The notes beneath the pieces are model-generated. The model searched no databases, was not told where the DNA came from, and saw only the letters and a program-made list of their open reading frames with translations. Positions 1-64,000 of a DNA stretch of 64,000 nt are shown here, in pieces; position 1 is the stretch's first letter; each line of letters opens with the position of its first letter. The position numbers and the translations under genes were made by a program. This DNA comes from Candidatus Omnitrophica bacterium UBA6215 (GTDB taxonomy: Bacteria; Omnitrophota; Gorgyraeia; Pluralincolimonadales; Pluralincolimonadaceae), in the NCBI GenBank assembly GCA_002421665.1, contig DISH01000001.1, positions 69,410 to 133,409 on the forward strand, in the 5' to 3' direction.

Positions 1-474
<474 letters not shown>

Positions 475-497
475 ATCAGGGGCGGAGGCCCCATAAG

Positions 498-2030
498 ATG
501 GAAAAGATAATAATCTTCGATACAACGCTCCGCGATGGCGAACAATGCCCCGGCGCGTCGCTCGAGGCGCATGAGAAGCTCGAGATAGCGCAGCAGCTCG
601 TGCGGCTCAAGACGGATGTCATAGAGGCGGGTTTCCCGGTCTCATCGCCGGGAGACTTTGCCGCGGTGAAGACGATCGCGCAGAAGGTGAAGGGTCCGGT
701 CATATGCGGGCTTGCCAGATGCCTTAAGAAGGACATAGAAGCGGCCGGAGAGGCTATTAAGCCCGCTTCTAAGAAGCGCATACATGTCTTCCTGGCCACG
801 TCGAAGATCCATATGAAGTATAAGTTGAAGAAGGCCGAGGACGAAATAGTCCGCCTCGCGGTGGACGCGGTGAAACTTGCCCGCCGCTACACGGATGACG
901 TAGAGTTCTCTCCGGAGGATGCCTCGAGGAGCGAAAAGGACTTCCTCTACCGGGTTATCGAACAGGTAATAATCGCAGGCGCCTCTACCGTCAACATACC
1001 CGATACGGTCGGATACGCCATACCCGAGGAATTTGGCGGGTTGATACGCGATATAAAGAACCATGTCCCGAATATAGGCAGGGCGGTGATAAGCGTGCAT
1101 TGCCACAATGACCTCGGTTTGGGTGTAGCGAACTCTTTGGCGGCGATAAGGAACGGCGCCAGGCAGGTAGAGTGCACCATAAACGGGATTGGTGAGCGGG
1201 CCGGCAATGCCTCGATGGAAGAGATCGTCATGGCCGTTAAGACCAGGAGTGACCTCTTCGGCAACCTTTCAACAGGCATTGCGACGCAGGAGATATCGAA
1301 GACAAGCAGGCTCGTGTCCAAGTTGACCGGTATGATCATACAGCCGAACAAGGCGATAGTCGGCCAGAATGCGTTCGCGCATGAGTCCGGGATACATCAG
1401 GACGGTGTGTTGAAGAAGAGGACCACCTACGAGATAATGAGCCCCTGCGAGATAGGCTTGACGGCTTCGAGCCTTGTTTTGGGTAAACATTCAGGAAGGC
1501 ACGCTTTCGCGGAAAAGATGAAAAAGCTCGGGTATTCTCTAAGCGCGGCGCAGACCGATAAGGCTTTCGGGAAGTTCAAGGTTCTTGCCGATAAGAAGAA
1601 ATTCATATACGACGAGGACCTCGAGACCTTGATGGAAGAAGGCTCCGGCGGTTCTTCCGAGACCTGGAAACTCGATTCGTTCCGTACGGTTGCGTCAACG
1701 GAAGAGACCCCCGTGGCGACGGTTAAGCTCCGTTCCAAGGACGGCATAAAGACCGTTTCCGCGGAAGGCGACGGCCCTGTAGACGCCTGTTATAAGGCGA
1801 TTGATAAGATAACCAAGGTCAGAGGTGAATTGGCGGATTACTCGTTGCAGTCCGTTACGAAAGGCAAGGATGCGATGGGAGAAGTCACGGTGCGGCTTCG
1901 CTCAAAGGACAAGATCGTCCTTGGAAAATCCGCTTCAACGGATGTCATAGAGGCCAGTGTCAAGGCATACCTTAATGCTGTCAATAAACTGGTCCATAAG
2001 GAAAAGAAGAGATTGAGAATTGAGATCTAA
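498..2030 (+). CDS. leuA: 2-isopropylmalate synthase (LeuA/CimA family; could be citramalate synthase)
   Basis: Contains IIFDTTLRDGEQ, HCHNDLG and HESGIHQDG motifs plus a C-terminal LeuA regulatory domain. It sits adjacent to ilvC. The ATG at 498 follows a GGAGG-like RBS; the ORF track's first ATG at 459 would overlap ilvC. Confidence 0.8.
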   Translation: MEKIIIFDTTLRDGEQCPGASLEAHEKLEIAQQLVRLKTDVIEAGFPVSSPGDFAAVKTIAQKVKGPVICGLARCLKKDIEAAGEAIKPASKKRIHVFLATSKIHMKYKLKKAEDEIVRLAVDAVKLARRYTDDVEFSPEDASRSEKDFLYRVIEQVIIAGASTVNIPDTVGYAIPEEFGGLIRDIKNHVPNIGRAVISVHCHNDLGLGVANSLAAIRNGARQVECTINGIGERAGNASMEEIVMAVKTRSDLFGNLSTGIATQEISKTSRLVSKLTGMIIQPNKAIVGQNAFAHESGIHQDGVLKKRTTYEIMSPCEIGLTASSLVLGKHSGRHAFAEKMKKLGYSLSAAQTDKAFGKFKVLADKKKFIYDEDLETLMEEGSGGSSETWKLDSFRTVASTEETPVATVKLRSKDGIKTVSAEGDGPVDACYKAIDKITKVRGELADYSLQSVTKGKDAMGEVTVRLRSKDKIVLGKSASTDVIEASVKAYLNAVNKLVHKEKKRLRIEI

Positions 2031-2034
2031 AAAG

Positions 2035-2895
2035 ATGAAAGGGCATCCAAGGGTATTCGGGGTGGTCGGTTACCCGATAAAGCACTCGCTGTCGCCGCAT
2101 TTTCAAAATGCGGCGCTCGCTTGTCTGGGCATTAACGCGGTGTATATTTCTTTTGAGATAGCGCCCGCTGGCCTCAAAGGGGCGATCCCGGCTTTCAAGG
2201 GCCTTGGCATCCGGGGGTTGAACATCACCATTCCGCACAAGCAGGCCGTGATACCTTTGCTTGACGGTATTTCGCCGGAGGCAAAAGGAATAGGAGCCGT
2301 AAATACCGTTGTGTTCAAAGCAGGCAGGACAAAAGGATACAATACCGACGGAGAGGGGTTCATCAGGTCGCTTAAGAGCGATCTTAGATTCGACCCGGAA
2401 GGCAAAGCGGTCCTCCTATACGGTTGCGGCGGGGCGGCGCAGGCTGTGTCATTTGTCTTGGCAAGGGAAGGCGCGGCTTCCATCAGGTTTACCGATGTGG
2501 ACACTAAACGGGCTAAGGCCCTTGCCGCAAAGACGGGGAAAATCTTTCCGGGATGTAAGACTAAAGCGCTGCCGTTCGTGAAATCGAATATAGATAATGA
2601 GGTCCTTGCTTCGGACCTGCTGGTTAACACCAGTCCAGTGGGGATGCATAAAGGGGACCCGTGCATAGTAAGCCCCAAAGCCCTCCATAAAGGCCTGGCG
2701 GTATATGACATAGTCTACAATCCCCCCGCCACGCCGGTTTTGAAGGAAGCGAAAAAACGAGGACTCAAAGCGATGAACGGGCTCGGGATGCTGCTTTACC
2801 AGGGTGCCATATCTTTTGAACTTTTTACGGGGAAAAAGGCGCCGATAAAGGTCATGCGCGCCGCATTGAACAGGGCGGTCAGATGCTGTCATTGA
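2035..2895 (+). CDS. aroE: shikimate 5-dehydrogenase
   Basis: VVGYPIKHSLSP, NITIPHK and GYNTDGEGF motifs are typical of AroE. The start is ambiguous between 2020 and 2035. Confidence 0.85.
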   Translation: MKGHPRVFGVVGYPIKHSLSPHFQNAALACLGINAVYISFEIAPAGLKGAIPAFKGLGIRGLNITIPHKQAVIPLLDGISPEAKGIGAVNTVVFKAGRTKGYNTDGEGFIRSLKSDLRFDPEGKAVLLYGCGGAAQAVSFVLAREGAASIRFTDVDTKRAKALAAKTGKIFPGCKTKALPFVKSNIDNEVLASDLLVNTSPVGMHKGDPCIVSPKALHKGLAVYDIVYNPPATPVLKEAKKRGLKAMNGLGMLLYQGAISFELFTGKKAPIKVMRAALNRAVRCCH

Positions 2896-3662
2896 TCATC
2901 TATGTATTTGTTTTCATGTTCGGGTCGATAGTAGGCAGTTTTTTGAACGTGTGCATACACAGGCTGCCGCGCTGCGAATCCATTGTCTTTCCCGCGTCGC
3001 ATTGCCCGCAGTGCAAAAGGCCGTTGCCATGGTATCTTAATATACCTTTTGTAAGTTATATAATGCTGGGCGGAAGGTGCGCTTTTTGCAAGAGCAGGAT
3101 ATCTTTGCGCTATTTAGAGGTAGAAGGCCTGACCGCTTTTATCTTTACGGTCCTGTATTGGAGGTTTGGTCCGAGCCCGGAATTTTTCATATATACGGCG
3201 CTCTCATGCGTGCTTATCTTGATATCTTTTATAGATATCGAGCATTGGATAATACCCGATGAATTGAGTGTTCCCGGGATCGTCGCCGGCCTTTTGATAA
3301 GCTTTTTTTACCCGAAGATCCAGGGGGAGGTCTCGAGGCTCGCGGCGTTAGGCAGCTCGTTCTTCGGCATAGTGTTCGGTTTTATCTCCCTTTACCTGAT
3401 AGGACTTTTGGGGAAGTTATTATATAAGAAGGAGGCGATGGGAGGGGGAGACCTCATGCTGCTTATGCTGATAGGCTCGTTCCTCGGGTTGAAGCTTACC
3501 ATAGTCGCTTTTTTCGTGGCTCCGGTGTTCGGTTCCCTTGTGGGAATACCGAAATTGCTGAAGAAAAAACAGGATATAATACAGTATGGGCCTTTCCTGG
3601 CGATAGCAGCTTTTATATGCATAATCTTCAGGGACGATATCCTTTCATTTTTTCCATTATAG
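2883..3662 (+). CDS. pilD: type IV prepilin peptidase (A24 family, PilD/GspO-like)
   Basis: An N-terminal C-x-x-C...C-x-x-C zinc motif (CPQCKRP...CAFCKS) is followed by multiple TM helices and a GGGD-containing catalytic region. Confidence 0.8.
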   Translation: MLSLIIYVFVFMFGSIVGSFLNVCIHRLPRCESIVFPASHCPQCKRPLPWYLNIPFVSYIMLGGRCAFCKSRISLRYLEVEGLTAFIFTVLYWRFGPSPEFFIYTALSCVLILISFIDIEHWIIPDELSVPGIVAGLLISFFYPKIQGEVSRLAALGSSFFGIVFGFISLYLIGLLGKLLYKKEAMGGGDLMLLMLIGSFLGLKLTIVAFFVAPVFGSLVGIPKLLKKKQDIIQYGPFLAIAAFICIIFRDDILSFFPL

Positions 3663-3673
3663 GAGGTTAGAAG

Positions 3674-4720
3674 ATGTTGAGATACCTTACGGCGGGCGAA
3701 TCGCACGGTAAGTTCCTTTTGGGTATATTGGAAGGGATGCCTTCCGGCTTGAAGGTTGATAAGGGTACTATAAACCTCGAACTCAAGCGCAGGCAGTCCG
3801 GTTTCGGCAGGGGCGCCAGGATGGCCATAGAACAGGACAGCGTCCAGATCCTGTCCGGACTGCGTAAAGGCGCTACCATAGGAAGCCCGATAGCCCTGCT
3901 TATCGAGAATAAGGATTTCTCCATAGACACGCTTCCTTCGATAACACGGCCCCGTCCGGGACACGCGGACCTTTCCGGAGCGATGAAATACAACACTTCG
4001 GATGTCCGCGATATACTTGAAAGGGCGAGTGCGCGCGAGACCGCGATGCGGGTAGCCATAGGCGGCCTGTGCAAGATACTGCTCGACGAATTCGGGATAA
4101 GGGTATCAAGCCATGTTATAGAGATAGGCGGTGAGTCGAAGGACAGGGCAATGCTCAAGAAGGTTGAAGAGTGCGCCAGGTCCGGTGATACCCTGGGCGG
4201 GATTTGCGAAATAGCCGCGGCCGGGCTTCCGGCAGGATTGGGCAGCCATGTCTTCCCGGACAGGAGGCTTGACGCCAGGATAGCCGGTGCCATGATGTCG
4301 ATCCAGGCAATAAAGGGCGTGGAGATAGGTCTTGGTTTTACTGCTGCCCGGCTGCCGGGTTCTAAGGTCCACGATGAGATAATTTTCGACAGGAAGAAAG
4401 GGTTTTCGAGGAAGACCAACAACTCCGGCGGGCTCGAAGGAGGCATGACCAACGGAGAGCCGGTCATCGTCAGGATCGCTATGAAACCGATAGCCACGCT
4501 TGGCAAACCGCTCGAATCCGTGGATATTAAAACGAAAAAGAAGGTCGCCGCCCAGGTCGAAAGGCATGATGTCTGTGCTGTCCACGCGGCTGCGGTGGTA
4601 GCGGAAGCGGTCCTTGCCTTGGAGCTGGCCATGGCTGTTTCAGAGAAATTCGGCGGAGACAGTATTACCGAGATGAAGCGTAATTTTGACGGTTATGTCG
4701 AACAGGTGAGAGATTTTTAG
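3674..4720 (+). CDS. aroC: chorismate synthase
   Basis: MLRYLTAGESHG... and GFGRGARM are the classic AroC N-terminus. A strong AGGAGG RBS lies upstream. Confidence 0.9.
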   Translation: MLRYLTAGESHGKFLLGILEGMPSGLKVDKGTINLELKRRQSGFGRGARMAIEQDSVQILSGLRKGATIGSPIALLIENKDFSIDTLPSITRPRPGHADLSGAMKYNTSDVRDILERASARETAMRVAIGGLCKILLDEFGIRVSSHVIEIGGESKDRAMLKKVEECARSGDTLGGICEIAAAGLPAGLGSHVFPDRRLDARIAGAMMSIQAIKGVEIGLGFTAARLPGSKVHDEIIFDRKKGFSRKTNNSGGLEGGMTNGEPVIVRIAMKPIATLGKPLESVDIKTKKKVAAQVERHDVCAVHAAAVVAEAVLALELAMAVSEKFGGDSITEMKRNFDGYVEQVRDF

Positions 4721-5221
4721 ATGGGCAATATTATCCTGGTAGGATTCATGGGGACCGGGAAGACCACCGTGGGCAAGGCGCTTGCAAAGCGCCTCGGCTA
4801 CAGGTTTGTCGACATGGACGACATAATAGAGGAACGCGAGGGGATGAAGATTTCCGAGATATTCGAAAAAAAAGGCGAACAGTACTTCAGGCGAGTAGAA
4901 AGCGAGGTAGCCGCAGATATCCCGTTGCGATCGGGCCTTGTGGTTGCCGCGGGAGGAGGTGCTGTCATTAACGAAGAGAACGTAAGGAACATGAAGAGGA
5001 ACGGGATCATGTTCTGTCTTTTTGCGAGTCCCGAGAGGATATTCGAGAGGACCAAAGGCCACACTCACAGGCCGCTGCTTAATGTGGGCGATCCTCTGGG
5101 AAAGATATCCGAGCTGCTTGCCAGGCGCGCCGAATACTATGCGCGCGCGGACCACAGGATAGACACCACAGACCTGTCGGTCAATGAGGTTGTAGACAGG
5201 ATAGAGGAGCATCTTAAGTGA
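4721..5221 (+). CDS. aroK: shikimate kinase
   Basis: Walker A GFMGTGKTTVGK is present and the size is about 166 aa. Confidence 0.85.
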   Translation: MGNIILVGFMGTGKTTVGKALAKRLGYRFVDMDDIIEEREGMKISEIFEKKGEQYFRRVESEVAADIPLRSGLVVAAGGGAVINEENVRNMKRNGIMFCLFASPERIFERTKGHTHRPLLNVGDPLGKISELLARRAEYYARADHRIDTTDLSVNEVVDRIEEHLK

Positions 5222-6315
5222 CCGATCTCGAATACCTGATAGCTCTTAACTCGGTGCCCGATATAGGGATCATAAGGATAAAGAACCTGCTGGAACGCTT
5301 CGGCGGTTTTGAAGAAATATTCAGGGCTTCCCGTAAGCAACTTATTGAAACGGATAAGATCGGCCCGGCGATAGCCGATGCCGTTATGGCTTGCGACAGA
5401 CTAAAGATTGTCGAGCGCGAGATTAAACTTGCAGAGTTGTCCGGAGCGCGGATAATGTCATATCTTGACGCTGATTATCCGTTGAGCCTTAAACAGATAT
5501 ATGATCCTCCGGCGATATTGTATGTAAAAGGAGAGATTAGGCCGGAAGACGCCAATTCCGTGGCTATCGTAGGTTCCCGGAGGGCCAGCCGTTACGGCCT
5601 CCAGACCGCGGAGAGGTTGGGCATGGAATTTGCCGCGAGGGGGATAACCGTCATATCGGGTCTTGCCAGGGGCATAGATGCCGCAGGGCACAAGGGCGCC
5701 CTTAGGGCCAAGGGCAGGACCATAGCGGTCTTAGGCAGCGGCCTTGCGCAGATATACCCCTCCGAACACCTACGCCTGGCGGGTGAGATAACCGGCAATG
5801 GGGCTATAGTGTCGGAATTCCCGATGGCGTGCGGGCCTCACCGGGAGAACTTCCCCAGAAGGAACAGGATAATAAGCGGGTTGTCTCTGGGTATAGTAGT
5901 TGTTGAGGCGGCGAAGAATTCCGGAGCCCTTATAACTACGGATTTCGCGCTTGAACAGGGAAGGGAACTCTTCGCAGTCCCGGGACAGGCATGTTCGCCC
6001 GTATCCAGAGGGACCAACGCGCTCATCAGGCAGGGTGCTAAGCTTACCGAATCCGCGGATGATGTGATCGAGGAACTCGGCGAGGTTCTAAAGAGCAGGT
6101 TGGTTCCTTCCCGTCCGGATTCGGCGGCTCTCGAGCTGCGCGGTGCCGAGAAAAAAGTGTTCGATCTGCTGGGGGGCGGGCCGGTGTCCGTCGACGAGAT
6201 AATAGATGAGACCGAATTGTCTGTTCCGGAAGCCTCGGTACTGCTTACGGGGCTGGAACTTAAGGGATTGGTAAAACGGCTCCCGGGACAGTCGTACGCA
6301 AGGAAAGATATATGA
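5218..6315 (+). CDS. dprA: DNA processing protein DprA (Smf)
   Basis: GSRRAS...GLARGIDAAGH is the Rossmann-like DprA core. The GTG start overlaps the aroK stop (GTGA). Confidence 0.85.
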   Translation: MTDLEYLIALNSVPDIGIIRIKNLLERFGGFEEIFRASRKQLIETDKIGPAIADAVMACDRLKIVEREIKLAELSGARIMSYLDADYPLSLKQIYDPPAILYVKGEIRPEDANSVAIVGSRRASRYGLQTAERLGMEFAARGITVISGLARGIDAAGHKGALRAKGRTIAVLGSGLAQIYPSEHLRLAGEITGNGAIVSEFPMACGPHRENFPRRNRIISGLSLGIVVVEAAKNSGALITTDFALEQGRELFAVPGQACSPVSRGTNALIRQGAKLTESADDVIEELGEVLKSRLVPSRPDSAALELRGAEKKVFDLLGGGPVSVDEIIDETELSVPEASVLLTGLELKGLVKRLPGQSYARKDI

Positions 6316-8537
6316 TAAAGATATATGTGAACGGAAAAGAGATGCAGGTCAAAGAAGGCATTAGCATAACCGCTCTGTTAGCTGAGCTAAAGGCCGACGT
6401 CAAATACGCGGCCGTGGAACTCAACCTTCAGATACTCGACAGGGCCTCTTACGCTTCGTCACATCTTAAAGACGGCGACAATATAGAGATCATCCTGCCC
6501 GTAGGGGGAGGTTCGCAGGAGGCGCTTGTCATAGTCGAGTCACCGGCCAAGGCCAAGACCATCGAAAAGTTCCTGGGCAAGGGTTTCCTCGTACGTTCTT
6601 CCATGGGGCATATAATAGACCTGCCCATGAGGAAGATGGGGGTTGATATAGAGAATAATTTCGAGCCCAGCTATGTAGTGATATCGAAAAAGAAAAAATT
6701 GCTCAGCGAGCTCAAGAGCGAGGCCAGGGACAAGGATATCATCTATATCGCGACCGACCCCGACCGCGAGGGCGAAGCTATAGGATGGCATCTTGCTTCG
6801 CAGCTTGGCAAGAACAAGGAAGTCAAGCGGGTCGTTTTTCACGAGATAACCAAGAAGGCCATACTTGAGGCATTCGAGAATCCCGCAGAGATAGACATCA
6901 AGCTTGTAAACGCGCAGCAGGCCCGCCGTGTAATTGACAGAATAGTCGGATACTCCCTTAGCCCGTTGCTCTGGAAGAAGATAACTCGCGGGTTGAGCGC
7001 CGGCAGGGTCCAGTCCATAGCGGTAAAAATGATAGTCGACCGCGAACGCGAGATACAGGCATTCGTCCCGCAGGAATACTGGGAGCTTGAGGCAGAGCTT
7101 AAGAAGGGCAAGGACCGAAAGACATTTTTCGCTCAGCTCGACAAGATAGACGATAAGAAGGCCGGGATAAAAGACAAAGCCGCCGCCGACGGGATATTGT
7201 CGGAACTCCAAGGGGCTGAGTACCGGGTCAAGGATATAAAACAGACCGAGAAGAAGCTGAACCCTCAGGCGCCGTTTACCACGTCCAAGATGCAGCAGGA
7301 GGCATTCAACAAACTGCATTTCAGGGCAGGCAAGACGATGAAAATAGCGCAGCAGCTTTATGAAGGCCTCGATATAGGCAAGGAAGGCACCGTGGGCCTT
7401 ATCACTTATATGAGGACCGATTCGGTAAAGGTCGCTTTTTCCGCTATCGAGGAAGCGAGGTTCTATATCAAGGACAAGTTCGGCGCGGATTACCTGCCTT
7501 CCGCGGCCAATGAATATAAATCCAAGAAGGCCGCCCAAGAGGCCCACGAGGCGATAAGGCCGACTTCCGTTTCGAGGGAGCCCGATTCAATAAAGGAATA
7601 CCTCTCGCAGGACCAGTATCGGCTGTATAAGCTCGTTTGGTCGAAGTTCGTCGCCAGCCAGATGAAGCCCGCTTTACTGTCCGTTACATCGGTAGATATA
7701 ATCGCGGGGCGTTGTATGTTCAGGGCGTCAGGCACTTCGGTAGTCTTTTCCGGTTTCAAGGCCGCCTATGATATAGAGGAAGAGGGCGAGGACAAGGAAA
7801 AGACGAAGAAGGCCTATCTCCCCAAGCTTGAGGCAGGAGAAGTCCTTGAACTGATAAAACTGGACCCTACACAGCATTTCACGAAGCCGCCGCCAAGGTA
7901 TACCGATGCCTCTCTCGTAAAGGCCTTGGAAGAAGACGGCATAGGCCGCCCTTCGACATACGCCCCTACGATCGAGACGATAGTTGCGCGTTATTATATA
8001 AGACGCGAAGGTTCTGCCCTTTGGCCGACCGAACTCGGCATAGTTGTTAACGATCTTCTTACCAAGAGCTTCCCGGTAATAATCGACGAGGAGTTCACAG
8101 CTAAGATGGAGGAGGAGCTCGACGAGATAGAAGAGGGCAAAGTGGAGTGGCCGCAGGCGCTAAAGGATTTTTACGGGCCGTTCTCGCAATGGCTTTCTAA
8201 GGCCCAGATAGAGATGAAAGAAGTAAAGAAGGATGTTGAGGAACTTGACGAAGTATGCGAAAAATGCGGCCGGAAGATGGTGGTAAAGTGGGGCCGCCGC
8301 GGGAAATTCAAGAGTTGCTCAGGTTTTCCCGAATGCAAGAACGCCAAGCCTATGGTCACCACCGGTATTAAGTGCCCCGAGCCCGGATGTGACGGTGAGC
8401 TTGTGGAACGCCGGTCGCGCAGGGGGGCGTTCTACGGATGTTCCAGGTTCCCGAAATGCCGCCATGTGGAGAACAAACCCAAGGTTACCGAAGGCGGGCT
8501 TCCGCCCGAAGAGGGTAAACAGGGATCGCGGGAGTAA
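6312..8537 (+). CDS. topA: DNA topoisomerase I carrying an in-frame N-terminal ThiS/MoaD-like beta-grasp domain (aa 1-67, ending VGGG)
   Basis: Residues 1-67 (MIKIYVNGKEMQV...DGDNIEIILPVGGG) have the ThiS sulfur-carrier pattern with a terminal GGG. They are followed immediately by SQEALVIVESPAKAKTIEKFLG, the canonical TopA Toprim N-terminus. There is no stop and no in-frame ATG/GTG/TTG between the two parts. The C-terminus carries zinc-ribbon repeats (CEKCGRKM..., CPEPGCDGEL...). Confidence 0.85.
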   Translation: MIKIYVNGKEMQVKEGISITALLAELKADVKYAAVELNLQILDRASYASSHLKDGDNIEIILPVGGGSQEALVIVESPAKAKTIEKFLGKGFLVRSSMGHIIDLPMRKMGVDIENNFEPSYVVISKKKKLLSELKSEARDKDIIYIATDPDREGEAIGWHLASQLGKNKEVKRVVFHEITKKAILEAFENPAEIDIKLVNAQQARRVIDRIVGYSLSPLLWKKITRGLSAGRVQSIAVKMIVDREREIQAFVPQEYWELEAELKKGKDRKTFFAQLDKIDDKKAGIKDKAAADGILSELQGAEYRVKDIKQTEKKLNPQAPFTTSKMQQEAFNKLHFRAGKTMKIAQQLYEGLDIGKEGTVGLITYMRTDSVKVAFSAIEEARFYIKDKFGADYLPSAANEYKSKKAAQEAHEAIRPTSVSREPDSIKEYLSQDQYRLYKLVWSKFVASQMKPALLSVTSVDIIAGRCMFRASGTSVVFSGFKAAYDIEEEGEDKEKTKKAYLPKLEAGEVLELIKLDPTQHFTKPPPRYTDASLVKALEEDGIGRPSTYAPTIETIVARYYIRREGSALWPTELGIVVNDLLTKSFPVIIDEEFTAKMEEELDEIEEGKVEWPQALKDFYGPFSQWLSKAQIEMKEVKKDVEELDEVCEKCGRKMVVKWGRRGKFKSCSGFPECKNAKPMVTTGIKCPEPGCDGELVERRSRRGAFYGCSRFPKCRHVENKPKVTEGGLPPEEGKQGSRE

Positions 8538-8539
8538 AT

Positions 8540-9415
8540 GTGTTTGACAGATATGTGGAGAAGTTCATAAGGTATCTTGAGATCGAGCGTAACGCCTCAA
8601 AACATACGCTCGTGAACTATTCCATTGACCTTAAGTCCTTGAGTGAGTTCCTCAAGGATGAGCCTATAGAAAAAGTGGATTATGTAGTGTTGCGCCGCTA
8701 CCTGGCCAGCCTGAAAGAGCTGAACCTTTCGAAGGTTTCGATAGCCAGGAAGATAGCTTCGATAAGGTCTTTCTTCAAGTTCCTGTTCAGGGAAGGCATA
8801 ATAAAGGCCAATCCGGCATCTTCCCTGTCGACCCCGAAAAGGGACAAACACCTGCCCAAATTCCTTGATGAAAAGGAGATCGTGCTTTTGCTTGAGTCTC
8901 CCGGCAAGGAGGATGAATCCGGCCTAAGGGACGCGGCCATCCTGGAGACGCTCTATTCGACCGGGATAAGGGTGAGCGAGCTGGTAGGTTTGAACATCGG
9001 CAGTGTCGACCAGATCGGCGGGGTCATAAAAGTATTGGGCAAGGGCAAGAAGGAGAGGATCGTGCCTATAGGCGACCGCGCCCTGCAGGCGGTAAGGGAT
9101 TATCTGAAAAAACGGCGTTTAGCCGGCGGAAAAGATGACCGCGCCCTTTTCTTTAACAAGAACGGGGGCAGGCTCACCGACCGCTCGGTCAGGAGGATAA
9201 TAAATAAATACATTCTCAAGACGAGTATCCAGCAGAAGATATCTCCTCATACCTTGCGCCACTCTTTCGCCACGCATCTTTTAGACCATGGGGCGGACTT
9301 GAGGAGCGTACAAGAGCTGCTGGGCCATGCTAACCTTTCCACGACACAGATCTATACGCACATAACCACAGAGAGGCTTAAGTCCGCATACGAAAAGACT
9401 CATCCGCGGGCTTGA
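8540..9415 (+). CDS. tyrosine recombinase XerC/XerD family
   Basis: An N-terminal SAM-like core-binding domain precedes a C-terminal catalytic region HTLRHSFATHLL...LGHANLSTTQIYTH. The start codon is GTG. Confidence 0.85.
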   Translation: MFDRYVEKFIRYLEIERNASKHTLVNYSIDLKSLSEFLKDEPIEKVDYVVLRRYLASLKELNLSKVSIARKIASIRSFFKFLFREGIIKANPASSLSTPKRDKHLPKFLDEKEIVLLLESPGKEDESGLRDAAILETLYSTGIRVSELVGLNIGSVDQIGGVIKVLGKGKKERIVPIGDRALQAVRDYLKKRRLAGGKDDRALFFNKNGGRLTDRSVRRIINKYILKTSIQQKISPHTLRHSFATHLLDHGADLRSVQELLGHANLSTTQIYTHITTERLKSAYEKTHPRA

Positions 9416-9428
9416 GGTATAAAATAAA

Positions 9429-10700
9429 ATGTTATATGACCTTATTTTTGCCGTGTTTGCCGTATTATACATGCCTTATTTTGTCCTGAAAGGCAAATGG
9501 CGCGGTTTCAGCAGGCAGAGGTTGGGCATACTGCCCGATGCGTTCCTGGCCCGGGTCAAGGATAAGAGGGCTATATGGCTTCATGCGGTATCAGTTGGCG
9601 AGGTGATAGCCAGCCTGCCGCTGTATGACGAGATAAGGAAAAATTTCCCGTCGGAAAAGATCATAGTCTCAACGGTCACCTCCACCGGTAACCATATAGC
9701 GCGGGAGAGATTCAAAGGAGCGGAGGTTATATATTTCCCGGTCGACCTCAGTTTTGTTACGGACAAGGTTATGGGATCGATAAGACCGAAGGTCGTCCTT
9801 ATAGCAGAAACGGAGATATGGCCGAATTTCATTAACTCGGCCAAAAAGGCCGCTGCCGGCGTGGTAATATTTAACGGCAGGGTATCGAAAGATTCATTCA
9901 AGAATTATTCTGCGGTGCGTTCTATCCTCAAGAGCGTGCTGGGGAAGGTCGACCTTTTTCTTATGCAAATGCCTTCCGACGCGGAGAAGATCGTGTATCT
10001 TGGGGCCCCGGCAGACAAAGTCAAAGTATCGGGGAACCTCAAGTATGACGCAGCGCTTTTTGGCGGCAAAGAAGACGAAAGGGATAATTTCAGGAGAAAG
10101 TTAGGCATTTCAGGCGAACACAAGTTGTTTATGGCGGGTTCTACGCATCCCGGCGAGGAGGAGATAATACTTCGCTGCTATAAGGAACTTTCGAAAGAAT
10201 TCCCGGGTATGCGCCTGCTTATAGCCCCCAGGCATGCGGAGAGGTCGCAGGCAGTAGCCGGCTGCGTAAAGGCCGCAGGATTTAAGCCGAGATTCGTGTC
10301 CATGTCCGACCATAGCCCTTCTGGCCGCGAAGACGTGCTTATACTCGACGTTATGGGGATACTTGCCAAGCTGTATTCGGCCGGCGACATCATATTCATG
10401 GGAGGCAGCCTGATAAAGAAAGGCGGACAGAATCCTCTTGAGGCCGCTTATTATTCCAAGGCCGTTGTCTTCGGCCCGCACATGCATAATTTCGAGGGTA
10501 TATTATCCGCATTACTTTCCGAAAAAGCGGCAATGCGCGTTGAAGACGGAAAGGACCTGGTAAAGACACTCAGGATGCTTATGCATAATCCCGAGGGGAC
10601 TCGCGTTATGGGAGAGCGGGCACGTTCGGTACTGGAAGCTAATGCCGGTGTTGCGGAAAAAGACCTGGAATTTATTGAACCTTTCCTGGAAAAGGCATGA
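9429..10700 (+). CDS. waaA: 3-deoxy-D-manno-octulosonic acid (Kdo) transferase
   Basis: WLHAVSVGE...VSTVTSTG are KdtA/WaaA N-terminal motifs and the length is 423 aa. Confidence 0.85.
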   Translation: MLYDLIFAVFAVLYMPYFVLKGKWRGFSRQRLGILPDAFLARVKDKRAIWLHAVSVGEVIASLPLYDEIRKNFPSEKIIVSTVTSTGNHIARERFKGAEVIYFPVDLSFVTDKVMGSIRPKVVLIAETEIWPNFINSAKKAAAGVVIFNGRVSKDSFKNYSAVRSILKSVLGKVDLFLMQMPSDAEKIVYLGAPADKVKVSGNLKYDAALFGGKEDERDNFRRKLGISGEHKLFMAGSTHPGEEEIILRCYKELSKEFPGMRLLIAPRHAERSQAVAGCVKAAGFKPRFVSMSDHSPSGREDVLILDVMGILAKLYSAGDIIFMGGSLIKKGGQNPLEAAYYSKAVVFGPHMHNFEGILSALLSEKAAMRVEDGKDLVKTLRMLMHNPEGTRVMGERARSVLEANAGVAEKDLEFIEPFLEKA

Positions 10701-11716
10701 GTGAAAAAACGAAGAGATATTTATACGGTTTGATGACAGACGACCCCGCCGTCCACGGTCCGGGAGCGTTATCGCTTAAAGCCCTGTTCCGGGTGCTATC
10801 CAATATATACGGTATGGCGGTCGTTCTGACAGCTTCTTTCTATAGCAGCAGAACGATAAAGCCGTACAGGCCAAAATGCAAAGTAATAAGCATAGGCAAT
10901 ATAACCCTTGGAGGCACCGGCAAGACGCCGTTGACTATCATGGTGGCCCGCAGGCTGAAAGAGTTTGGTAAAAAAACGGTCATCCTGACGAGAGGATATA
11001 TGAAGGACCCGTCCTCGGGTATTGCGGATGAGCCGGAACTCTTCAAAAAAGCTCTCGGGGACATCCCGGTCATTGTGGGCCGTGACCGCGCGGCTTCGGC
11101 CATACGGGCGGAATCCCTGTATTCTCCCGATGTTATTATACTCGACGACGGTTTCCAGCACTGGAGGCTGGCAAGGGACCTTGATATAGTGGCCGTTAAC
11201 GGCAGGGATCCCGTTGGGAACGGCTACCTGATACCCCGCGGTATACTTCGCGAACCCGTCCTGGCTTTGGAAAGGGCCGATATAATAGTTGTCACGAAGG
11301 GCTCAACGCTTCCTGATATCATAAACGAGGCTGTCTCCGGAGCGGACATATATTCTTCTTCATACAGGGTTTCCGGGGGGCCTGATATCAGGGGCAAAAA
11401 GGTGGTCATGGCATGCGCCATAGCGGACCCGTCCTCATTCGAGGAGACCGTCCTGTCGCTCGGCGCCGTTATAGAACGCAAGATGCTGTTTATGGATCAT
11501 CATATTTACGAAAAACACGATTACGATATGATAATTTCAGCGGCAAGGTCTTCAGGTTGCGATACCGTCGTTGTTACCGAGAAAGACATGGTTAAACTTT
11601 CGAGATTCGCGCCGGTAATGGACGTAAAGATAGAATCTATACCCGTGGAGATAAAGATAGATCAGGAGGAGAGGTTTTTTGGCAGACTCGGTTCTCTATT
11701 TACTGGTAAGGCTTGA
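10697..11716 (+). CDS. lpxK: tetraacyldisaccharide 4'-kinase
   Basis: P-loop GNITLGGTGKTP is present and the gene overlaps waaA by ATGA. Confidence 0.85.
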   Translation: MSEKTKRYLYGLMTDDPAVHGPGALSLKALFRVLSNIYGMAVVLTASFYSSRTIKPYRPKCKVISIGNITLGGTGKTPLTIMVARRLKEFGKKTVILTRGYMKDPSSGIADEPELFKKALGDIPVIVGRDRAASAIRAESLYSPDVIILDDGFQHWRLARDLDIVAVNGRDPVGNGYLIPRGILREPVLALERADIIVVTKGSTLPDIINEAVSGADIYSSSYRVSGGPDIRGKKVVMACAIADPSSFEETVLSLGAVIERKMLFMDHHIYEKHDYDMIISAARSSGCDTVVVTEKDMVKLSRFAPVMDVKIESIPVEIKIDQEERFFGRLGSLFTGKA

Positions 11717-13613
11717 GGCTTTCGTATTCAGGCTCCTGCCGCTGGGATTCTCGCTTTGGGTCGCCAGGGCCTTCGGCAGCCTGATATATTATACTATGGG
11801 CCGCCGAAAGACGGTGGCATACGCCAGCCTGCGCGCTGCCTTCAGGGGAAGGTACACTCCCGCGCAAAGTAAACGCATAATAAAGCAGGTTTACCAAAAC
11901 ATAGCCCAGTCTTACATGGAATTGATAAAATTCCCTCAGATAGACGACGCTTATATAAATAAGTATATAAGGATAGAAGGCCGGGAAAAGATAAACAAGG
12001 CGATAAAGGCCGAGGGTACGGGGATAATATTCCTTACGGCGCATTTCGGCAACTGGGAGCTCTGTTCCCTTGTAGGTTCAACTGCCGGATACAAGATGAA
12101 TGTCCTTGCGCGCTGGCAGAAGATGGAGCGGCTCAACGGGTATCTTAACAAGATGCGCGGCTCCAAGGGCGCTAATGTAATTTTTAAGGAAAGTGCCGTG
12201 GAGGATATACTTGCCTGCCTTAATAAGGGAGAGGCTGTCGGCATACTCTCCGATCAGGATGGGGGCAGGAGAGGGGAGTTCGTTGATTTTCTCGGTCGCA
12301 AGGCATCGACCCCGAAGGGCGTCGCGCATTTCTCGCTGCGTACGGGAGCGCCTGTTTTTCCCGTCTTCATGGTCAGGGAGAACGGCCCTTACCACAGGAT
12401 AGTGGTCGAAGACGATATATCGGTGATGAAATCGGATGACCTTAAGAAGGACATACACGAGATACTCCAGCGGTCTGCCGATATACTCTCAAAATATGTC
12501 GCCGACTATCCGGGGCAGTGGCTTTGGCTGCATAAACGCTGGAAGTCCACACCGACCAAGTCGGTCCTGATCCTGAACGACGGCAGGGCGGGCCATTATA
12601 AGCAGTCGGTTTCCCTTGCCCGTATACTTGGCAGCGTCAGGACGGGGAAAGGGTTCGCGCGGGAAGATACCGTAGTCGAGACTGCGCAGGTGAGGTTCAG
12701 GAACCTGTTTGCCAGGGTTTTGTTTGATGCAGGTTCTTTTTGCGGGTTGAGCGTGCATAACCTTTCTTTTTGTTTCGATAGGGAGAGCTACGAGGCCCTA
12801 AAGGGAGTGTACGCGGATTATATTATCTCATGCGGGGCATCGCTTGCAGGCGTGAATCTTTGCCTGAAAAGGGAGTTGGGCGCAAGGAGCCTGGTGATCA
12901 TGAAACCCAGTCTGTTCGACACCAAGTCTTTCGACCTGGCGGCAATACCCGTCCATGACAACGTAAGGCATGCTAAAAATGTAGTCTCTACCAGAGGGAC
13001 GATAACAGACCTCGATGCGGCATCGTTGGAAAAATACGGTTTAAAACTAAAGGGAAGGACCGGTCCTCTCCGGGATAAAGTTATAGGGGTCCTTATCGGA
13101 GGAGATTCCAGGGACTACGTCCTGGACAAGGAGCTTACGGTTTCCGTGATGGATGAGGTTATGCGCGCCGCGGAGAGACTCGATGCCGATGTTTTGGTCA
13201 CTACCTCGCGCAGGACGCAAAGAGCCGTTGAATTCGCGCTGAAAGAGCGCTATAGCAGGTCCGCAAGGGTGAAATTGCTGCTTATAGCCAATGAGGAAAA
13301 TTTCGACGGGGCTGTTGAAGGGATACTCGCGGCATCGGGGATATTGGTAGTATCGGGCGAATCGATAGCTCTGTTGACAGAGGCGGTAAGCTCGGAAAAA
13401 CCTGTCATAGCTTTTATGCCCGCGAAGATAAAACTCTCCTCATCAACCAAGCATGAAAGGTCCCTGAAGCGGCTGGAGGAGGAGAACCTGGTAAAGGTGT
13501 CCGCGCCGGAGGGGATCGAAAAGGATATAACAGGCCATATCGGACGAAAGGTCTCCGGGGTCAGGGGCGAGGACATGAAAGCGATACGCGAAGCGATCGG
13601 GAAACTCGTTTAG
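11679..13613 (+). CDS. lpxL: lipid A biosynthesis (Kdo)2-lipid IVA acyltransferase (LpxL/HtrB family) fused to a C-terminal ELM1/DUF1022-like domain
   Basis: Approximately aa 1-295 carry an N-terminal TM helix and the LpxL motifs LTAHFGNWEL...ILSDQD...YPGQWLWLHKRWK. Approximately aa 300-644 begin ILNDGRAGHYKQSVSLARIL, resembling ELM1-family (predicted GT-B-like) proteins. Confidence 0.7.
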   Translation: MADSVLYLLVRLEAFVFRLLPLGFSLWVARAFGSLIYYTMGRRKTVAYASLRAAFRGRYTPAQSKRIIKQVYQNIAQSYMELIKFPQIDDAYINKYIRIEGREKINKAIKAEGTGIIFLTAHFGNWELCSLVGSTAGYKMNVLARWQKMERLNGYLNKMRGSKGANVIFKESAVEDILACLNKGEAVGILSDQDGGRRGEFVDFLGRKASTPKGVAHFSLRTGAPVFPVFMVRENGPYHRIVVEDDISVMKSDDLKKDIHEILQRSADILSKYVADYPGQWLWLHKRWKSTPTKSVLILNDGRAGHYKQSVSLARILGSVRTGKGFAREDTVVETAQVRFRNLFARVLFDAGSFCGLSVHNLSFCFDRESYEALKGVYADYIISCGASLAGVNLCLKRELGARSLVIMKPSLFDTKSFDLAAIPVHDNVRHAKNVVSTRGTITDLDAASLEKYGLKLKGRTGPLRDKVIGVLIGGDSRDYVLDKELTVSVMDEVMRAAERLDADVLVTTSRRTQRAVEFALKERYSRSARVKLLLIANEENFDGAVEGILAASGILVVSGESIALLTEAVSSEKPVIAFMPAKIKLSSSTKHERSLKRLEEENLVKVSAPEGIEKDITGHIGRKVSGVRGEDMKAIREAIGKLV

Positions 13614-15716
13614 ATGAAGATAGTCCAGATATTGCCGCGCCTTAACACGGGAGGCGTGGAAACAGGGGTGATAGACCTTTCCCAGAGGTTGATCAAGCTC
13701 GGGCATAACGCCGTCGTCATCTCCGGCGGGGGCGAGCTGGTAAAGCAGCTTGAAGCATCAGGGATAAAGCACTATACGCTTCCCGTATACAGCAAGAATC
13801 CCCTTACCATCCTAAGGATGATACCGGTTGTAAAGAGGATACTCAATAAAGAGGGCGCCGACATACTCCACGCGAGAAGCAGGGTGCCGGCTATCATCGG
13901 TTACTATGCTGCGCGTTCCGCAGGCGTAGTTTTCATAACGACATGCCACGGATACTACTCTAAAAAACCTTTCAGCAAAGTCATGGGTTGGGGCAAGTAT
14001 GTAATAGCGATCAGCCAGGTGATAGCGAAGCATATGATGGATGCCTTCAAGGTACCATACAGGCGCATCAAGCTCATATACAGGGGAGTCGACCTCGAAA
14101 AGTTCAGTTACAAAGAGCCGGGAAAATCCGGGAAGTCCGATTACACTATCGGGATAATAGGCAGGCTTACCCCTCTGAAAGGCCATACGTATTTTTTCAG
14201 GGCGGCAGCGAAACTGCTCAGGCACTTTCCGAGGATAAAAGTACTTGTGGTCGGGGATGCCTCTCCCGGCAAGGAAAAATACAGGCAGGAGCTTGAAGAC
14301 CTGGTACGCAGGCTCGGCCTTTCAAGGAACGTCGAATTCTTGGGCAGGCGCGGAGATATACCGGAAATACTCTCCGGCCTTGACGTGCTTGTCTTGGCGA
14401 CGACCGTCCCTGAAGGTTTCGGCAGGGTGATAATAGAAGCTTTTGCGTCGGGAGTACCGGTAGTTGCCACGAGTGTCGGCGGCGTGACCGAAATAATACG
14501 CGACGGCGAGAACGGCCTGCTTGTCCCGCCTGAGGACCCGCAATCGATGAGTGATGCGATAGTCAGGATGCTTAAAGATACTTCGCTTGCGACGGATATC
14601 GTCCGGCGGGCTAGGAAAGACGCCGAGGATAGGTTCAATCTGGACCGCATGATAACCGAGACGGTCAGGGTATACGAAGAGGCGCTTGAGACGAAGAGGA
14701 TATTGGTAATAAAGATAAGCGCGGTCGGCGATTGCATACTTGCCACGCCTTCGCTCAGGGCTATAAGGCAAAAGAACCCCAAGGCTTATATAGCGCTGCT
14801 CACCGGCAGATTGGAGAGCCAGGCGCTGAAGGGGTGCCCTTATATAGACGAGGTAATTATCTACGACAGGAAAGGCCGGGACAGGGGGTGGCTGAGATTC
14901 CTCGAGCTTGCCGCGGACGTGAGGCGTTACTGTTTCGAAGAGATCGTGGATTTACAGAACAATTCTAAGAGCCATCTCTTCGCGTTGTTGAGCACGGCGA
15001 CGAAAAGATACGGTTACAGGAAAGGGTGGCATGGTCTGCTCCTGAACAGATCGATAAAAGACGATAAGCGCCGGATACCCCCGGTGGAGCACCAATTCAG
15101 GGTGCTTTCCCTTATGGGGATAGAGGGTCCTTCAAAGAGCCTTGAATTATGGCCTTCGGTTGCCGATGAGGAAGCCGTTCGGGGTATGCTGGAATCCGAT
15201 TGGGTAGGCGATAACCAGGCCCTAGTCGGTATAAATCCGGCGGCAAGCCCGCGCTGGATGACTAAAAGGTGGCCCGCCGAAAATTTTGCCAAACTGTGCG
15301 ATATACTGGCAGTCCGTGAAATAAGGCCGGTGATCATAGGGACAGCCGCAGATTCCGGGACGGCTAAGGAGATAATATCTTTAACGAGATCGAAACCCGT
15401 AGACCTGACCGGCAAGACCACCATTACCGAGCTTGCCGCACTGATGAAAAGGCTTAAATGCCTGGTGACAAGCGACAGCGCGCCGATGCACGTAGCCGCT
15501 GCGATGGGGACTCCTTTCGTGGCTATGTTCGGTCCGACGGACCCCTCTCGCCATCTCCCGCCTTCCGAGCATTACGCGGTGGTGCGCAAGGCAATGGCAT
15601 GCTCACCGTGCTATAAACCGGTTTGTTCGGATATAAGGTGTATGCGGGAGATATCCGTTGAGGATGTGATGAAAGCCATTGAAGGGCTCCATGCGGGCCC
15701 TAAGGGATCAAAATGA
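13614..15716 (+). CDS. bifunctional glycosyltransferase: N-terminal GT4 (group 1) domain plus C-terminal GT9 heptosyltransferase domain
   Basis: Approximately aa 1-358 carry a GT4 signature (EGFGRVIIEAFASGVPVVAT...GENGLLV). Approximately aa 360-700 carry GT9 motifs (ILVIKISAVGDCILATPSLRAI...SDSAPMHVAAAMGTPFVAMFGPTDP). Confidence 0.75.
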   Translation: MKIVQILPRLNTGGVETGVIDLSQRLIKLGHNAVVISGGGELVKQLEASGIKHYTLPVYSKNPLTILRMIPVVKRILNKEGADILHARSRVPAIIGYYAARSAGVVFITTCHGYYSKKPFSKVMGWGKYVIAISQVIAKHMMDAFKVPYRRIKLIYRGVDLEKFSYKEPGKSGKSDYTIGIIGRLTPLKGHTYFFRAAAKLLRHFPRIKVLVVGDASPGKEKYRQELEDLVRRLGLSRNVEFLGRRGDIPEILSGLDVLVLATTVPEGFGRVIIEAFASGVPVVATSVGGVTEIIRDGENGLLVPPEDPQSMSDAIVRMLKDTSLATDIVRRARKDAEDRFNLDRMITETVRVYEEALETKRILVIKISAVGDCILATPSLRAIRQKNPKAYIALLTGRLESQALKGCPYIDEVIIYDRKGRDRGWLRFLELAADVRRYCFEEIVDLQNNSKSHLFALLSTATKRYGYRKGWHGLLLNRSIKDDKRRIPPVEHQFRVLSLMGIEGPSKSLELWPSVADEEAVRGMLESDWVGDNQALVGINPAASPRWMTKRWPAENFAKLCDILAVREIRPVIIGTAADSGTAKEIISLTRSKPVDLTGKTTITELAALMKRLKCLVTSDSAPMHVAAAMGTPFVAMFGPTDPSRHLPPSEHYAVVRKAMACSPCYKPVCSDIRCMREISVEDVMKAIEGLHAGPKGSK

Positions 15717-16822
15717 ATCTTCTTATAGTTACTACGCATATGAGGATGGGAGGCATAGGGGTCTATATTGTTACCTTGGCCAATCGCCTTTCAATGACGG
15801 GCCATAAGGTATTTGTCGCCTCCTCGGGCGGGGACCTTGAAAAAGATCTTTTGCCCGGTATCGAGGTTATCAGGGTCGGGCTAAATACTAAGACGATCTT
15901 GAGCCCTAAGGTCCTTTTTGCCGCGTTAAAGCTTAAAGCCCTGGTACGGAGGGAGGGCATAGATATAATCCATGCCCAGACGAGGGTAGCCCAGGCGACT
16001 GCCTGTGTACTTTCCCGTTTATTGCGTGTTCCGTACGTTGTTACCTGGCATGGATTTTACCGCGCGCACCCGCTTAGGAAGGCCTTTCCTTTGTGGGGCG
16101 ATATGACGATAGCCATAAGTAAACCGGTTTATGATGACCTTAAGGATTCTTTCGGCAGGCGGGAGGACAGGATAAGGCTCGTGCTTAACGGCGTAGAGAC
16201 CGGCAATTTCAGCAAGGTATACAGCCGGGAGGAGAAGGAAGATATACGGAAACGCTACGGCATAAAAGACGGCCCTGTAATAGGCATTATTTCAAGGCTC
16301 TCCGCGGAGAAAGGGCATTTTATCCTTATTGAATCTTTCAGAATGATAGCGGAAAAAGCCCCCGGTTCGCAGCTCCTCATAATAGGGGAAGGCAAGCTGG
16401 AGACGGAGCTCAGGAACAAGGTCCGCGAATACGGTATCGACAGGCAGGTTGTATTTATAGGAAACACCTTAAATACCCGCGATTTTCTTGCTATAATGGA
16501 TGTGTTCGCAAGGCCCGGGTTGAAAGAAGGTTTCGGGTTAGCAGTTGTCGAAGCAATGCTTATGGGGGTACCGGTAGTCTCAAGCGATGTCGGCGGGTTC
16601 AAAGAGATGCTCAATTCTACGGATATGGGAGTGCTTGTCGAGCCCTGTGATGCCGATAATCTGGCACGTGCCATACTAAGGGTGTTGGAAGACAAAGCGT
16701 TTTCCGAGCGCATAAGCAGCGCCGCGAGATCGTTTGCGCGTAAGGACCTTTCCGCTGAAAGAATGGCTGCGCAGACCCTTAAGGTATACGAAGAGGCCCT
16801 GGATGGCGTCCGGGAAAAATAA
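15713..16822 (+). CDS. glycosyltransferase family 4 (group 1)
   Basis: EGFGLAVVEAMLMGVPVVSSDVGG is a GT4 E-x7-E-type motif. The gene overlaps the upstream gene by ATGA. Confidence 0.75.
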   Translation: MNLLIVTTHMRMGGIGVYIVTLANRLSMTGHKVFVASSGGDLEKDLLPGIEVIRVGLNTKTILSPKVLFAALKLKALVRREGIDIIHAQTRVAQATACVLSRLLRVPYVVTWHGFYRAHPLRKAFPLWGDMTIAISKPVYDDLKDSFGRREDRIRLVLNGVETGNFSKVYSREEKEDIRKRYGIKDGPVIGIISRLSAEKGHFILIESFRMIAEKAPGSQLLIIGEGKLETELRNKVREYGIDRQVVFIGNTLNTRDFLAIMDVFARPGLKEGFGLAVVEAMLMGVPVVSSDVGGFKEMLNSTDMGVLVEPCDADNLARAILRVLEDKAFSERISSAARSFARKDLSAERMAAQTLKVYEEALDGVREK

Positions 16823-17606
16823 AAAGCTATTTAACGTTTTTTTTATAATATTGTCAATTACGGCGGTCCTGTCGGCCGTTACCGTTTTCTTTTTCAGGGA
16901 CAAGTATTATCCGCCGATATTGATGTACCATAATATAGAGAAGATGCCGCAGGGCAACGACCTTTTTGTGACGCCCGCACAATTCGAAGGTCAGATGAGG
17001 TTCCTGCGCGGCCGCGGTTATAATGTCATTCCGCTTTCCGAATTGGCTGACGATATATTATCCGGCAAGCCGGTGCCGCGCAACACCGTGGTCGTGACTT
17101 TTGACGACGGCAACGAGAACAATTATATCAACGCGTTCCCGATCCTGGAAAAATACCGCATACCGGCGACTATATTCATGATCTCGGACTATATCGGGCG
17201 CGGCGGTTATCTTGGAATATCCCAGATAAGGCGGATGTCGGAGGCAGGTATAGAATTCGGCAGCCATACGAGATCGCATTGCAACCTGAAAGACGTCCCG
17301 GTGCAGCTCGTGGAAAGCGAAGTACTTCATTCGAAGAAGGTATTGGAAGCCGTTACCGGCAAAGAGGTGGTAACTTTCTGCTATCCGTGCGGCGAAAAAA
17401 GTTCTTTCGGGGCGCGCATATTGAGGGAATCCGGTTTTAAATGCGCTGTCGTCACTTTGCCCAGGGACGGTTCCATAGAAATAGATCCTTATGCCTTAAA
17501 GAGGATAAAGATAGCCACAAGCAGGGCGAATATTATAGAATTTGCGGTAAAGGCTTCGGGATATTATACATGGTTTAAGGTAAACAAATGGAAAAAGAAA
17601 AAGTAA
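16803..17606 (+). CDS. polysaccharide deacetylase (NodB homology domain), membrane anchored
   Basis: An N-terminal TM helix is followed by VVTFDDGNENNY...ATIFMI and SHTRSH-type NodB motifs. The start at 16803 overlaps the upstream stop by 20 nt. Confidence 0.75.
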   Translation: MASGKNKKLFNVFFIILSITAVLSAVTVFFFRDKYYPPILMYHNIEKMPQGNDLFVTPAQFEGQMRFLRGRGYNVIPLSELADDILSGKPVPRNTVVVTFDDGNENNYINAFPILEKYRIPATIFMISDYIGRGGYLGISQIRRMSEAGIEFGSHTRSHCNLKDVPVQLVESEVLHSKKVLEAVTGKEVVTFCYPCGEKSSFGARILRESGFKCAVVTLPRDGSIEIDPYALKRIKIATSRANIIEFAVKASGYYTWFKVNKWKKKK

Positions 17607-18628
17607 AAAAGAAGATACTTATCGTCAACGTCAACTGGATAGGGGATGTCCTGTTCTCGACGCCTGCCATACGAGCCCTGCGCAGGCATTATCCCGATGC
17701 CTATATAGCGTGCATGGTCGTCCCGCGATGCAAGGAAGTGCTTGAGCTTAACCCGAACATAAACGAACTGATAATATATGACGAGAAGGGAGAATACAAG
17801 GGTCTTACGGGAAAGATGAGACTGATCTCCGCGCTTAAAGCGCGCTCTTTCGATACCGTTTTTCTCTTTCACAGGTCGCTTACGCGCACTCTGATGGTGG
17901 CATTATCCGGTATAAGAGAGAGGGTGGGTATAGATAACCCGAAGAGGGGATTTCTCCTGACGAAGAGGGTTGAACAGCAGCCCGCGAACATCCATAAAGT
18001 AGAGCAGTTCCTTAATATAGTAAAATCTACCGGTGTTGGGGACCGGGGTAAGGATATGGAAGTGCATGTGGGAAAAAGCGACCGTGATTTTGCAAGAGCT
18101 TTTCTTGATTCGCAGGGTATAAAAGAAGGAGTATCTTTTGCCATTTTGAACCCCGGAGGCAATTGGGACCTGAAGCGTTGGCCGGTCGAGAGATTTGCGG
18201 AATTGGGCGATCGTATCAACGAGAAGTTCGGCTTGCCCGTTATTTTGACCGGCGCAGGAAAGGATATTCCTCTTGCGCAAGAGATATCCGGGATAATGAA
18301 GAAAAAGCCGGTCATTGCCGCCGGGACCACTACTCTCAGGCAGCTTGCCGCCATAATGAAACTTGCCTCGCTTGTAGTATCGAACGATTCAGGGCCTATG
18401 CATATCGCGGTAAGCCAGGGAGCGCCTACGATAGCCATATTCGGCCCTACCGACCCGAAGTTGACCGGGCCTTACGGCGGTGGTATATATGTGGTCATAC
18501 AGAAGAGTTCCGGGAAACCCGGATGTAAGATACCCTGTTATAACCTTAAATGCGAAGAGGCCCTTTGCATGAAGGCCGTGACGGTAGATGACGTCATGCT
18601 GGAGGCGGAGAAACTCCTTAAGAGATGA
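17588..18628 (+). CDS. ADP-heptose:LPS heptosyltransferase (GT9)
   Basis: ILIVNVNWIGDVLFSTPAIRAL...NDSGPMHIAVSQGAPTIAIFGPTDP are GT9 motifs. Confidence 0.75.
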   Translation: MEKEKVKKKILIVNVNWIGDVLFSTPAIRALRRHYPDAYIACMVVPRCKEVLELNPNINELIIYDEKGEYKGLTGKMRLISALKARSFDTVFLFHRSLTRTLMVALSGIRERVGIDNPKRGFLLTKRVEQQPANIHKVEQFLNIVKSTGVGDRGKDMEVHVGKSDRDFARAFLDSQGIKEGVSFAILNPGGNWDLKRWPVERFAELGDRINEKFGLPVILTGAGKDIPLAQEISGIMKKKPVIAAGTTTLRQLAAIMKLASLVVSNDSGPMHIAVSQGAPTIAIFGPTDPKLTGPYGGGIYVVIQKSSGKPGCKIPCYNLKCEEALCMKAVTVDDVMLEAEKLLKR

Positions 18629-19614
18629 AAGACCCCGAAAAAATACTCTTAGTGACGCTCAGTAACATAGGCGATGCGGTGCTTACGCTGCCGGTCATAG
18701 GCGCCCTTCGCGAACAGTATAAGGGTGCCTTGATAGATGTTATTGTCGGGCCCCGCGCCGCGGAGATATTCGATTCGGACCCGCGGATAAACAGGGCTTA
18801 TATATATGATAAGTCCGCTTCGCCGTTAGCCAAGCTCTTACTCATGCTGGACATAAGGAAGTCCGGCTACGATCTTGCGGTAGACCTGCGCAATAGCATG
18901 CTGGGGCTGCTCTCCGGGGCTAAAGTATGCAGCAGGCCTGCGAAGGTCGCTGCGGCGAGTGAGGCCAGGCATAAATCCGAAGTCCATCTCGACAGGCTCA
19001 GGGAACTGGGCATACCGGCTGAATACAAACCGTTCCCGGTATGGATAAGCAAAGCCGACGAAGATAAGGCCAGGCTCCTTCTAAGGGACAAGGGGATATC
19101 CGACGGCGAAGAGATAATATGTGTAAGTCCCGGTGCCAGGAGCCATATCAAAAGATGGGCCGAAGGCAGTTTCGCGAAGGCTTGTGACCTGCTTGCCGCG
19201 GAATACAAGACGAAGTTCGTGTTTATCGGCGATGATCCGGACAAACAGATATGCCAAAGGATAATAGGCATGATGCGCCACTACGCGGTATCTACGGCGG
19301 GCCAGACCAACTTAAGGCAGCTGGCCTGGATAATAAAACGTTCATCCTTATTGATAACCAATGACAGCGCACCCCTGCATATCGCCTCTTCTTTTAAGAC
19401 CCCGGTTGTCGCGATATTCGGCCCCACCGACCCGGTTAAATACGGCCCGAGGCCGGAAAGCCCGGGCGCAGCGCTCCACAAGAAACTGCATTGTTCCCCG
19501 TGTGAAGTAGCGGCGTGTAAATACAACCTTGAATGCATGAAGGCGGTTACGGCCGAAGAGGTCTTTGATACCGCAAAAAAGGTGCTCGATGACAGAAGAG
19601 AAAAGAAAGTATAG
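18625..19614 (+). CDS. ADP-heptose:LPS heptosyltransferase (GT9)
   Basis: ILLVTLSNIGDAVLTLPVIGAL...NDSAPLHIASSFKTPVVAIFGPTDP are GT9 motifs. Confidence 0.75.
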   Translation: MKDPEKILLVTLSNIGDAVLTLPVIGALREQYKGALIDVIVGPRAAEIFDSDPRINRAYIYDKSASPLAKLLLMLDIRKSGYDLAVDLRNSMLGLLSGAKVCSRPAKVAAASEARHKSEVHLDRLRELGIPAEYKPFPVWISKADEDKARLLLRDKGISDGEEIICVSPGARSHIKRWAEGSFAKACDLLAAEYKTKFVFIGDDPDKQICQRIIGMMRHYAVSTAGQTNLRQLAWIIKRSSLLITNDSAPLHIASSFKTPVVAIFGPTDPVKYGPRPESPGAALHKKLHCSPCEVAACKYNLECMKAVTAEEVFDTAKKVLDDRREKKV

Positions 19615-20635
19615 GGTCCTGATAATAAGGACCGACAGGATAGGCGACGTGCTGCTTTCCACCCCTGCGATAAAGGCCGTGCGCGACTCATATCCCAATG
19701 CGCATATAGGGGTGATGGTAAGGCCTTACGTCGAGGATGTCGTCGACGGCAACCCCTACCTCGACGAGGTAATACTTTACGACAAGGACAACGCGGAAAA
19801 GGGTATATGGGGGACATTTAGGTTTATCATCGGCCTCAGGCGCAAGAAGTTCGACATAGCTATCGTCCTCCATCCTACGGTTCGCTCCAACCTGATACCT
19901 TTTCTTGCCGGTATACCCGAGCGTGTCGGCTATGACAGGAAATGCGGTTTTTTCCTGACGAAACGCCTAAAGGACATAAAACATATGGGAGAGAAGCACG
20001 AGATAGATTATAGTCTTGATGTCCTTCGCTCTATCGGGATATCGGCGAAAGACAGGTCATTATATATGCCTGTGAAACCCGAATACGAAAGGGTGATAGA
20101 GCGTTTCATGGATTTAAGCGATATAAGCGGCAGGGACGTAGTCGTCGCGATAAGCCCCGGGGCAAGTTGCCCTTCGAAACGCTGGCCTGCTTTCAGGTTC
20201 GGGCGTGTGGCCGATGAGCTTATAGGGAGGCATAACGTAAAAGTCGTCATCATAGGAGGGCCGGCGGATGTCAAGACCGTCAATGAGGTCAAGACCGGCA
20301 TGATGCACAGCCCTATAGTACTTTCGGAGGAACACTCCCTCGGTGAGGTCGCCGCTTTGCTTAAGAGATGTAAGTTATTGATATCCAATGATTCCGGACC
20401 CGTGCATATCGCGGTTGCGGTAGGGACGCCGGTTGTATCGATTTTCGGCAGGTTAGACCCCGGCTTGTCTCCCCAGAGGTGGGGTCCGGTAGGTCCGAGG
20501 GACGTAGTGATGCATAAAGAAGTTGGTTGCGAAGAATGTCTTGCCCATAACTGCAAGAAAGGCTTTAAGTGCCTCGAGGCGATCAAGCCCGAGGAGGTCT
20601 TGTCTGTAGCCGAGGGGCTGCTAGGTATAAATTGA
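19589..20635 (+). CDS. ADP-heptose:LPS heptosyltransferase (GT9)
   Basis: VLIIRTDRIGDVLLSTPAIKAV...NDSGPVHIAVAVGTPVVSIFG are GT9 motifs. The ATG at 19589 is preferred over the ORF-track start at 19565. Confidence 0.75.
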   Translation: MTEEKRKYRVLIIRTDRIGDVLLSTPAIKAVRDSYPNAHIGVMVRPYVEDVVDGNPYLDEVILYDKDNAEKGIWGTFRFIIGLRRKKFDIAIVLHPTVRSNLIPFLAGIPERVGYDRKCGFFLTKRLKDIKHMGEKHEIDYSLDVLRSIGISAKDRSLYMPVKPEYERVIERFMDLSDISGRDVVVAISPGASCPSKRWPAFRFGRVADELIGRHNVKVVIIGGPADVKTVNEVKTGMMHSPIVLSEEHSLGEVAALLKRCKLLISNDSGPVHIAVAVGTPVVSIFGRLDPGLSPQRWGPVGPRDVVMHKEVGCEECLAHNCKKGFKCLEAIKPEEVLSVAEGLLGIN

Positions 20636-20660
20636 CATAACTCATTAATAGTGGTAAACT
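20632..20660 (+). promoter_or_regulatory. candidate sigma70 promoter for hldD-hldE-kdsB
   Basis: TTGACA (overlapping the upstream stop codon), a 17-nt spacer, then TAAACT. A GGAAGGTAAGG RBS precedes the ATG at 20688. Confidence 0.4.
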
Positions 20661-20687
20661 TTTCGAGAACGGAAGGTAAGGCAAATT

Positions 20688-21605
20688 ATGAAATTTTTAG
20701 TGACCGGGGCCGCTGGTCTTATAGGCTCCAACCTCGCGTTAGAACTCCAAAAACAGGGCAATGTTATCGCCCTGGATGACCTATCTACGGGCAGGAAAGA
20801 TAACCTCGCGCGTTTCAAGGGAACCCTTATCAAGGCGGATATCCGAACCGTAGATTACTCGAAATTCCTCTACAGCTGCGACGCCATATTCCACCAGGCC
20901 GCAATAACCGATACTACCGTGATGGACCGCAACATCATGCTCTCCGTGAACGTTGACGCTTTCAAGAGGCTCCTCATATATGCTAAATCCATAGGCTGCC
21001 GCAAGGTCGTTTACGCCTCCAGTGCGGCGACATACGGCAAAGGCAAGGTTCCCATGAAAGAGGCCGACCGTCCTTCGCCCGCGAACATCTACGGCGAGAG
21101 TAAAGTAAGGATGGAGCAAGTTGCCAGGGTATTTGTCAAAGAGAATCCCGGGTTTTCCGCGGTGGGCCTGCGCTATTTCAACGTATACGGTCCTGGGGAG
21201 CTCCATAAGAAGAAAGCTGCAAGCATGATATACCAGCTCTATCAACAGATGTCCGCCGGTAAGAACCCGAGGGTCTTTAAATGGGGCGAGCAGTACAGGG
21301 ATTTCATATACGTAAAAGATGTCGTAACCGCTAACCTTAAGGCGATGAAATATAAGGGTAGCGGCGTATTTAATGTGGGCACGGGTAAGCCCGCGACATT
21401 CAATGAAGTTATAGAAGCCCTCAATAAGGCCATGAAGAAGAAGCTTTCCCCGGAATATTTCGATAACCCGTACGGTTTCTACCAGGACAGGACGCATGCC
21501 GATATGGCATTGTCTTTATCGGCGCTCAAGTTCACGGCGAAATATGACATCTGTAAAGGCATAAACGATTACGTCTCTATACTAAGAAAACAGAAAAGGC
21601 GCTGA
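20688..21605 (+). CDS. hldD: ADP-L-glycero-D-manno-heptose 6-epimerase (NAD-dependent epimerase/dehydratase family)
   Basis: An N-terminal GAAGLIGSNL Rossmann motif is present and the size (about 305 aa) fits. The gene sits adjacent to the heptose kinase and heptosyltransferases. HldD is the preferred call within the SDR-epimerase family given this context. Confidence 0.7.
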   Translation: MKFLVTGAAGLIGSNLALELQKQGNVIALDDLSTGRKDNLARFKGTLIKADIRTVDYSKFLYSCDAIFHQAAITDTTVMDRNIMLSVNVDAFKRLLIYAKSIGCRKVVYASSAATYGKGKVPMKEADRPSPANIYGESKVRMEQVARVFVKENPGFSAVGLRYFNVYGPGELHKKKAASMIYQLYQQMSAGKNPRVFKWGEQYRDFIYVKDVVTANLKAMKYKGSGVFNVGTGKPATFNEVIEALNKAMKKKLSPEYFDNPYGFYQDRTHADMALSLSALKFTAKYDICKGINDYVSILRKQKRR

Positions 21606-21606
21606 T

Positions 21607-22611
21607 ATGCTGAAAAAAGCGGATATAGCAAGACTCAACCATACGATATCGAGATTCAGCGACGTCAAGATACTTGTGGTAGGCGACCTTATACTCGATG
21701 AATTCATCTGGGGGGATTCTTCAAGGATCTCTCCGGAAGCGCCCGTTCCAGTGGTCCTTGTCCAGCGTGAATCGGTGATGCCCGGGGGCGCGGCGAACGT
21801 AGCTAATAATATAAGCGCAATAGGCGCCAAGGCGTTTCTTGCCGGTGTCATAGGCCGAGACGCCCACGGCCGCAAGCTCGAGTCTATACTCAAGGAACAG
21901 GGCGTAGACCTGGAAGGTGTTATTTCTGATCCGGAAAGGCCGACAACGCTCAAGACTAGGGTGGTAGCCCGTCACCAGCAGGTCGTCAGGATAGACCGCG
22001 AAAGTTCTTCCCATACCAATGCGGGAATTAACAGGGAATTGGTCGAATATATAAAATCCAGGATCCGCGAGGTCGACGGTATCATCATTGAAGATTACGG
22101 TAAGGGTGTTGTGACGCCCGGGCTGCTGAAAGAGATAATCCCGTTGGCAAGGAGACTCAAAAAGGTGATAACGGTTGACCCTAAGGAAGAACATATTTCT
22201 TACTACAAAGGGGCTACCGCCATAACCCCGAACCGCAAAGAAGCCGAGTCGATGGGAGGCATGAAAGCCAAGGATGACGCTTCGCTGAACAAGTTAGGCA
22301 GGTCGCTATTGGAGAAACTTAAATTGCAGTCGGCCCTTATAACTCTCGGAGAGAATGGCATGAGGGTATTCGAGCGCGGGGGAAGAACAACCCAGATACC
22401 CACCGTTGCGCAGGAGGTGTTTGACGTTTCGGGTGCCGGAGATACGGTAATAGCTACTTTTACAGCGGCGTTATGCGCCGACGCAAAGATGATAGAGGCC
22501 GCGCATATATCAAATTTCGCAGGAGGTATAGTTGTAGGCAAGGTGGGAGTGGCATCGACTTCCCAGGCTGAGATCAAAGCCAGAATAAGAGACCATCATT
22601 GGCAAGCATGA
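21607..22611 (+). CDS. hldE: D-glycero-beta-D-manno-heptose 7-phosphate kinase (HldE/RfaE domain I only)
   Basis: ILVVGDLILDEFIWGDSSRISPEAPVPVV is an RfaE domain I (pfkB) signature. No C-terminal adenylyltransferase domain is present. Confidence 0.75.
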   Translation: MLKKADIARLNHTISRFSDVKILVVGDLILDEFIWGDSSRISPEAPVPVVLVQRESVMPGGAANVANNISAIGAKAFLAGVIGRDAHGRKLESILKEQGVDLEGVISDPERPTTLKTRVVARHQQVVRIDRESSSHTNAGINRELVEYIKSRIREVDGIIIEDYGKGVVTPGLLKEIIPLARRLKKVITVDPKEEHISYYKGATAITPNRKEAESMGGMKAKDDASLNKLGRSLLEKLKLQSALITLGENGMRVFERGGRTTQIPTVAQEVFDVSGAGDTVIATFTAALCADAKMIEAAHISNFAGGIVVGKVGVASTSQAEIKARIRDHHWQA

Positions 22612-22630
22612 TCCCCCAGGGGGTTCCCGT

Positions 22631-25839
<3,209 letters not shown>

Positions 25840-25843
<4 letters not shown>

Positions 25844-26796
25844 TAAGACGGGCAAGAGAGGTCCTGAGAATAGAGGCCGCTGCAGTTTCGTCCCTTATTC
25901 AGAGAGTAGACAGGAATTTTGAGAAGGCGGTAAAACTGATGCTCGGATGTAAGGGCAAGGTCGTTGTCACCGGTATGGGTAAACCAGGGTTCATCGGGGC
26001 CAAGATATCCGCAACGATGTCCTCGACAGGGACGCCCAGTCTTTACCTGCACCCGGCCGATGCCATACACGGCGATCTGGGAAGGGTCACTAAAGACGAT
26101 GTGGTCGTTGCTATATCGAATTCGGGTGAGACCGAAGAGATAGTGAGACTTCTGCCGACCCTTAGGAAGATCGGTGCCAGGATAATAGCTATCACGGGAA
26201 ACATGGATTCCTCCCTCGCTAAACATAGCGATGTTGCCCTTAACGTGGCCGTCAAGAAGGAGGCCTGCCCGCTTAACCTTGCCCCGACCGCTTCGACCAC
26301 GGCTATGCTTGCCATGGGAGACGCCCTTGCCATAGCACTTCTGGATAAAAGAGGATTCAGGGAAAGGGATTTTGCTTTTTACCATCCCGGCGGTTCTCTC
26401 GGCAAAAGGCTCCTTTTGAAGGTGGAAGATATAATGAGAAAAGGCAAGGCAAACCCCATCGTAAAGGAAGATGAAAAGGTCAGGGGTGTGCTCTTGAAGA
26501 TAACGGGTGCCCGTGCCGGATCGGCTTCCGTCATCGGCAGGAAAGGTGTCCTGACGGGTATATTTACCGACGGGGACCTTAGGCGGCACCTCGGTTCTGA
26601 CCCCATGCTTTCATCGAGGCCGGTAAAGGATGTCATGACCAAGAGGCCGGTGACGATATCCAAAGAGATGCTTGCTGCCGACGCGTTCCGGGTATTGAGG
26701 GAGAAGAAGATCGACGAAATACCCGTAGTCGATAAAGCCGGAAAGCCGATAGGGCTTGTTGATGTCCAGGACCTGCTCAAAGCGGGGCTGGTATAA
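25840..26796 (+). CDS. kdsD: arabinose-5-phosphate isomerase (SIS + tandem CBS)
   Basis: A SIS domain (VVVTGMGKPGFIGAKI) is followed by two CBS domains. The gene overlaps kdsA by ATGA. Confidence 0.85.
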
Positions 26797-27300
26797 ATGC
26801 CGGACATAATCGAGAAGGCCCGCAGGATAAAGCTGCTGGTGTTGGACGTAGACGGTGTCATGACCGACGGCCGGTTGATATATGATAATTTCGGCGACGA
26901 ATTCAAATCTTTCGATGTGCAGGACGGATACGGCCTGGCATTATGGGCCAAGTCCGGCCTGAAATCCGTGATCATAACCGCTAAGAAGTCCAGGATAGTT
27001 TCCCGCCGGGCGAAGTTGTGCCGTATTACAAAAACCTTCATGGACGCTCACGACAAGGGCGTTGTCTACGAAAAGGTTTTGAAGATCTTCAAAGTCTCCG
27101 ATGAAGAAGTCTGTTTTATCGGAGACGACCTGATAGACCTGCCCGTCATGAAAAAGGCGGGCCTTGCCGTAGCCGTTCCTTACAGCCGTCCCGAGGTGAA
27201 GGCCCTTGCCGTTTATACCACCTCAGCCGAGGGCGGCCGCGGGGCGGTAAGGGAAGTGGTCGAGATTATAATGAAAGCCCAGGGAAAGTGGCCCGCCTGA
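26797..27300 (+). CDS. kdsC: 3-deoxy-D-manno-octulosonate 8-phosphate phosphatase (HAD)
   Basis: LLVLDVDGVMTDGRLIY is a HAD motif I in the KdsC context. Confidence 0.8.
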   Translation: MPDIIEKARRIKLLVLDVDGVMTDGRLIYDNFGDEFKSFDVQDGYGLALWAKSGLKSVIITAKKSRIVSRRAKLCRITKTFMDAHDKGVVYEKVLKIFKVSDEEVCFIGDDLIDLPVMKKAGLAVAVPYSRPEVKALAVYTTSAEGGRGAVREVVEIIMKAQGKWPA

Positions 27301-27301
27301 A

Positions 27302-27736
27302 ATGAAAAAAGGTTTTACCATAGTCGAATTGCTGGCAATAATAATCGTAATAGTCGTCTTGATCTGGATAACCCTTCCCAGATTCCGCAGCCTTCAGGAC
27401 AGGGGGAATATAGCGAAGGCAAAGCGGGAACTTATGACACTTCAGGCTTCGGTAGAAAGTTATTACGTTCATAACAAAAGCATCTATCCCGCGCTGTTGG
27501 CGGACCTCATCTCCGTCACCCCTAATATTATAGGCGCCGCGCTTCCCAAAGATCCATTTGGCGCAGGGGAGGATTACAGCTATATGCTTTCGCCCGACAA
27601 AAGGTACTACGTCATATATTCGGTCGGTTCGGCAGGTACGGGGAGCGCCCTGGTGAATAATTCCGGCTCCATAACCGAGATAAACGGACCAAGCTGCATA
27701 TATGTATCGAACGCAGGCCGGGACCTCGAGCCGTAA
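27302..27736 (+). CDS. prepilin-type N-terminal cleavage/methylation protein, GspG/PulG-like pseudopilin
   Basis: KKGFTIVELLAIIIVIVVL is a class III signal (G|F...E+5). It is followed by AKAKRELMTLQASVESYY and DPFGAGEDYSY, which resembles the GspG DPWGNPY region. Confidence 0.7.
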   Translation: MKKGFTIVELLAIIIVIVVLIWITLPRFRSLQDRGNIAKAKRELMTLQASVESYYVHNKSIYPALLADLISVTPNIIGAALPKDPFGAGEDYSYMLSPDKRYYVIYSVGSAGTGSALVNNSGSITEINGPSCIYVSNAGRDLEP

Positions 27737-27740
27737 AATC

Positions 27741-27769
27741 TTGACTTAACCCCCTTATTCTGCTATCAT
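27741..27769 (+). promoter_or_regulatory. sigma70-like promoter for the second lpxL/M gene
   Basis: TTGACT (27741-27746), a 17-nt spacer, then TATCAT (27764-27769). Only about 8 nt separate the -10 element from the GTG at 27778. Confidence 0.45.
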
Positions 27770-27777
27770 TACTCGTT

Positions 27778-28674
27778 GTGAAGCATAGGATCAGGCGAAG
27801 GTATCTATATTACCTTCTTAAGACAGCCAGTTTTATCTCGCTTCTCTTTCCGATCAAAATAAACAGGTTTTTGGGCAGGCGGATGGGGGAGTGTGCCTTT
27901 TTTCTGGTAGGCTCCCAGAGAAAGAAAGCGATCTCCAACCTAAGGATAGCGTTTGGCGGCGAAAAGAGCGCCGGAGAGATAAAGGATATCGCTAAGGGAG
28001 TATTCAGGAACTTAGGGGAAAACCTGCTCGAGACGATGAACTCCTCTAAGTTCACCCCCCGCAATATAGACAAATATGTAAAGATAAAAGGTCTGGAAAC
28101 CGTTGAAAAGGTTCTTTCGCAAAAAAGAGGGTTCATCGTCCTCTCCGGGCATTTCGGCAACTGGGAACTTCTGGCCGGTTATTTCGGCATAAAGAAGTAT
28201 CCGGTCAACGTCCTGGCCCGCAAGTTGAGGTATGATAAATACGACACCTGGTTGAACGATCTGCGCAGCAATATGGGAGTGAATGTCATTATGCGCGATG
28301 GTTCGGCTAAGACTATATTGAGGCTCCTGAGGGAAGGCCAGTCAGTGGCGATATTGGCCGACCAGGACATATCGTCGCTTGATGGCGTGTTCGTGGATTT
28401 CTTCGGGCGTCCCGCTTTTACCCCTACGGCTCCGGTAATACTGGCGTTGGCTACCGCGGTGCCTATCATACCGATGTTCATCGTCAGGGAGAAGGACATT
28501 CACACCATATATGTGGAAGAGCCCCTTGAGTTGGAGATAACGGGGAATAAAGAGACGGATATCAAGGTCAATACCCAGAAATGGTCGAATGTCATCGAGT
28601 CGTATATCAGGAAATACCCTTCTCATTGGGTCTGGATCCACGAGAGGTGGAAGACGGAGGCCGATAAGACATGA
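27778..28674 (+). CDS. lipid A biosynthesis late acyltransferase (LpxL/LpxM family), second copy
   Basis: LSGHFGNWELL...AILADQD...YPSHWVWIHERWK are LpxL/M motifs. The start codon is GTG and an N-terminal TM helix is present. Confidence 0.75.
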   Translation: MKHRIRRRYLYYLLKTASFISLLFPIKINRFLGRRMGECAFFLVGSQRKKAISNLRIAFGGEKSAGEIKDIAKGVFRNLGENLLETMNSSKFTPRNIDKYVKIKGLETVEKVLSQKRGFIVLSGHFGNWELLAGYFGIKKYPVNVLARKLRYDKYDTWLNDLRSNMGVNVIMRDGSAKTILRLLREGQSVAILADQDISSLDGVFVDFFGRPAFTPTAPVILALATAVPIIPMFIVREKDIHTIYVEEPLELEITGNKETDIKVNTQKWSNVIESYIRKYPSHWVWIHERWKTEADKT

Positions 28675-29465
28675 ACCGCAGAAAGTTTTTTGTAGCGCTG
28701 CTTATTGCACTGTCCTTTAACGGTTGCGCGGGAAAAGATGATAAAGCGGCCAAGATCCCCGTTGAGGATGAACCGTCATTGACGGCCGACCAGAAAGTTA
28801 TGTCTTTTTCGCTGGCGGGATACGAGAGGAGCGGCAGGAAAAAGTGGGAAGTCCAGGGTAAGTCCGCCGACATAATGTCCGAAGTGGTAAACCTTACCGA
28901 TGTGGTAGCCAAAGCCTACGGCGAAGAGACGGACATGACCCTTACGGCCGACAAGGGAGTCTTTAACAGGAATACCAGCGATGCGCATTTTGAGTCCAAT
29001 GTAGTTGTCTCGGGAACGGACGGGACCAGGATGACCGCCGATGAGGTCGACTGGAAGAATGCCGACCAGAAGATAGTCACCGACAGCGCAGTTACGCTCT
29101 ACGCCGAGAATTTGGAAAAGTCCGAGGACGGCACCGAAAAGAAGATCCCCACGACTATAGTGTGTGACGGCCCCATGGAGATAAATTATGGAAAGAATTA
29201 CGCGGTCTTTAACACGAATGTAAAGGTTGACGACGAACGCGGCCAGATATTCTGCGATACCGCGACGGCATATTATGACCCGGAATCCAGGAAGGTATCG
29301 AGGATAGTGGCTAAAGGCCACGTGAAGATAATAAGAGGCGGCAGTTGGACGTTCAGCGACGAGGCTGTTTACCTGGCTTCCGAACAAAAAGTGATCCTGA
29401 GCGGTTCGCCGAAAGTTACCATATATCCGGAAGAGTCAAAATCCGCGCAAAAAGAGGGCATGTAG
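28671..29465 (+). CDS. LPS transport periplasmic protein of the LptC/LptA (OstA-like) family, putative lipoprotein
   Basis: A signal peptide ends ...FNGC. Two OstA-like motifs follow: LTADKGVF...FESNVVVSGTDGTRMTADEVDW, and NVKVDDERGQIFCDTATAYYD...AKGHVKII. The gene occupies the lptC/lptA slot upstream of lptB. Confidence 0.55.
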   Translation: MNRRKFFVALLIALSFNGCAGKDDKAAKIPVEDEPSLTADQKVMSFSLAGYERSGRKKWEVQGKSADIMSEVVNLTDVVAKAYGEETDMTLTADKGVFNRNTSDAHFESNVVVSGTDGTRMTADEVDWKNADQKIVTDSAVTLYAENLEKSEDGTEKKIPTTIVCDGPMEINYGKNYAVFNTNVKVDDERGQIFCDTATAYYDPESRKVSRIVAKGHVKIIRGGSWTFSDEAVYLASEQKVILSGSPKVTIYPEESKSAQKEGM

Positions 29466-30188
29466 ATGCATCTCCTCGAGACGAGGGGGCTCCAGAAGAC
29501 ATATAACCGCCGCCGTGTGGTCGACGGTGTCGAGATATCCGTCAAGCGCGGCGAGATAGTCGGGTTGCTTGGACCCAACGGTGCTGGCAAGACCACGACT
29601 TTTTACATGATAACAGGGCTTATAGAGCCGGACAAGGGCGAGGTGATCTTCGATAACCAGGATATCACCAACCTTCCGATGCACAGGCGTGCGCGCTGCG
29701 GCATAGGTTACCTGGCCCAGGAGCCGTCGATATTCCGCAAGCTTACCGTGGAAGAGAATATAATGGCGATCCTTGAAACTTTGAAGATCTCCAAAAAGGA
29801 GCGGAAGAAAAGGCTCGAGATGCTGCTTGGGGAATTGAGGATATCGCACTTGGCCAAGAATTACGCGTATACTCTTTCCGGAGGAGAGCGCAGGCGTCTC
29901 GAGATAACCAGGGCCCTGGTCACGGAACCTTTGTTTGTACTTTTTGACGAGCCTTTTTCCGGAATCGACCCGATAGCTGTCGCGGAATGCCAGGAGATAA
30001 TATGTTCATTGAAGGAGAAGGGTTTGGGTATACTGCTGACCGACCACAACGTCAGGGAGACGCTCTCGATAACCGACAGGTCCTATATTATGGCCCAGGG
30101 AAAAGTGCTTATATCGGGAACGGCGGAAGAGCTCATATCTGACCCGAAGTCGAGGCAGATATACCTGGGAGAAAACTTTAGGATGTAG
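29466..30188 (+). CDS. lptB: LPS export ABC transporter ATP-binding protein
   Basis: Walker [10 protein letters not shown], the [11 protein letters not shown] signature and Walker B LFDEPF are present and the protein is 240 aa. Confidence 0.85.
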
Positions 30189-30204
30189 CAAAAGGAGGTT
30201 TGAT

Positions 30205-30573
30205 ATGCAGGTAGTAGTCACGGGAAGGCATTTTGACGTAACCGAAGGCATAAAAACGCATATAAACGACAAGATAGCGAAACTTGGTAAATTTCACCAG
30301 AACCTGCTCGAGGCCCATGTAATACTCGAGGTCTCAAAGTTCCGCCATACGGCAGAGATGACGGTGGTAGGAAAGCAGATGAAATTTACGGCAACGGAGA
30401 CCACCTCCGATATGTATGCTTCCATCGACGCGGCGATAGATTCCCTGGATAAACAACTCAGGAAGCTGCATGACAAGGTAAAAGAACACAGGGTAAGGAG
30501 CTCATCGGGCAGGATAAAGGACATAGCAGCCAGGATCTTAGGCATAAGGGATTACTGGAAGGAAAGGCGATAA
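30205..30573 (+). CDS. hpf: ribosome hibernation promoting factor (RaiA/HPF family, short form)
   Basis: MQVVVTGRHFDVTEGIKTHINDKIAKL matches the HPF N-terminus. An AAGGAGG RBS lies upstream. Confidence 0.85.
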   Translation: MQVVVTGRHFDVTEGIKTHINDKIAKLGKFHQNLLEAHVILEVSKFRHTAEMTVVGKQMKFTATETTSDMYASIDAAIDSLDKQLRKLHDKVKEHRVRSSSGRIKDIAARILGIRDYWKERR

Positions 30574-30578
30574 CGATC

Positions 30579-31853
30579 ATGAAAGTAAAGAGCAAGGAAT
30601 TACCGGGTTCCCGCAGGGATTTTGAGATCGAGGTTCCCGCCGAGAATATAAAAGAAAAACTGAACGAAATATTTGAAGAGATCGGAAAGTATGCCGAGGT
30701 CCCCGGTTACAGGACCGGTAAGGCCCCTCGTTACCTGGTGGAATCCCATTACAAAGACAAGGCGCACGAGGAGGTCAAGAAGCGCGTGATAGGCGATTCG
30801 ATAGTCAAGGCCGTCAAGGATGCCGGGATAGACATAATAGGCATGCCTTCGGTCGTTAATGTGGTTTTTGAGGAGGGCAAGCCGCTGTCATTTAAGGCCG
30901 AGGTAAATGTCCGCCCCGAAATAAAGCTTAAGAATTATAAAGGATTGAAAGCCGCGAAACAGAAGGCCCAGATATCCTCTGAGGATGTCGACAAGGTCAT
31001 CCAGGAACTGCAGGAGAGGCATTCGCAGCTCAAGGACGTGGAAGGCCGTCCGGCGAAAGAGAACGACTGGTGTCTTTGCGATGTGGAGATATCGGTCGAA
31101 GGAAAGCCCGGCGAAAAGAACGAGAATGTCTGGTTCCCCCTGACCCCTAACTCCACGAAGCCGGAGTTCATGAGCCAGCTTATAGGCTCTGTCCCGGGCG
31201 ATACAAAGACGGTCAAGACGACCATGCCGGCGAATTATCCCAAAAAGGAACAGGCGGGCAAGGAAGCGGTTTTTATTGTAACGGTTAACCAGGTAAAGGA
31301 GAAAGTCTCGCCAGCCATAGACGACGAATTTGCCAAGGATATAGGGGGTTTTAAATCCCTCCTGGAATTACGCGGTAATATACGCGAGGAACTTACAAAG
31401 GCCAAGGAACAGGAGGTCAGGTTCAAGATGGAAGAGGACCTCATGAGCCAGCTTATAAAGTCTGTTTCTTTCGAGGCGCCGTCAGCCATGGTGGATGCCG
31501 AAGCCGAACACCTTCTCAAGGACGCCCAGCAAAGACTTCAGTATATGGGTTATAAGGTCGATGATATACAGAAGGAAGAAAATGCCATGAGGGACAAGTT
31601 CCGCGATGAGGCGACCAAGAGGGTAAAAGCTTTCTTTATCCTCGACAAGATCGCGCAGGCCGAGAATCTTTCCGCTTCCCAGGAGGACATCAACAAGCGT
31701 ATAGACCTTATGGCTGCGAGGGCCAAGAAGACTTTTGAGGAAGCAAAGAAATATCTCGAGGATAACGGGCTCATGGATGACATAAAGGCGGAAATAGCGC
31801 AGGACAAGGCCATGGAATTCGTGGTTGCCAACGCTAAAATAGAGGAGGCCTAA
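30579..31853 (+). CDS. tig: trigger factor
   Basis: The size is 424 aa, with an N-terminal ribosome-binding domain, a PPIase core and a C-terminal arm. It precedes clpP. Confidence 0.9.
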
Positions 31854-31855
31854 AG

Positions 31856-32464
31856 ATGGGCGACAGGGAACGTTCTCAGATGCTCGTCCCGATGGTAGTT
31901 GAACAGTCGGGCCGCGGTGAACGCGCTTATGACATCTACTCAAGACTTCTCAGGGACAGGATAATATTCATCGGTACGCCGATCGATGATTACGTGGCAA
32001 ACCTGGTCATAGCACAGATGCTCTTCCTCCAGATGGAAGACCCGGAGAAGGACATAAATATATATATAAATACCCCGGGCGGCGTGGTCACCGCCGGGCT
32101 TGCCATCTATGATACCATGCAGTTCGTCAAGCCTGATGTCTGCACTTATTGTGTGGGGCAGGCAACCTCGATGGGCGCCATACTGCTTGCCGCCGGGACC
32201 AAAGGGAAAAGGTTAGCCCTTCCGAACGCGCGTATAATGATGCACCAGCCTTGGGGGGGCACCCAGGGAGCGGCTGCCGATATCAGCATACAGGCAAAAG
32301 AGATATTGAGGATGCGGGACAGGATCGAAGAGTTGCTTGCCAAGCACACCGGCCAGCCTCTCGAGAGGATAAAGAAAGATACCGACAGGGATTACTTCCT
32401 CAGCGCCGAAGAGGCCAAGGCCTACGGCATTGTCGATGAAGTCATAACAGGAAAGAAAAAATAA
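31856..32464 (+). CDS. clpP: ATP-dependent Clp protease proteolytic subunit
   Basis: [11 protein letters not shown]...[18 protein letters not shown] and the catalytic region GQATSMGA...MMHQP are present. Confidence 0.95.
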
Positions 32465-32471
32465 CAAGCAG

Positions 32472-34874
32472 ATGAAGAAAGAGAGCCAGAACAAGGATTC
32501 TTTGCCGCTCCTTCCTTTAAGGGACATGGTCGTATTCCCGTTCATGGTAGTACCGCTTGTAGTGGGCAGGGAAAAGTCCATAGCGGCGGTCGAGGAGGCC
32601 CTTACAAAAGACAAGACGATACTCCTTTGCGCACAGAAATCGGTAAAAGTGGAGGAGCCGTCGGCAGACGATATCTATACCGTGGGGACGGTTGGACAGA
32701 TAGTCCAGTCGGTCAAGCTTCCCGACGGGTCTTTTAAACTTTTGGTAGAGGGGCTTTATCGCGCGCGTATCAAAAAACTCTCGCTGCTTAAAGGTTATCT
32801 GAACGCCGATATAGAGAATCTGCCTGTATCGTCGGAGAAGACCATAGAGACGGAAGCGATGGTCCGTTCCCTCGTCAACCAGTTCGAAGAGTATGTCAAG
32901 CTCAACCAGAGGGTCCCGACCGAAGCCTACGCTACCATAGCCAATATAGCGGACCCTGACCAGCTTGCCGATACGGCGGCCTCATACCTTACGATGCGTG
33001 TAGCTGAAAAACAGGCCCTGCTCGAGATCCTAAACGCGGTCGAGAGGATAAAAAAACTCACTGAGGTCCTGAACTCCGAGATAGGAATACTCCAGATAGA
33101 GAAAAAGATATCCTCAAATGTCCGAAAACAGATAGAAAAATCGCAGAAGGAATATTTCCTGCAGGAACAGCTTAAGGCTATCGAGAAGGAACTTGGCCAG
33201 AAGGACGACAACAAGAACGAGTTAGACGAGCTTAAGGACAAGGTAAAGCAGGCCAAGATGCCCAAGGATGTCCAGGAGACCGCGCTGCGCGAAGTCGAGA
33301 AACTTTCAAGGATGTACCCGAGCTCCCCCGAAGCTACCGTATCGCGCAACTACATAGATTGGCTTATCGCGATGCCATGGTCCGCCAAGACCGAGGATAA
33401 CCTCGACATAAAGAATGCCGAGAAGATACTCGACGAGGACCACTACGGCCTTGAAAAACCCAAGGAGAGGATACTCGAATACCTTGCGGTGCGCAAGCTC
33501 GTAAAATCGATGAAAGGACAGATCCTGTGTTTTGTGGGGCCGCCCGGAGTCGGTAAGACCTCGCTGGCGAAATCGATAGCCCGTGCTCTCGGCCGCGGGT
33601 TCATCCGTGTCTCCCTGGGAGGGGTCAGGGATGAGGCGGAGATACGCGGCCATCGCAGGACGTATATCGGTTCCCTGCCCGGAAGGATAATACAATCCAT
33701 CCGGAAGGCCAAGTCTAAAAATCCCGTCTTTCTCCTGGACGAAGTTGATAAGATGTCCATGGATTTCAGGGGTGACCCGGCGTCTGCCCTGCTCGAAGTG
33801 CTCGATCCCGAACAGAATTCGGCGTTTTCAGACCATTACCTGGAGGTGGAGTTCGATCTCTCCGACGTGATGTTCATAACGACGGCGAATTTCCAGGACA
33901 ATATACCTATCCCGCTGCAGGACAGGATGGAGATAATAAAGATACCCGGGTACACCGAGTACGAAAAAGTCAAGATCGCGCAGGGTTTTCTTGTCCCCAA
34001 GCAATTAAAGGCCAACGGGCTTAAAGTAGAGCACATCAAATTCACCCAGGAAGGGCTCTTAAGGATAATAAGAAGGTATACCCGTGAGGCCGGCGTCAGG
34101 AACCTTGAGCGCGAGATAGCCCGCGTATGCAGGCGTATAGCCAAGGAAGTCGTTAAGAGAGATAAGGACCTCAAGATAAGATTGACCGCCGCCCGCGTCG
34201 AGAAATACCTGGGTCCCATGCAGTTCACCGAGCCGAAGAAGGAAGAGAAGAACGAGATAGGGGTGGCCACGGGCCTGGCCTGGACAGAAGTAGGAGGCGA
34301 CATCATCTCTATAGAGTCCACGCTTATGAAAGGCAAAGGGAAACTTACCCTTACCGGCAAGCTCGGGGAGGTTATGAGGGAATCCGCCCAGGCGGGTTTG
34401 AGCTATATACGTTCACGAGCCAGGGAACTCGGTGTCCAGGCCGATTTTTACAGGAAGATGGACATACATATACATATACCCGAAGGGGCCGTTCCCAAGG
34501 ACGGGCCGTCCGCCGGCATAACCATGGCGACCGCCCTGGTCTCGAGCCTTACAAAACTTCCCGTAAAGAAGGATGTTGCTATGACAGGGGAGATAACGTT
34601 GCGCGGTAAGGTCCTGCCTATCGGCGGTTTGAAATCCAAGATCCTCGCCGCGCATATGGTAGGGATCAAGACGGTCATAATCCCGAAAGAGAACGAGAAG
34701 GACCTTGCTGAGATACCAAAAAATATCCTGAAAGACATAAAGGTCGTTACCGTGGAGAATATGGACCAGGTTCTGGATATTGCTCTCGAGAAGAAGCGAT
34801 CGAAGGCGCCGAAAGCGGCCCCGAAGAAGATCTTCAGGCCAACGGTTTACCAGCGTTTTCCCATACAAACTTAG
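32472..34874 (+). CDS. lon: ATP-dependent Lon protease
   Basis: A LAN N-domain ([16 protein letters not shown]) is followed by an AAA+ domain (GPPGVGKTS) and a proteolytic domain ([15 protein letters not shown]). Confidence 0.95.
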
Positions 34875-34889
34875 GAGGAACCAGCAATA

Positions 34890-36053
34890 ATGAAGAAGAC
34901 ATATCTTATGACGCCGGGACCTACACCCGTCCCGCCGCAGGCCTTGCTTGCGATGGCGGAACCTATAATCCATCATAGGACCCCTGAGTTCATGGCTATA
35001 TTCAAGGAGACCTGCGATCTCCTGAAGTATGTCTTCCAGACCCAGAATGATGTCATAACTTTTACTTCTTCAGGTACAGGCGCGATGGAAGCGGCCGTCT
35101 GCAACCTTCTTTCTCCCGGGGACAAAGCTATATGCGTCCAGGGAGGCAAATTCGGTGAAAGGTGGACCGAACTTTGCAAGGCTTATGGTATTACTCCGAT
35201 TGTAGTCGATGCCAAATGGGGAACGGCCGTGGACCCCAAGGCAGTAGAAGCGGAGTTAAAAAAAGATGCCTCTATACAGGCGGTCTTTACTACCCTTTGC
35301 GAGACCTCAACGGGCGTCCTTACGGATATCAGGGCTATAGCGCAAGCGACCAAGGGACATAATGCAGTCCTGGCAGTCGACGCCATATCGGGCCTGGGCG
35401 CGGAAGAGATAAAGACTGACGAATGGGGTGTGGATTGCGTAGTTTCAGGTTCGCAAAAGGGCCTGATGATACCCCCGGGGCTGGCTTTTATATCACTTAG
35501 CAAGAAGGCTTGGGAGAAGGTCGAGAAATCGAAATGTCCTAAATACTATTTCAGCCTGAAGAAAGCCAGGAAGGCCATAGAATCTACCGACACTCCTTTT
35601 ACTCCGGCGATATCGCTTGTGATAGCTTTGCGAGAGACGCTGCGGATGATGAAGAACGAAGGGCTTGATGTCATATTTAACCGCCACAAGATACTGGCGC
35701 TTGCCACGCGCAAAGCGATGGAGGCTATGGGCCTTAAGCTATTTGCCCCGGCGGCCCCTTCGAACGGGGTTACCGCCGTCTGCGCGCCAGAAGGCATAGA
35801 CGGAGAGAAACTGGTCAAGCATATGAGGGATAAATACGGCGTGGGTATAGCCGGCGGCCAGGCTGAACTTAAAGGCAAGGTCTTCCGTATTGCACATATG
35901 GGTTACATTACTCAGACAGATATATTGACGACGATCGCCGTGCTCGGAATGGCGCTCGCCGAGATGGGATACAGGGGCGAACCGGGCGTAGGGGTCGAGG
36001 CTGCAGAAGAGGTATTGCTCGAAGGCCGCGACAGGGCTCCCGCCCAGCCTTAG
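34890..36053 (+). CDS. class V pyridoxal-phosphate aminotransferase (AGXT/SerC-like; probable phosphoserine or serine-glyoxylate aminotransferase)
   Basis: MTPGPTPVPP...FTSSGTGAMEAA...SGSQKGL (PLP lysine) are present. The gene lies immediately upstream of serA. Confidence 0.75.
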   Translation: MKKTYLMTPGPTPVPPQALLAMAEPIIHHRTPEFMAIFKETCDLLKYVFQTQNDVITFTSSGTGAMEAAVCNLLSPGDKAICVQGGKFGERWTELCKAYGITPIVVDAKWGTAVDPKAVEAELKKDASIQAVFTTLCETSTGVLTDIRAIAQATKGHNAVLAVDAISGLGAEEIKTDEWGVDCVVSGSQKGLMIPPGLAFISLSKKAWEKVEKSKCPKYYFSLKKARKAIESTDTPFTPAISLVIALRETLRMMKNEGLDVIFNRHKILALATRKAMEAMGLKLFAPAAPSNGVTAVCAPEGIDGEKLVKHMRDKYGVGIAGGQAELKGKVFRIAHMGYITQTDILTTIAVLGMALAEMGYRGEPGVGVEAAEEVLLEGRDRAPAQP

Positions 36054-36080
36054 ATAGTCATACAATCAGGAGAGAGAAAA

Positions 36081-37664
36081 ATGTACAAAGTGCTCGTCAG
36101 CGATTCATTATCCGAGGAGGGGCTTAAGGTCCTGAAGGACGAGAAAGATCTTCAGGTAGATGTGAAGCTCAAGCTGCCCACGGAGGAATTGAAGGCGATA
36201 ATAAAGGATTACGATGCGCTTGTCGTGCGCAGCAGCACGAAGGTTACCAAGGATATAATCGATGCCGCTTCCAAGTTGAAGGTTATCGGAAGGGCGGGGG
36301 TCGGCCTGGATAACGTGGATGCCGAGGCGGCTTCCAAGCGGGGTATAATAGTAATGAACACGCCCGCCGGTAATACCATATCTACCTGCGAGCATACGTG
36401 GTCGCTAATGCTTTCCATGTCGCGTAATGTCCCGAATGCCAATGCCTCTCTGAAAGAAGGAAAATGGGACAGGAACAAATATATGGGTGTAGAGCTCTAC
36501 GGCAAGACCCTTGGTATCATAGGCCTCGGCCGCATCGGCACGGAAGTTGCCAAGCGCGCCATGGCTTTCGGGATGAGGGTCATTGCTTACGATCCGTTCC
36601 TTACGGTCGAGAAGGCCAATGATCTCGGCGTGGAACTGGTGGAGATCAAGGATATAATAAGGGAATCCGACTACATAACCGTCCACACCCCGATAACCAG
36701 CGAGACGAAGCACCTTATCGGCGAAAAGGAATTCGGGCAGATGAAAAAAGGCGTGCGCCTTATTAATTGCGCCCGCGGCGGTATCATTGACGAGAAAGCC
36801 CTTGCAAAGGCCCTTGACTCCGGGCACGTGGCCGGCGCCGCTCTCGACGTATACGAAGACGAACCGCCCAAGGATTTTTCGATCTTCAAGAATCCCAAGC
36901 TTATCGCGACCCCTCATTTAGGCGCTTCTACAGAGGAAGCCCAGGTCAATGTCGCTATAGAGGTAGCCAAGCAGGTCGCGGATGCTTTACTGGGTCGCGG
37001 TTGCCGTAATGCCGTCAATGTCCCGTGCGTGGATCCGGAGATCTATAAGGTGATACGTCCGTATGTCACCCTTGCCGAGAAGATAGGTCTTGTAATCGGA
37101 CAGCTTACCGACGGCAGGATGCAGGAGGTGAAGATCGAGTATTCCGGAGAGATAGTCCAGCATGACCTGGCGTCTGTTACGATCGCATTCCTGAAAGGCG
37201 TCCTGACTCCCATTCTCCAGGAGACGGTAAACTACGTTAACGCGTCGTTCATTGCCAAGGAACGGGGGATCAAGATAGTCGAGACAAAGACCTCGCAGAT
37301 CGAGGAGTTCGCCAACCTCATAACCATCGAGGCGCATACCGACAAGTCCAAGGTAGTGGTTGCCGGTACGCTTTCGCCGCGCAAGAACCCGCGTATAGTA
37401 AAGATAAATGATTTCTATGTCGAAGCTTCGACGATCGGTTATCTTCTTATACTGATCAACGAGGACAAACCGGGCATAGTCGGCCAGATCGGTACGATCC
37501 TCGGGCAGCACAAGATAAACATTGCCGGCATGACCTTAGGCAGGACCAAGGCCGGAGGCCGCGCCATGACCGTTCTCAACCTTGACGAGGAAGTTCCGGA
37601 AGGTATCATGAAAGAAATAAGTTCAGCCAAACACGTAATTGAAGCCAAACTAATAAAACTATAA
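36081..37664 (+). CDS. serA: D-3-phosphoglycerate dehydrogenase (with ASB and ACT domains)
   Basis: GIIGLGRIGTEVAKRA is the NAD site, followed by the HTPIT, CARGG and DVYE motifs. A C-terminal ACT domain is present and the protein is 527 aa. Confidence 0.85.
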   Translation: MYKVLVSDSLSEEGLKVLKDEKDLQVDVKLKLPTEELKAIIKDYDALVVRSSTKVTKDIIDAASKLKVIGRAGVGLDNVDAEAASKRGIIVMNTPAGNTISTCEHTWSLMLSMSRNVPNANASLKEGKWDRNKYMGVELYGKTLGIIGLGRIGTEVAKRAMAFGMRVIAYDPFLTVEKANDLGVELVEIKDIIRESDYITVHTPITSETKHLIGEKEFGQMKKGVRLINCARGGIIDEKALAKALDSGHVAGAALDVYEDEPPKDFSIFKNPKLIATPHLGASTEEAQVNVAIEVAKQVADALLGRGCRNAVNVPCVDPEIYKVIRPYVTLAEKIGLVIGQLTDGRMQEVKIEYSGEIVQHDLASVTIAFLKGVLTPILQETVNYVNASFIAKERGIKIVETKTSQIEEFANLITIEAHTDKSKVVVAGTLSPRKNPRIVKINDFYVEASTIGYLLILINEDKPGIVGQIGTILGQHKINIAGMTLGRTKAGGRAMTVLNLDEEVPEGIMKEISSAKHVIEAKLIKL

Positions 37665-37665
37665 A

Positions 37666-38943
37666 ATGCCAAACACAGTCGTAGTGGGTGCCCAGTGGGG
37701 AGACGAGGGCAAAGGGAAGATAATAGATATATACTCGCGGGATGCCGATTATATCGTCCGGTACCAGGGCGGCAACAACGCCGGCCACACCGTAGTGATC
37801 GGCAATAGCGAGTTCATACTCCATCTCATACCTTCCGGTATCCTGCATAAGGGCAAGGTATGCGTTATCGGCAACGGTGTTGTTGTTGACCCCGAGGCGC
37901 TCATAAGCGAGATAGAGAGCCTGAGAGTAAAAGGGATAAAGGTAGATGATAACCTCAAGATCAGCGACCAGGTCCATCTGATATTCCCGTACCATAAGGA
38001 GATCGATACCCTCAGCGAGCGCCGCAAGAAGATAGGCACGACCGGCCGCGGCATAGGGCCGTGTTATGTCGATAAGGTAGGCAGGAGCGGTATAAGGCTT
38101 GCGGACCTGCTCGATGACGAGCTTTTCAGGAAAAAACTTCAGGAGAATATAATAGCCAAGAACGAGACCCTGCAGAAACTTTACGACCATAAGGGTTTTT
38201 CTTTCGATGAGATCTACGACAAGTTCGTTGAATACAGGAAGAAGATCGCCAAATACGCCTGCAATGCTACAATAATCCTTAACGAGGCCGTCAAAAAAAG
38301 GAGGAACCTCCTGCTCGAAGGCGCGCAGGGTACCCTCCTGGATATCGATCACGGGACTTATCCGTATGTGACAAGCTCGAATGCTACCGCGGGCGGCGCG
38401 TGCACGGGTACCGGGCTTGGGCCTTCCAAGATAAACAAGGTGATCGGAGTGGTCAAGGCGTATACGACACGGGTCGGGGAAGGGCCTTTCCCGACGGAGT
38501 TCGGCCCGGACCTTATGGAAGTCATAAGGCAGAAGGGGAAGGAGTTCGGTGCTACGACCGGACGCCCGAGACGTTGCGGCTGGTTTGACAGCCTTATCGT
38601 CAGGCATTCGGCGCTGGTCAACAGTCTCGATGCTATCGTGGTAACTAAGCTCGACGTGCTCGATGAGCTCGATACGGTCAAGATAGCTGTTGCGTACAAG
38701 TATAAGGGAAAAATGTACAAAGATTTCCCGGCGAACATCGAAATGCTTTGGGATGTAGAGCCGGTATATGAGGAGCTGCCGGGGTGGGGAGAGGATACCT
38801 CGCGTGTGGCCAGCTTCTCAAAATTACCAACTAACGCCAAGAAGTATTTAAGGAAACTGGAAAAACTTATTGGCGTCAAGATAGAGCTGGTATCGGTTGG
38901 TAGCAGGCGAGAGCAGGTGTTCAAGATGGGAGGAAAGAAGTAA
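37666..38943 (+). CDS. purA: adenylosuccinate synthetase
   Basis: VVVGAQWGDEGKGKIID...GGNNAGHTV is a near-universal PurA N-terminus. Confidence 0.95.
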   Translation: MPNTVVVGAQWGDEGKGKIIDIYSRDADYIVRYQGGNNAGHTVVIGNSEFILHLIPSGILHKGKVCVIGNGVVVDPEALISEIESLRVKGIKVDDNLKISDQVHLIFPYHKEIDTLSERRKKIGTTGRGIGPCYVDKVGRSGIRLADLLDDELFRKKLQENIIAKNETLQKLYDHKGFSFDEIYDKFVEYRKKIAKYACNATIILNEAVKKRRNLLLEGAQGTLLDIDHGTYPYVTSSNATAGGACTGTGLGPSKINKVIGVVKAYTTRVGEGPFPTEFGPDLMEVIRQKGKEFGATTGRPRRCGWFDSLIVRHSALVNSLDAIVVTKLDVLDELDTVKIAVAYKYKGKMYKDFPANIEMLWDVEPVYEELPGWGEDTSRVASFSKLPTNAKKYLRKLEKLIGVKIELVSVGSRREQVFKMGGKK

Positions 38944-38945
38944 AC

Positions 38946-41303
38946 ATGGAAAGGTTTTTTAAGGTCATCTTCTTTGTAACAGCGCTTATTATATGCTGTA
39001 ACGTTGTCATGGCGCAGGATGTCGCGGCGCCCGCGGCAACGGAGGCCTTCAAACCGTTCGCTTTCATGACGGACCCGGTTTTTACCTTGATGGAGAAGGT
39101 AGCCCTTTGGTCTGTCCTGGGCGTGGCTATACTGGGCCTTTTATACGCCGGATTCCTGATGGCGCAGATCCTTAGCGAGGACAAGGGTACGAACAAGATG
39201 CAGGAGATATCCACTGCTATCCGCGTGGGCGCCAATGCGTACCTTAACCGCCAGTTCAAGGCAATAGTGCTCCTTATGTTCTTATTGACCGCGGCATTAT
39301 ATTTTACTGCGGGGGCGATGCATATACAGATAGGAAGGGCCTGTGCGTTCCTTATGGGCGCGTTCTTTTCTGCGATGGTCGGTTTTGTGGGCATGAACCT
39401 TGCCGTCCAGGGCAACGTTCGCGTAGCTGCGGCGTCCAGGACAAGCTTTGGCCAGGCGCTCAAGATCGCTTACCGAACCGGTACGATCACGGGTATGCTT
39501 ACCGACGGCCTAGGGCTGCTTGGAGGTACCGTGATATTCATGATATACGGAGAACAGGCTTATGAGGTTCTCCTCGGCTTTGGTTTCGGCGGCACGCTCC
39601 TGGCACTCTTCATGAGGGTCGGAGGCGGTATCTACACCAAGGCTGCGGATGTCGGCGCCGACCTCGTTGGTAAGATAGAGAAGAATATCCCGGAGGACGA
39701 TCCAAGGAATGCCGCTACCATCGCGGATAACGTCGGCGATAACGTCGGCGACTGCGCCGGTATGGCTGCGGATATCTTCGAGTCTTATGAGGTTACGATA
39801 GTTTCGGCCATGATCCTCGGCTGGGCTTCATTCGGCCATAAGGGCGTTATATTCCCGCTTCTCGTGCGCGCGATAGGCGTGCTAAGCTCGATATTCGGTA
39901 CCTATCTTGTCCGTACCAGCGACAAGGTCCGTAACGCCATGCGCGCCATTAACGTCGGTTTTTGGTCGTCGGCGGCGGTATCGATCATCGGTTTTATGGT
40001 AATAGGTTTTTATTACCTCAGGTTCCCCGGTTCGGAGCAGCTGCCGAAATGGGCAAGCCTCGGCGTAGCCGGGCTTGATATGAGGCCGGTATGGACGACC
40101 CTTGTGGGTATCATACTTGCCATTACGATCAACCGTGTTACCGAATACTTCACCAAGCCTGAGGCCGCCCCGGTCAAATCCATAGCCAGGGCTACACAGA
40201 CCGGCCATGCCACTACGATAATTACCGGTCTCGCGGTAGGATATGAGTCTACCGTGTGGGCTATTATCATAATCGCGGCCGCCATAGGCGCCTCGGTCAT
40301 GATATATGCCGGGACCAACCCGACATTCGTCGCTTACGGTGTCGCCATGTGCGGTATTGGTATGCTCACGCTTACCGGCAACAACATATCGATGGACGTA
40401 TTCGGGCCCGTTGCCGATAACGCAAACGGTATAGGGGAGATGGCGCACCTGGAAAAAGGCGCCCGCCAGACCCTTGCTGACCTTGATGCCGTCGGTAATA
40501 CAACGAAAGCTATTACCAAGGGTATTGCGATCGGTTCCGCGGTCGTCGCGGCCGTTTCGCTCTTTAACTCTTACATAACCGACATCGCCAAGGCGACCGG
40601 CAGCACCTACGAACAGATAGCCGCGTCTCTTTCGATATCCGAGCCGAATGTTTTCATCGGCCTGCTTATCGGCGGCGCCATACCGTTCCTTTTCAGCTCC
40701 ATGACGATAAGGGCCGTCGGCCGTGCCGCGTTCCTCATCGTTAAGGAAGTCAGGAACCAGTTCCTTGATAAGGAGATATGGGAAGGTAAGAAGACGCCGG
40801 ATTACGGCAGGGTAGTCTCCATCTGCACCGCGGCCGCGCAAAGCGAGCTTATCGGTCCGGGACTTCTGGCTATACTCGCTCCCATACTCGTGGGACTTCT
40901 TCTCCACAAAGAGGCGCTTGGCGGTTTCCTCGCCGGTATGATCCTTTCAGGCCAGTTGCTCGCCGTGTTCATGTCGAACGCGGGCGGCGCCTGGGATAAC
41001 GCAAAGAAATCGATAGAAGACGGTATTTACGGCGGAAAAGGTTCGGAGGCCCATAAAGCTTCCGTTACCGGAGACACCGTAGGCGACCCGCTCAAGGATA
41101 CCGCGGGCCCCGCGCTCAATCCGCTTATTAAAGTTATGAACATGGTTGCCCTGCTTATAGTCGGCATCATGATAAAGAACCAGAAATTAAATCCCGGCGT
41201 TATATTCGTAGGTATTGCGGGTATAGCCGTGATGTTGTGGGTTATCTTTAGGTCTCGTCGTGACGCAAAAGACATAATGATAGGAGATGATTCGAGCAAA
41301 TAG
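38946..41303 (+). CDS. hppA: membrane-bound H+/Na+-translocating inorganic pyrophosphatase
   Basis: GGIYTKAADVGADLVGK and DNVGDNVGDCAGMAADIFES are V-PPase motifs. The protein has multiple TM helices and is 785 aa. Confidence 0.9.
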   Translation: MERFFKVIFFVTALIICCNVVMAQDVAAPAATEAFKPFAFMTDPVFTLMEKVALWSVLGVAILGLLYAGFLMAQILSEDKGTNKMQEISTAIRVGANAYLNRQFKAIVLLMFLLTAALYFTAGAMHIQIGRACAFLMGAFFSAMVGFVGMNLAVQGNVRVAAASRTSFGQALKIAYRTGTITGMLTDGLGLLGGTVIFMIYGEQAYEVLLGFGFGGTLLALFMRVGGGIYTKAADVGADLVGKIEKNIPEDDPRNAATIADNVGDNVGDCAGMAADIFESYEVTIVSAMILGWASFGHKGVIFPLLVRAIGVLSSIFGTYLVRTSDKVRNAMRAINVGFWSSAAVSIIGFMVIGFYYLRFPGSEQLPKWASLGVAGLDMRPVWTTLVGIILAITINRVTEYFTKPEAAPVKSIARATQTGHATTIITGLAVGYESTVWAIIIIAAAIGASVMIYAGTNPTFVAYGVAMCGIGMLTLTGNNISMDVFGPVADNANGIGEMAHLEKGARQTLADLDAVGNTTKAITKGIAIGSAVVAAVSLFNSYITDIAKATGSTYEQIAASLSISEPNVFIGLLIGGAIPFLFSSMTIRAVGRAAFLIVKEVRNQFLDKEIWEGKKTPDYGRVVSICTAAAQSELIGPGLLAILAPILVGLLLHKEALGGFLAGMILSGQLLAVFMSNAGGAWDNAKKSIEDGIYGGKGSEAHKASVTGDTVGDPLKDTAGPALNPLIKVMNMVALLIVGIMIKNQKLNPGVIFVGIAGIAVMLWVIFRSRRDAKDIMIGDDSSK

Positions 41304-41310
41304 GCGGTCC

Positions 41311-41338
41311 GGAGCCGTCCCCTCACGGGGACGGCTCC
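41311..41338 (+). other. perfect 12-bp GC-rich inverted repeat (stem-loop) just 3' of hppA
   Basis: GGAGCCGTCCCC-tcac-GGGGACGGCTCC. No U-tract follows it. Confidence 0.6.
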
Positions 41339-41356
41339 ATACATGCGGAGGATCCA

Positions 41357-41977
41357 ATGTTTAAACTTATACCTCAAGAGGTGAAGTTCTTCGAGATGTT
41401 CGTTAAAAGCGCCGAAAACCTCTTGAAGGGCGCCAGGGTCTTAAAGGACATCGCGAACGATTTCAGTTCGCTGGCGGAAAATGCCGCTAAGCTCGAGAGG
41501 CTTGAGCATGACAGCGACCAGATCACGCATGAGATCATGGAGAAACTAAATAAGACGTTTGTCACCCCCTTGGACAGGGAAGATATCCATGAGCTTACCG
41601 CGGCCCTGGACGACGTAATGGATTTCATAGAAGCGGCCACGGAGCGCATGGTCCTTTATAAGGTTTCCGTCCCCACTCCCGAGATGAAAGAGATCGCTGA
41701 GGTTATACTCAAACAGGCCGAAGAGATAAATTATGTCATGCCCAAGCTCAAGGAGATAAAACATTCCCAGATTATTGGGCATTGCATAGAGATCAACAGG
41801 CTTGAGAACGAGGGGGACAGGATACTCAGGGAAGCCGTGGCCGGGCTTTTTGACAGGAAAATAGATCCCCTTGAGGTCATAAAGTGGAGGGATATCTACG
41901 ATTACCTGGAGACGGCCACCGATAAATGCGAGGATATAGCTGTTACGGTTGAAGGCATTGCGCTGAAATACTCTTGA
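41357..41977 (+). CDS. DUF47 / PhoU-like family protein (TIGR00153)
   Basis: LERLEHDSDQITHEIMEKLNKTFVTPLDREDIHELTAALDDVMDFIEAA matches the YkaA/DUF47 pattern. Confidence 0.8.
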   Translation: MFKLIPQEVKFFEMFVKSAENLLKGARVLKDIANDFSSLAENAAKLERLEHDSDQITHEIMEKLNKTFVTPLDREDIHELTAALDDVMDFIEAATERMVLYKVSVPTPEMKEIAEVILKQAEEINYVMPKLKEIKHSQIIGHCIEINRLENEGDRILREAVAGLFDRKIDPLEVIKWRDIYDYLETATDKCEDIAVTVEGIALKYS

Positions 41978-42006
41978 TTGACACGCAGGGACTTATTTGA
42001 TAGTAT
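41978..42006 (+). promoter_or_regulatory. sigma70-like promoter for the downstream three-gene envelope operon
   Basis: TTGACA (41978-41983), a 17-nt spacer, then TAGTAT (42001-42006). An AAGGAG RBS sits at 42014-42019 ahead of the GTG at 42028. Confidence 0.5.
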
Positions 42007-42027
42007 TAAACCAAAGGAGTTGCGCTT

Positions 42028-42720
42028 GTGAGGCGGCCTTTATTTTTTGCGGTTTTAGCCCTCTTTTTGATCTCTACATCACATACGGCAAATCCCGAAG
42101 ATAAGGCCATCGGATCCGTCGATCTTTCGGAGACGGCGGAGACAGCCGTGCCGGAAGAAGCGCCAACGGCAGAGATACCGGCACCCGAAGAGGATAAACC
42201 GCAAGAAGAGCCGGGAGCGATAGTAATTCTCGACGGAGCACTTCCCGAAGACGCAATAACGCAGGGCACCTGGGAATGGAACGATCCCTTTAAATACGGG
42301 GATCCAAAGTCCCATACCGAGCCCGCGTCGGAAGGGATTACCGCACATTCGTATATATCGGCACCGATAGACGTGCCGGACAATTACAATATAGAGACAT
42401 ATGTTTACCTTGACCCTGCCAAACCGCCTCAGGGCATTCTCTTAAGGTTCAGGTTTGAGGCTGAAGGCAGAGAGGGCGATATAGGCGTTTACAAGGAAGG
42501 GGAGAAGGAAGTTTTTATCTTCAACGACGATGAAGCTGTCATATACGACGGCATCCTGCCGGAACCGGGCAAATGGGCTAAATGGTCTGTCGACCCGGAT
42601 GACCTGGGGTTGAGTGGTGCCAAGATCGAGGGAATATCATTTGTTGTTTATGGCGGCAAGGCTAACTGGGCTAGGACCCGGTTCGTGCCGTCTAAAAGAT
42701 ATAAGGATAATGCCAATTAA
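42028..42720 (+). CDS. secreted hypothetical protein with acidic Pro/Glu-rich N-terminal region
   Basis: The gene starts at a GTG with a good RBS. A signal peptide (LFFAVLALFLISTSHTA) is followed by a PEEAPTAEIPAPEEDKPQEEP low-complexity region. No family is recognised. Confidence 0.5.
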   Translation: MRRPLFFAVLALFLISTSHTANPEDKAIGSVDLSETAETAVPEEAPTAEIPAPEEDKPQEEPGAIVILDGALPEDAITQGTWEWNDPFKYGDPKSHTEPASEGITAHSYISAPIDVPDNYNIETYVYLDPAKPPQGILLRFRFEAEGREGDIGVYKEGEKEVFIFNDDEAVIYDGILPEPGKWAKWSVDPDDLGLSGAKIEGISFVVYGGKANWARTRFVPSKRYKDNAN

Positions 42721-42732
42721 AGGAGAACGCAG

Positions 42733-43203
42733 ATGTCGAGAAGGACGGTAGTCGTGGTTGTCTGCCTTATCGTCGTGTTTTTTCTGTCCAGCGTCGTAAT
42801 GGCCATGGGAAGGAAAGTAGTTAAGCCGGCCGAACAACAGCCGGTTTCTCTGGGGACCACCCAGCCGGAAGTAGAGCTCATAAAGCCCGAACAGCTTGAG
42901 CCGAACCCTCCTATTACCGAGGAGATGAAGGAAAAGAAGCCCCAAGATATAGCGGTCCAGCTTGCCCCGGACGAAGGCACCAAGAACAGGCAGATACAGA
43001 CCGCCCTCAAGAATGCAGGATACGATCCCGGCACCGTTGACGGAAAATTAGGCCCGAAGTCCAAGAAGGCGATAAAGGATTTTCAGACCGCGAACGGGCT
43101 TAAAGCCGACGGTAAAGTAGGCCCAAAGACATGGTCAAAACTCAGCACGTATGTGTCCCTTAACGCGGCCGATAATGCGGACACAAAGAAAGGAGGCAAT
43201 TGA
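42733..43203 (+). CDS. membrane-anchored protein with C-terminal putative peptidoglycan-binding domain (PG_binding_1-like)
   Basis: An N-terminal TM helix is present, and the C-terminus (IQTALKNAGYDPGTVDGKLGPKSKKAIKDFQTANGLKADGKVGPKTW) fits the PG-binding repeat. Confidence 0.6.
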   Translation: MSRRTVVVVVCLIVVFFLSSVVMAMGRKVVKPAEQQPVSLGTTQPEVELIKPEQLEPNPPITEEMKEKKPQDIAVQLAPDEGTKNRQIQTALKNAGYDPGTVDGKLGPKSKKAIKDFQTANGLKADGKVGPKTWSKLSTYVSLNAADNADTKKGGN

Positions 43204-43874
43204 TGTACAAAATTTCCAGACTGAACGTACTCGCGCTGGTGGTGATGACGGCTTTCATGGTCTCCGGATGCGCGGTGGGTTTCTATAAAAGAAGCCCTAA
43301 GGATATGCAGAAGATAGAGGACCTCCAGGCCGAAATAGACCGTTTAAAGACTTTAAGGGAGCAGGAAGGCAGGGAGCTTGAAGCCGCGAAAGCCGAACTC
43401 GAGAAGAGGCTCAAAGGCGAGAAGGGCGTTTCTGTGGGTATGGATGAACGCGGCCTTGTAGTGACGTTTGTCGCGGAAGTGCTCTTTGACTCGGGCATGG
43501 CGAAAATACGCCCGTCCGCTCACGATGTCTTGAACAAGGTAGCTTCGGTTATCAACGATAAGGTGGGCAACAGGAACATCGCCATCGAAGGGCATACCGA
43601 TAACGAACCCATAAAAAAGTCGGGATGGAAATCCAACTGGGAGCTTTCGACGGCCAGGGCTACTTCCGTACTCCATTATCTTGAGGACATGGGTGTTGCG
43701 CCCAACAGGCTGCAGGCTACCGGTTACGGGGAATACCGCCCGGTCGCTTCGAATGACACAAAGGAAGGGATGCAGCAGAACAGAAGGGTAGAGATCATAA
43801 TCCTTCCTAAGATGTCGAAGGCGGAAGCGGAATTTCTTAAGGAGCACGAGAAGGATTCGGAGTATATTAAGTAA
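43200..43874 (+). CDS. OmpA/MotB-family C-terminal domain lipoprotein
   Basis: Lipobox MVSGC is present with a coiled-coil region. The OmpA_C motifs IEGHTDNEPI...NWELSTARATSV...GYGEYRPV...NRRVEII are present. Confidence 0.75.
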   Translation: MMYKISRLNVLALVVMTAFMVSGCAVGFYKRSPKDMQKIEDLQAEIDRLKTLREQEGRELEAAKAELEKRLKGEKGVSVGMDERGLVVTFVAEVLFDSGMAKIRPSAHDVLNKVASVINDKVGNRNIAIEGHTDNEPIKKSGWKSNWELSTARATSVLHYLEDMGVAPNRLQATGYGEYRPVASNDTKEGMQQNRRVEIIILPKMSKAEAEFLKEHEKDSEYIK

Positions 43875-43898
43875 TCCTTTACTATGCTCGGATAGTCT

Positions 43899-43940
43899 GA
43901 GAAACGCCGCCCGTCTATCAACGGACGGCGTTTCTCTTAA
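43899..43940 (+). terminator. Rho-independent terminator
   Basis: GAGAAACGCCGCCCGT-ctatca-ACGGACGGCGTTTCTC forms a hairpin with one mismatch and is followed by a T-rich run. Confidence 0.65.
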
Positions 43941-43951
43941 AGGAGCGCGAG

Positions 43952-44983
43952 ATGAAAAAAAGAAATAAAAGCGGAAAGAAGGCCGTGAAAAAAGCGGTCA
44001 AGAAAGTAAAAACTGCAGCCAGGACCACCACCAAGAGAGTAAGGTCCGTCGTCAAAAAGGTCAAGAAACTTCCTGTATTAAAGAGGGTCAGGAAAGTGGT
44101 CTCTCGGGTGGCGCAGGTGGTGGAGTCTCCCAGGGACAAGACCGAGGAGACTAAGTATTATCCGCGCCCGACGCCGTATCTCCCCCCAAGGCAATGGGAA
44201 CGCGAGGAGCTTCCCGACCGTTACGGCGATACCCGTATAGTCATCATGGCAAGGGATCCCTACTGGGTATTCTCATACTGGGAGGTAACGGATGAGAAAC
44301 GCGTCCAGATTGAAAGAGAAGCCGGCGCATCCTGGAATGACCTTCGCAAGGTCCTGCGCGTATACGACGTCACCGGGAAAGATTTCAACGGATTCAACGC
44401 CAACAGGTATTTTGACATAGACCTCCATCCGAGCGCCGTCAGCTGGTACATAAATGTAGGTGTGGCCGACAGGTCCTGGTGCGTTGACCTCGGCGTTATA
44501 ACCCCTAGCGGAAAGTTCATACTGATAGCCCGCTCGAACATAGTCCTTACACCGCGTGACAGCGCTTCCGATGTAATCGATGAGGAATGGATGTCCATAG
44601 AGGAAGAGTTCCTTAAACTCTACGGGCTTTGGGGCGGATTTGCCGGGGCTTCTCCCGGTAAGGCAAGGATAAAGAAAATAATGAAAGAGCGCCTGCAGCA
44701 GGAGTTGTCATCTGGCGGGCTCAGCTCTTTTGTAAGGCCGCCCAATTATAAAGGCCGCGGTTTCTGGATGGTAGTGAATACCGAGCTTATAGTTTACGGC
44801 GCGACCGAACCCGATGCGACCGTTACTGTCCAGGGCAGACCCATAAGGCTTAACCCTGACGGGACATTCAGCCTAAGGTTCGCTCTCCCGGACGGGGAGC
44901 AGGTAATACCCGTAAAAGGTGTATCAGCCGACAAGGAAGAGGAGCGCGTGATAACACCTATAGTCAGGAAATCGACCAAATAA
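43952..44983 (+). CDS. DUF4912 family protein with lysine-rich (histone H1-like) N-terminal tail
   Basis: Aa 1-55 read KKRNKSGKKAVKKAVKKVKTAARTTTKRVRSVVKKVKK. The core (RIVIMARDPYWVFSYWEVTD...WYINVGV) fits DUF4912, which is typically paired with GH57. Confidence 0.65.
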   Translation: MKKRNKSGKKAVKKAVKKVKTAARTTTKRVRSVVKKVKKLPVLKRVRKVVSRVAQVVESPRDKTEETKYYPRPTPYLPPRQWEREELPDRYGDTRIVIMARDPYWVFSYWEVTDEKRVQIEREAGASWNDLRKVLRVYDVTGKDFNGFNANRYFDIDLHPSAVSWYINVGVADRSWCVDLGVITPSGKFILIARSNIVLTPRDSASDVIDEEWMSIEEEFLKLYGLWGGFAGASPGKARIKKIMKERLQQELSSGGLSSFVRPPNYKGRGFWMVVNTELIVYGATEPDATVTVQGRPIRLNPDGTFSLRFALPDGEQVIPVKGVSADKEEERVITPIVRKSTK

Positions 44984-46563
44984 TGGAAAAAGGTTACCTT
45001 TGCATCGTATTGCACAGCCATCTTCCGTATGTCCGGCATCCGGAATACGAAGATTTTCTTGAGGAAGACTGGCTTTATGAGGCGATAACAGAAACCTATA
45101 TCCCGCTTATCAACGTGTATAACGGGCTTGTCCGCGACGGAGTCGATTTCCGCATAACCATGTCGATAACCCCATCGCTGTGCTCAATGCTTGCCGATCC
45201 CGTGCTGCAGGACAGGTATGTCAAACATCTCGACACCCTCATAGAGCTGGCGAACAAAGAAGTCGAGCGCACCAGGTGGGAGCCGGCTTTTAACCGGCTT
45301 GCCCTGATGTACCAATCGCAGTTCATCGAGACCCGCCGTACGTTCATGGAGCGTTACCGCAAGAACATACTGTCGGCGTTCAAGGAATTCCAGGATATGG
45401 GCAAGCTTGAGATCATAACCTGCAATGCGACACACGGTTTCTTCCCCCTTATGGAGGTCTGCCCGAAGTCGGTCCGCGCGCAGGTCCAGGTGGGAGCTAA
45501 CAGTTATGAGAGATTTTTCGGAAGGAGGCCGCGAGGCACGTGGCTTGCCGAATGCGGGTATTTTCCCGGCGCCGACGCTTTCCTGAAAGAAGCGGGTATG
45601 CGTTATTTCTTCACGGATACGCACGGCATACTCCATGCCAGCCCCCGTCCGAAATACGGCGTATACGCGCCCATTTATTGCAGATCGGGTGTGGGTGCAT
45701 TCGCCAGGGATTTTGAGTCGTCAAAACAGGTTTGGAGCGCCATAGAAGGGTATCCCGGGGATTTTAATTACCGCGAGTTCTACCGCGACATAGGTTTTGA
45801 CCTGGATTTCGATTATATCAAGCCATACATACATAAGGACGGCATAAGGATAAACACGGGGATAAAATATTACAGGATAACCGGCCGCACCGACCACAAG
45901 GAGGCCTATAACCCGGATTGGGCCAGGGAGCGCGCCGCTTCGCACGCCGGAAATTTCATGTTCAACAGGGAGAAGCAGGTGGAATTCCTTTTTGACGTGA
46001 TGAAGAAGAAACCCATAATAGTAGCCCCGTACGACGCCGAACTTTATGGCCACTGGTGGTATGAAGGTCCCATGTTCCTCGATTTCCTCTTCAGGAAGCT
46101 CCATTATGACCAGAAGACCGTAAAGCCGATAACCCCTTCCGAGTATCTTGAAAGGAACCCGCGCAACCAGGTATCGACCCCGACCATGTCCAGCTGGGGC
46201 TATAAGGGTTATTGCGAGCACTGGCTCGACGGTTCCAACGATTGGATATACAGGCACCTGCACAAGGCGTCCGAACGCATGTCCGAACTGGCGAACAGTT
46301 ATCCGAACGCTTCCGGTCTTACCCGCCGTGCGCTCAACCAGGCGCTTCGCGAGCTCCTGCTTGCACAGTCAAGCGATTGGGCGTTCATAATGAAGACGGG
46401 TACGGTCGTACAGTATGCCGTCAAGAGGACCAAAGACCATATCCTTAGGTTCACGCGGATCTACGATGACATAAAGGCAAACCGCGTAGATGAAGGATGG
46501 CTTTCGGATATTGAGTATAAGGATAATGTTTTCCCTGAGATAGACTACAGGGTCCACGCCTGA
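44983..46563 (+). CDS. glycoside hydrolase family 57 protein (DUF1957; 1,4-alpha-glucan branching enzyme-like)
   Basis: LCIVLHSHLPYVRHPEYEDFLEEDWLYEAITETYIPL is the GH57 N-terminal catalytic region. The gene overlaps DUF4912 by TAATG. Confidence 0.8.
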   Translation: MEKGYLCIVLHSHLPYVRHPEYEDFLEEDWLYEAITETYIPLINVYNGLVRDGVDFRITMSITPSLCSMLADPVLQDRYVKHLDTLIELANKEVERTRWEPAFNRLALMYQSQFIETRRTFMERYRKNILSAFKEFQDMGKLEIITCNATHGFFPLMEVCPKSVRAQVQVGANSYERFFGRRPRGTWLAECGYFPGADAFLKEAGMRYFFTDTHGILHASPRPKYGVYAPIYCRSGVGAFARDFESSKQVWSAIEGYPGDFNYREFYRDIGFDLDFDYIKPYIHKDGIRINTGIKYYRITGRTDHKEAYNPDWARERAASHAGNFMFNREKQVEFLFDVMKKKPIIVAPYDAELYGHWWYEGPMFLDFLFRKLHYDQKTVKPITPSEYLERNPRNQVSTPTMSSWGYKGYCEHWLDGSNDWIYRHLHKASERMSELANSYPNASGLTRRALNQALRELLLAQSSDWAFIMKTGTVVQYAVKRTKDHILRFTRIYDDIKANRVDEGWLSDIEYKDNVFPEIDYRVHA

Positions 46564-46564
46564 T

Positions 46565-47272
46565 ATGCTCGATAAGAAGAAGATCCCCTTGCATATAGCT
46601 GTAATAATGGACGGCAACGGAAGGTGGGCAAAGAAGCGCGGACTTCCACGCGCGATGGGCCACCGGGAAGGGCTAAAGTCCGTCAGGGAGATCATAAAGA
46701 CCTGCCGCGAACTCGGCATAAAATTCCTTACGCTCTACGCATTCTCCGCGGAGAACTGGAAACGCCCTAAAGAGGAAGTAGATACCCTTATGCGTTACCT
46801 GAGCGAATATCTCGATAAAGAAGTCCCGAATTTCATAAAGAACGGTGTGCGGCTCAATTTTATCGGCAGGATAGAAGGCCTGCCGGATGAGGTTAAGCCG
46901 AAGATAGGGAAGTCGGTTGACGCCACCAAGGGCGGAAGGACGTTGACCCTTAATGTAGCGCTCAATTACAGCGGCAGGACCGAGATCATAGATGCGGCAA
47001 GGGAATTCGCCAGGCTTGTAAGCGAAGGCAAGGCGAAAGTGGAGGACCTCGACGAGGAGATGTTCTCCGGGCTGCTTGATACCGCAGGCCAGCCTGACCC
47101 CGACTTACTTATAAGAACTTCTGGCGAGATGAGGCTCTCCAATTTCCTGTTGTGGCAGATATCGTATGCCGAGATCTATATAACGCCTAAGCTCTGGCCT
47201 GATTTCAGGAAGAATGACCTTGTGGAAGCGGTCAGGGAGTTCCAGAAGAGGGAAAGAAGGTTCGGCGCATGA
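46565..47272 (+). CDS. uppS: undecaprenyl diphosphate synthase
   Basis: HIAVIMDGNGRWA...LTLYAFSAENWKRP...RTSGEMRLSNFLLWQ are UppS motifs. Confidence 0.9.
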   Translation: MLDKKKIPLHIAVIMDGNGRWAKKRGLPRAMGHREGLKSVREIIKTCRELGIKFLTLYAFSAENWKRPKEEVDTLMRYLSEYLDKEVPNFIKNGVRLNFIGRIEGLPDEVKPKIGKSVDATKGGRTLTLNVALNYSGRTEIIDAAREFARLVSEGKAKVEDLDEEMFSGLLDTAGQPDPDLLIRTSGEMRLSNFLLWQISYAEIYITPKLWPDFRKNDLVEAVREFQKRERRFGA

Positions 47273-48114
47273 CAGAGCAGGATAATAACCACAATAATTT
47301 AATACCCCGTTTCATCAGCTCTGCGCTGATCATTATTTTAGTGTTCTTTATAGTGCTCGTTTGGCCGAACTGGGTCTTTTGCGCCGTACTGACTATTATG
47401 ATAGCCGCCGCCCTGTATGAGTTCTATTCACTGGTAGAGAAGAAGGGCATTCCCATATTCAAGTTCAGCGGCATTTCTATCGGTATACTTGTGCCGCTGT
47501 TGATATATTTCACGTTCGAACCTACCAAGGGATGGGAGCTGCTTTTTATCATAGCGGTCCTCCTGACCATATTCATATTACAATTCACCCGCAGGGAGAA
47601 CAGCAACGCGATATTCGGCGTATCCACGACGATATTCGGGATACTCTATATCAGCTGGACGTTCAGCTTTATGCTAAAGCTCAAGCTTCTCGACAGCCCG
47701 GGGCTGCCTTCCGGCAGTCTTTTGGTGGCTTTCCTGCTCTTGGTAACGAAGATGGGGGATATAGGCGCGTACGCCATAGGTACATGCTGCGGTAAGCACA
47801 GCCTGATAGCCCGCATCAGCCCGAAGAAATCCGTGGAAGGGGCTTTGGGAGGTTTTGCATTCAGCGTGGGCGCGGCTTTTGCAAGCAAGAGCTTCCTGCC
47901 TACCGTGGCACTGCACCATCTTTTGATATTGGGTTGCCTGCTCGGGATACTGGCCCAGGTAGGCGACCTGTCCGAGTCTTTGATAAAACGTGATTGCCAG
48001 GTAAAAGATTCCGCTGACCGTATACCGGGTCTTGGAGGCGTGCTAGACCTTGTCGACAGCATATTGTTCACCGCGCCGACCCTATACTTCTATGTGTTCC
48101 AATTCCTGAAATGA
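47269..48114 (+). CDS. cdsA: phosphatidate cytidylyltransferase
   Basis: The protein is multi-TM and has the C-terminal [25 protein letters not shown] signature. Confidence 0.85.
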
Positions 48115-49262
48115 AAAAGATAAACATCCTTGGTTCCACAGGTTCCATAGGCAATAATGCCCTTGATGTCATTGCCAGGCATCCGCGCGAGTTTTCGGTC
48201 ACGGGACTGGCTGCCCATTCCAACTCAGCGTTGCTGGTAAAGCAAGCCAAGAAGTTCCGTCCCAGGACGGTAGCTATATGCGATGAATCAAGAGCTGCTG
48301 CGGTACGCAGGGGGCTATCCGGCACAGGGATAAGGGTCCTTGAAGGTTATGAAGGCATCAACGAGCTTGCCGGGTACGACGAAGCGGACATAACGCTTGT
48401 CTCGATAGTCGGCGCCGCCGGGCTTATACCTACCTTGCGCGCTATACATGCCGTCAAGACCGTTGCTCTCGCCAACAAGGAGCCGCTTGTTATGGCCGGG
48501 CAGATAATAACCGCCATGGCCAGGCAGAGGGGAGTAAGGATACTTCCGGTGGATTCCGAGCATAGTGCCATATTTCAATGTCTTAACGGTCACAACAGGG
48601 AAGACATAAAGAAGATATACCTTACAGGCTCCGGCGGGCCGCTTAAGAATGTTGCCGCCGGGAAATTCCACCGTCTTTCCCCGGAAAAGGTTGTTAACCA
48701 TCCCAGGTGGAAGATGGGCAAGAAGATATCCGTGGATTCCGCAACGCTGATGAACAAGGGTTTGGAGATAATAGAGGCGAGGTGGCTCTTTGGGGTGAAT
48801 GTCGACAAGATAGACGTGTTGATACATCCCGAGGCAATAATCCATTCGATGGTCGAGTTCGTTGACGGTTCTATAATGGCGCAATTGTCGCAGACGGACA
48901 TGAGACTCCCGATCATGTACGCATTCTCATACCCTCGCAGGGTGAAGTCGGTCTTACCGGGGCTTGATTTCGTGAAGCTGGGCAAGTTCACATTCTCGCC
49001 TCCGGATTTCAGGAAGTTCCCATGCCTGAAGATGGCGTATGAGGCCGCAAGGAAGGGCGGTTCGCACCCGACCGTACTCAACGCCTCTAATGAAGAAGCG
49101 GTGCTTGCGTTCCTCGGCGGGAAGATAAAGTTCACGAAGATATGCACGATCGTCGAAAAAGTCCTCTCGTCCCACAAGACGAGTGATGAGCCTTCGCTTA
49201 ACGAAATACTCGAAATAGACGCCTGGGCCAGGGAAAAGGCAAGGAGAATAATAAATGCTTGA
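48111..49262 (+). CDS. dxr: 1-deoxy-D-xylulose 5-phosphate reductoisomerase
   Basis: [17 protein letters not shown]...LANKE...[13 protein letters not shown] are Dxr motifs. Confidence 0.9.
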
Positions 49263-50316
49263 AGTGATACTGGTAATACTCGCGTTTTCGTTGATGATAT
49301 TCGTCCACGAGCTGGGGCATTTCATAATGGCCCTGCGTGTCGGGATAAAAGTCAAAACCTTCTCGATGGGAATGGGGCCGAAGCTTTTTTCTGTCACACG
49401 AAACGGCATAGAGTACAGGCTCTCCCTTATACCTATCGGCGGGTACGTTAACATGCTCGGCGAGGACCCTTCCGAGCCGACGACCGGCGACAAAGGTGAA
49501 TTTGCCGCCCAGCCTGCGGGCAACAGGTTCAAGGTCCTGGTGGCTGGTGTCACCCTGAATTACCTTCTGGGACTCTTCCTGCTTTGGATAGTTTTTATGG
49601 CGGGATATCCCGTGTTGACCACAAAGATAGGTTCTCTGGTGGATGATTATCCCGCGAAGAAGGCGGGCATCCTCGCGGGAGATAAGGTCACGGCGATAGA
49701 CGGCGCCCCAGTAACCGATTGGGAAGCCCTCATAGGAGTCATGCACAAGAAGACCGACGGCAGAGAGGTTAAGGTTACCGTGGACAGGGACGGGAAAAAG
49801 ATGGATTTTGCCTTGAAGCCCGTAGTCAAGGAGACAAAAGACCTTTTAGGGAATGACGTAAGGGTTGCGCAGGTAGGCATAGTTAACTCAAACGAGAGGA
49901 GCTACCTGAAGTTCGGCATGGGCCGGGCATTTATCAGCGCAGCCCAAAAACAGGCTGATTTCGTCGTGACCACTTACCGCGGCCTGTGGAACATAATAAC
50001 CGGACGCCTCGCTTTCAAGGAGAATGTTTCCGGCCCTGTCGGCATATTCAATTTCATGACACAGGCCGCGAAGGTCGGTATAATACCGTTGGTATTGCTG
50101 ACGGCGCTTATAAGCACCCTCTTGGCCGTTTTTAACATACTCCCGGTTCCGCCGCTCGACGGGGGGCTGATGTTGTTCCTGGGTATAGAGAAGCTTCGCG
50201 GCAAGCCGCTAAGCAGGAAGACCCAGGAGATGGCCATGCAGGCAGGGTGGGTGTTCTTTATAGGGTTGATGCTCTTCGCAACTTACAACGATATATTCAA
50301 AATGGTAGGCAAATGA
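49255..50316 (+). CDS. rseP: RIP zinc metalloprotease RseP (site-2 protease) with PDZ domain
   Basis: HELGH is present in the first TM helix, a PDZ domain ([12 protein letters not shown]) follows, and a C-terminal LDGG motif is present. Confidence 0.85.
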
Positions 50317-51392
50317 AGATCATAAGACGCAGGACAAGGACGATAAGTTTAGGCGGTGTAAAGATAGGCGGCAACAGCCCTGTATCCGTGCAGTCGATGA
50401 CCAAGACCAATACCCTCGATGTCGCCGCGATTGTGGCACAAGTCAGGCAGCTCGAACTTGCCGGTTGCGACATCGTTCGGACGGCAGTGAAGGACGCCTC
50501 GTGCTGCGAGGCACTCGCCAAAATAATGAAGAAAATAAACATACCGCTCGAGGCCGATATACATTTCGATTACCGCCTGGCGTTAGCGGCGATAAACGCG
50601 GGTGTAGACGGCGTTCGCCTGAATCCCGGCAACGTCTATAAGAAGGAAGAGATAGAGGCGGTCATTAAGGCCGCGAAGAAGCGCCGCATACCCGTGCGCG
50701 TCGGCGTCAATTCGGGTTCGGTGCGCATTCCGAAAGGCGGAGTCACTAAAGAAAGATTTCCGGCGCTGATGGTCAAGGCTGCACTCGACTATATAAAGAT
50801 AATCGAATCGCTTGGTTTCCGAGACCTGCAGGTCTCGTTGAAGGTCTCCGATGTCGGACAGACTATAGACGCCTACCGGCTCATGGCCAAAAAATGCGAT
50901 TACCCGTTCCATCTGGGTGTAACGGCGGCGGGCCCGGAATTATCGGGTACCGTAAAGTCGGCGCTCGGGATAGGCATATTGCTTTCTGAAGGTATAGGTG
51001 ACACTATACGCGTATCTTTGACGGGCGACCCCGTGCAGGAAGTCATCGTCGGCAAGAATATCATACAGGGCCTCGGCCTGCGGCAATTCGGGCCGGAAGT
51101 CCTATCATGCCCGACCTGCGGCAGGACAGAAGTGGATATCATCGGCATCGCCAACAGGGTTGAGCAGGCTCTCGGAAAGATAAAGGATGAAAAGGGTAAG
51201 CTATCGGGCCTGCGCGTGGCCGTCATGGGTTGCGTCGTAAACGGCCCCGGAGAAGCGAAAGAGGCCGACCTCGGCATTGCGGCCGGAAAAGGCAGCGGAT
51301 TTCTCTTTATAAAGGGCAAGCCCGTGCGTAAAATAAGAGAGAGCGAGTTCGTGAGCGCCATAATCAAGGAAATTACTAGAATTATAAAATAA
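50313..51392 (+). CDS. ispG: 4-hydroxy-3-methylbut-2-en-1-yl diphosphate synthase (flavodoxin)
   Basis: GGVKIGGNSPVSVQSMTKT and CPTCGRT are IspG motifs. The ATG at 50313 overlaps the rseP stop (ATGA). Confidence 0.9.
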   Translation: MKIIRRRTRTISLGGVKIGGNSPVSVQSMTKTNTLDVAAIVAQVRQLELAGCDIVRTAVKDASCCEALAKIMKKINIPLEADIHFDYRLALAAINAGVDGVRLNPGNVYKKEEIEAVIKAAKKRRIPVRVGVNSGSVRIPKGGVTKERFPALMVKAALDYIKIIESLGFRDLQVSLKVSDVGQTIDAYRLMAKKCDYPFHLGVTAAGPELSGTVKSALGIGILLSEGIGDTIRVSLTGDPVQEVIVGKNIIQGLGLRQFGPEVLSCPTCGRTEVDIIGIANRVEQALGKIKDEKGKLSGLRVAVMGCVVNGPGEAKEADLGIAAGKGSGFLFIKGKPVRKIRESEFVSAIIKEITRIIK

Positions 51393-51404
51393 GGGCTTTA
51401 TAAG

Positions 51405-51734
51405 ATGAATGTGGGGTTTTCGTCGACTCGATCAAAAATAATATATTTGTCGATCAGCGTTATCGCTTTTGCGATAATTATTTATTCGATAGTAATCTAT
51501 TGTAAGAGTATTACAGATGTCATAGGAATGATAGTTCTTCTTATTACGGTCCCCATTATTGGGTGCTATACAGTTTGTCTTGCATTTAAGATAAGAGAAG
51601 GCAGGCTTTCGGAAGACGAAGTTCAAAATGCGAAAAAGCTGGAGCATCTGGAGATTATTAAAGTATTGCAGAGATATTTTATTACTTCAATTTTTGCCAA
51701 AAAAGTGCCGGTTTTTATGGTTTCCTTTGCTTGA
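51405..51734 (+). CDS. small hypothetical membrane protein encoded in an AT-rich islet
   Basis: The 109-aa product has two predicted TM helices. Local GC is about 33% versus about 53% in the flanks. No family is recognised. Confidence 0.4.
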   Translation: MNVGFSSTRSKIIYLSISVIAFAIIIYSIVIYCKSITDVIGMIVLLITVPIIGCYTVCLAFKIREGRLSEDEVQNAKKLEHLEIIKVLQRYFITSIFAKKVPVFMVSFA

Positions 51735-51842
51735 TACAGCTATCGTTAAAAGGATTGACTATAAGGTATTTTTTGTGATCAAAATTTTACTTACTGCATT
51801 AATTATGATTTTAAGTCAACTTATACAAAAAGGACTGACAAT

Positions 51843-53546
51843 ATGAGATGGACCAGGACGCTTATCCCGACACTTAAGGAAGACCCGGCGGACGCCGAGA
51901 TACTCAGCCACAAACTGATGATACGCGCGGGGCTCATCCGCAAGCTCGCGACGGGCTCTTATTCATACCTGCCGCTCGGCATGCGTGTAATAAATAAGGT
52001 CGAGGCGATCATCCGCGAGGAGATGGACAGGGCCGGTGCCCTGGAAGTAATGTTGCCGGCGGTCCAGCCGATAGAGCTTTGGCAGCAGACTGGCCGCGAC
52101 GCTGATTATGGCGAGACGATGGCGAAGTTCAAGGACAGGCACGGCCACACGAATGTCCTTGCGCCGACGGCGGAGGAAGTGATAACAAGTGTCGCCGCGG
52201 GCGAGATAAAGTCCTACAAGCAACTTCCGATAAACCTTTACCAGATATCTTTCAAGTTCCGTGACGAGTTCCGCCCGCGCTTCGGCGTGCTGCGCAGCCG
52301 CGAGTTCATAATGAAAGATTCCTACAGTTTCCACCCGACGCCAGAGTGCCTCGACAAGGAATACTGGAACATGTACGAGACGTATAAGCGCATCTTCACG
52401 CGCTGCGGGCTCGATTTCGTGATAGTCGAGGCCGAGTCCGGCGAGATGGGCGGCTCGGGCTCACACCAGTTCACCGCGCCGTGCGATTCCGGCGAGGACA
52501 TGATCGTCTATACGGAAGATAACTCTTACGCCGCGAACCTCGAGAAGGCCGCGGTAGACCCATTGCCGAAAGAACAGGCCGTCGCCAACGCTCCGAAGGC
52601 CGAGGATGTCCATACACCTGACGTCGGTTCGATAGAGGCGGTCTGCGCGTTTCTGAAGACGAAGCCGAAGGATATGATAAAGACGCTTATATTCTCGGTA
52701 GACAAGGATATCGTCGTAGCGCTTGTCCGCGGCGACCATGACCTCAATCCCGAGAAGCTGACCCAGGCACTCGGCGGAAAGCACAACGAATTAGCCGCTC
52801 CGGCGGTCATCGAGCAGGTGACGGGGGCGAAGGTTGGCTTTGCAGGGCCGGTCGGCCTCGCGGAAAAAGTTTCAAAATTGATTATCGATCATGCGGTTGC
52901 GGCCATGGCGATAGGCGTCACCGGAGCCAACAAGACCGATCACCACACGAAGAACGTCGTTCCCGGAAGGGATTTCCCGCTCTCGGGCGCGAATATTATA
53001 ATAACCGATATCCGCAACGCCGTCGAAGGCGACACCCACGGCGGCAAGAAGCTGCTCTTCAAGCGAGGCATCGAAGTAGGGCAGGTATTCAAGCTCGGGA
53101 CAAAGTATTCCGTAAAGCTCAAATGCAACTTCCTCGACGAGAACGGCAAGGAGAAGCCCTGCATCATGGGCTGCTACGGCATCGGCGTCAACCGCATCGT
53201 TGCCTCGCTCATCGAGCAGAGCCACGACAAGGACGGAATAATCTGGAACAAAACAATAGCCCCATATACAGTCGCAATACTCCCGCTCAACACCGCGCAC
53301 CAGGCATCAATGCAGGCAGCCGAGCAGATCTATAAAGAGCTGACGGCCGCAGGGATTGAATGCATCCTCGACGACCGCCCCGAACGCGCCGGAGTCAAGT
53401 TTAAGGACTCCGACCTCATCGGCTTCCCGATACAAATAATCATAGGTGAAAAACGCATTGCCACCGGCGAGGTGGAGATTAAGGACCGCAAGACGAAGGA
53501 AATTAAGGTCGTCAAGGTTTCCGAAGTAAAAGGGGACGTGTCATAA
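51843..53546 (+). CDS. proS: proline--tRNA ligase (bacterial type with editing domain)
   Basis: MRWTRTLIPTLKEDPADAEILSHKLMIRAGLIRKLA...SYSYLPLG are ProS motifs and the protein is 567 aa. Confidence 0.9.
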   Translation: MRWTRTLIPTLKEDPADAEILSHKLMIRAGLIRKLATGSYSYLPLGMRVINKVEAIIREEMDRAGALEVMLPAVQPIELWQQTGRDADYGETMAKFKDRHGHTNVLAPTAEEVITSVAAGEIKSYKQLPINLYQISFKFRDEFRPRFGVLRSREFIMKDSYSFHPTPECLDKEYWNMYETYKRIFTRCGLDFVIVEAESGEMGGSGSHQFTAPCDSGEDMIVYTEDNSYAANLEKAAVDPLPKEQAVANAPKAEDVHTPDVGSIEAVCAFLKTKPKDMIKTLIFSVDKDIVVALVRGDHDLNPEKLTQALGGKHNELAAPAVIEQVTGAKVGFAGPVGLAEKVSKLIIDHAVAAMAIGVTGANKTDHHTKNVVPGRDFPLSGANIIITDIRNAVEGDTHGGKKLLFKRGIEVGQVFKLGTKYSVKLKCNFLDENGKEKPCIMGCYGIGVNRIVASLIEQSHDKDGIIWNKTIAPYTVAILPLNTAHQASMQAAEQIYKELTAAGIECILDDRPERAGVKFKDSDLIGFPIQIIIGEKRIATGEVEIKDRKTKEIKVVKVSEVKGDVS

Positions 53547-53732
53547 AGGGACAGGTTACATGCAATATGTGATTAACCTTGTTTCATGGTGGATAGAATA
53601 ATACTCCAGGGAGCAGATGCAAAAACTGTCAGGACCGCAGTCCGCAACGCAAATCTCATAACATACAGTCTTATGGCGTTGTGCCTGTTCATCTTGCTGG
53701 TGAAGAGGGTTTTAACTTTATAAGGAGGGCTT

Positions 53733-54659
53733 ATGTCAGACAAACCCGACATAATAAGCCGCGAGGAGATAGATGAGCTGCAGGCGACGGTGAAATTCCT
53801 TGCCTTCAAGGACGGCCGTCGTCTGGCATATTACGAATACGGGGACCCGTCCGGGACGCCTATAATCTTTGCCCACGGGACCGGCTCGCACGTCCATGTG
53901 ATGCTCCTGCATCACGCGGCCAAGCGCAAAAATTTCCGCATTATAGTGCCCGACCGTCCCGGGGTGGGGCAGTCGGATTTCCAGCCCGGCAGAAAGATTC
54001 TCGACGGAGCCGCGGATATCGCAGCGCTTGCGGACCATCTGGATATCGGAAAGTTTGGCGTCATGGGGATATCAGGAGGCGGCCCAACGGTTCTGGCATG
54101 CGCATACTCACTGGCCGACAGGCTGCTATTCGCAGTTGACCTTGCGGGCGCCGTTCCTTTATACAGGGACCCTGAGGCGCTCAAGAAGCTCGGAACGATG
54201 GACCGTTTCTACGCGAAGATAGGCGCAAAACTGCCCTTGTGGCTCTTCCAGGTCCCGTTCTCGCTCATCGGGTTCCAGATGAGGACGATGAAGAGTCCGC
54301 AGGCGTTCGTCAAGATGATGGGCTCGAGCATGTGCAAGCCCGATATGGACCTGTTTCTTATGCCGGACATGGCCTATATCCTGATGAGGGATTTCCAGGA
54401 GTTGTTCCTGAAAGGGGCCAAAGGGCCCTCATACGACGCGCAAGTCATCTATCTCGACTGGGGTTTTGACCTGAGCAAGATAAAGGCGCGTGTCGAGATA
54501 CGCCACGGCACGGAAGACCTATGGGTCCCCCTGATGTTCAGCGAGTGGCTTTCGAAGACCGTCCTGGGCGCGAGGCTTACGGCAATATCCGGGCAGGGCC
54601 ATTTTTACCACATGGCTTACGGAGACGAGACCCTTGGCGCGGCCAGAGAACTTTTGTAG
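53733..54659 (+). CDS. alpha/beta-fold hydrolase
   Basis: The nucleophile elbow GISGG and the IIFAHGTGSH oxyanion region are present. A GGAGGG RBS lies upstream. Confidence 0.75.
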   Translation: MSDKPDIISREEIDELQATVKFLAFKDGRRLAYYEYGDPSGTPIIFAHGTGSHVHVMLLHHAAKRKNFRIIVPDRPGVGQSDFQPGRKILDGAADIAALADHLDIGKFGVMGISGGGPTVLACAYSLADRLLFAVDLAGAVPLYRDPEALKKLGTMDRFYAKIGAKLPLWLFQVPFSLIGFQMRTMKSPQAFVKMMGSSMCKPDMDLFLMPDMAYILMRDFQELFLKGAKGPSYDAQVIYLDWGFDLSKIKARVEIRHGTEDLWVPLMFSEWLSKTVLGARLTAISGQGHFYHMAYGDETLGAARELL

Positions 54660-54683
54660 GCCGTTTTTCTCGCGGTGTATAAA
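54654..54683 (+). promoter_or_regulatory. candidate sigma70 promoter for the TPR gene
   Basis: TTGTAG, an 18-nt spacer, then TATAAA. This is the reason the ATG at 54693 is preferred over the GTG at 54675. Confidence 0.35.
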
Positions 54684-54692
54684 CACGTTTTT

Positions 54693-55742
54693 ATGAATAA
54701 AATGAAACCATTAATAATACTGCTCATCACTTTGGTATTGTTATCCGGTTCCCGCGTTTGCCGTTCTGAAAGCGAGGTCGAAGAAGAGCTTACCGCCCGC
54801 GAGCATTTTAACAAGGGCATCGTCTATTTCAATAAGCACGAATACGATCACTCCATCCTCCAGTTCACCAAAGCCATCCAGATGAACCCGCAATTCTGCG
54901 ACGCTTTCAAGCAGAGAGGAAACGCGTTCCTGAAGATAGGGGACTACGAAAGGGCTATCTGGGATTACGACCGCGCGATAGAGCTCAACCCTAAATACCC
55001 GAACCTTTACCTGAACCGCGGTTCCGCGTACCTCAGGTTAGACAACACCGAAAAGGCCATTGCCGATTACACAAAAGCCCTCGAACTCGATTCTGCCTTC
55101 ACTATGGTCCACGAAGGCCGCGCGAACATATATAGGGACCTGCACGAATACGACAAGGCGATAGCGGATTATACCAAGATCATCGAGCTTGAACCGACCA
55201 ACGCGAAGGCGTTTTATAAGCGCGGGTATATGTACCTCGAAAAGAAGGAATATGCGAAAGCCATCAACAGCTTTAACAGCGCGCTTAGCCTTAACCCGAA
55301 ATACTATAATGCCCGCTTCGACAGGGCGCTGGCGTTTTCCGGCAAAGGCGACCTGGACAGGGCGATATCTGAGTATGACAAGTTGATAAAAGAATACCCG
55401 GACAACAGCAATACATACCTCGCGTATAACAACCGCGGTTATGAATATTTCATTAAGGGCGACAATGAATCGGCAATAAAGGATTATTACGCGTCGCTGG
55501 TCCTGAACCCGTACAACGTCGACGCTTATGATAATATCGGGATATCATATTACCTGACCGGCAGGTATGAGTTTGCAAAAGAGTCGTTCGAAATGGCGGT
55601 CGAGTTGGGCTCCGTATGCTATGAATGTTATTATTATCTCGGTGAGATGTATGAGAAGGAAGGCGAAGCCGAAAAGGCCGCTATGTATAAAGAGAAAGCG
55701 CTGAAGTATAAACGAGCGGAGGATGGAAATGAGCAGGATTAG
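54693..55742 (+). CDS. TPR-repeat protein with N-terminal signal peptide
   Basis: At least seven TPR-like 34-aa repeats (AYNNRGYEYFIKGDNESAIKDY... and similar) are present, following a signal peptide. Confidence 0.75.
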   Translation: MNKMKPLIILLITLVLLSGSRVCRSESEVEEELTAREHFNKGIVYFNKHEYDHSILQFTKAIQMNPQFCDAFKQRGNAFLKIGDYERAIWDYDRAIELNPKYPNLYLNRGSAYLRLDNTEKAIADYTKALELDSAFTMVHEGRANIYRDLHEYDKAIADYTKIIELEPTNAKAFYKRGYMYLEKKEYAKAINSFNSALSLNPKYYNARFDRALAFSGKGDLDRAISEYDKLIKEYPDNSNTYLAYNNRGYEYFIKGDNESAIKDYYASLVLNPYNVDAYDNIGISYYLTGRYEFAKESFEMAVELGSVCYECYYYLGEMYEKEGEAEKAAMYKEKALKYKRAEDGNEQD

Positions 55743-56334
55743 ATTTTGCATTATGGTTGTGTTATTATCGGTGTTATCGTCTTTTTCCGGCTATGCTAAA
55801 GCAAGCACTATCTTATACTACACGAGCTCGCCTTTTAGTTATGTAGGCGACGGCGAGACCGTTGCGGTCACAAGGGAGGACGGGTTCGGCTTTTTTGCTT
55901 CACGCAATTACTATAACGGTGTGTCGTTCTATATAAATGACTATGCGACAAATCCGGACCTTCAGGACCAAAGGAGTTTCAACCTGGATTTTGCCGCACC
56001 TTATAATGCCGTTCTTCTCCCGGGACACTACGCTGATGCTACCAGGTTTCCTTTTCAGGAAGAGGCCTATCCGGGATTAAGTTTCTCCGGTAATGGCCGA
56101 GGTGACAATACATTGCTTGGATATTTTGACGTCTATGAGGTAACCTATGGTGTTCATGACGAAGTGCTGACTTTTGCGGCTGATTTCGTCCAATATGACG
56201 AAGGTTTTGAGGACGCATGGAACAAGGGAAGCATTAGGTACAATTCGGACTATCCCATCCCCGAACCCTCTACCCTCGCGCTGCTTCTTGCGGGCCTGCC
56301 GTTGCTGGGCATCAGGAAAAGATCCGGCAGATAA
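55723..56334 (+). CDS. PEP-CTERM sorting-domain protein
   Basis: A signal peptide is present and the C-terminus reads PIPEPSTLALLLAGLPLLGIRKRSGR (PEP motif, TM helix, basic tail). Confidence 0.7.
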   Translation: MEMSRIRFCIMVVLLSVLSSFSGYAKASTILYYTSSPFSYVGDGETVAVTREDGFGFFASRNYYNGVSFYINDYATNPDLQDQRSFNLDFAAPYNAVLLPGHYADATRFPFQEEAYPGLSFSGNGRGDNTLLGYFDVYEVTYGVHDEVLTFAADFVQYDEGFEDAWNKGSIRYNSDYPIPEPSTLALLLAGLPLLGIRKRSGR

Positions 56335-56360
56335 ATTTCAGCCGTTGATATGGCCGGATG

Positions 56361-56369
56361 TGATATAAT
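56361..56369 (+). promoter_or_regulatory. extended -10 promoter element (TGnTATAAT)
   Basis: TGATATAAT is followed 17 nt later by an AAGGAGAA RBS and the ATG at 56397. Confidence 0.45.
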
Positions 56370-56396
56370 ACCGGTAAATTAACCCAAGGAGAACCC

Positions 56397-58424
56397 ATGA
56401 AAAAATCCGCTATTATAATCACTGTCATATCCGTCGCAGTTGCCGCGGGCGTCCTTTTCTCGCTTGCGTCCAAACCGGCCCCTATCGAGTCGATACTCCC
56501 GGCGGATGCCGCGCTTTTTGTCAAATTTTCCAACGTTGACAGGCAGGTGAAAGAGATAAAGGCCTCCAGGCTTTACAAGAATATAGAGAAGATAGACGTC
56601 GACATGCTCCTGGAGAAGAGCGGGGCCAAGAAAGAGGACATTGAGAATTTCAAGGCCGCCAGAACGGAGATGTCGAGTTTCATAACCGGCCTTGTCCTTG
56701 ATAAATACTTCGGTAAGGAGATATCCGTTGCGGTATATCCAGTCAAATCGGTGGAATTCACCCCGGATGCCTTGCCGCGCATGCTCTCGAACGTGACATT
56801 GGTTACCAGGGTCAAGCCCGAGGTGAATTTCATAGATTTCATTTCCAAGGTCCTCAACAAGGCCGGGAAGAAATACGAACTTGCCGAGGAGAACTACAGG
56901 AATTATAAGATCACGGTCATTAAACTCGACGACAAATTCAACATCGCCTATGTGAAGATAAAGGACCTGCTCGTGGTCGGAGTCGACAGGAAAGCCGCGA
57001 TGGCCGCCTGCGACATATCCGACAAGAAACTTCTTTCCCTGGCCCAGGACAAGAACTATATTGCCGCTATGTCAAAACTTCCAAAGGGCGCGGATACTAT
57101 TGCCTACAGTAATATCGGTTTGGCGGTAGGCGGTATAAAAGAGCTCCTCCTTTCCGCCTCGAGGACTTTTGGTACCGGTCAGACGGCCGAGCAGAGGCAG
57201 GTTTTTGAGGCGCAGATCGACAAGAGCACGGGTATTTACTCGGGTTTCAAGACCTTCAGCTACGCCAAATATCCCGGAAAGATAGTCAAGGAGAGGATGG
57301 CGGTCAATATCGACAGGTCCAGGCTCGATCCTATGTTCAAGGGGTTTTACTCGGTCAAGGCGCGCAAGGACACCGCCCTGAGGTTTGCCCCGGCCAACGC
57401 ACTTGTATATGACTGGAATACCTTCGATTGGAAATCTTACTGGGCTTATATCAAGAATGATCTCAGCAAGGACCCCGGCATGAACAAACAGGGGCTGACC
57501 TTTAGCGATATGGTCTCCGGTTTTGAGAAACAGATCGGCATGAGCGTGGAGAAGGACCTTATCCCGGCCCTTGGAGACGAGACGGGCCTTGTCCTCACTG
57601 ACATAAACCTCGACGGTATGATCCCGATGCCAAATATCGTGCTCTTCGCGAAGGTAGACAAGAAGCCCGTATTCGACAAAGCGCTGTCCAACCTTATCCC
57701 GGCTAATGTTCAATCATCCCTGCAGACCGAAAGCTATAAGGGTGTGGACATAAAATATCTTGCCTTGCCGTTCGGGCTTGCTTTCCAGCCGGCTTACGGA
57801 TATGTCGGTGATTACTTCCTGATCTCGCTTGGCCGCGAATCCATAAAAGGCTCCGTAGACTCATATTCCGGTGCGGGCAAGTCGCTCTTTGAGGACCCCG
57901 ATTTCAAGGCCGTCAATAACGGCCTTATGGAACCGTCCAATAAAGTATCTTTTATCAGGACCGGCGCCCTTATGCAGAAGGTCAAGGGCTTGTGCGACTG
58001 GGGCTTCAGGTGGCTTTCATTCATGAGCGAGCAGCAGAAAAAATACAAGGTAATGGTCGATTCCCAGGTCAACAAGCTGAAAGAGGACATACAGGCGACC
58101 GAAGAAGAGGTAGCCGACCTTAAGGTTAAGAAAGAGGACCCTGCCACGACGCCTGAGGCTGCCGCCAAGATAGATTCCGACATAAAAGAGAGAGAAGATA
58201 TGATATCCATGCATAGGGAACAGATTGACCAGCTCTTGGTTAATAACCAGCAGCAGAATAAGGGTTCCCTTGCCGACCTGGATATGTCGCTTGTCAGGAT
58301 ATACCTGGAAAACGCTTTGTATCCCGTACTCGACGGCATGCAGTCGCTTAAGGCCTCAGGTTCAAGGACTATTTATGCCGGGGACTCCATATGGACAGAG
58401 TGTTTCTCCGAGATATCGGAATAG
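56397..58424 (+). CDS. large membrane-anchored hypothetical protein (DUF3352-like)
   Basis: The 675-aa protein has a single N-terminal TM helix (IIITVISVAVAAGVLF), a large extracytoplasmic domain and a C-terminal coiled-coil (QATEEEVADLKVKKEDP...). Family assignment is tentative. Confidence 0.5.
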   Translation: MKKSAIIITVISVAVAAGVLFSLASKPAPIESILPADAALFVKFSNVDRQVKEIKASRLYKNIEKIDVDMLLEKSGAKKEDIENFKAARTEMSSFITGLVLDKYFGKEISVAVYPVKSVEFTPDALPRMLSNVTLVTRVKPEVNFIDFISKVLNKAGKKYELAEENYRNYKITVIKLDDKFNIAYVKIKDLLVVGVDRKAAMAACDISDKKLLSLAQDKNYIAAMSKLPKGADTIAYSNIGLAVGGIKELLLSASRTFGTGQTAEQRQVFEAQIDKSTGIYSGFKTFSYAKYPGKIVKERMAVNIDRSRLDPMFKGFYSVKARKDTALRFAPANALVYDWNTFDWKSYWAYIKNDLSKDPGMNKQGLTFSDMVSGFEKQIGMSVEKDLIPALGDETGLVLTDINLDGMIPMPNIVLFAKVDKKPVFDKALSNLIPANVQSSLQTESYKGVDIKYLALPFGLAFQPAYGYVGDYFLISLGRESIKGSVDSYSGAGKSLFEDPDFKAVNNGLMEPSNKVSFIRTGALMQKVKGLCDWGFRWLSFMSEQQKKYKVMVDSQVNKLKEDIQATEEEVADLKVKKEDPATTPEAAAKIDSDIKEREDMISMHREQIDQLLVNNQQQNKGSLADLDMSLVRIYLENALYPVLDGMQSLKASGSRTIYAGDSIWTECFSEISE

Positions 58425-58460
58425 GGGCGTATTTCGAGGAAGAAGCCCTTAAAAAACCCC

Positions 58461-58489
58461 TTGACAGGCCCGTCCGCACGTAGTATAAA
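58461..58489 (+). promoter_or_regulatory. strong sigma70-like promoter upstream of rimP-nusA-infB
   Basis: TTGACA (58461-58466), a 17-nt spacer, then TATAAA (58484-58489). Confidence 0.6.
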
Positions 58490-58519
58490 TATATCTACGA
58501 CAATTTAAGTCCACTACAC

Positions 58520-58566
58520 AAGGAGGAGTGGGTAAGTTCTGCCTCCTTTTTTTGTTGTCTTTTTTC
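58520..58566 (+). terminator. intrinsic-terminator-like hairpin plus U-tract in the rimP leader (putative attenuator)
   Basis: AAGGAGG-agtgggtaagttctg-CCTCCTT is followed by TTTTTTGTTGTCTTTTTT. It lies about 25 nt downstream of the predicted TSS and about 20 nt upstream of the rimP ATG. Confidence 0.55.
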
Positions 58567-58586
58567 GGTTTTATACCCGGACAGGC

Positions 58587-59051
58587 ATGGAAGATAACGT
58601 TATTCTGGAAAAGATAAAGGAATTGGCCGCTCCGGCCCTTTCCGAGGCCGGCGTTGAGCTCGTGGACCTTATTTACCGGCACGAAAGCGGGGGTATGGTC
58701 CTGCGTTTTACCGTCGATAAGGCCGGAGGCATAAGCATAGGCGAGTGCAGCGGTCTGAGCAGGAAGATAGAGGCCCTGATCGAAGGGGCGAATGTTATCG
58801 ATAGCCGTTACATGCTTGAAGTACAGTCACCCGGGCTTGACAGGAAGCTTGCCGGGACGAGTGATTTTGAAAGGGTGATAGGCAAGGATCTCGACATCAT
58901 CCTGAACGCGCCCGTGGACGGGAAATGGGAATATACGGCCGCGCTCAAATGGGTAGGTGAAGAAAGCATAAAGATAGAGCTTGCGGACGGGAGGGAAGTT
59001 ACCGTGCCGCGCGAAGCTATAGTCAAAGCGAAGCTGCATCTGGAATTTTAG
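58587..59051 (+). CDS. rimP: ribosome maturation factor RimP
   Basis: The 154-aa protein matches the RimP pattern (LSEAGVELVDLIYRHESGGMVLRFTVDK) and lies upstream of nusA. Confidence 0.85.
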   Translation: MEDNVILEKIKELAAPALSEAGVELVDLIYRHESGGMVLRFTVDKAGGISIGECSGLSRKIEALIEGANVIDSRYMLEVQSPGLDRKLAGTSDFERVIGKDLDIILNAPVDGKWEYTAALKWVGEESIKIELADGREVTVPREAIVKAKLHLEF

Positions 59052-59062
59052 AGGGCACAACG

Positions 59063-60250
59063 ATGAACGGAGAATTACTTACAGTACTGGACCATCTCGA
59101 AAGGGATAAGGGTATAGACCGTGAAGTGCTCATGACGGCCGTCGAGAGCGCGCTTGTAAGCGCAGCCAAGAAGGCCCTGGGGACGCAGTCCGACGACGTT
59201 ACGGTCAAGATAGACAGGAAGACCGGCGAGATAAAGGTTTACTCCGGCACCAAAGAAGTAAAGTCCGAGGATTTCGGCCGTATAGCCGCTCAGACCGCAA
59301 AGCAGATCATAATACAAAAGATCCGCGAAGCGGAGCGCGATGTCATATTCACCGATTACAACAACCGCGTCGGCAACGTTGTCAACGGCACGGTATATCG
59401 TTTCGAGAAAGGCAATATAATAGTCGATCTCGGCAAGACGGAGGGATTCATACCGAAGTCCGAGCAGTCGCCTAAGGAAAATTTCAGGCAGGGAGACAGG
59501 ATAAAGGCCCATGTCCTGGAGGTAAAGAAAACCGGTAAGGGCCCGCAGATAGTGCTTTCTCGCGCCAATCCCGGCCTCGTCAAGAAGCTTTTCGAGCTTG
59601 AGATCCCCGAAATATACGAGGGTATTGTCGAGATAAAGTCTATCTCCAGGGAAGCCGGGGACAGGACGAAGATAGCGGTATTCTCCAAGGATGAGAAAAT
59701 AGATTGCGTGGGTGCCTGCGTCGGCATGAGGGGTTCCCGCGTCAAGAATATAGTAAAAGAACTGCAGGGTGAAAAGATAGATATCGTCCGCTGGAGCGAC
59801 GATATCAAGGAATATATAATCGCGGCGCTGAACCCCGCGAAGATCTCCACCCTGAAACTGGATAAAGAGGCGAAGACTGCGCTGGTCACGGTAGACGACG
59901 ACCAGCTCAGCCTTGCCATAGGCAAGAAGGGGCAGAATGTCAGGCTCGCTTCGAAACTTACGGGCTGGGAGATAGATATCAAGCCGAAGAACATTCCTGC
60001 TGAAGGCGATGCGAAGGCCGCGGCGGAAGCCGTATTGGCGGAACCTTCCGCGCAAGAAGGGATTTCAGGGGATATTTCATCGGTAGAAGGTGTGGGCGAG
60101 AAGACCAAGGCGCTTCTGGTTGAGGCGGGTCTCGACACGGTCGCAAAGATAGCCGCTTCTTCGGTAGAGGAGTTGACCAAGGTCAAGGGTATAGGCGAGA
60201 AGACGGCCGAAAAGATACTTAACAGCGCGAAAGAGCTGGCGAATAAATAA
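59063..60250 (+). CDS. nusA: transcription termination/antitermination factor NusA
   Basis: An N-terminal domain is followed by an S1 domain, two KH domains ([15 protein letters not shown]) and a C-terminal HhH region. Confidence 0.9.
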
Positions 60251-62352
60251 TGAAAAAAACAAAAGAAGACGCTAAGAAAGAAGAGGTCAAGAAGACAAAG
60301 AAAGTTGAGCCGAAGGCCAAGGTAAAACCCGCGGCAAAAGCCGCGAAAACGCCAAAGCCGGTAAAGGTTAAAAAACCGGCCAAGCCCAAGGCTCCTGTAA
60401 AGGAAAAGGAGAAAGCGGCTGCTCCTGCGAAAGCGAAGAAAGTTGCCTTTACTAAACCCGAACCGGTAAAGATTGAACCGGTAAAGGTAGAGACGGTCAA
60501 GCCGGCGCCTCTTCCTGAGCCAAAGGCGGTCAAGCCGCCCGCACAGCCCTCAGTGCCTGTTGTGCCTGCTGCTCCGGTCGTACCTGCCGTAAAGAAGGAA
60601 CCGCAGAAGATAGTCGCAAAGTTCCCCATGACGATCAAAGACCTCGCTGCGAAGATAAATGCGAGGCCAAACGACATTATCATGCGTCTCATGAAGCTCA
60701 AGATAATGGCCACTATAAACCAGGCTATTGACATTGACGCGGCCAACCTTATCTCGGCGGATTTCGGGTTTGAGTTCGAGAAACCGCTGAGCCAAGAAGA
60801 AGAGATATTAAAGGCTTTCGAAGTGGTGGATAAGGCCAAGATGGTCCACCGCGCGCCTGTAGTTACGCTTATGGGGCACGTGGACCACGGCAAGACCTCC
60901 CTGCTCGACGCTATAAGGAAGTCAAGCCTGACCGATAAAGAATCCGGAGGCATTACCCAGCATATAGGAGCGTATGAGGTCAAGGTCGGGAAAGGGCATG
61001 TAACCTTCCTCGATACCCCGGGCCACGAAGCTTTTACCGCCATGCGCGCCCGCGGCGCCCAGGCTACGGATATTGTTATACTGGTAGTAGCCGCCGATGA
61101 CGGTGTCATGCCCCAGACAAAAGAGGCCATAGATCACGCAAAGGCGGCGGAAGTTCCTATCGTCGTCGCCTTGAACAAGATAGACAAGCCCGAAGCGGAC
61201 CCGGACAAGGTCAAGAAACAGCTTATGGAGCTGGGGCTCATGTCGGAAGATTGGGGCGGCAAGACTATAATGATGGGCGTTTCCGCCAAGACAGGAAAGG
61301 GCATCGAGGAGCTGCTCGAGATGATACTGCTTGAGGCCGAGATGCTCGAGTTAAAAGCCGATCCTTCAGGTATGTCCAAAGGCGTTGTCATAGAAGGAAA
61401 GATATCGAAGGGCGGCGGGCCTATAGCTACCGTCCTGGTCCAGAAGGGGACATTGAAACCCGGTGATATAGTTGTCGCGGGACTGCATTACGGGAAGATA
61501 AGGGCCATGATCAATGACCTTGGCCACAGGGTGGACGAAGCTCCCCCGTCAAAGCCGGTCGAGCTCCTGGGTCTGGCAGGTGTGCCAGAGGCAGGCGATA
61601 TATTCTTTACCGTTCCGGACGAAAAGACCGCCAGGGAAGTCGTAGAAAAGCGTCGGCAGGAAGCGAAAGCGGCCCAGATGCAGCCGGTCAAGAGGATAAC
61701 GCTCGAAGAGCTTTCCCAACAGGTCAAAGAAGGCAAGGCCAAGGAACTTAAGATCATCGTGAAGGCTGATGTGCAAGGTTCGGTCGAAGCGCTCGAGCAG
61801 TCGCTCAAGGGTCTCGAGACTGCCGATGTAAAGCTCGATGTAATACATTCCGGCGTCGGCAGTATCAATGAGTCCGACGTGATGCTTGCTGCCGCGTCTA
61901 ACGCGATCATAATAGGTTTCCATGTTGAATATACGCCGGAAGGCGAGGAGAAAGCCGGGCTTGAGAAAGTCGATGTAAGGCTTTACAGGATCATCTATGA
62001 GGCAATAAATGACGTTAAGAGCGCCATGGAAGGTATGCTGGATCCGACGGTTTCGGAAGTATTCGTCGGACGTGCAGACGTGCGCCAGGTGTTCAAAGTA
62101 TCCAAGTCGGGGACCATAGCCGGCTGTTTTGTCGCGAAGGGGAAGGTTATAAGGAACGCCGGCTGCCGCCTCTGGAGGGAGAAAGAAAAGATATACGAAG
62201 GAAAGGTATCTTCCGTCAAGCGCTTCAAGGAAGACGTCAAGGAAGTCGCCGAGGGATTTGAGTGCGGTATCGCGCTGAGCAATTTCGACGACCTTAAGAT
62301 AGGAGACGTTATAGAAGTTTTTGAGCTCAGGAAGACCGCGAGGAAGCTTTAA
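60250..62352 (+). CDS. infB: translation initiation factor IF-2
   Basis: A K/A/P-rich N-terminal region precedes the G domain ([24 protein letters not shown]) and the C-terminal beta-barrels. Confidence 0.95.
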
Positions 62353-62355
62353 GGC

Positions 62356-63336
62356 ATGAAGAAGAGGATATTGAGCGGGATGCGCCCCACCGGTAGATTA
62401 CACTTGGGCCATCTTGCCGGCGCGCTGAAGAACTGGGTTGAGATGCAGGATAAGTACGACTGTTTCTATATGGTTGCAGATTACCACGCGCTTATGGGAG
62501 AATATGCCGATCCTTCGGCCATGAAGGACAACATAATAGACAATACCGCGGATTTCCTCGCCTGCGGGATCGCCCCTGAGAAGTCGGTAATATTTATACA
62601 GTCGGATGTGCCCGAGCATCTGGAGTTGAATATGATACTTTCAGCCATAACCCCGCTTTCATGGCTTGAGCGCTGTCCGACATACAAGGAGCAGCTGAGG
62701 GAGGTCGAGGGCAGGGATTTGGCTACTTACGGTTTTCTCGGTTATCCCGTCCTTCAGGCGGCGGACATACTGGTATACAAGGCCGATGCAGTGCCGGTAG
62801 GTGAAGATCAGTTGCCGCATTTGGAGCTTACCAGGGAGATAGCCCGCAGGTTCGTATATTTTTACAAGAAGCAGATCTTCCCTGAGCCTGAGGGGCTTCT
62901 TACCAAGACTCCGAGGCTTTTGGGCGTGGACAACAGGAAGATGTCAAAGAGCTACGGCAATGCCGTTAATCTTTCGGATACCCCGGATGAGGTCCGTAAA
63001 AAGGTAAAGGCCATGATAACGGATCCCCAGAGGATAAAGAAAGACGACCCCGGGCATCCCGATATATGCAACGTGTATTCGTACTATAAATTTTTCTTCC
63101 CCGAACAGGCCGGAGGCCTGGCCGGGGAATGCAAGGCGGGCAGGATAGGTTGCGTAGCCGACAAGGCGAAACTTGCCGATTGCGTAATCGAACTTCTCAG
63201 GCCTATACAGGAGAGAAGGAACAAGATCCTGGGCGACAGGGCAGGTCTTGAGGCCGTCCTAAAGGAAGGCGCCAAGAAAGCGCGTGCGGTCGCAAGCGAG
63301 ACTATGAGCGAGGTCAGGAAAGCAGTAGGTATATGA
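62356..63336 (+). CDS. trpS: tryptophan--tRNA ligase
   Basis: The HIGH-type motif (TGRLHLGHL) and the KMSKS motif are present and the protein is 326 aa. Confidence 0.9.
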   Translation: MKKRILSGMRPTGRLHLGHLAGALKNWVEMQDKYDCFYMVADYHALMGEYADPSAMKDNIIDNTADFLACGIAPEKSVIFIQSDVPEHLELNMILSAITPLSWLERCPTYKEQLREVEGRDLATYGFLGYPVLQAADILVYKADAVPVGEDQLPHLELTREIARRFVYFYKKQIFPEPEGLLTKTPRLLGVDNRKMSKSYGNAVNLSDTPDEVRKKVKAMITDPQRIKKDDPGHPDICNVYSYYKFFFPEQAGGLAGECKAGRIGCVADKAKLADCVIELLRPIQERRNKILGDRAGLEAVLKEGAKKARAVASETMSEVRKAVGI

Positions 63337-64000
63337 CGTATAAGGTTAAACTTGACGTTTTCGAAGGTCCGCTCGACCTTCTTTTGTATCTGATCAAGAA
63401 GGAAGAAGCGGATATCTTCAATATACCGATAGCCAAAATAACCGAGCAATACCTGCAGTATCTCGAATATATGAAACTGCTCGACTTGAATATAGCGGGC
63501 GAGTTCATTGTCATGGCCGCAACCCTTATGCATATCAAGTCGCGGATGCTCCTTCCTCCGGAAGAGCAACCGCCCGAGGAGATGGAGGAAGAGGATCCCC
63601 GCGCAGAGCTTGTGCGCAGGCTCATTGAATACAAGAAGTTCAAGGAGGCGGCCGGGGAACTCTCAGAGATGGAGCACAAGCGTTCACTTGTCTTCCCCCG
63701 CTCCGTGGACGAGACGCAGTATATAGATCAGACAGAAGGACCGTATTTCGAGGCGTCGATATTCGACCTGATCAACGCGTTCTCGACGATACTCAAGAGC
63801 GTCTCGCGCGAAGCGTTCCTTGAAGTGGTAAAGGATGAGTTCACCGTCGAAGAGAAGGTCCATGAACTTTTCCACGTGCTGGTAGAAACACCGGTAGTAA
63901 ATTTCAAGGACATTTTTAAGAAGTCGAGGAGCAAGATAGAGCTGATAGCGACGTTCCTGGCGCTCCTTGAGCTTATAAGATTGAAAGAGGTAATGGTAAG
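63333..64000 (+). CDS. scpA: segregation and condensation protein A (5' part; continues past window end)
   Basis: FEGPLDLLLYLIKKEEADIFNIPIAKITEQYLQYL is the ScpA N-terminus. The ATG at 63333 overlaps the trpS stop (ATGA). Confidence 0.8.
   Translation, partial: MTYKVKLDVFEGPLDLLLYLIKKEEADIFNIPIAKITEQYLQYLEYMKLLDLNIAGEFIVMAATLMHIKSRMLLPPEEQPPEEMEEEDPRAELVRRLIEYKKFKEAAGELSEMEHKRSLVFPRSVDETQYIDQTEGPYFEASIFDLINAFSTILKSVSREAFLEVVKDEFTVEEKVHELFHVLVETPVVNFKDIFKKSRSKIELIATFLALLELIRLKEVMV

Follow-up and report, generated by a model that had tools for sequence, protein, structure and literature searches.

Why does a DNA topoisomerase I of Candidatus Omnitrophota begin with a sulfur carrier? Within the 64,000-nt stretch of DNA that we analyzed (here, the window), positions 6312..8537 of the forward strand hold one unbroken 741-aa reading frame, a ThiS part followed by a DNA topoisomerase I (TopA) part. 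Such a gene could specify a single two-domain enzyme or a precursor from which two proteins are released. The features of the locus are the following.

5218..6315, forward strand: dprA (DNA-processing protein A), with a TGA stop that shares bases with the start codon of the fusion gene (ATGA)
6300..6307, forward strand: putative Shine-Dalgarno sequence AAGGAAAG, 4 nt 5' of the ATG at 6312, read from the DNA
6312..6512, forward strand: ThiS module, aa 1-67, a complete beta-grasp sulfur-carrier/ubiquitin-like domain (profile, PDB, AlphaFold2 [AF2] and Foldseek matches)
6504..6512, forward strand: Gly65-Gly66-Gly67 (GGG GGA GGT), the C-terminal di-glycine of ThiS, with the predicted cleavage/activation site after Gly67
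6513..6524, forward strand: linker SQEA, aa 68-71, hypervariable among fusions
6525..8537, forward strand: the DNA topoisomerase I part itself, aa 72-741 and stop codon (TIGR01051, PF01751, PF01131, PF01396)
8540..9415, forward strand: xerC/xerD-type tyrosine recombinase, the conserved neighbor 3' of the fusion gene

An earlier, sequence-only reading of this DNA had described a ThiS module with its own ribosome-binding site, overlapping the dprA stop and fused in frame to the N terminus of TopA. This description holds: the motif and the ATGA overlap are both present, and a single frame gives profile matches for both parts. No in-frame stop codon occurs inside 6312..8537 and no in-frame ATG, GTG or TTG lies between codons 36 and 97, in agreement with the same reading. 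The next in-frame start is M98, which falls past the catalytic Glu76, so TopA can be produced solely as part of the fusion. The surroundings are conserved as well, with dprA (PF02481/PF17782) in the same syntenic position in relatives and xerC/xerD-type genes (PF02899/PF00589) in all related loci.

The ThiS-TopA fusion is real, conserved, in frame and ancient, beyond what chance or error would produce. The identical 741-aa protein is encoded on 15 independently assembled contigs drawn from NCBI, JGI, ENA and Logan. Independent assemblies recovered this genome segment in 22 contigs. Proteins of the same architecture (PF02597 plus the TopA domains) form about 60 distinct clusters with 53-100% identity, all from Candidatus Omnitrophota. 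Relatives thus commonly carry the extension, but not as an annotated known domain, since the source annotation of the fused proteins reads just "type I DNA topoisomerase." Because of this naming, pipelines that allow one function per gene score thiS as absent, which skews reconstructions of thiamine and sulfur-carrier metabolism in Omnitrophota. In the literature, we found no ThiS-TopA fusion described.

The first 67 residues (MIKIYVNGKEMQV...IEIILPVGGG) are, as had been proposed, a complete ThiS-type fold. They match the NCBIfam equivalog TIGR01683 (thiS) with 67.9 bits (cutoff, 37.45) over profile positions 1-64 of 64, the last aligned residue being 67, and Pfam PF02597 with 48 bits (cutoff, 22.5). 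The ThiS structures 2K5P/3CWI match at E=1.4e-8, and 1TYG_B and 1F0Z/1ZUD match too. The structure prediction that the earlier reading had called for alongside a profile search is equally clear: AF2 gives a confident beta-grasp (pLDDT, 82-89) with elements E2-6, E9-13, H19-25, E34-37 and E57-61, for which Foldseek ranks ThiS best, followed by MoaD, TtuB, SAMP2 and ubiquitin. The ThiS hallmarks N7, G8, N38, D56, E59, G66 and G67 are invariant among 36 non-redundant fusions, with zero indels, and 25/25 diverse fusions match TIGR01683.

The TopA part is an equally complete type IA topoisomerase. Residues 70 onward match TIGR01051 (topA_bact) with 820.5 bits (cutoff, 456.4) and comprise Toprim (72-179), Topoisom_bac (194-617) and two C4 zinc ribbons reaching to about 724, all modeled by AF2 at a pLDDT of about 85-95. 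The ribbon cysteines and the residues E76, D149, D151, E153, Y366 (in ITYMRTDS) and R368 are invariant across 70 aligned sequences, so that the catalytic Tyr and the Toprim acidic residues are in place. These six residues correspond to E. coli E9, D111, D113, E115, Y319 and R321. TopA carrying an N-terminal tag is generally active; cleavage is therefore not forced from the TopA side.

What lies between the two parts is more telling. An xGG motif is present in 61/61 fusions and GGG in 59/61, and Gly66-Gly67 is also kept in 5/5 split ThiS and 12/12 free-GGG ThiS clusters. The codons read GGC GGC GGC or GGC GGC GGG elsewhere, differing synonymously from those in the window, so the constraint acts on the protein. 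The sequence-only reading had placed TopA directly after the glycines; the junction is indeed in frame, but the four residues SQEA separate GGG from LVIVESP. Among the fusions, this linker ranges from 4 to 36 residues (median, 5), is rich in Ala, Ser, Lys and Gly, and has a column entropy of about 1.5-2.9 bits. Unfused TopAs begin M-x-K-S-LVIVESP, with an N terminus before LVIVESP as long as SQEA. In the AF2 model, the pLDDT drops below 50 at residues 63-68, a disordered Gly tail, and TopA is confident from residue 70; lying between two confident domains, the junction is predicted to be exposed.

In relatives, the same gene slot occurs in three states: fused, split and without thiS. The comparison of fused with separate genes that had been suggested thus turned up both arrangements, the split pair being tightly coupled, with the stop of a standalone thiS overlapping the topA start. 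The standalone thiS abuts or overlaps topA at loci L001, L002, L009, L010 and L011, and the pair adjoins at L094/L095 as well, although the upstream genes there differ. Split groups are nested inside fused clades of the TopA tree, which indicates several switches between the two states. Split proteins show various ends (GGGR*, GGGES*, GGGI*, GGGNRII* and GGG plus 23 aa*), and in 12 clusters of one related lineage the C terminus is exactly GGG*. Gly-Gly is thus followed by nothing, by 1, 2, 4 or 23 residues, or by a whole TopA. The fusion is one state of a thiS-topA pair that a large Candidatus Omnitrophota clade has kept together.

A ThiS protein ends in Gly-Gly with a free carboxylate. In the window protein, 674 residues follow Gly-Gly, so Gly67 becomes a C terminus only upon cleavage, and release of ThiS from the fusion probably needs a protease. 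The sequence-only reading had put forward three mechanisms: a protease-processed ubiquitin-like precursor, a beta-grasp N-terminal domain on TopA, and ThiS/MoaD-style activation in cis. The last fails on chemistry and was rejected, since E1-type adenylation acts on the terminal Gly, whose alpha-carboxylate must be free.

The comparative data best support the first of these mechanisms, although cleavage itself is something that we infer. Our best explanation, to which we give about an even chance, is a polyprotein of the ubiquitin-precursor type that arose by stop loss in a translationally coupled thiS and is cleaved behind Gly67, the probable enzyme being a JAMM-type peptidase. On this model, loss of the thiS stop codon would have created the fused gene, and a peptidase directed at Gly-Gly would cut the resulting 83.4-kDa precursor (computed mass, 83,401 Da) after Gly67. 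The most plausible candidate would be a metalloprotease of the JAMM/MPN+ class, similar to Mec, DR0402 or HvJAMM1, whose gene would lie in another part of the genome. The released 7.2-kDa ThiS (7,229 Da) would offer a free C-terminal carboxylate for adenylation by an E1-type enzyme (ThiF/MoeB) and thiocarboxylate formation, and could serve in thiazole synthesis with ThiG, in other sulfur transfer or in protein conjugation. The 76.2-kDa TopA (76,190 Da) would start SQEA-LVIVESP, with an N terminus of native length. The fusion would then function in the manner of ubiquitin-ribosomal-protein precursors of eukaryotes and MoaD-MoaE fusions of bacteria. The cargo would simply be a constitutively expressed essential gene, and the trimming activity would render any sequence after Gly-Gly selectively neutral. 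The predicted products are distinguishable, with a junction-spanning tryptic peptide DGDNIEIILPVGGGSQEALVIVESPAK if the protein is uncut and a C-terminal ...PVGGG peptide plus an N-terminal SQEALVIVESPAK if it is cut.

Several observations argue for this precursor model: Gly66-Gly67 is invariant while the following residues vary, the shortest linkers are as long as a native TopA N terminus, split relatives occupy the same slot and are nested in fused clades, and all fusions tested stay ThiS-like throughout. The independent beta-grasp and exposed junction predicted by AF2, the precedent of JAB/JAMM cleavage of ThiS/MoaD fusions, and the gene content of one related genome point the same way. That genome, an Omnitrophota MAG that is 92.7% complete (genome 231), pairs thiS and topA with mec (JAMM, K21140) and moeB (E1-like, K21029); among the Omnitrophota genomes whose KO lists were readable (paper supplement), it is the sole one holding both thiS and topA, so the co-occurrence is genome-level gene content in a single MAG. 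It also encodes a separate MoaD/CysO-like protein, which its mec may serve instead. Its KO list includes K22699, which we take to be Thi4, and thiF/G/H are absent from the list. Across the phylum, thiG was reported in only 38/176 complete Omnitrophota genomes (bioRxiv 10.64898/2026.06.07.730766). Given this rarity and the gene content of genome 231, the canonical use of ThiS may be absent in these organisms.

Against the precursor model, the neighborhood contains neither a protease gene nor an E1 gene. As the earlier reading had said of the window, no thiF, thiG, thiH or moaE partner is found among the ORFs scanned or recognized there, nor in the 10 kb beyond its 3' end, and JAMM, E1-like, ThiG, ThiH and rhodanese genes are likewise absent from the 64-kb window and the next 10 kb. 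The related loci examined have none of these partner genes at distances of up to 10 kb from topA (up to 4 kb in L009-L011). Fusion or tight coupling of adjacent genes is also what is classically seen for two subunits of a single complex, and this brings us to the second mechanism of the sequence-only reading.

In this alternative, ThiS is never cleaved. It would be a permanent, non-catalytic beta-grasp domain of TopA, or a stoichiometric coupled subunit where the genes are split, serving in partner or nucleic-acid binding or in regulation. We consider this a live rival, somewhat unlikely and less well supported than the precursor model. The absence of nearby protease or E1 genes favors it, as do the rarity of thiG and the persistence of the thiS-topA pair where upstream synteny is lost; tails after GGG would do no harm if the carboxylate need not be free, and beta-grasp domains are widely reused as adaptors or RNA-binding modules (PMC1949818). 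It leaves without reason, however, the absolute conservation of Gly66-Gly67 beside a hypervariable linker, given that a mere hinge would accept Ser, Ala or Asn. Neither the stop placed exactly after GGG in 12 clusters of one lineage nor the full thiS-equivalog signature in 25/25 fusions, with no drift, would be expected of such a domain, and the low AF2 confidence at the junction gives no sign of docking.

Far less probable is a tolerated accident in which the stop was lost and ThiS persists as a decaying, functionless appendage. Where two genes overlap, losing the stop is a trivial step mechanistically, and the linkers are unconstrained, but decay is not what the module shows: the 36 non-redundant fusions retain ThiS without indels and with invariant hallmarks and Gly-Gly while TopA has diverged to 53% identity, the 25/25 fusions still score above the curated thiS cutoff, and frameshifted or truncated ThiS parts were not seen among the fused genes. 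We think it more improbable still that the two products are made separately by translation, whether by internal initiation, termination-reinitiation or other recoding at the Gly codons. The Gly codons of the window (GGGGGAGG) do resemble a Shine-Dalgarno sequence and a few family members (P0057, P0103 and P0118) have a Met in the linker; most linkers lack one, however, the Gly codons differ at other loci and so form no conserved nucleotide motif, and the window has neither a stop nor an ATG/GTG/TTG between codons 36 and 97. The worry of the sequence-only reading, that an assembly or sequencing error had removed a stop/start pair, can be set aside with near certainty, since the 15 contigs come from four sources, the locus was assembled 22 times and the roughly 60 other clusters have different linkers.

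Returning to the precursor model, a more far-reaching version can be sketched, which we regard as rather improbable. Here, Omnitrophota would employ a true bacterial ubiquitin-precursor strategy, making ThiS only fused or junk-tailed beside an essential housekeeping enzyme and freeing it with a JAMM-type "deubiquitinase." In organisms that form thiazole via Thi4 and have no ThiG, the freed ThiS would have a non-thiamine role with a MoeB-like E1 (for example, SAMP/TtuB/Urm1-like protein conjugation or tRNA thiolation), and TopA biogenesis would be linked to the supply of ThiS or to a regulatory or chaperone-like effect of it. Whichever version applies, alternation between fused and split genes across a large clade is a natural experiment on the evolution of gene organization in the style of ubiquitin precursors, and it raises a testable question as to the role of ThiS where thiG is reported in about one-fifth of complete genomes. 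If cleavage is confirmed, the fusion would also serve as a defined natural substrate with which Gly-Gly peptidases of bacteria could be found and characterized in a phylum without cultured members.

How does this fusion compare with known systems? Another lineage-specific TopA fusion occurs in chlamydiae, in which the extra domain is SWIB and C-terminal. The corresponding family, "DNA topoisomerase I/SWI domain fusion protein" (NCBIfam NF004966), matches the window protein with 707 bits in the TopA part, below the cutoff of 868, and the window protein is not a member. With CysO/Mec+ and QbsE/QbsD, the fusion shares a ThiS/MoaD-like carrier with a Gly-Gly end. In those systems, in which a JAMM enzyme exposes or regenerates that end, the JAMM and E1 genes adjoin the carrier gene, whereas the neighbors of the ThiS-TopA gene are dprA and xerC. 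Operons of JAMM and carrier genes have been described as types 4a-4d (PMC1779556).

Closer in layout are the MoaD-MoaE fusions (Deinococcus DR2607 and M. tuberculosis MoaX), with an N-terminal ThiS/MoaD beta-grasp, Gly-Gly and an in-frame partner. The JAMM protein DR0402 cleaves DR2607 so that a C-terminal Gly is exposed, while for HvJAMM1 and PfJAMM1 the cargo of the linear fusions that they cut does not matter (PMC8832034); MoaX activity is reported to require cleavage (PMC4326299). Cleavage is thus demonstrated for the MoaD-MoaE fusions, whereas we infer it for ThiS-TopA, and their cargo is the carrier's own pathway partner rather than an unrelated essential DNA enzyme. ThiS-ThiG, ThiS-ThiF, ThiS-sulfite reductase and MoaD-AOR fusions were catalogued by Iyer, Burroughs and Aravind in 2006, when JAB peptidases were also proposed to release fused ThiS/MoaD ubiquitin-like proteins (PMC1779556). 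Unlike TopA, all of these partners belong to sulfur or cofactor chemistry, and the word "topoisomerase" has 0 occurrences in that prokaryotic survey and in a 2007 beta-grasp survey.

The analogy that the sequence-only reading had drawn, with eukaryotic ubiquitin-ribosomal-protein precursors, holds. In UBA52, RPS27A and polyubiquitin with extra C-terminal residues, the ubiquitin-like domain and its Gly-Gly are followed by a housekeeping protein or a few arbitrary residues. Such precursors combine an invariant GG with variable downstream sequence and have dedicated processing peptidases. The ThiS-TopA fusion has the same layout as these, the MoaD-MoaE and the SAMP fusions, with an N-terminal ubiquitin-like domain, junction Gly-Gly and unconstrained downstream sequence, and the series GGG*, +1, +2, +4, +23 and +TopA mirrors these precursors. 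The module here is a ThiS sulfur carrier, not ubiquitin; neither E2/E3 nor DUB was identified, and protein conjugation is not indicated. ThiS-TopA appears to be the first bacterial ThiS/MoaD-family ubiquitin-like protein fused N-terminally to a protein outside sulfur and cofactor chemistry.

The thiS-topA fusion occupies one reading frame of the window, laid out as follows (nucleotide positions in the window, residues in the fusion protein).

6312-8537 (+): a single unbroken ORF of 741 codons, with no in-frame stop
6312 (+): start ATG of the fusion, overlapping the dprA stop (ATGA)
4 nt upstream of the ATG (+): AAGGAAAG, the putative ribosome-binding site, as read from the sequence
Residues 1-67 (+): ThiS module, MIKIYVNGKEMQV...DGDNIEIILPVGGG, matched by TIGR01683 and PF02597
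Residues 68-71 (+): linker SQEA, four residues in the sequence from GGG to the invariant LVIVESP
From residue 70 (+): complete bacterial topoisomerase I (TIGR01051, 820 bits), with Toprim, Topoisom_bac core, and two zinc ribbons

TIGR01683, the curated NCBIfam ThiS equivalog, was covered over its whole profile by residues 1-67 at 67.9 bits (cutoff, 37.45 bits), with the match ending at residue 67. PF02597, the Pfam profile that an earlier reading made from the sequence alone had proposed as a check, scored 48 bits against the ThiS part. An alignment of 70 sequences shows no variation at the TopA catalytic residues. Judged by its sequence, the protein is a bona fide TopA with a ThiS module; the module belongs to the ThiS family by sequence and fold, and the free C terminus that defines the family is absent from the fused protein. 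There is no in-frame ATG, GTG, or TTG between codons 36 and 97, and with neither an internal start nor an internal stop, the essential TopA of this genome can be translated only as the fusion. The sequence-only reading had described the arrangement accurately, namely, one ORF with ThiS before TopA, no internal start, overlap with dprA, and a putative ribosome-binding site. Its statement that the parts are joined without a linker needs one refinement: SQEA stands between GGG and LVIVESP. This linker is as long as the N terminus of unfused TopAs (M-x-K-S-LVIVESP), and the tryptic peptide spanning the junction is DGDNIEIILPVGGGSQEALVIVESPAK.

A ThiS N terminus is present in 61 of the 120 best homologues (53-100% identity), 60 of which have PF02597 and TopA domains on record. 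The named sources of these fused homologues are all Candidatus Omnitrophota/Omnitrophica, and the source annotation of the fused proteins reads only "type I DNA topoisomerase." JGI 3300001594 and 3300027819 come from samples in which these organisms are abundant. A search of 1.84 billion representatives returned mostly short fragments, including five that span the junction, each with GGG. Two proteins considered as tandem ThiS repeats (P0132 and P0181) were rejected as spurious, both being low-complexity repeat proteins.

Comparison of related Omnitrophota loci revealed three states of one locus within the conserved gene order aroC-aroK-dprA-[thiS]-topA-xerC-waaA-lpxK. The genes are fused in the window, L006, and L007/L008; a standalone thiS abuts or overlaps topA in L001, L002, L009, L010, and L011; and dprA abuts topA, with no thiS, in L004/L005. 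The 186-bp noncoding dprA-topA gap of L003 was searched for a decayed thiS, and no remnant was found. In a quick, rough neighbor-joining tree of TopA cores, fused and split forms fall in one large clade, with thiS-less TopAs mostly outside it. The split groups are nested among fused subclades, which indicates several fusion or fission events. Two further loci (L094/L095) have unrelated upstream genes and no dprA, and thiS still overlaps the start of topA there; it is therefore the pair itself that is maintained, not merely the neighborhood. In one fused lineage (L007, L008 9282-9968), an inserted gene for a PIG-L/LmbE-family deacetylase (PF02585) separates dprA from the fusion.

The window as a whole holds about 58 credible genes, essentially all on the + strand, in one codirectional array of housekeeping, LPS, and aromatic amino acid genes. 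Across positions 1-64000, neither a tRNA nor an Rfam match at the gathering threshold was found, and the stretch with few ORFs at 49.3-50.2 kb is simply rseP. Several genes combine two domains, as follows.

Window 11679-13613: 644-aa protein, lipid A biosynthesis acyltransferase (PF03279) plus Mito_fiss_Elm1-like (PF06258)
Window 28671-29465: 264-aa ORF, LptC-like (PF06835) plus LptA/LptD_N-like (PF03968)
L002 10119-12209, L003 17164-21415, and L006 17383-19521: glycosyltransferases of about 700 aa, GT4-type plus heptosyltransferase (PF01075) domains

The PF03279-PF06258 gene lies downstream of lpxK in all the related loci (L001-L003 and L006-L008), and the 264-aa ORF looks like an LptC-LptA fusion from its domain matches. 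The GT4-type/PF01075 glycosyltransferases are kept downstream in the LPS cluster, and window 13614-15716 is probably another.

The final two glycines of ThiS are unchanged in 61/61 fused proteins, where the module ends in VGGG (48 proteins), IGGG (7), MGGG (4), VAGG (1), or VCGG (1). Between these glycines and the invariant LVIVESP lies a hypervariable linker with a median length of 5 residues (range, 4-36) and a high content of Ala, Ser, Lys, and Gly. Among standalone ThiS proteins encoded beside topA, one lineage (12 clusters) ends ...VGGG-stop, its TGA overlapping the topA ATG, and others end GGGR, GGGES, GGGI, GGGNRII, or GGG plus 23 residues. Assemblies that exemplify these states are GCA_964642015.1 for the fusion, GCA_964449965.1 for free GGG, and GCA_964641235.1 and GCA_964625025.1 for tailed forms. 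With Gly-Gly always kept and tails so graded, the sequence after it, from nothing up to an entire topoisomerase, appears neutral. In one fused homologue (P0048), the linker includes a degenerate duplicate of the TopA N terminus (GGGAPKPKSLGIVKSPAKSKTIHRKSLVIVESPAKSKT), apparently from a small tandem duplication at the junction. An ordinary standalone ThiS from Verrucomicrobiae/Rokubacteria (the P0126 cluster, with 66-aa and 67-aa members) shares about 50% identity with the ThiS of the window; its 67-aa representative ends ...GGGS, so that a single extra residue after Gly-Gly also occurs outside Omnitrophota.

A full-length AlphaFold2 model built on the 70-sequence alignment (mean pLDDT, 83.6; pTM, 0.76) predicts a confident beta-grasp at residues 1-62 (pLDDT, 82-89), with strands at 2-6, 9-13, 34-37, and 57-61 and a helix at 19-25. 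Confidence is lost precisely at residues 63-68 (PVGGGS), where the pLDDT is under 50, and is regained in TopA from residue 70. The solved proteins nearest in sequence are the ThiS proteins of Geobacter (2K5P/3CWI, E=1.4e-8), Rhodopseudomonas (2LEK), B. subtilis (1TYG_B), and E. coli (1F0Z/1ZUD), and all of these alignments extend through the terminal GG. A ThiS-only model from 7 sequences, of low confidence (pLDDT, 56.8), matched ThiS first, then MoaD, TtuB, SAMP2, and ubiquitin; the assignment is based instead on the full-length model and the HMM matches.

The sequence-only reading saw no thiF, thiG, thiH, or moaE partner in the window, and our search agrees: ThiF/MoeB, ThiG, ThiH, MoaE, rhodanese, and JAMM genes were found neither there nor in the next 10 kb, nor within 10 kb of topA in the related loci (4 kb for L009-L011). 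Among 176 complete Omnitrophota genomes, thiC, thiE, thiL, and iscS are nearly universal, but thiG occurs in just 38 (bioRxiv 10.64898/2026.06.07.730766). Of the per-genome KO lists covered from Seymour et al. 2023 (PMC10066038, supplementary file 6), about two of them complete, one includes both thiS (K03154) and topA (K03168), not necessarily adjacent. It is that of genome 231, a Velamenicoccia MAG (92.7% complete, 0% contamination), and it also includes moeB (K21029), mec (K21140, JAMM hydrolase), moaD (K03636), and K22699, and no thiF, thiG, thiH, thiI, or moaE. By that list, this single genome thus has two orphan sulfur-carrier/Ubl proteins, an E1, and a JAMM, with no canonical acceptor enzymes. 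We take K22699 to be sulfide-dependent Thi4.

Taken together, thiS and topA are kept as a pair that is now one ORF, now two overlapping genes; the pair encodes a canonical ThiS with an invariant Gly-Gly and an unconstrained flexible tether after it. To our knowledge, proteins of the ThiS/MoaD/ubiquitin family use their terminal di-glycine in only one established way, to fit the C terminus into E1 and downstream active sites and to have it recognized by processing peptidases. Ubiquitin genes show the same pattern of a kept Gly-Gly and a free-running tail. Because an invariant Gly-Gly beside such a tail is the expected product of a trimming activity, we infer cleavage of a precursor, and we give about an even chance to the following course. 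A translationally coupled thiS-topA pair would have lost the thiS stop codon, and a peptidase directed at Gly-Gly, with a JAMM/MPN+ enzyme as the most plausible candidate, would cut the resulting precursor after Gly67. The 83,401-Da precursor would thereby give a 7,229-Da ThiS ending in DGDNIEIILPVGGG, its carboxylate free for activation of the E1 type, and a TopA of 76,190 Da starting with SQEALVIVESPAK, with an N terminus of native length. To make the acyl-adenylate, ThiF and MoeB act on the free carboxylate of the C-terminal Gly (compare PDB 1JWB), and we therefore rejected activation in cis without cleavage, the third idea of the sequence-only reading, as chemically untenable. Precedents for such processing exist in bacteria. 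In 2006, JAB peptidases were predicted to cleave fused ThiS/MoaD proteins (PMC1779556); DR0402 cuts the Deinococcus MoaD-MoaE fusion, exposing a Gly at the C terminus, and the JAMMs of archaea process linear fusions irrespective of cargo (PMC8832034). For MoaX, cleavage is reported to be required for activity (PMC4326299).

The main rival, in which TopA retains ThiS permanently as a domain or a subunit, is plausible but less likely in our judgment. It draws on the alternation between fusion and coupled genes, a classic mark of the subunits of one complex, on the lack of a protease nearby, and on the rarity of thiG in the phylum; it leaves unexplained, however, both the invariant Gly-Gly and the lineage with a stop codon exactly after GGG. 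That the fusion is a neutral read-through in decay is very unlikely, being contradicted by the conservation of ThiS: across 36 nonredundant fusions the ThiS part has zero indels, and N7, G8, N38, D56, E59, G66, and G67, which we take to be conserved ThiS-family positions, are invariant, most of them shared with the aligned solved ThiS proteins, while 25/25 diverse fusions match the thiS equivalog model. Separation of ThiS and TopA by translation is extremely improbable, since start codons are absent and the Gly codons vary by locus (GGG-GGA-GGT, GGC-GGC-GGC, or GGC-GGC-GGG), which shows that the protein, rather than an RNA motif, is constrained; a role of the GGGGGAGG Gly codons as a Shine-Dalgarno sequence or internal start was rejected on the same grounds. 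An artefact, including the single-base assembly error feared in the sequence-only reading, is practically excluded by independent contigs, as the identical 741-aa protein occurs on 15 contigs from NCBI, JGI, ENA, and Logan and the segment was assembled independently 22 times (the gene at the window's far end being present on 22 independently assembled contigs).

Our literature searches turned up no account of a ThiS-TopA architecture; the 2006 survey (PMC1779556) and a 2007 beta-grasp survey do not mention a topoisomerase, and two recent Omnitrophota genome papers are silent on it. The known ThiS/MoaD fusions, namely, ThiS-ThiG, ThiS-ThiF, MoaD-MoaE, ThiS-sulfite reductase, and MoaD-AOR, all have partners in sulfur or cofactor chemistry (PMC1779556), whereas the partner here is a topoisomerase. 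In its logic, the closest analogy is the eukaryotic ubiquitin-ribosomal-protein precursor, and we place the fusion, as a new variant and not a new class, among the known Ubl-cargo precursors.
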